From assembly GCA_963741095.1 (NCBI GenBank), contig CAVUGN010000010.1, positions 1-16,544 of the forward strand: DNA of 16,544 nucleotides. The letters are read 5' to 3'. The notes below the pieces were generated by a model. It was not told where the DNA came from, did no database searches, and worked only from the letters and a program-made list of their open reading frames with translations. The position numbers and the translations under genes are program-made. This document shows positions 1-16,544 of this stretch, piece by piece; within the stretch, counting starts at the first letter, position 1, and the number at the start of each line of letters is the position of its first letter. This DNA is from an uncultured Candidatus Micrarchaeota archaeon. Its GTDB lineage: Archaea > Micrarchaeota > Micrarchaeia > Micrarchaeales > Micrarchaeaceae.

Positions 1-1
1 T

Positions 2-475
2 AAAGATGAGTACGACCGGAATTTCTCGAAGGGCAAGAGCAGGATAAGCTCCGATGCTGCAAGGCGCATATCCGACGAGCTGACGAAGAGCTACATGGAA
101 CTGCGCGAGAAGGATTTCAAGGAATTCGGCGCAGTGACCTCTGTGCCGCTGCAAAGGGAGGTCCTGAGGTCTGCGATAGACGCGGTGTGCGACTGGAACA
201 AGCGGTTCAACAAAGCCACGAGCTTAACGTTCCGCGATTTCAGGGAATACGGCAAGAACGTCAAGCGTTTTGGGGCGATCAACAACAGGCTGTTGCAAAA
301 AGAAACTAATCCGAACGTAATTGCAAAGCTGAAAGAGAACGGAAGGAGGCTCGACGACCTGATGGCGATGTACTCCGAGATGGAGACCGGCATTTCCGGC
401 GTAACGGCAAACGTCAAGAAAGAGATTGGCTCAAAGGAAAGTCCAATAATCAAAAAACTGAGGGCTTTGGCGTAA
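2..475 (+). CDS. Hypothetical protein, 5'-truncated by the window edge
   Basis: The frame of ORF 95..475 is open back to position 2 (KDEYDRNFSKGKSRISSDAARRISDELTKSY-MELREK...). Charged, helical-looking sequence with no recognisable motif. Stop TAA at 473-475. Confidence 0.75.
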   Translation, partial: KDEYDRNFSKGKSRISSDAARRISDELTKSYMELREKDFKEFGAVTSVPLQREVLRSAIDAVCDWNKRFNKATSLTFRDFREYGKNVKRFGAINNRLLQKETNPNVIAKLKENGRRLDDLMAMYSEMETGISGVTANVKKEIGSKESPIIKKLRALA

Positions 476-573
476 CCAAAAGTAACGCGTGCTTCATACC
501 TGCACCAGAATCGCACGCAGTTCGTCCTCAGCATGGAATATTTATCTTTTTGCATTGTAATAAAAGTGGTTGC

Positions 574-1635
574 GTGTCCGGAAAGCTCATGATGCTTGCT
601 GTTGTTGCATTGCTGCTTGTCGGAAGCATATATGCGGCCGGCTCGGTAAAGATAAACGCGTTCCAGGATGGCGAAACCATACATCTCACCTACTACAACA
701 ATTTCACCTGCTACCCGGCTCCTAGTGCAATCTACGCGAACAGCAGCCAATCCATCAATGCCTCATCGATCACGGCCTGCGAGTTCGGCTCCTCTGCCGG
801 AGTCGACACCGCGAACAGCATTCCGAGATGGGCGCTGATTCCTGCATTTGCCGGATTATCCGTTTACGGGTACAACGCCCTTGGATCGACACCAAAGGGC
901 TATCCAACTTACAATGGCCAGCCCATAATCACAATATGCGGCGCGGGGCAGTCCCCCAACGCGTGCATGCACCGCCCCGGATACGTCTACTCTCCAATCC
1001 TCAGTGCGATTGAGCAAGGAGCCAACATACCTGGCGGGATAAATGGCCTGCCAGAAGGGGTGCTCCCCAACGCGGCGCGCGACATACTCGTCTCGCAGAA
1101 GAAGAACGGCACCGTGGTGAGTTCGTACGAAGTCCGTGTCTGGGTCTTTGATCCCAACATCTTCCCTAACACGACGACCGGAACGTGCGCCCAGATCGCC
1201 CCATCAAACCTGAGCGATCCGACAGCGCACTGCCTGACTTCGGTGGCCGCGCTCCAGGCCGCGATCGGCACCAATGACACTGCAATACCGACAATAAACG
1301 CAAACAACATACTATGGGAAGTTGCCGGCAGGCCCGACACCCAGGTCACAATACTGAATGCTGTTCTGATCTCAAGCAACTCCGCCGAGCCGCAATTCGG
1401 AGTGCAGCAGAGCAGCAACCTGACCTTTTCCAACACGAACATGTTCACCTACTCGTTCATCGGCAACAGCGTCAACCAAACCGCACCCACATCCACAACA
1501 ACGATAGCTCAGGAGCAGCAGGCTCCCGGCGCCTCTTCGATCATCGTACCCACGGTGCTGATAATAATAGCAATAATCGGAGTATGGTCCTTGGCGAAGA
1601 GGCGCAAGGGCGCAAAAAAGGCGAGGAGAAAATGA
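574..1635 (+). CDS. Secreted, C-terminally membrane-anchored surface (glyco)protein
   Basis: Probable GTG start at 574 after GTGGT (ORF track starts at TTG 550). N-terminal signal peptide (KLMMLAVVALLLVGSIYA), several Cys, many N-x-S/T sequons (NFT, NSS, NAS, NGT, NTT, NLS, NDT, NLT, NQT), Thr-rich linker, C-terminal TM helix and basic tail KRRKGAKKARRK. Confidence 0.8.
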   Translation: MSGKLMMLAVVALLLVGSIYAAGSVKINAFQDGETIHLTYYNNFTCYPAPSAIYANSSQSINASSITACEFGSSAGVDTANSIPRWALIPAFAGLSVYGYNALGSTPKGYPTYNGQPIITICGAGQSPNACMHRPGYVYSPILSAIEQGANIPGGINGLPEGVLPNAARDILVSQKKNGTVVSSYEVRVWVFDPNIFPNTTTGTCAQIAPSNLSDPTAHCLTSVAALQAAIGTNDTAIPTINANNILWEVAGRPDTQVTILNAVLISSNSAEPQFGVQQSSNLTFSNTNMFTYSFIGNSVNQTAPTSTTTIAQEQQAPGASSIIVPTVLIIIAIIGVWSLAKRRKGAKKARRK

Positions 1636-2225
1636 GACAAAGCAAAGCCCAGAGTGCCATGGAGTACCTAATGACCTACGGGTGGGCTCTGCTGATCGTA
1701 GCGGTCGTCCTGGCCGCACTGTTCCAGCTCGGAGTCTTCACCTCATTATCCTTCGCTTCGAGCGGCTGCGTTGCGTCACCTGGCTACTACTGCGGCAGCC
1801 CTGCGCTGTCGCAGAATGACAACATAACCTTCACGTTCGGGCAGTTTGCCTCCACAAAGACCATATACAACGTCGCGGCTGCGTGTTCGTCATCCTCAAC
1901 ATCCGTCGGGCTGCCGAATCCGTCGCCCGCTTCCGGAAGCCCCCAGGCGGCGATGGTGTACCTCTCCGCCACCGGAGCTGCAACCGCCGTTGTCTCAAAC
2001 TCTGCCACGTCCGGCTCCCTGTCCCTATCGCCGGGCCAGAAGATAACTGTCACCGGTCTAACGTGCTACGGCACGAGCGTGGGCCCCTCGATAACCCCGC
2101 CCGTGGGCACGGGATTCAGCGGCTTCATATGGATCAACTACACTCCGAACTCCGGCGCGCCGGGCGGCTCAAATCCATTGCTCACCACAAAGGTCGCAAC
2201 CCTCTCGGTGCGGGTGCTGAAGTAG
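1632..2225 (+). CDS. Class III signal peptide protein (archaeal type IV pilin-like)
   Basis: ATG 1632 after GGAG overlaps the upstream stop (ATGA). MRQSKAQ/SAMEYLMTYGWALLIVAVVLAALFQLGVF is a class III signal peptide plus hydrophobic helix, followed by a Ser/Thr/Gly/Cys-rich domain. The ORF-track extension to 1314 overlaps the upstream gene. Confidence 0.88.
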   Translation: MRQSKAQSAMEYLMTYGWALLIVAVVLAALFQLGVFTSLSFASSGCVASPGYYCGSPALSQNDNITFTFGQFASTKTIYNVAAACSSSSTSVGLPNPSPASGSPQAAMVYLSATGAATAVVSNSATSGSLSLSPGQKITVTGLTCYGTSVGPSITPPVGTGFSGFIWINYTPNSGAPGGSNPLLTTKVATLSVRVLK

Positions 2226-2251
2226 CAACGGCACTCCCGCGGCTCCGGTAC

Positions 2252-2297
2252 GAAAAGCTTATAGCCCTTCAAAATCCTATTATCCAAACATTGGTGG
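2252..2297 (+). promoter_or_regulatory. BRE/TATA promoter and RBS of cimA
   Basis: GAAAAG-CTTATA at about 2252-2263, then GGTGG at 2293-2297 just before TTG 2302. Confidence 0.55.
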
Positions 2298-2301
2298 TTC
2301 C

Positions 2302-3872
2302 TTGGAAATAACACGCGCGTCGAAGTCCTAGACACGACGCTTCGGGACGGGGCACAGTCCGTAGACGTTTCCTTCACTCTGAACGACAAGATCAGGATAG
2401 CACTGGCGCTCGACGAATTGGGAATCGATTACATAGAGGGCGGATGGCCGAGCTCCAACCCTAAGGACAAGCTCTTCTTCAACGAAATCAAAAAGCATGG
2501 ATTATCAAACTCGAAGCTCGCGGCGTTCGGGAGCACGCTGCACAAGGACCGGAAGGCCGATGAAGACTCGAACCTCAATTCGCTGATAGAATCCGGCGCG
2601 GACGTGGCCGTCATATTCGGGAAATCCTGGCTGCTCCACGTGAAGAGCATACTGAAGGTGAGCGAGCAGAAGAATCTAGATCTCATCCATGACTCCGTGG
2701 CGTACCTGAGGGCGCACGGCCTGAAGGTGATCTTCGATGCTGAGCATTTCTACCAGGGATATCTGGACAACAAGGATTATGCGTTATCCGTATTAAAGGC
2801 AGCGAAAGAGGCTGGAAGCGACACGCTGGTTCTGGCGGACACGAACGGGGGAACGTTGCCGAATGAAGTGTACCGAATCACAAAAGAGGTCGCTGGCGCG
2901 TTGAACACAAGGATAGGTGTGCACATGCACAACGACACCGGCTGTGCGGTCTCCAACACGATAATGGGCGTCGAAGCGGGAGCGACGCACGTGCAGGGAA
3001 CGATAAACGGATTGGGAGAGCGCACGGGCAACGCCGATCTTGTTCAGATAATACCCTCGCTGCGCCTCAAGCTAAAGTGCGACGTGCTCAAACCCGATAG
3101 CCTGCAGAAGCTAAGGGCTGCATCGCTGCTGCTCTACGAGCTGAGCGGGCTCGCCCCGAATCCCTTCCAGCCCTTCGTCGGCGGCAACGCCTTCGCGCAC
3201 AAGGGAGGCATACATTCCGATGCGGTGCTGAAGGATCCCAGCGCGTACGAGCACATAGACCCCGAGGCGGTCGGCAACCTGAGGAAGATAATCATATCGG
3301 AGCTCAGCGGGGCGAGCAGCCTTGTCGGCCATGCGAAGAAGCTCGGCATCAATCTTGACAAATCCGACCCGCGGGTCAAGGAGGCGCTTGCAAAGGTGAA
3401 GGAGATGGAAAAGGCCGGGTACAGCTTCGACCTCGCGCCTGAATCCGCGTTCCTTGTGCTGGCGCAGCATCTCGGACTTTACAAGAGCGGTATAACACTC
3501 GACTACTGGAAGGTCATATCGGAGAACGGGATGAACGTCGCGGTGGTCAAGACCAACGGAAAGCTTGGCGTCGCGGAGAGTTCCGGTCCTGTGGGCGCGA
3601 TAGACGCAGCGCTGAGAAAGGCGCTGAAAAAAGTCTACCCCGAGGTGGAGAAAGTTTTCCTTACCGATTACCGGGTCGTCATACCGGTCGCGGCCAAGAA
3701 CACGGAAAGCACCGTGAGAGTCACGATAGAATTTTCTGACGGGCAGTCAAGTTGGCGGACGATGGGCGTCTCTGTCAACATCATCGAGGCCTCAATCGAG
3801 GGCATGGTGGACGGGATGAACTACTACCTATGGAAGAACAGGACGCAGAGCGCGGCAATGGCTCCGAAGTAG
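2302..3872 (+). CDS. cimA: Citramalate synthase (DRE-TIM metallolyase, LeuA/CimA family); start codon is out of frame as sequenced
   Basis: The frame upstream of ORF-track start 2418 encodes VEVLDTTLRDGAQ (D codon at 2331). Also IEGGWPSSNPKD, FDAEHF, HMHND, GLGERTGNAD, AHKGGIH and a C-terminal regulatory domain (GPVGAID...LTDYRV). IEGGWP and FDAEHF are typical of CimA rather than LeuA. Confidence 0.85.
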
Positions 3873-3942
3873 CAGGGCAATCCGTCCATCGCGGAGCAAA
3901 AAGATATTTAATCCAGAGAAACATAGCCGTATGCTGATTTGG

Positions 3943-4566
3943 ATGATAAAGCTCATAATATTCGACTATGACGACACCCTGGTCCGATCCAGCGATCAGC
4001 TCTACCAGACGGACACAAAGGCGGCAATAGACCTCGGGTTTGCGCCCGTGAGCAGGGAAATTTATTTCTCCGCGTGGGGACTGCCTCACGAGGAGATGAT
4101 AAAACGCTTCTACCCGCAGGTGAGCTTTGCTGACTACTTGAAATCATACGAACGGTTCTACAAGTCGGGGATGCTGGCGGTAATCGAAGGCGCAAGAGAG
4201 ACTCTTGACAAGCTTGCTGGTCGCGGGTTCAAGCTTGCAATACTCTCCGCGGCGCAGCGTGCATATCTCGAAGAGGAGATAAAAACCAACAAGCTGCTCA
4301 AATATCTCAGCTACGTGCATTCCGCAGAATCCTCTCCTTACAAGAAACCCGATCCGAGGGTCTTCGATAACATACTCGCCCACTTCAAGATTGGTCCTGA
4401 AGAGACCGTGTACGTGGGCGACATGGTTACGGATTACCTCGCCGCCAGCTCGGCCCGCATAAGATTCATAGGCGTCACAAGCGGCATAGACACGAAGGAG
4501 AAGTTCAACAGGAACGGGTGCAATGACCTGATCGGCAGCATCTCAGAGCTTGCGGACGACCTGTAA
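3943..4566 (+). CDS. HAD-superfamily hydrolase (phosphoglycolate phosphatase-like)
   Basis: Motif I IIFDYDDTL, motif II LAILS, motif III KKPDP, motif IV YVGDMVTD. Start ATG 3943 (alternative 3931). TATA-like GATATTTAAT at about 3903-3912. Confidence 0.88.
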   Translation: MIKLIIFDYDDTLVRSSDQLYQTDTKAAIDLGFAPVSREIYFSAWGLPHEEMIKRFYPQVSFADYLKSYERFYKSGMLAVIEGARETLDKLAGRGFKLAILSAAQRAYLEEEIKTNKLLKYLSYVHSAESSPYKKPDPRVFDNILAHFKIGPEETVYVGDMVTDYLAASSARIRFIGVTSGIDTKEKFNRNGCNDLIGSISELADDL

Positions 4567-4611
4567 CCAAGTCTCAGAAGAAATTTACGGCAAAACCATT
4601 CGCGCAGTCCT

Positions 4612-5334
4612 CTACTTCTCCCTCCATACGCCAAACTTCTTGACCAGGCATACGTAGAATATGGCCTCGCCTATGAGCACTACCCACATGAAGTTGTTCA
4701 CCTTTCCAAGGCCATAAGCTCCCTGCAAAATCACTGCGGCCGGGGTTATGGGTGAGATGGAGAGCACGTAGAGAACCCATGTCGGGAGGATCTTGTACGG
4801 ATAGAAGGTCGGCGGCAGGAGCGTCAGCAGCGAGGACATTATGCCGGATATTGGCCACACGCCTATGGTCCTCTTTATCCTGCTTCCCACGAACACGCCT
4901 ATCGAGACCGTGGTTATCGCAAGGGTGATTCCGACCACTATGGTGGTGGCAAATCTAATGGGTGTGAAGATGCCCAGCACTATACTGAGTATGGCGAAGA
5001 ACGCTATTCCCGGCGATGCGAAGAGCAGCTGCGCAACCGTGAATCCGGAGACATAATCCATCATGTGTACCTTCGTGGACACGAGCAGGTCCTGTATCCT
5101 GAACTCGAGCTTGAAGAAAGCGCTCTGGCCCGTGACGGTAAGCGAGGTCGAGGCTATTATCGCGACCGTGCCCCCCACAACCGCATAAGCGAGCAAGTTC
5201 CCGCCGGATATGAGATAAATTATTACAAGCAGGCAGCATGGCGCCACGATGTTGGCCACCACGCTCCAGGGATTGTCCCTAATGAACGACAACCCGTTGA
5301 ATTTTGCGAACGACCATATGAATTTACGATTCAA
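4612..5334 (-). CDS. ABC-2 type exporter permease
   Basis: About six hydrophobic segments and a PPTFYP..LP motif. Overlaps the ATPase stop. Likely TTG start at 5334, 5 nt after GGTGA (ORF track start 5343). Confidence 0.85.
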   Translation of the reverse strand: MNRKFIWSFAKFNGLSFIRDNPWSVVANIVAPCCLLVIIYLISGGNLLAYAVVGGTVAIIASTSLTVTGQSAFFKLEFRIQDLLVSTKVHMMDYVSGFTVAQLLFASPGIAFFAILSIVLGIFTPIRFATTIVVGITLAITTVSIGVFVGSRIKRTIGVWPISGIMSSLLTLLPPTFYPYKILPTWVLYVLSISPITPAAVILQGAYGLGKVNNFMWVVLIGEAIFYVCLVKKFGVWREK

Positions 5335-6157
5335 GCGTATCACCGCGTATGACGAAAAGATCCTCCAGCCCTACCTGCTTCACCGAATAGCCCTTGTCCA
5401 GTAGTTTCTTGGCTTTTTCCTCCTTCATGTACGAAATGTAAGTTCCGCCTATCTTGTACTTTCCTGTGGGCCCGTCCACCCTAACTTTGCCCTTGAACCT
5501 CTTGAGCAGCTCCTCAACCGTGCCCTGGGCCAATTTCTTGCCGTGGTCTATGAGAACCACTTCGTCCGAGAGCTCCTTGGCCTCTTCCATGTAATGCGTT
5601 GTTATCAATATCGTCGTGCTCTTCAGCTTCTTTATCGCGGACCAGACCTCCATCCTGGATATCGGATCCAGTCCGGTCGTCGGTTCGTCCAGAAACACTA
5701 TCTCCGCTTTTGATGCCAGCGCCATCGCCACGAAGACCTTCCTTCTCATGCCTCCGGACAGGTCCGCCGCGGGCTTCTTCCTCACATCCCAGAGGCTCAG
5801 GTCCCTGAGCGCCTTTTCCACGAGCGAGGGTATTTCCTTAGAAGGGATGCCTCTCGCGCTGAGATACATCGCCACGTGGTCATAGGAGTTGGCTATGCCC
5901 ATGGGCTTTATCTCCTGGGGTATGCTTGACATGATGTCCCTGACCATGTCCACATCCTTCACGACGTCGAGGTCGTCTATCCTTACGGATCCCGATGTTG
6001 GAAGCAGCTGCGTTGACATTATCCTTATGGTCGTGGTCTTCCCGGCGCCGTTCCTGCCGAGTATGGTCGTTATCCTCTTGTTGAGCCGGAGATTGAGTTT
6101 GTCTAGAGCGACAGTCCCGTCTGGATACCGTTTGCTAAGGTTGGTAATTTCAATCAT
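5324..6157 (-). CDS. ABC transporter ATP-binding protein (DrrA/multidrug-like)
   Basis: Walker A GRNGAGKTT, signature LSGGMRRK, Walker B IVFLDEPTTGLD, H-loop TTHYMEEA. ATG 6157 gives the typical start MIEITNLSKRY. Confidence 0.93.
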   Translation of the reverse strand: MIEITNLSKRYPDGTVALDKLNLRLNKRITTILGRNGAGKTTTIRIMSTQLLPTSGSVRIDDLDVVKDVDMVRDIMSSIPQEIKPMGIANSYDHVAMYLSARGIPSKEIPSLVEKALRDLSLWDVRKKPAADLSGGMRRKVFVAMALASKAEIVFLDEPTTGLDPISRMEVWSAIKKLKSTTILITTHYMEEAKELSDEVVLIDHGKKLAQGTVEELLKRFKGKVRVDGPTGKYKIGGTYISYMKEEKAKKLLDKGYSVKQVGLEDLFVIRGDTLES

Positions 6158-6366
6158 GATTCCATAATGCACCCGCAGCCTAATAAATATTTCGTTTTCC
6201 GTCAAAACAAATCAAGTTTAAAGCAACCTAAATGCGACCATGAACCACAAGCCTGGCGAATCCACTAAGAACCTCAATGGGAAGCCCAATAAGCCAGACT
6301 GTCCAGGCTCATACCCCTTTGCTGTCGAGTGGCAACAATTTAAAAGTTGGCTGGTAATTACTACAC

Positions 6367-7401
6367 GTGGAATTAAGAGAATTGGTTGCTTTAAAAAGCA
6401 ATGACTATGCCAGCATAGCCGAAAGATTCGAGCGCGAAACAGGCGAATCCATTCTAAGCAATAAGAATACAAAAAGATTAGAATTAATAAAAGAACCTTT
6501 GAGCATTGTCCTGCCATCCTACGAAGTGCACGAGCAGTTACCCTTCACTCTGGAATGTCTAAACAAGCAAGTCTATCAAAATTTTGAAGTTCTGATAGTG
6601 GACAACAATTCTAAACCGCCGTTAGAAAAGATAGTCCGAGAACATGAGACTAATTACCCGATCAAATACATCCGGATACCTTATAACATCTCCCAAAACC
6701 CCAATCACACACGGAACATCGGATTGATGTCCTCGGATTCGGACAACATAGTGATGTTAGATTCGGATATGATAGTGCCGCCATATTTTACTGCAAATCT
6801 GGCAATCAAACAACAGTTTACCAAAGACTGCCTATTTGTTGGGTTTAGGGAGAATGTGGATGGCAGAAACAAGGCAAAGGGGTCTGCAGACATCTCAAAG
6901 GACTGGCGGCATACCCTTGATGGCCCATCCCCTAATTTTGTGCACCTCAACATAAACGGAAAGAGGGGCGAACTAAAGGGGAACCTGAGCATTCTTGACA
7001 AAACAGACTGTTTCAAAGATTTTGGTAACGGCAAATCGTTGGCCTACTGAGATCTACCTTCGATGGTTATCGGACATTGCATCGCTTTTAGCAGACAAAG
7101 AGCGATCGAATCGGGCGGATTTCCAGAAATATTCTCCGGATGGGGGATTGACGATATCGCTTTCGGAGCCAATATGATTGCAAACAACCAGTACATTGTT
7201 CCCTCATTAAACACCGTAAACTATCATATTGCACACAGAAATAAAGAAGGCAACAAGAAAAGTCTAGCGGAACTAAAAGCAAACATAAAAAGGTATTTTG
7301 ATTATGCAAATTCAGATTTTTCACCAAGATTTCCAAATTACAAAGTCAAACAATACGATTCAGATTCTTTAAAACAATATCTTTTAGAGGTTGTCGAATG
7401 A
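6367..7401 (+). pseudogene. Family 2 glycosyltransferase interrupted by one in-frame TGA (7048-7050)
   Basis: ORFs 6367..7050 and 7063..7401 are in the same frame (...KSLAY*DLPSMVIGHC...). The N part has IVLPSYE, IVDNNS and the DxD motif LDSD. The C part has GGFPEIFSGWGIDD, the GT-A C-terminal motif. Confidence 0.78.
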
Positions 7402-8326
7402 CGAATAACTTAAACCCAGACGCACTAACTGGCTTGTTGGATAAAAATCCAAAACTAACCTCTCAAAACAGGGAGCGTTTTCGCGAATCAATACGTAAAG
7501 TGACTTCGGAATACATGCAACTGAACGGTATCCTAAGCGTAGTTGTCGGGGGATCGGTTGCAAGGGGAGTAGCAGACAACGAATCGGATATCGAGATGTA
7601 CGTTTATTGCCATAACCAAATACCTTCCCAAAAAGATGTCAAGAAAGTTATGGACAATCTAGGAGCCAGATTGACCCGCTCTCTAAATTTAATCTGGCAT
7701 CATGCGGTATGGGAGCCACACACCTTTTTTGCTATTGATGACGTTTCCTTTGAATTGGGGTACAGGGTATTCCCAAAAGTGGAATCGAAGGTGAGGAGAT
7801 ACCTGACCGGTAAAGACATATACAGCCACCATACGAAAGAAGGCGATACCCCTTTGGACATTACACGAGCGGCATTGCTGCCTGTATCGTGTCATCAAAG
7901 ATTTTGTATGAAGACCGAAGCAAGGCACTGAGCTCTTTCAAAAAGGAATTGGAAAAGTTCCCAAACGAATTAAAGGGAAAGTTGATTGATTACTATTTTA
8001 ACGAAGCGGACAAGATGTTGAAGGCGAAGCTTATCTCCGCATCGCATAGAGATGACGATCTGGCCTTTAATGCACAGTTAGCATCCATAATCAGATCAAT
8101 GAACATCTGTCTATTTGCAATAAATGACACCCATTTCCCCGGAGATAAATGGAACTTCGACAGCATCAAACAATTTAAAATCAAGCCTTCGGGGTACGGA
8201 GCGACCCTAAGAACGGTTTTGGACGAATCAAACGACGGTATCCAAAACAAATTACGAAAATATGCGCTTTTGGAGGGATTACTAAATGAAATAAGCCGGA
8301 TCTCTTCACGAGTGATGGATGAATGA
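7398..8326 (+). pseudogene. Pol-beta-like nucleotidyltransferase with helical C-terminal (DUF4037-like) domain, frameshifted near 7849-7855
   Basis: GGSVARGVADNESDIE fits GS-x10-DxD/E. One extra base in ACCCCTTT joins DT-PFGHYTSGIAACIVSSKILYED to ORF 7889..8326 (LFAINDTHFPGDKW). ATGA overlap with the GT gene. Confidence 0.72.
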
Positions 8327-8526
8327 TCTGCGATCTTCAACAACAGTAGGATTGGAGACGCTGTGATAGGTTCATCGGAAGAAGGCCTACGAAAATACAA
8401 ACATGAAAAACCTGAAAAGTCTAAGAATCCGAAGTGAAAACGCGTGCCAAAGACAAAAATTATAAGGTTTTAGCATTTAAACCTATAACTACCTAATATA
8501 ACCATTCCATCATCAAGGAGAATAAA

Positions 8527-10893
8527 ATGCTCGAGGAATACAACTCCAAAGAGGTAGAGCGAAAGCTGATCGACTTCTGGGAGAAGGAAAAGATCCACAA
8601 ATTCGATGCGGATTCGAAAAAGAAGGTGTACTCGATAGACACGCCTCCGGCCACGGTCACCGGCGACCTGCACATCGGGCATTTGATGTCCTACACGCAG
8701 ATGGATTTCATCGCAAGATACAAGCGCATGCGCGGCTACAACCTGTTCTACCCCTACGGCATGGACAGCAACGGCCTGCCGACCGAGAACTTCGTCGAAA
8801 AGGAGTACGGCGTCGTTGCTGACAGGCTGGGAAAGGAGAAATTCCTTGAACTGGTGGAGAAGACGATTGAGAGCCACCAGAGCGTTTACGACAACATATG
8901 GCGTTCGATAGCGCTCTCGGTCGATTGGTCCTTGTACTACAACACGCTGGGACATGACGAGCAGAGGACATCCCAGCTCTCGTTCATCGAATTGTGCGGG
9001 ATGGGCCGGGCCTACCGGAAAGAGACGCCCGCGCTCTGGTGCCCGACGCACAAGACAACCGTTTCGCAGATAGAGCTGGAGGATATACCCGAAAAGACGA
9101 CCCTGGTCTACGTAAAATTTTCCGATGACCTGACCATAGCCACCACCAGGGCGGAGCTCCTTCCCGCCTGCGTTGCAATCTTCGTGAATCCAGAAGACGG
9201 GAAGCACGCCGGCCTTGTCGGCAAATCCGTCCGGGTGCCGCTCTTCGGGAATGAAGTCAAGGTGCTTGCGGACAGCAGGGTCGACCCCGAATTCGGGACC
9301 GGCGTTGTCATGTGCTGCACCTTCGGCGACCAGACGGACATCGAGTGGTACAAGGCATACAACCTGGAACTGAAGACGGCCATCAACGATTCCGGCATAA
9401 TGACCTACGGCAAATACGCTGGTATGAAGCCCGTGGTGGCAAGGAAAGCCATAATCGAAGAGCTCAGGCTTGAGGGAAGAGTGCTGAAAGAGGAGGCAAT
9501 AGAGCACAACATAAAAGTTCATGAACGGGGAAAGCACCCGATCGAATTCATGGTGAAGCCGCAGTGGTTCGTAAAAGTGCTGGACATGAAGGAGGAGCTG
9601 CTCAGGCTCGGCAACGAGCTGAAGTGGCATCCCGAGTACATGCACATCAGGTACGACAATTGGGTGAAGGGTCTCCAGTGGGACTGGTGCATATCGCGCC
9701 AGCGCTTCTTCGGCATACCCTTCCCCGTCTGGTACTGCAAAAAATGCGGGGAGATGAAGCTCGCAAAAAAAGAGCAGCTTCCTGTCAATCCTCTCGTGGA
9801 CAAGCCGGAAGGGAAGTGCGAAAAATGCGGCTCGGTCGATTTTTCGCCGGAAACCGACGTGCTGGACACATGGGCAACCTCTTCGTGCACTCCGCTGATA
9901 CTGGCTAGATGGGCCACGGACAAAAAGTACATGGGCAAGATATACCCCATGTCGCTAAGGCCGCAGGGGAATGACATAATATCATTCTGGCTATTCACAA
10001 CAATCGTAAAATGCTACCTGCACACGAAGAAGCTGCCCTGGGCGGACGCGTTCATATCCGGTTACGCCCTGGATCCGAAGAGCAGGCCGATGCACAAGTC
10101 CCTTGGCAACGTGATAGCGGCGCTTCCCGCCATAGAGAAGTACGGCGCCGACGCGATCAGGTACTGGTCCGGCACCACGAACCTCGGCGAGGACTCCTCC
10201 TTCCAGGAAAAAGAGATGAAGAGCGCGCAGAGGCTGGTGAACAAGCTGTGGAATGTCGCGAAATTCATCGAAAAGACTGACAGCGTCAGCTTCGACAGGA
10301 AGCCTGGGCGCGTCATGGACAGGTGGATGCTCTCCAAGCTGCAGCTTCTGATCAAAAAAGCGACTGCCGACTTCGAGGAATTCAACTATGCCGCGGCAAA
10401 GAGGTCCGTCGAAGAGTTTTTCTGGTCCTTCAGCGACAACTACCTCGAATTCATAAAATACAGGATATACTCCGGCGACAAGTCTCCCGACTACGCGCTC
10501 AACACGGTGTTCTTCGCATCCCTGAAGCTTCTGGCGCCTTTCATGCCCTTCATAACCGAGGAGATCTACCAGAAGCTTTACCGGGACAAGATCGAATCCG
10601 GCGCTCCGGTCTCGATACACGTCTCGGAGTGGCCCGTGTTCGAAGAGAAGCTTCTTGACCAGGACAGCCTAAAGCAGGGCGACGAAGCGCAGATCACAAT
10701 AGAATTCATAAGGCAATGGAAGCACAAGAACAAATTCGCGCTCAACGCCGAGCTGAAAGAAGTAATGATCAACAAGGACTTCGGGGAGACGGCCGAGGAC
10801 ATCAAGGGCGCAATGAACATAAAGGCGCTGACCAAGGGCGAGGGCTCGATGCAGATCCCCGAAACGGACATCACGGTGTCAATAACAAAATAG
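8527..10893 (+). CDS. valS: Valine--tRNA ligase, archaeal type
   Basis: IDTPP, HIGH, FGTGVVMCCTFGD editing-domain motif, DWCISRQRFFG, DVLDTWATSS, LRPQGNDII, KMSKS-equivalent PMHKS. 788 aa, GGAG RBS. Confidence 0.96.
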   Translation: MLEEYNSKEVERKLIDFWEKEKIHKFDADSKKKVYSIDTPPATVTGDLHIGHLMSYTQMDFIARYKRMRGYNLFYPYGMDSNGLPTENFVEKEYGVVADRLGKEKFLELVEKTIESHQSVYDNIWRSIALSVDWSLYYNTLGHDEQRTSQLSFIELCGMGRAYRKETPALWCPTHKTTVSQIELEDIPEKTTLVYVKFSDDLTIATTRAELLPACVAIFVNPEDGKHAGLVGKSVRVPLFGNEVKVLADSRVDPEFGTGVVMCCTFGDQTDIEWYKAYNLELKTAINDSGIMTYGKYAGMKPVVARKAIIEELRLEGRVLKEEAIEHNIKVHERGKHPIEFMVKPQWFVKVLDMKEELLRLGNELKWHPEYMHIRYDNWVKGLQWDWCISRQRFFGIPFPVWYCKKCGEMKLAKKEQLPVNPLVDKPEGKCEKCGSVDFSPETDVLDTWATSSCTPLILARWATDKKYMGKIYPMSLRPQGNDIISFWLFTTIVKCYLHTKKLPWADAFISGYALDPKSRPMHKSLGNVIAALPAIEKYGADAIRYWSGTTNLGEDSSFQEKEMKSAQRLVNKLWNVAKFIEKTDSVSFDRKPGRVMDRWMLSKLQLLIKKATADFEEFNYAAAKRSVEEFFWSFSDNYLEFIKYRIYSGDKSPDYALNTVFFASLKLLAPFMPFITEEIYQKLYRDKIESGAPVSIHVSEWPVFEEKLLDQDSLKQGDEAQITIEFIRQWKHKNKFALNAELKEVMINKDFGETAEDIKGAMNIKALTKGEGSMQIPETDITVSITK

Positions 10894-11172
10894 CGTCTAG
10901 GAAAACCGTGAGATCCGCGAATCTAAGATTGGGCAGTGGCATTTTTGTTTGGAAGCCCCGGAAGGTCTGTCGTCGTAAAGCGAGCTTCCCTAACAACGTT
11001 GTATAACGACAAACATGTTGATGAGCGTTGCTTATTGTCATTCAATGTTGAAAATGTGCTAATCTCAATCCATATAACGTTATTTATCCGTAAATTCTTA
11101 GATGAAAACATGAAGATAAGGCGGTTAAGTACTATCATCATGTTGCTTGTATTTGGGGTGTAACATCTAACC

Positions 11173-11203
11173 GAAAGCTTATAATAAACATAACGTTTAT
11201 TAT
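11173..11203 (+). promoter_or_regulatory. TA operon promoter with inverted-repeat operator
   Basis: GAAAG-CTTATA (BRE/TATA) overlapped by perfect 9-bp inverted repeat ATAATAAAC (11181-11189) / GTTTATTAT (11195-11203), ending just before ATG 11210. Confidence 0.65.
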
Positions 11204-11209
11204 TAATAT

Positions 11210-11812
11210 ATGGAGAATCTTAGCAGAACTGTTCTTGCAGCCATTAGGGACTCAAATGCAGGCATTTCCACACTCGATGTGCTTGAGAGCCTAAGGCTAT
11301 GCGATACCTTCACCTTAAAAACCACTCTGAGCAGATTGGGCAAAGCAGGAAAGATTCTACGCCTTAAACGGGGCGTCTACGCAACAAATCCACTCAAGGA
11401 TGCGTTTTCGGCAGCCCAAGCGACATTCAGCGGTTATATCGGGTTCTCTTCCGCCCTATACATCCATAAGCTGATTGCAGAATCGCCATTCTCCATCACT
11501 GTTGTGACAACCGACAAATCTGCATCCAAGGCGTTCGGAGCATATGAGTTCAGGGCCGTAGCGCTTAAAGAAAGGGCCGTGGGGTTCGAAAGCATCGGGA
11601 ATCTGATTGTTTCTACAAAGGCCAAGACGCTCTTCGATTGCACATACCTCGAAAGATACTCGATTGAAAAGGAAAAGATCATCGAAGCATACAATGCAAA
11701 CTCCCTGAGCACCAAAGAATGGAAGGAATTTGATTCCTACGTAACCCGCTTCATTAATACGGGGATGCGATACAAGTTCGATGAGATAAAGAAGAGAATA
11801 ACCAAGAGTTGA
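11210..11812 (+). CDS. Type IV TA antitoxin / transcriptional regulator, AbiEi family
   Basis: N-terminal wHTH (TLSRLGKAGKILRLKRGVY), then YIGFSSALYIHKL and STKAKTLFDC. Directly upstream of an AbiEii-type gene. Confidence 0.85.
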   Translation: MENLSRTVLAAIRDSNAGISTLDVLESLRLCDTFTLKTTLSRLGKAGKILRLKRGVYATNPLKDAFSAAQATFSGYIGFSSALYIHKLIAESPFSITVVTTDKSASKAFGAYEFRAVALKERAVGFESIGNLIVSTKAKTLFDCTYLERYSIEKEKIIEAYNANSLSTKEWKEFDSYVTRFINTGMRYKFDEIKKRITKS

Positions 11813-11818
11813 TGGATA

Positions 11819-12616
11819 ATGGAACTTGACATTGAGGTGTGCAGGACTATCGCAGTACGCTACGGGCTGCCGCTCCAGTTCGTCGTGAAGGAGTTCCACT
11901 TAATGGATGCGGTGGGAATGATTGCCGAGTTTGTTTCCCATAAGCCTGATTCATTGGTATTCAAAGGAGGCACGGCACTCAATAAGGTGTATCTGGAAAA
12001 AATGCAGAGATTCTCCGAAGATGCCGACTTCGACCTTGTGACAAAAGACGCCAAACGGGAACTTCTGAGCTTCTGCAAAGAGCTTGCCGCAAGCATGAAA
12101 GGCTATGAGGTGGCAGAGTTTCGAAAAGTGCGCGACACCATTCAATTTTATTGTGAATATGAAAGCCCTCTTGGCGAGGATCATATCCGAATCGATGTCT
12201 CACCGAAAAAGCTCATTACGGCTATGCCGGTCGCCAACAAAACTGCGGTTTCCGAATTTGCCCACGCATCAGTAAGCGGTCTGATAGTCTATTCGCTCGA
12301 GGACCTTACTGCACGAAAACTTAATGCGCTTGCAACACGCAGCGAAGGAAAAGACCTGTATGACTGCCATGCCGCCCTGCCACTCTGTAGCCCTGCCGTG
12401 CTTAAAAATGCAATCACGCAGATGCTCAAATCTGAGGGTAAAAAGGAAAGCGCATCAGAATTCATGCAAAAAGCGCTTCACGCGCTTAGGAATAGCGATC
12501 CCAAGAAGCTGCGCAACCTGACAAATCCATTCATACCATTCGCCCTGCGCCCCAAAAACTGGGAAGAATTGAAAAACGACCTGCTGATAAAACTCGAGGA
12601 GCTTGGCGTATTCTAA
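11819..12616 (+). CDS. Type IV TA toxin, AbiEii/DUF1814 nucleotidyltransferase
   Basis: FKGGTALNKVY, RFSEDADF and ARKLNALATRSEGKDLYD motifs. Confidence 0.9.
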   Translation: MELDIEVCRTIAVRYGLPLQFVVKEFHLMDAVGMIAEFVSHKPDSLVFKGGTALNKVYLEKMQRFSEDADFDLVTKDAKRELLSFCKELAASMKGYEVAEFRKVRDTIQFYCEYESPLGEDHIRIDVSPKKLITAMPVANKTAVSEFAHASVSGLIVYSLEDLTARKLNALATRSEGKDLYDCHAALPLCSPAVLKNAITQMLKSEGKKESASEFMQKALHALRNSDPKKLRNLTNPFIPFALRPKNWEELKNDLLIKLEELGVF

Positions 12617-12972
12617 GTCATGATTTGATATACTGTCAAGCCTCCTGAGAGAGCGCAATTGAGGCTCATTTAAGCCCTGAGAGGGCTCTAGCTGCCTGGG
12701 TTCTATGCCCTAAGTTGTTGTTCATAGAACTACCACTTACCATTAGGCATGCTAGCTATATAAAAGCCCTCATTGTATTCGGAACCGGCAAGAAACACGC
12801 AAAAGGCAAGAACGGCGAGACTGTCGTCATGCAACTGGACAACAATTGGATTGATTATGTTAGGTTAGTGGTTCAAATTAGATCGGGAGCAGATCGTTAC
12901 GGGGATATAGCTAACAGGAAGAAATGTCCCCTTTTTACTACCATAAATATGAAATGAGGGGATTTATAGCTT

Positions 12973-13019
12973 GCGAGGGCAGGTGGGGCGGTGAGGGGTC
13001 TGGGGTCTGAACTGCCAAA
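12973..13019 (+). repeat. G-rich degenerate direct repeat, copy 1 (contains a four-tract G-quadruplex motif)
   Basis: GCGAGGGC-AGGTGGGGC-GGTGAGGGGTCTGGGGTCTG-AACTGCCAAA shares four blocks, in order, with 15404-15442. Confidence 0.55.
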
Positions 13020-13066
13020 ACACAAGCTTTTTAAGCCTTTTCAGAGATGCTAGGACAGGTGAAACT

Positions 13067-13096
13067 ATGGACGGAGGAGGACAAGGAGGAGGCTAA
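13067..13096 (+). other. Micro-ORF MDGGGQGGG with TATA box and RBS
   Basis: TTTTTAAG at 13028-13035, AGGTGA at 13057-13062, then ATG GAC GGA GGA GGA CAA GGA GGA GGC TAA. Confidence 0.4.
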
Positions 13097-13133
13097 TTCA
13101 AGATAACATATTCAGGATACTCACTACTAATTG

Positions 13134-14570
13134 CTATACGCCCTGCTGCGTTAGCTCTTCTCCTCGGAAGCCTATTTCTGGCCTGACTTTTCTTCGGGTT
13201 CCGTAGTCTATTTTCTCGCTTGGAAGATCCATCGAGTATAACTCTACTAGTTTGTCGTAATGGTGCACCGTGTGCCTGTTATCGAACTTGCGATAACACG
13301 GACGGCCAACAATCACGCCCGATATTAGCGATGTGGTAAGTTTTGCGCTGCTGACTTTTTTCCTGAGCTCTTCCTCCACCTCCTGGAGCATGTTCTCGCC
13401 GTATACAGGCATGACCAGCATCGTGCTGTACGGCGTTTGTATGTCGCCTTCAAGCACGAATTTGTTGGTCTGGTGCGGGGTATCCGCGATTATGTCCAGC
13501 CAAAAATTTGCCCTTTCTTCATCAAATTTGATGTTGTCCATAACTTCCATGAAGATTATGGCATTGTATCGTATTGGCAGGTTGCCCATCGTTATCGTGG
13601 TGCGTTTTATTACGCTCCTGTCAAGAAGCTTGTAATACACATTGTTGGCGGTTTCTGCCCTGAACCCGTGCTTCTCGTCTATATCGGTGAATTTGGCATC
13701 GCCATTTTCGCAAAGGTCTTTTAGGACATCGTATTCTTTGGTGGTCAGCTCCCCTTTTGCGGGCCTAGGCCTGCCTTTTGACCTGTGCCACACCCTCCCT
13801 TTCAAGAGCCCAAAAAATTCGCTTCGTATGGGTACGAAGCCATAATACGGATAGAAAGGCGTTGTGACCCAATGCGAAACGTACTTTTTCAATGGTGTTT
13901 CAGACTTCAGCCGGTATATCAGGTGGTTTAGTTGTTCATTGTCTTCGGCTAGGATGTAAACGAGCACGTCGTATTCGCCTTTGGTCAATGCAACCAGTTG
14001 TATCCGCGGCTCGTTCTCCAAGGACTCTTTGAGCTCTGCAATGGTAGGGAAATCATCGACAAACTTTATGAACGCGATGTAGTCCAGATAACCTAATTTT
14101 TCGGTGTCGATCTCGGCGGTATACTTTATATCGTATCTCTCTTCAATGTTCTTTACTTGATATGAAGTCGCGGTGCTGCTTAATTTGAGCATGCCGCTTA
14201 TGAAATGCGCAGGCGCCCTGCCATTCATGCTGAGCACCCTGAGTATCGTGTGTTCGTATTTGTGTTCGTCTGGTGGCGCCCTTCCTTCTATTCTACTGAC
14301 AGGGGATAATGCCGTTTCTTGTGGTTTCGGTTCGTTTTGGGCTTTTGAAGGTCTTCCCCTCTTGTTGGAGGTAGGTACAAATGTTCCGTCGTCTTTTATT
14401 CGGCCGAGGTACCATGTCTTTGTATGCGGTCTCTTCAATGCCTTATCCCATTTGCTTTTGTAGCCGAACACGCAGAAGCGGTTTTTTAATATTTTTACCT
14501 GTAGCCCGACGCTGCTCCTTGCTTTCATATCCTCGAAAGCCTTTGCCACTTTTCCAGGTAATGCTCGCAT
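13134..14570 (-). CDS. Tandem (double) Lrp/AsnC-family regulator with N-terminal extension
   Basis: HTH1 EHTILRVLSMNGRA...YTAEIDTEKLGY followed by RAM-like LTKGEYDVLVY. HTH2 EYDVLKDLCENGDAKFTDI...YYKLLDRSVIKR followed by a second RAM-like region. About 100-aa basic N-terminal extension. Confidence 0.82.
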   Translation of the reverse strand: MRALPGKVAKAFEDMKARSSVGLQVKILKNRFCVFGYKSKWDKALKRPHTKTWYLGRIKDDGTFVPTSNKRGRPSKAQNEPKPQETALSPVSRIEGRAPPDEHKYEHTILRVLSMNGRAPAHFISGMLKLSSTATSYQVKNIEERYDIKYTAEIDTEKLGYLDYIAFIKFVDDFPTIAELKESLENEPRIQLVALTKGEYDVLVYILAEDNEQLNHLIYRLKSETPLKKYVSHWVTTPFYPYYGFVPIRSEFFGLLKGRVWHRSKGRPRPAKGELTTKEYDVLKDLCENGDAKFTDIDEKHGFRAETANNVYYKLLDRSVIKRTTITMGNLPIRYNAIIFMEVMDNIKFDEERANFWLDIIADTPHQTNKFVLEGDIQTPYSTMLVMPVYGENMLQEVEEELRKKVSSAKLTTSLISGVIVGRPCYRKFDNRHTVHHYDKLVELYSMDLPSEKIDYGTRRKVRPEIGFRGEELTQQGV

Positions 14571-14574
14571 ATGG

Positions 14575-14752
14575 TATAAATTACATATAGAATATATATT
14601 TATTGCTTCCTATGCGACAGATATCTGCATAGGTAATATGGTATATAAAAAGATTGCTCCAACAGATAATTAGTTAAAATATGTATAAATTTAATCTAAA
14701 CTTGTATTATGGCTTAGTTACGGCAGAATTTTATCCAGGTCGATTATATATA
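14575..14752. promoter_or_regulatory. AT-rich divergent promoter region with a near-perfect palindrome
   Basis: CCTATGC[GAC]AGAT/ATCTGCATAGG at 14609-14633. TATA-like boxes on both strands (TTTTTATA on - at about 14644-14651; TTATATA on + at about 14745-14751). Confidence 0.55.
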
Positions 14753-14900
14753 CAACCCTGTTCACAAACATATGTGGGTGGAGAGGATGATTGGGGTGGA
14801 AGTAAGCATTTTTCTAAGGCCAGCGCAGGCTCTGTCCAGAGTCTCACCACATGCTTCCGCGGTACAATCCTCTACCCCTAACGATCAATAGGGTGGTAGA

Positions 14901-15091
14901 ATGGGTGTAAGCGCAAGGATGAGCAGATTTTCTCAGGAAACGACAGGAGCGTTCTAGTGCGGGTGCGCATGGACAGCGTGGAGGGCAAGGCGTACTGCAG
15001 GGAGAGCGAGGTGGGCGGCTACATATCGGAGATGATGAAGCTGTCAGCCGGAAGCATGAGCGTCATGATAGACGCGAATCCAAGAGGTTGA
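14901..15091 (+). CDS. Small hypothetical protein (about 63 aa); needs one extra G just after the ATG
   Basis: GGGTGGT RBS then ATG 14901. The long open frame begins at GGG 14903 (GCKRKDEQIFSGNDRSVLVRVRMDSVEGKAYC...NPRG*). Internal GTG/ATG starts are also possible. Not in the ORF track. Confidence 0.45.
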
Positions 15092-15133
15092 TCCAGTAAC
15101 GTTAAGTGGGTGTAAAGTAAACCGGGTGGAAAA

Positions 15134-15400
15134 TTGACAACAAACAAGCTAGCGCGAGCCAGCGGAAGCGGCAAGAAAGGATTGTGCAGGACCGTATTCC
15201 TGCAGCTGAAAGGCGGGAACGGCGACCTTGCGGAGAGGCTGATGGACATATGGCGCAGGCAGCACATTCCTCTTTACGACCGCAATGGAGACTGCGTGGC
15301 CGAGGTCAGATTCTATAGGGATCGAAGCGAGCTGAAGGATGCAAAAGACCGGGCGTCGCATGGCATCGGCAGGGCCTTCGTATCGATGGTCGAAGGATGA
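15134..15400 (+). CDS. Small hypothetical protein (88 aa)
   Basis: GGGTGG RBS 4 nt before TTG 15134. Codon style resembles the GC-richer genes. No recognisable motif. Confidence 0.6.
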   Translation: MTTNKLARASGSGKKGLCRTVFLQLKGGNGDLAERLMDIWRRQHIPLYDRNGDCVAEVRFYRDRSELKDAKDRASHGIGRAFVSMVEG

Positions 15401-15403
15401 ACG

Positions 15404-15442
15404 GCAAGGGCGTGGTGGGGCAGGGTCTGGATAACTGCCAAA
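15404..15442 (+). repeat. G-rich degenerate direct repeat, copy 2
   Basis: GCAAGGGC-GTGGTGGGGC-AGGGTCTGG-AT-AACTGCCAAA. Confidence 0.55.
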
Positions 15443-15526
15443 TGACGATGCATAACCGAGTATATAAGTATCTCTTAGGGGAAAATAGTGGTATGGTATA
15501 TATGATAAGAAAGATAGGTGGTTTGC

Positions 15527-16544
15527 GTGTATAATATTGCATTGGAGTCCGAAAAAACAGTAAATAACGTTTCAGAAAATGACCGCATTGTACGGGATCA
15601 GCTCATAAAAGACTTACTAAAGTTACCAAACGAAGTTATAATAGATTTAAGAGAATTGCAGGCAGAGAGCGGCTGCTTTAATCAATGTAGTTTTTGCGGT
15701 GTAAATTCAGGCAAATTTGTTTTTAGACTTAATAGAAGTGCTTTAGCCAATCTATTTGCCGGGATAAAATTTGTGTCATTAAAAATTGCTGGTTTGGAAA
15801 GCAATTTATCTGAGGAGGGCGTTCTATCAAGCGACTTTAAAATGCCTAGAGAGGGACTTGTTGGTTATGGGCCTAAGAAACGGCGTGTTGGTACCATTTA
15901 TCCATATGAAGATAATGATATAACCTCTTATCCTTTCGTTGACAGCTACGTAAAATTTGCCATGGAAGATCTGGGTGTAAAAACACGGATAACAACAGTA
16001 GGTTATAGTAGAATGAATAAGGAGCTACAATCTGCTAATGAGAATCTTAACAAAACATATCTAGAAGATATAGAAGCGCTACGTTTTTCCTTTACGCCTT
16101 ATACTTTTGGCTGGACAGATGATAGAAAAGTAACTTCGAGAGTTGATTTTATTCATGATCTAGCAAATACGCTAAAAACATATAAACCGATGGTCGAATA
16201 TCTATTGAATAAAGGCTCTGAAGCATCGCTAGACCTCAGGTTCCGAACATTAGTCATCGGAAATACAAAACTAACGGAGACGATACTATTTAGGAAACAT
16301 ATACTTCAGGTAGGCCCATACCTGCTAATAAGTATTGACGATTATAAACCATTTATAAGATCAAACATAAATGGCAAGATAAGGCATTCAATAAGTGTTG
16401 ATGGAAAACCTAGAAAATATCTCATGCTTGTTTCAGATTCTTTCTCGGAAGATAGTTTTTGGAAAGATCTATCTGAGGATTTGATCCATTCCAATTTTAG
16501 TATAAGAAAAGGTATGGAAAGAGAATTTAAAATGAAAGAAGTTA
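15527..16544 (+). CDS. Radical SAM protein, 3'-truncated by the window edge
   Basis: AGGTGGT RBS, GTG 15527, and an open frame to the window end (at least 339 codons). LQAESGCFNQCSFC gives CxxxCxxC (C50/C54/C57) with the aromatic residue before the last Cys. Absent from the ORF track because no stop falls in the window. Confidence 0.85.
   Translation, partial: MYNIALESEKTVNNVSENDRIVRDQLIKDLLKLPNEVIIDLRELQAESGCFNQCSFCGVNSGKFVFRLNRSALANLFAGIKFVSLKIAGLESNLSEEGVLSSDFKMPREGLVGYGPKKRRVGTIYPYEDNDITSYPFVDSYVKFAMEDLGVKTRITTVGYSRMNKELQSANENLNKTYLEDIEALRFSFTPYTFGWTDDRKVTSRVDFIHDLANTLKTYKPMVEYLLNKGSEASLDLRFRTLVIGNTKLTETILFRKHILQVGPYLLISIDDYKPFIRSNINGKIRHSISVDGKPRKYLMLVSDSFSEDSFWKDLSEDLIHSNFSIRKGMEREFKMKEV

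Follow-up and report, generated by a model that had tools for sequence, protein, structure and literature searches.

Two G-rich segments lie on the plus strand of the window (the whole 16,544-nt stretch of DNA analyzed here), at positions 12973-13019 (copy 1, 47 nt) and 15404-15442 (copy 2, 39 nt); they are homologous direct repeats, found at this locus only, and they coincide with the family-wide edges of a gene module. Between them lie 2.4 kb that make up one of the 12 paralogous double-Lrp modules of this genome. We tentatively explain the two segments as attL/attR-like junction repeats, left by an event that may have placed a copy of the module (13020 to approximately 15403) between the AbiE genes and an AT-rich gene of patchy distribution; of the explanations considered, this is the one that we hold to be best, although we rate it as plausible and somewhat short of probable. 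The insertion event, its direction, its intermediate and its enzyme are all matters that we infer, and the reading is a historical one, the analysis having revealed no sign of present-day mobility of the module.

The earlier note on this DNA had described four ordered blocks common to both segments, and direct reading, exact search and alignment recover all of them, in identical order and on the same strand: block 1, GCnAGGGC (12973-12980 in copy 1 and 15404-15411 in copy 2), block 2, GGTGGGGC (12982-12989 and 15414-15421), block 3, GGGTCTGG (12996-13003 and 15423-15430), and block 4, AACTGCCAAA (13010-13019 and 15433-15442). The gapped alignment of the two copies has 34 identical residues in 36 aligned columns, with two substitutions and three indels, one of which is a tandem duplication of the 7-nt GGGGTCT inside copy 1. 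Identity per block is 7/8, 8/8, 8/8 and 10/10, and every indel falls between blocks, whose spacing differs between the copies by 1, 4-5 and approximately 4 nt (8 nt in total). A gapless repeat finder does not report the pair, since indels interrupt the match. A shared reading frame through both copies was considered and rejected: ORFs that start from ATGA overlaps (12954 and 15397) read block 1 in frame, after which the indels shift the register and no conserved peptide results, while the Gly-rich appearance of some frames simply reflects the G-richness of the sequence.

Exact searches of the whole genome retrieve two- and three-block combinations only at these two sites, and no copy of the motif elsewhere; the 10-mer of block 4, which is not G-rich, occurs twice genome-wide, both times within these repeats. 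The motif was not found in 60 relatives, and in 247 genomes of the order only singletons with two mismatches were seen, a reversed-pattern control having also yielded matches. Scans of metagenome and genome contigs produced 133 loci, none of them credible, and the best-looking outside match (G158) was discarded, as it falls within an ORF and has no gene of the module closer than 1.5 kb. Brackets were also sought at the other 11 paralogous loci of this genome, in a test with little power for sites under approximately 15 nt, and none was found, no locus having an own-flank score above all of its cross-locus scores; when 11 loci of relatives were tested likewise, AT-rich sequence led to high background scores of 31-57. 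By these comparisons, the repeat pair appears to be unique to the window locus. The expectations that further copies of the motif would exist and that it would be associated with double-Lrp paralogues (0/11 other loci bracketed) were not borne out.

The module opens with a "D element" (13020-13096, plus strand), which carries a conserved promoter-like box, TTTTTAAG (13028-13035), a Shine-Dalgarno motif (GGTGA, 13058-13062) and, at 13067-13096, the micro-ORF MDGGGQGGG*, which is rich in glycine and convergent with the double-Lrp gene. The latter (13134-14570, minus strand) encodes a 478-aa regulator composed of a basic N-terminal region and two HTH + Lrp/AsnC ligand-binding units. An AT-rich divergent intergenic region (14571-14744), which is not conserved at paralogous loci, separates this gene from a small-ORF operon, whose conserved head is the "U element" (14745-15414, plus strand). 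This element includes TATATATA (14746-14753), a conserved leader of approximately 110 nt (14793-14905), ORF2 (14957-15091), which is frameshifted relative to its copy at the C11:45155 locus, where the start is the equivalent of 14901, and an 88-aa RAM-like ORF (15134-15400, plus strand), the last of the module. In the window, the three parts of the module (D, double-Lrp and U) have the order and orientation of the family. A D element lies within approximately 250 nt downstream of the double-Lrp gene at 11 of the 12 paralogues, U homology is present upstream of it at 9 of the 12, and paralogues of the RAM-like ORF adjoin double-Lrp paralogues. The earlier suggestion of a cassette that picks up cargo genes finds no support here, the enclosed genes being what the module invariably contains (head of the small-ORF operon, double-Lrp gene and micro-ORF element) and not variable cargo.

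The U element shares 80-87% nucleotide identity with 4-8 other loci, whereas identity between the double-Lrp protein of the window and the 11 other paralogues of the genome is 31-38%. The D and U elements have a history that differs from that of the double-Lrp gene that they enclose. Double-Lrp modules were found in 46 of 60 related genomes searched; among these 60, the best double-Lrp match is 41% identical, and there is no orthologous locus for a comparison of flanks. No double-Lrp relatives were found in viral contigs, and a full-text literature search returned no papers that deal with Micrarchaeota double-Lrp modules or with repeats of this kind. Contig C11 of this genome carries a tandem stack of modules that begins inside the 3' end of tRNA-Pro (tRNA at C11:33341-33416), the tandem unit being 5.2 kb long and its repeat beginning at C11:33403, and in the tandem arrays of this genome the U-to-D spacers are as short as approximately 110 nt.

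The view that the repeats bracket a discrete unit holds at both ends, where their edges are the edges of the 12-copy module family. On the left, copy 1 ends at 13019 and homology to 10 other D elements starts at 13020 (approximately 13017 by profile). On the right, homology to other U elements stops at the stop codon of the RAM-like ORF (15400) or, for the closest locus, C11:45155, at 15414; copy 2 starts at 15404, 4 nt past this stop, and its first 11 nt are still within the homology to the C11:45155 locus. Past 15414, the similarity between the window and the post-U flank of C11:45155 is not significant (36 of 500 shuffles reach its score). To the left of copy 1, a DNA profile of the RAM-like ORF detects nothing at E<=10, blastn at word size 7 gives no significant homology to the module, and a semi-global alignment of 12715-12972 with the RAM-like ORF is at background, 985 of 1500 random genome segments scoring as high. 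The D profile matches neither copy 2 nor the sequence to its right, and does not reach block 4 with confidence. Since no module remnant is found outside the bracket, the repeated piece would be only approximately 40 nt, as a junction would predict.

The left-hand neighbor region (12617-12972) has no detectable homology to the module and contains an 80-aa ORF (12715-12957) for which no credible homologues were found in 100 relatives. AbiE toxin-antitoxin genes are also located on this side of the module. The right-hand neighbor (15460-16544, plus strand) consists of a TATA-like box, TATATAAG (15460-15467), and an AT-rich gene with a CxxxCxxC motif that starts with GTG at 15518 or 15527 and runs off the contig. 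Neither Pfam nor NCBIfam gives a match for this gene, and it has no paralogue; homologues occur patchily, in 4 of 200 genomes of the order besides this one, where none is preceded by the repeat motif or the module, and the DNA upstream of the gene differs in the three closest of these four genomes. The drop in composition that had been noticed at copy 2 is confirmed, with GC falling from 0.55 (15001-15400) to 0.375 (15401-15800).

If the two segments are junction repeats, a head-to-tail form of the module, circular or tandem, would have carried a single sequence of approximately 40 nt between the end of the operon (U) and that of the micro-ORF (D); by recombining with a similar sequence at the target site, it would have come to be flanked by one copy at either end. 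Recombination between the repeats of this r-S-r structure could afterwards remove the module or multiply it. The coincidence of edges on both sides and the absence of module remnants beyond the bracket argue for such an event, as do the sharp GC step at copy 2, with a patchy gene to its right, and the stacking of family modules from the 3' end of tRNA-Pro. In addition, the two substitutions in 36 columns can be set against a synonymous divergence of approximately 0.5 between the RAM-like ORF and its three closest C11 paralogues, so that the duplication, if the repeats are neutral, would be younger than the split of the module from its paralogues. Repeat length also bears on the question. Target-site duplications of transposons and insertion sequences are short (about 2-15 bp) and exact, and come with terminal inverted repeats and a transposase, while a length of 39-47 nt is in keeping with junctions of the att type or mediated by homology, as opposed to target duplications made by a transposase. 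A transposon origin is not supported: the repeats are long and imperfect, no transposase domain is present among the window ORFs, and none of the 25 longest inverted-repeat pairs listed pairs the module ends. Two other candidates were rejected, a tRNA origin (ARAGORN predicts 0 genes in the window, and the repeats show no similarity to the 33 genomic tRNAs, with a best score of 13.75, equal to background, or to the tRNA-Pro of C11) and a known RNA family (0 Rfam matches at E<=1 in the whole window).

Empty-site alleles and circular or head-to-tail joints, which the earlier note had proposed as a check, were not seen in the contigs of four DNA runs of one study, possibly the source sample of the genome, at a depth of approximately 2-6 that leaves parts of the stretch uncovered. 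Logan contigs of run X1, which may likewise derive from the source sample, span both junctions without differences (12984-13613 and 15234-15725). Several observations weigh against junction repeats. None of the 11 other loci has flanking repeats of its own, a Pfam search of 21 window ORFs identified no recombinase, and a search of the genome with PF00589 gave a single tyrosine-recombinase match, at C9:84861-85361. No donor copy is present in the genomes searched, given the low identities of the double-Lrp protein to its paralogues and to its best match in the relatives; the D/U elements and the enclosed gene differ in history, and viral contigs offer no relative of the regulator. Lastly, statistical margins are modest, and both the concentration of differences in indels between well-kept blocks and the proximity of TATA-like boxes would be expected of a regulatory element too.

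This last possibility, namely that the repeats are one cis element specific to the locus and employed twice, is a serious alternative that we consider rather unlikely. The G-rich site, upstream of two plus-strand promoters (those of the micro-ORF and of the CxxxCxxC gene), would be bound by the intervening double-Lrp or another factor, or would act via a G-quadruplex or hairpin, and would place the flanking units under joint control. A TATA box and a start preceded by a ribosome-binding site, which the earlier note had placed after each copy, can be read in both cases: after copy 1, the box at 13028-13035 is followed by GGTGA and an ATG at 13067, and after copy 2, the box at 15460-15467 is followed by TAGGTGG (15515-15521) and the GTG start. 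The repeats share the same orientation, the distance from their end to these boxes is 8 nt for copy 1 and 17 nt for copy 2, and the regulator gene lies between the two sites. The retention of the blocks, with indels confined to the spacers, also fits a constrained element. Copy 1 contains a canonical G-quadruplex motif, defined as four tracts of at least three G with loops of 1-7 nt (G3+ N1-7), at 12977-13005, one of only 15 genome-wide; in copy 2 there are three such tracts and one GG. G4Hunter scores are 2.2 and 1.6, respectively, and only 18 scoring-window positions genome-wide reach 2.0. Support for the pairing of GGCAG with CTGCC, claimed for both copies, is weak: copy 2 pairs GGCAG/CUGCC, and the minimum-energy fold of copy 1 employs GGCGGU/ACUGCC. 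Each copy has a 5-6-bp stem at the homologous position, the two differing by a G-U to A-U change. However, fold z-scores of -1.6 and -1.9 are marginal (14 and 10 of 200 shuffles fold as well), and no hairpin was seen on the opposite strand.

The variable spacing of the blocks is ill-suited to a single rigid protein-DNA complex. Furthermore, archaeal Lrp/AsnC operators, such as the Ptr2, LrpA and FL11 sites, are 13-15 bp long and palindromic with an AT-rich center; they lie near their own gene, close upstream of BRE/TATA, and several per locus are usual. The repeats do not conform to an operator of this kind, being G-rich and neither palindromic nor AT-centered, and no analogous pair was seen at the 11 other loci (with low power below approximately 15 nt). 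The motif was also not found upstream of the homologous downstream gene in three other genomes or in the 247 genomes of the order, and a regulatory role alone leaves unexplained why copy 2 should start within 4 nt of the last stop codon of the module. The earlier note had left the choice between a recombination site and a shared regulatory element open. The discrete bracketed unit and the proximity of TATA boxes that it pointed to are both upheld, and its variable cargo and recurrence are not supported; between the two, we lean towards a recombination junction.

Quite doubtful, in our opinion, is the notion that the locus is the relic of a tandem array, in which [D - double-Lrp - U - spacer] units once stood head to tail and the left unit was lost or overwritten, for example upon arrival of AbiE, leaving its spacer as copy 1. 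Tandem arrays of the module with short spacers do exist in the genome, and the first 11 nt of copy 2, being within U homology to C11:45155, give the left end of the repeat a resemblance to a U 3' flank. The 80-aa ORF to the left of copy 1 also bears a weak protein resemblance to the RAM-like ORF (BLASTP E 0.019; hhalign E 0.035, with a probability of only 1.5%). On the other hand, DNA profile, semi-global alignment and blastn detect no significant homology left of copy 1, where the ORF is without credible homologues, the deletion would have had to stop within a few nucleotides of the spacer edge, and the two spacer copies, with 2 substitutions in 36 columns, would be far more alike than the U elements of different loci.

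The statistical support for the pair was evaluated by comparing each copy, under six scoring schemes, with both strands of the genome in 5398 chunks, a search space of 2.16 Mb. Copies 1 and 2 are reciprocal best non-self matches in the 1.08-Mb genome under all six alignment schemes and by block chaining, with small margins between partner and runner-up (for example 15.5 versus 15.0, 20.75 versus 17.25 and 36 versus 30; for chained exact blocks of at least 6 nt, 26 for the partner and 22 and 21 for the next best). When the two regions, of 500-600 nt, are simply aligned locally, the score reaches only z ~2 against shuffles. On the basis of the genome-wide reciprocal-best status and same-strand proximity, the similarity can be taken as real, if not overwhelming. 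Chance likeness between two G-rich intergenic stretches is very unlikely, for despite the slim lead over other matches, the low regional z and the readiness with which G-rich queries gather partial matches (the 133 unrelated pattern matches in public collections are mostly from high-GC bacteria), the best partners in 2.16 Mb are 2.4 kb apart on one strand, share a non-G-rich 10-mer restricted to these two places, and both fall on independently defined module edges.

Should the repeats indeed be an insertion scar, they would provide the first exact end-points for a double-Lrp module, indicate that a widespread and undescribed regulator module (46/60 related genomes, 12 copies here) spreads as a discrete unit, and help to explain near-identical flanks around regulators that are only about one-third identical. 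As a cis element, they would instead give single-chain double Lrp regulators their first candidate binding site. Under either reading, the reach of the finding is that of one pair in one genome. A more ambitious proposal, improbable as we judge it, is that the double-Lrp module could be a mobile regulatory cassette, self-contained and integrase-less, of archaea like the Micrarchaeota. It would move as a 2.4-kb unit by way of a head-to-tail intermediate and recombine at a G-quadruplex-prone site of approximately 40 nt, its D and U ends would serve as homology arms for the exchange of anciently diverged regulators between loci, and the window would hold the one copy with an insertion scar that can still be read.

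The locus can be compared with several known systems. It resembles archaeal Lrp/AsnC (feast/famine) operators in having multiple sites per locus, close upstream of TATA and near the regulator gene, and differs from them in that its motif is 39-47 nt long, G-rich, non-palindromic and variably spaced. With the potential G-quadruplex sequences of archaea (PMC8044849, PMC8896161), it shares the canonical four-tract pattern of copy 1, which is among the most G4-prone sites of the genome by prediction; copy 2 is incomplete, and the motif was not found again outside the pair. The attL/attR sites of elements integrated in archaea and bacteria, among them integrase-less cis-mobilisable elements (CIMEs), are also imperfect direct repeats of tens of nucleotides at both ends of a discrete segment that lacks a recombinase, and related modules are stacked at a tRNA gene in the same genome. 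The window segment differs from these in being only 2.4 kb long, in its target, which is not a tRNA gene (a usual, not obligatory, att target) and shows no tRNA similarity, in having no cognate integrase in or near it, the sole tyrosine-recombinase match being on another contig, and in its repeat, which was found nowhere else, with no empty site or circular form seen at low contig depth. A further comparison is with the double-Lrp modules of C11: although the window copy is solitary, lies on a different contig with no tRNA at its site, and is the only one with flanking direct repeats of its own, it has in common with them the same gene module, with a single-chain double Lrp/AsnC regulator divergent from tiny RAM or zinc-protein genes, and the same pattern of strongly diverged regulators within near-identical flanking DNA.

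The G-rich repeat lies in the window as two + strand copies, at 12973-13019 (copy 1) and 15404-15442 (copy 2), and direct reading and exact search confirmed the four ordered blocks described in the earlier note: GCnAGGGC (starts 12973 and 15404), GGTGGGGC (12982 and 15414), GGGTCTGG (12996 and 15423) and AACTGCCAAA (13010 and 15433), in identical order in both copies. Gapped alignment gives 34 identical columns out of 36 aligned and three indels, one of them a GGGGTCT unit that copy 1 carries twice in tandem. The window is the entire contig C10 of a genome of 1.08 Mb in 11 contigs, in which the 10-mer AACTGCCAAA occurs only in the two copies and combinations of the blocks are confined to this locus. 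When each copy was queried against 5398 overlapping genome chunks, on both strands and under six scoring schemes, its partner was the top non-self match in all six, with modest margins; the exact-block chain score was 26 for the partner versus 22 and 21 for the next best, and plain local alignment of wider regions stood only about 2 standard deviations over shuffles. We rate the repeat pair as real because the copies, 2.4 kb apart on one strand, are reciprocal best matches in a search space of 2.16 Mb, the score alone being insufficient; for the same reasons chance resemblance is highly improbable. Contigs from a public sequencing run, possibly that of the source sample, span both junctions without differences.

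The copies bracket a module composed of a micro-ORF region (D element), the double-Lrp gene and the head of a small-ORF operon (U element). Family-wide D homology starts at 13020 (about 13017 by profile), directly after the end of copy 1, and U homology stops at 15400, the stop codon of an 88-aa RAM-like ORF, or in the closest locus at 15414, around the start of copy 2 at 15404; exactly one module is therefore bracketed, and the repeats overlap it by 0-4 nt at its left edge and by 0-11 nt at its right edge. This coincidence of edges bears out the bracket of the earlier note, while its suggestion that such a cassette picks up cargo genes was not borne out. To the left of copy 1, no module remnant was found with a DNA profile of the RAM-like ORF, blastn or semi-global alignment (985 of 1500 random segments score equally high in the latter), and the 80-aa ORF located there has no credible homologue in 100 relatives. 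To the right of copy 2, where GC drops from 0.55 to 0.375, the D profile finds no match, and the AT-rich neighbour (15518-16544, with a likely true start at GTG 15527 by homologue comparison) encodes a CxxxCxxC protein that has neither a Pfam or NCBIfam match nor a paralogue in the genome. Its homologues, of about 580 aa, were found in only four of 200 additional genomes from the order (82, 69, 62 and 35% identity); in the three closest, homology begins near the start codon, and neither motif nor module lies upstream.

Further to the left, the AbiEi-like/AbiEii toxin-antitoxin pair (11210-12616) has copies of about 65% nucleotide identity in six related genomes, and two similar AT-rich 20-mers with an ACGTT core (11068-11087 and 11184-11203) are located upstream of it. 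In public runs X1 and X4, one contig matches the window to 12683 and continues with 77 nt of differing sequence resembling 12664-12692, which could reflect strain variation or, just past the AbiEii gene, a local duplication. Two adjoining ORFs at 7398-8326 weakly match nucleotidyltransferase (Polbeta/NTP_transf_2) and DUF4037 domains and jointly resemble a minimal nucleotidyltransferase system, either split or paired.

The double-Lrp gene (13134-14570, - strand) encodes a 478-aa protein classed by Pfam and NCBIfam as Lrp/AsnC-like, in which a second winged-helix region is also recognised. The genome carries 11 paralogues of it, six in a row on contig C11 (34771-57953), four on C5 (52839-60254, 97908 and 202849) and one on C1 (72779), and matches occur in 46 of 60 related genomes, at 41% identity at most; the C11 and C5 operons extend into radical SAM/SPASM genes, prolyl oligopeptidase and others. 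The 12 paralogues are only 31-38% identical, yet their flanks share 80-89% of nucleotides and the RAM-like ORF shows dS of about 0.2-0.8, so the D and U flanks, far better conserved than the enclosed gene, have a much more recent common ancestry or are homogenised. Such a pattern suggests that the flanks, unlike the regulator, have evolved in concert or been exchanged.

The D element (13020-13096), 3' of the double-Lrp gene and convergent with it, has ten other matches at 81-89% nucleotide identity, and combines a TATA-like box with a GGTGA Shine-Dalgarno sequence and a glycine-rich micro-ORF of 6-13 codons starting M-(D/E/G)-G-G, which accompanies 14 of the 16 matches of a fuzzy search with a 20-nt core. 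Fourteen such units occur in the genome, C11 and C5 loci (L033, L034, L035) included; one lies no more than about 250 nt past the stop codon in 11 of the 12 double-Lrp genes, some loci have tandem twos or threes, and the unit could be either a tiny peptide gene or the point from which antisense transcription starts into the regulator gene. BLAST detects D-like sequence in five of 60 relatives, directly 3' of a double-Lrp gene in two (G035 and G017). A repeat around CGACGTGGTTCGA, present in seven copies of single orientation within the C11 island only (36358-52395; L033, L034), several of them 55-85 nt upstream of D elements, is the positional counterpart there of the G-rich motif, with unrelated sequence.

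The U element (14745-15414) lies 5' of the double-Lrp gene in divergent orientation and shares 80-87% nucleotide identity with four to eight other loci; it carries a TATA box, a leader of about 110 nt, a frameshifted small ORF and the 88-aa ORF. The leader (14779-14885; alignment A3) is common to eight loci independently of the ORFs after it, and might function as a structured 5' leader or else constitute a short ORF; a possible set of long-range helices (9 + 5 + 5 bp) is kept in all eight, with several one-sided compatible changes and double changes in only two pairs. The middle small ORF (14901-15091), intact from an ATG onwards in the copy of the C11:45155 locus, has lost one base near 14921 in the window and is in frame only from GTG 14957; elsewhere the slot holds a C2HC zinc-finger or a zinc-ribbon ORF, so the operon heads are mosaics. 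The 88-aa ORF (15134-15400) has four close paralogues (72-91% identical), and dN/dS of 0.10-0.16 at dS of about 0.5 against its three closest C11 copies indicates purifying selection; distant family members give weak matches to the Lrp/AsnC ligand-binding domain.

The bracket is not a general feature of the 12 loci. A comparison of the 90-nt segment upstream of D with the 2.35 kb beyond the regulator gene, in 12 rows including a second D at one locus and with cross-locus pairs as control, singled out only the window's locus as beating all its own cross-locus scores (20.75 versus at most 18.2); two other raised scores correspond to C11-island-wide repeats or are equalled by a cross-locus score. 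The ideas, put up for checking in the earlier note, that the motif recurs and accompanies double-Lrp paralogues were not borne out: 60 relatives gave nothing beyond chance-like one-mismatch matches, and the motif was not found in 247 genomes of the order, single two-mismatch matches occurring in 17 (including G062), the best-looking within an unrelated ORF, and the reversed-pattern control matching too. None of 133 pattern matches in metagenome and genome contigs (mean 62% GC) shows the motif in full or next to a D element; these scans possibly excluded records from the genome to which the window belongs.

The finding is a single repeat pair, valuable chiefly as a precise marker of both ends of the double-Lrp module family. 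We lean, tentatively and at somewhat less than an even chance, towards junction repeats of a module insertion, which would leave repeats of about 40 nt at both module edges. Insertion predicts the double edge coincidence with homology limited to about 40 nt, the low repeat divergence (2 in 36) as against dS of about 0.5 between modules, and the compositional break at copy 2; it also fits the C11 tandem stack of the same module family, which starts within the 3' end of tRNA-Pro. Against it stand the lack of a nearby recombinase (the whole genome has one tyrosine-recombinase match), the absence of a bracket at other module loci, the absence of a donor copy from the sequences searched, since the enclosed regulator is anciently diverged, and the absence of joints in contigs of four runs, which at their low depth says little.

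A cis element serving two promoters appears unlikely, even though the promoter adjacency pointed out in the earlier note holds (the copies end 8 and 17 nt ahead of TATA-like boxes), the blocks are perfectly preserved, copy 1 belongs to the 15 canonical G-quadruplex motifs of the genome, and a short stem occupies homologous positions in both copies, with fold z-scores of only -1.6 and -1.9; block spacing is variable, the 11 sister loci have no analogue, the motif is missing upstream of the right neighbour's homologues, and described Lrp operators differ from it in composition. More unlikely still is a relic of a tandem array, since, although such arrays do occur, a deletion ending exactly at the spacer edge would be required and nothing is detectable left of copy 1. 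What probability remains belongs to mechanisms outside these four readings.

In the part of the literature consulted, nothing was found that describes modules or repeats of this kind from Micrarchaeota. A transposase target duplication was rejected on account of wrong length and the lack of inverted ends and of a transposase, and the window's repeats are also unlike Lrp operators as described. Elements of the att type differ from the window, which has no integrase, tRNA target or motif recurrence and for which low-depth contigs of four runs displayed no empty site. Nevertheless, in its flanking repeats the bracketed structure works like the attL/attR pair of an integrated element that carries no integrase.

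Follow-up and report, generated by a model that had tools for sequence, protein, structure and literature searches.

What kind of protein carries two Lrp/AsnC-like units in one chain behind a basic N-terminal module of transposase type, and what it would do among the promoters, repeats and very small genes around its gene, is the question raised by this locus. The window considered here, i.e., the whole stretch of archaeal DNA that was analysed, comprises 16,544 nt. Our answer, which we hold to be probable, is that the encoded protein is a ligand-sensing transcription factor in which two Lrp/AsnC units are combined with a head domesticated from an IS1634-type transposase. The gene and its parts are the following:

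13134..14570, minus strand: regulator gene (P0001), 478 aa, read as an IS1634-type head, a linker and two Lrp/AsnC-like HTH+RAM units
14364..14570, minus strand: head module, codons 1-69, basic, one helix and a three-stranded sheet, from AlphaFold2 and profile matches
14271..14363, minus strand: predicted disordered linker, codons 70-100, of variable length, pLDDT 30-37
13833..14270, minus strand: Lrp/AsnC unit 1, codons 101-246, winged HTH and RAM, from Pfam, NCBIfam and the model
13296..13748, minus strand: unit 2, codons 275-425, MarR/TrmB-like winged HTH and a RAM-like beta-alpha-beta-beta-alpha-beta domain, from Pfam MarR and TrmB matches and the model

The reading frame is real: it begins with ATG, encodes 478 residues and contains the peptide VKILKNRF...DDGTF at residues 25-64. 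Its AlphaFold2 model (mean pLDDT 85.9) shows, at residues 101-244 and again at 277-421, an HTH of three helices and behind it a beta-alpha-beta-beta-alpha-beta domain. At the sequence level, Pfam places a RAM domain (PF01037) at residues 177-233 with an E-value of 1.8e-5 and 25 bits, which equals the cut-off, a MarR-type HTH at 275-325 (E 2.7e-5) and, weakly, HTH_AsnC at 109-136 (E 0.097). The NCBIfam models Lrp, LysM and LrpA cover residues 106-223 with E-values of about 1e-10, although the scores of the Lrp-type models, 20-39 bits, lie far below the curated cut-offs of 180-250 (LysM, Lrp, LrpA, AsnC). The two units are barely alike in sequence (hhalign 13%, HTH only), and for this reason the RAM identity of unit 2 rests on the model. 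Together with the superposition on 4ch7 described below, these matches bear out the two HTH-RAM units that the original prediction had read into the chain; its further remark that a DDE domain is absent agrees with Pfam and NCBIfam, which find neither a DDE domain nor any transposase family in the protein.

The body is thus modelled as a single chain with two Lrp/AsnC-type units, each made of a winged HTH and a RAM ligand-binding domain, and the two RAM domains are packed together in the model in the manner of an ordinary Lrp dimer or of the fused NirDL. A predicted disordered linker of about 30 residues joins this body to a strongly basic head of 70 residues, in which AlphaFold2 places a helix at 6-18 and strands at 22-28, 31-42 and 47-58, with disorder following at 70-99. 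Across the 12 paralogues of the genome the linker varies from 15 to 43 residues and shows 19% pairwise identity.

Lrp/AsnC regulators such as Pyrococcus FL11/PH1519 (PDB 2cyy, 2e1c) have the winged HTH and RAM fold in common with each unit, and single chains of this group, including that of the DNA complex 2e1c, superpose on the model with Z 8.2-9.2 over 141-150 residues, HTH included. Nevertheless, Lrp/AsnC proteins are dimers of chains of about 150 aa, whereas here one chain of 478 aa holds two diverged units, a transposase-type head and a conserved C-terminal stretch; the AsnC-type HTH and the RAM domain are found in it, while the single HTH+RAM chain of about 150 aa is not. The words "fused", "fusion" and "duplicat" do not occur in the available text of a review of archaeal Lrp proteins from 2010 (PMC2995911).

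The double arrangement itself has a precedent in the siroheme decarboxylases NirDL and AhbA-AhbB (PDB 4ch7, 4czd), single-chain or heterodimeric. Of the structures compared, the fused NirDL chain 4ch7 superposes best, with Z 16.9, an rmsd of 4.2 A and 271 aligned residues over residues 104-424 of the model, the next unrelated row reaching Z 11.2, and Foldseek gives the same match an E-value of 3.6e-12. From this superiority it could be argued that the protein acts as a NirDL/AhbAB-type enzyme or scaffold rather than as a transcription factor, a reading that we regard as extremely unlikely. NirDL, which lacks a head domain, works as an enzyme in haem d1 synthesis and in alternative haem synthesis, and the sequence identity to it is 10-12%; the siroheme decarboxylase family is absent from the Pfam and NCBIfam matches of the protein, which are instead regulators (Lrp, LysM, LrpA, MarR, TrmB); no haem-pathway genes occur among the neighbours scanned; and the protein exists as 12 divergent paralogues in a genome of 1.08 Mb and has a basic head in common with transposases.

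As to the head, the likeness to IS1634 transposases that the original prediction had pointed out for the N-terminus (residues 1-75) holds. A profile built from the 12 paralogue heads aligns with the N-termini of IS1634-family transposases over 64 columns with an hhalign probability of 98.4% (E 4.9e-15). Among the best 150 of its 545 representative matches the profile finds at least 32 longer proteins, at least 5 of which bear a DDE domain (Pfam PF01609 and/or PF13701), and all five DDE-bearing matches score 122-155 bits on the NCBIfam IS1634 model NF033559, whose cut-off is 100. P0189, the best of them (E 9.6e-15; identity 37%, covering 89% of the head), matches the genome under study through residues 2 to about 90 only, at exactly the 12 paralogues, and its DDE part has no match anywhere in that genome. 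The profile likewise matches six ORFs for transposases in genomes of the same archaeal order, with E-values from 6e-13 to 1.4e-4. By profile comparison, then, the head and the N-terminal segment of about 70 residues in IS1634-family DDE transposases are homologous, and module-bearing transposases of this family occur in the same order, whereas the regulator lacks both the catalytic domain and terminal inverted repeats around its gene. NF033559 itself does not match the regulator, and it has no match in this 94%-complete genome, in which no IS1634 transposase was therefore found.

The head is also, judging from the aligned family, a separable add-on to the double-Lrp body: it is absent from 4 of 25 aligned members, which start directly at the first HTH, and forms of 340-400 aa without it are common in the order. 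The original prediction of a domesticated transposase domain fused to a ligand sensor thus stood as regards the head homology, the loss of the DDE part and the double body of Lrp/AsnC sensor type; that the head passed from the transposase to the regulator, and not the other way, we infer.

The opposite history would be that the head is not transposon-derived, either because a subgroup of IS1634 took it from the regulator family or because both drew on a small DNA-binding domain that stood on its own and predates them. Those transposase heads that come closest (P0189, P0195, L066, L073, L067) are of a minority type, and the canonical IS1634 N-termini of the same order show weak likeness to the head (hhalign 30%, E 5.4e-4), being missed altogether by the head HMM. 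Moreover, many short proteins of 78-160 aa match the profile among the best 150 of 545, and the ESM Atlas returns only unnamed clusters of hypothetical proteins of 57-71 aa, so stand-alone forms of the head may exist. Against this, the weaker transposase heads L074, L075 and L071 (E 4.6e-6 to 1.4e-4) form a gradual transition to the canonical IS1634 N-terminus, with the register unchanged; the IS1634 family extends beyond the order, with control matches in Haloferax volcanii and Methanosarcina acetivorans, while the regulator is known from this lineage only; and headless double-Lrp forms are widespread in the order, which fits a gain of the head by the regulator. We consequently judge the opposite history unlikely and keep the capture of the head from an IS1634-type element, as a third DNA-binding module, as the preferred reading.

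That the head contacts DNA is a separate matter. Its net charge averages +8.7 over 69 residues in the 12 paralogues (range +4 to +12), the strong positive charge being kept in all of them, and this makes nucleic-acid binding by the head likely; its pairwise identity among the paralogues, 39%, is close to the 33-43% of the other domains, so it shows no extra conservation. Searches with the head alone gave no convincing fold: the best Foldseek row against the PDB has an E-value of 0.08 (HerA and dsRNA-binding domain rows), VIA-align against 48,161 chains reaches Z 5.0 at best, with no significant match to a solved DNA-binding domain, and Pfam gives nothing below E 0.028 on the 12 heads. The head could therefore serve oligomerisation or the binding of RNA or of a partner, in transposase and regulator alike, leaving only the two HTH units to contact DNA; dsRNA-binding domains among its weak best matches would go with this, as would the conserved leader and mini-gene transcripts nearby, which are possible RNA targets, and no functional study of the module was found in literature searches that bore only in small part on IS1634. 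We regard this as rather unlikely in view of the conserved charge, of the position of the head at the N-terminus of DDE transposases and of the flexible tether, typical of an accessory DNA-binding module. In the IS4/Tn5 group, to which IS1634 is related, the N-terminal region binds the element ends.

In the available text of the sources consulted, the capture of transposase DNA-binding domains by host transcription factors is well documented in plants and animals, e.g., FHY3/FAR1 and ZBED, which kept the DNA-binding domain, lost the catalytic part and were reused as regulators (PMC6000157; PMC10027918; preprint 10.1101/2020.05.07.082677). The logic would be the same here, but the host is an archaeon, the donor would be an insertion sequence of IS1634 type, and the recipient an already existing ligand-sensing regulator of Lrp type. 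In the literature searched, no publication describes for archaea or bacteria an insertion-sequence head joined to a regulator of Lrp type. Through the head, moreover, the so far unstudied N-terminal domain of IS1634 transposases would become accessible.

Far from being single-copy, the regulator is one of 12 full-length paralogues of 31-37% identity in a genome of 1.08 Mb, or roughly one gene in a hundred. Together with the transposase profile match of the head, this means that neither of the two observations named as speaking against the original prediction was made. A family match exists in 37 of 41 related genomes, and the form that includes the head, as read from the table, in 28 of 40 relatives. 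The 12 copies fall in scattered places of a 139-member tree, where the label "own genome" changes 11 times against a shuffled mean of 11.6, and they are therefore old. On present sequence matches the family is restricted to one order of small-genome archaea (two homologues are labelled "Candidatus Marsarchaeota archaeon" at NCBI), and it is probably a major regulator class in this order, where genomes measure 0.6-1.3 Mb and regulators are few.

The regulators diverge, yet their surroundings do not. The DNA flanking the paralogues is 75-98% identical, in this genome only among the 41 searched, and on the upstream side it forms a cassette with a divergent promoter, a leader and two small ORFs:

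14592..14603, minus strand: TATA-like box of the regulator gene, 22-33 nt upstream of the ATG; an ATATTTA-type stretch is kept at this distance in the paralogue loci
14609..14633, no strand: inverted repeat with perfect 7-bp arms (CCTATGC-N11-GCATAGG) just upstream of that box, a candidate operator
14744..14956, plus strand: divergent TATA box (about 14745-14752) and conserved non-coding leader, conserved as DNA at other loci
14957..15091, plus strand: orfA, 44 aa, conserved small ORF of the divergent unit
15134..15400, plus strand: orfB, 88 aa, conserved small ORF of the divergent unit

Given the distance of its TATA box from the start codon, the regulator mRNA would be leaderless. The inverted repeat is a candidate operator specific to this locus: a common palindrome was not found at the other paralogues, and neither was an operator motif common to all 12 loci beyond the shared promoters. 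The divergent leader is 76-81% identical at 7 other loci of this genome and is present in 0 of 40 relatives; its reading frame is not conserved among copies, which argues that it is non-coding. RNAalifold proposes 41 pairs in it, 5 of them with a compensatory change, but a structured RNA is unsupported, as the single sequence has a z of 0.21 and is equalled or surpassed in folding by 111 of 200 shuffles; Rfam finds nothing in 12000-16544 at E up to 1. Four further copies of orfA exist at 72-86% amino-acid identity, and it belongs to no Pfam, PADLOC or PHROGs family. For orfB there are four further copies at 72-91% and one at 30-36%, in this genome only among the 41 searched, with no usable match either to PDB sequences by profile or in the ESM Atlas. 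The ORF at 12715-12957, considered as a decayed copy of orfB, was discarded (BLASTP E 0.019, not significant). Logan DNA contigs over 12600-15600 are short and of low depth, identical to the window where they overlap, and none bridges the cassette.

Flanks that are near-identical and private to one genome could mean that a mobile or viral cassette, regulator included, has been copied to the 12 loci and that the regulator serves this element. Toxin-antitoxin genes (AbiE, HEPN/MNT, PIN, HicA) lie between or beside the paralogue loci, and the GC content drops around the cassette. However, the regulators are 31-37% identical and scattered over the tree, each nearer to proteins of other assemblies, and were therefore not copied together with the flanks. 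Besides, the loci that were scanned show neither an integrase nor a transposase, the genome is devoid of any detected IS1634 transposase, and PHROGs and PADLOC return nothing for the regulator, its head, orfA, orfB or the ORF at 15518; the inverted repeats of the window are short (12-24 nt), none brackets the regulator gene and no long pair bounds the cassette. We hence consider a mobile or viral cassette very unlikely.

Under the preferred reading of a domesticated, ligand-sensing regulator, the two HTH units would read a paralogue-specific site and the RAM pair would sense a small ligand. The protein would control its own leaderless promoter together with the divergent promoter 175 nt away, the latter driving the leader, orfA, orfB and variable cargo genes.

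The downstream side holds a further element:

13030..13096, plus strand: convergent mini-gene made of a TATA-like box, a ribosome-binding site (GGTGA) and a micro-ORF at 13067-13096, predicted to encode MDGGGQGGG

It ends 37 nt before the stop codon of the regulator. Fifteen such mini-genes were found, at least one for each of the 12 paralogues, and the promoters of all fifteen are convergent with a paralogue, 33-442 nt past its stop. They have the promoter and ribosome-binding site in common, and the fifteen predicted peptides, of 6-13 residues, are all different; in 14 of them glycine predominates, e.g., MDGGGQGGG, MEGPGG and MGDGGSSG. Since every paralogue has one, the glycine-rich mini-gene would be part of the same regulator circuit. 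Old, divergent regulators, near-identical private flanks and a glycine-rich micro-ORF per copy point to concerted evolution, or to the spread, of a cis-regulatory module around the gene family. A bolder possibility, which we put forward as improbable, is that each regulator pairs with its own mini-gene and that its RAM domains would receive feedback either from the peptide or from peptide translation coupled to transcription running antisense into the regulator gene, while the head would anchor the paralogues on the shared promoter cassette. If true, this would give a small-genome archaeon a signalling system of twelve micropeptide-regulator channels, of a logic comparable to that of bacterial quorum systems made of a regulator and an adjacent peptide.

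Finally, two G-rich repeats flank the locus:

12973..13019, plus strand: left G-rich direct repeat; its terminal AACTGCCAAA lies some 10 nt upstream of the TATA box of the mini-gene
15404..15442, plus strand: right G-rich direct repeat, after orfB and upstream of a TATA-like TATATAAG and the ORF at 15518

Two findings speak against the suggestion that the head recognises them: the two repeats are confined to this locus, the other 11 paralogue loci also lacking a comparable pair of their own, and the terminal inverted repeats (33-35 nt) of L066 and L073, two module-bearing IS1634 elements of the same order, are no more like the window flanks than shuffled sequences are, 17 to 183 of 200 shuffles scoring as high. 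As a direct repeat of this locus, the pair is real: its local alignment scores 31 against 19.0 +/- 2.4 for shuffles, a value reached by 1 of 1000 shuffles and by 0 of 711 other windows of the genome.

The regulator gene belongs to a 1.08-Mb assembly of 11 contigs (G000, the genome of the source archaeon; 94% complete), in which the window is the entire 16,544-bp contig C10. Its product, here P0001, carries at residues 25-64 the peptide quoted in the original prediction. A structural model, for which 25 family members were aligned, has a mean pLDDT of 85.9 and a pTM of 0.72 and gives the following organization.

13134-14570, minus strand: regulator gene, ATG start, 478 aa
Residues 1-69: head (the basic N-terminal module); helix 6-18, long strands 22-28, 31-42 and 47-58 (model)
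Residues 70-99: disordered stretch (model)
Residues 101-244: unit 1, a three-helix HTH (101-145), then a beta-alpha-beta-beta-alpha-beta domain (149-244) (model)
Between units 1 and 2: short, conserved linker (model)
Residues 277-421: unit 2, an HTH (277-327), then a second beta-alpha-beta-beta-alpha-beta domain (335-421) (model)

The top Foldseek match of this model is the fused siroheme decarboxylase NirDL (4ch7; E 3.6e-12), after which about 30 Lrp/AsnC regulators are ranked. In VIA-align, NirDL superposes on residues 104-424 with Z 16.9 (rmsd 4.2 Å, 271 aligned residues), the next row reaching Z 11.2 and single Lrp/AsnC chains Z 8.2-9.2. The structural matches to NirDL and to Lrp/AsnC chains, with two HTH-plus-RAM units in the model, therefore uphold the earlier reading of a double Lrp/AsnC protein, and the two RAM domains are predicted to pack as an intramolecular pseudo-dimer. 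In Pfam, the RAM (Lrp/AsnC ligand-binding) family matches residues 177-233 (E 1.8e-5; 25 bits, exactly at the cut-off), a MarR-type HTH matches 275-325 (E 2.7e-5), a stretch also covered by TrmB, and an AsnC-type HTH matches 109-136 weakly (E 0.097). The NCBIfam Lrp, LysM and LrpA models cover residues 106-223 with E about 1e-10, the Lrp-type scores of 39 bits being well under the cut-offs of 180-250. Since the two units are hardly recognizable as repeats by sequence (hhalign 13%, HTH part only), unit 2 is identified from the model and the HTH matches. No transposase family was matched in either the Pfam or the NCBIfam scan, in agreement with the absence of a DDE domain noted at the outset.

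The origin of the head was approached through a profile, A3, built from the 12 heads of G000. With E no higher than 1e-3 it retrieved 545 cluster representatives, 187 of them at 1e-10 or below; by length, nearly all of the best 150 of these 545 are either short fragments or 420-514 aa long. Among longer proteins it matched 32, 27 of which, G000's own paralogues included, have either Lrp-type domains in Pfam or no recorded domain. The other five bear DDE transposase domains: P0189 (E 9.6e-15; 37% identical to the window's head, 89% of which is aligned), P0191 (E 3.7e-5), P0192 (E 9.2e-4), and P0193 and P0194 (about 8e-3). All five belong to the IS1634 family (NCBIfam NF033559, 122-155 bits, cut-off 100), and the profile-profile comparison of the head with the transposase N-terminus gives a probability of 98.4% (E 4.9e-15, 64 columns). 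In a search of G000, P0189 matches at the 12 paralogues and nowhere else, and the matching part is confined to its residues 2 to about 90; its catalytic part has no counterpart there, and NF033559 has no match in this 94% complete assembly. Within the order, NF033559 was detected in 21 of 151 genomes (14 over cut-off) and P0189-like transposases in seven, and A3 matches six P0189-like ORFs (L066, 6e-13; L073, 4.1e-10; L067, 5.5e-9; L074, 4.6e-6; L075, 3.7e-5; L071, 1.4e-4). L054-L057, the long IS1634 transposases of canonical type in the order, gave no HMM match to the head profile; their N-termini align to it weakly, without a shift of register (hhalign 30%, E 5.4e-4, 40 columns).

The profile matches, the NF033559 scores, the profile-profile alignment and the genome searches therefore confirm the IS1634 likeness that the original prediction had pointed out. 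The profile side of the N-terminal search that it proposed was positive; structure searches returned no convincing neighbour for the head, and no Pfam family was found for it. The head is almost certainly homologous to IS1634 transposase N-termini, and this homology is strongest to one transposase subgroup, fading towards the canonical type.

In the 25-member alignment, four proteins of 362-387 aa lack the head and start at the first HTH. The family has a match in 37 of 41 related genomes and, as read from the match table, the head-bearing form occurs in 28 of 40 relatives; many related genomes also encode 340-400-aa forms matching positions 100-440 only. Transfer in the opposite direction, or a shared older origin, is less probable; because headless forms are common and the IS1634 family extends outside the order (control genomes of the NF033559 search), we infer that a pre-existing double-Lrp regulator gained the head. 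Over its 69 residues the head has a mean net charge of +8.7 (range +4 to +12 in the 12 copies, whose RAM domains carry negative charge), which fits a putative role in nucleic-acid binding. Literature searches, passages of PMC3281130 included, yielded no work on what the module does in IS1634 transposases.

The gene is multi-copy, with 12 full-length paralogues in G000 at 31-37% identity, located as follows.

Contig C11: six paralogues in a row
Contig C5: four paralogues
Contig C1: one paralogue
Contig C10 (window): one paralogue

A FastTree tree was computed for 139 family members, namely the 12 G000 copies and 127 of 128 other proteins of 420-520 aa, leaving out one row that failed the family HMM at 1e-30. 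The G000 copies are scattered on it, the label "own" requiring 11 changes, where shuffles average 11.6 (169 of 500 shuffles as low). Several neighbour proteins from other assemblies, e.g., at 55% identity for C11:39972, and at least one tree neighbour (P0172) is G000's own protein with another start. The G000 paralogues are old, with no recent burst.

The paralogues differ far more in their genes than in the flanking DNA: between loci, an upstream block at about -140 to -840 from the start codon has 75-93% identity, against 31-37% identity of the proteins. Together with the downstream flank this block forms a cassette, which in the window comprises these elements.

13030-13096, plus strand, convergent: predicted mini-gene encoding MDGGGQGGG, ending 37 nt from the regulator stop codon
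14609-14633: perfect palindrome CCTATGC-N11-GCATAGG in the regulator promoter
22-33 nt before the regulator ATG: TATA-like box of the regulator
About 14745-14752, plus strand: divergent TATA box in the conserved upstream block
Up to 14956, plus strand: non-coding leader, whose reading frame varies among copies
14957-15091, plus strand: orfA, 44 aa; four further copies at 72-86% amino-acid identity
15134-15400, plus strand: orfB, 88 aa; four further copies at 72-91%, one at 30-36%

Window positions 14744-15400 have counterparts at seven other G000 loci; a Cys/His-rich small ORF replaces orfA at four loci, and a promoter-proximal motif is common to all 12. RNA structure in the leader was unsupported (z 0.21). 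The regulator's own promoter region (14571-14744) differs between loci, and its TATA-ATG spacing suggests a leaderless mRNA. Leader DNA (eight copies) and orfB (five copies) occur in G000 only, among 41 genomes searched, and neither was found in a same-genus genome (84% complete); the flanks have therefore spread or been homogenized secondarily around old genes. Past orfB the genes vary by locus, comprising radical-SAM/SPASM enzymes, an S9 peptidase, large proteins of unknown function and KaiC/V4R.

Radical-SAM or SPASM enzymes lie downstream of orfB in two cassettes, C11:47003-50368 and C11:52560-56327 (L014), one of which also contains the S9 peptidase. By analogy these recall peptide-modification clusters, orfA or orfB being possible candidate substrates. 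At three of 12 loci from relatives (L046, L052, L053), a small ORF divergent from the regulator weakly matches the Lrp/AsnC RAM domain (E 1.9e-4 to 8.4e-3) and may encode a stand-alone RAM partner.

The conserved element beyond the stop codon of each paralogue has the layout of a gene in the opposite orientation: a TATA-like box and a spacer of about 27 nt are followed by a ribosome-binding site (GGTGA or AGTGA), an ATG and a micro-ORF 6-13 codons long, which is mostly glycine in 14 of 15 copies. A pattern built from these copies has 15 matches in G000 (C1, C5, C11 and the window), none in a reversed control and none in 40 relatives. Every match is convergent with a paralogue, 33-442 nt beyond its stop, and each of the 12 paralogues has at least one. 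A looser scan (short Gly-rich ORF, ribosome-binding site and TATA motifs) gave 13 matches in G000, all at paralogues, the criteria of both scans having been fixed after the copies had been inspected. The 15 peptides are all distinct, the promoter and ribosome-binding site being common to all, and the glycine codons vary at the third base, which fits translation. One Gly-rich micro-ORF of this type was seen in 12 relative loci holding 14 regulators.

The flanking repeats first pointed out at 12973-13019 and 15404-15442 prove to be a true direct repeat (alignment score 31 versus 19.0 ± 2.4 in shuffles; reached by 1 shuffle in 1000 and by none of 711 other windows of the genome). Both copies end in AACTGCCAAA, shortly upstream of a plus-strand TATA-like box. 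They are absent from the other 11 paralogue loci and are reasonable candidate operators for the window's paralogue alone. That the head itself reads these candidate sites is unlikely. Two IS1634-type elements of about 1.57 kb each, L066:1446-3012 and L073:1446-3030 (G125, same order), encode transposases bearing the same head module and have 33-35-nt terminal inverted repeats with the common outer motif TTAAnCCnTAACT; the G-rich repeats do not resemble these termini.

Beyond the domain architecture, head homology, loss of the catalytic part, age and number of the paralogues and cassette layout established here, we regard as fairly probable a composite mechanism in which P0001 would be a transcription factor. 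Its two HTH units would act as a covalently linked Lrp dimer on a locus-specific site and its RAM pair would sense a small ligand, while the tethered basic head would make a third DNA contact, possibly at promoter motifs that every cassette has. P0001 would control its own promoter as well as the divergent leader-orfA-orfB-cargo unit, in a circuit that would include the convergent mini-gene. P0001 is likened to Lrp/AsnC regulators in its predicted working, but differs by the single-chain and score criteria; it looks like NirDL in fold, but not in sequence or context; and, unlike a transposase, it has no defining DDE domain. We rate it as a putative Lrp-type regulator with a domesticated insertion-sequence head. 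No description of such a fusion was found in the literature, and "fused", "fusion" and "duplicat" are absent from the searched passages of the 2010 Lrp review (PMC2995911). The repeated cassette around the regulator is unusual and merits separate follow-up.

An AbiEi/AbiEii toxin-antitoxin pair (window 11210-12616; Pfam and PADLOC) separates the regulator cassette from the valyl-tRNA synthetase gene, and HEPN/MNT, PIN and HicA modules lie between paralogues on C11. Contigs of the sequencing runs X1 and X3 diverge from the window at 12683, continuing into different DNA with a segment resembling TTTAAGCC; the population may carry a structural variant at the cassette's left edge. In another family of the order (L045, G035:C1:790001-802000), a family member adjoins the valyl-tRNA synthetase gene, its 36% identity to P0001 being too low to establish orthology. 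Upstream of paralogue C5:97902 there are four consecutive ankyrin-repeat genes (L016, G000 C5:93611-96490), a row unusual for an archaeon. Finally, window 6000-8500 is low in GC (0.38-0.44) and contains a nucleotidyltransferase/DUF4037 pair and a glycosyltransferase-2 gene that appears split into ORFs 6367-7050 and 7063-7401.
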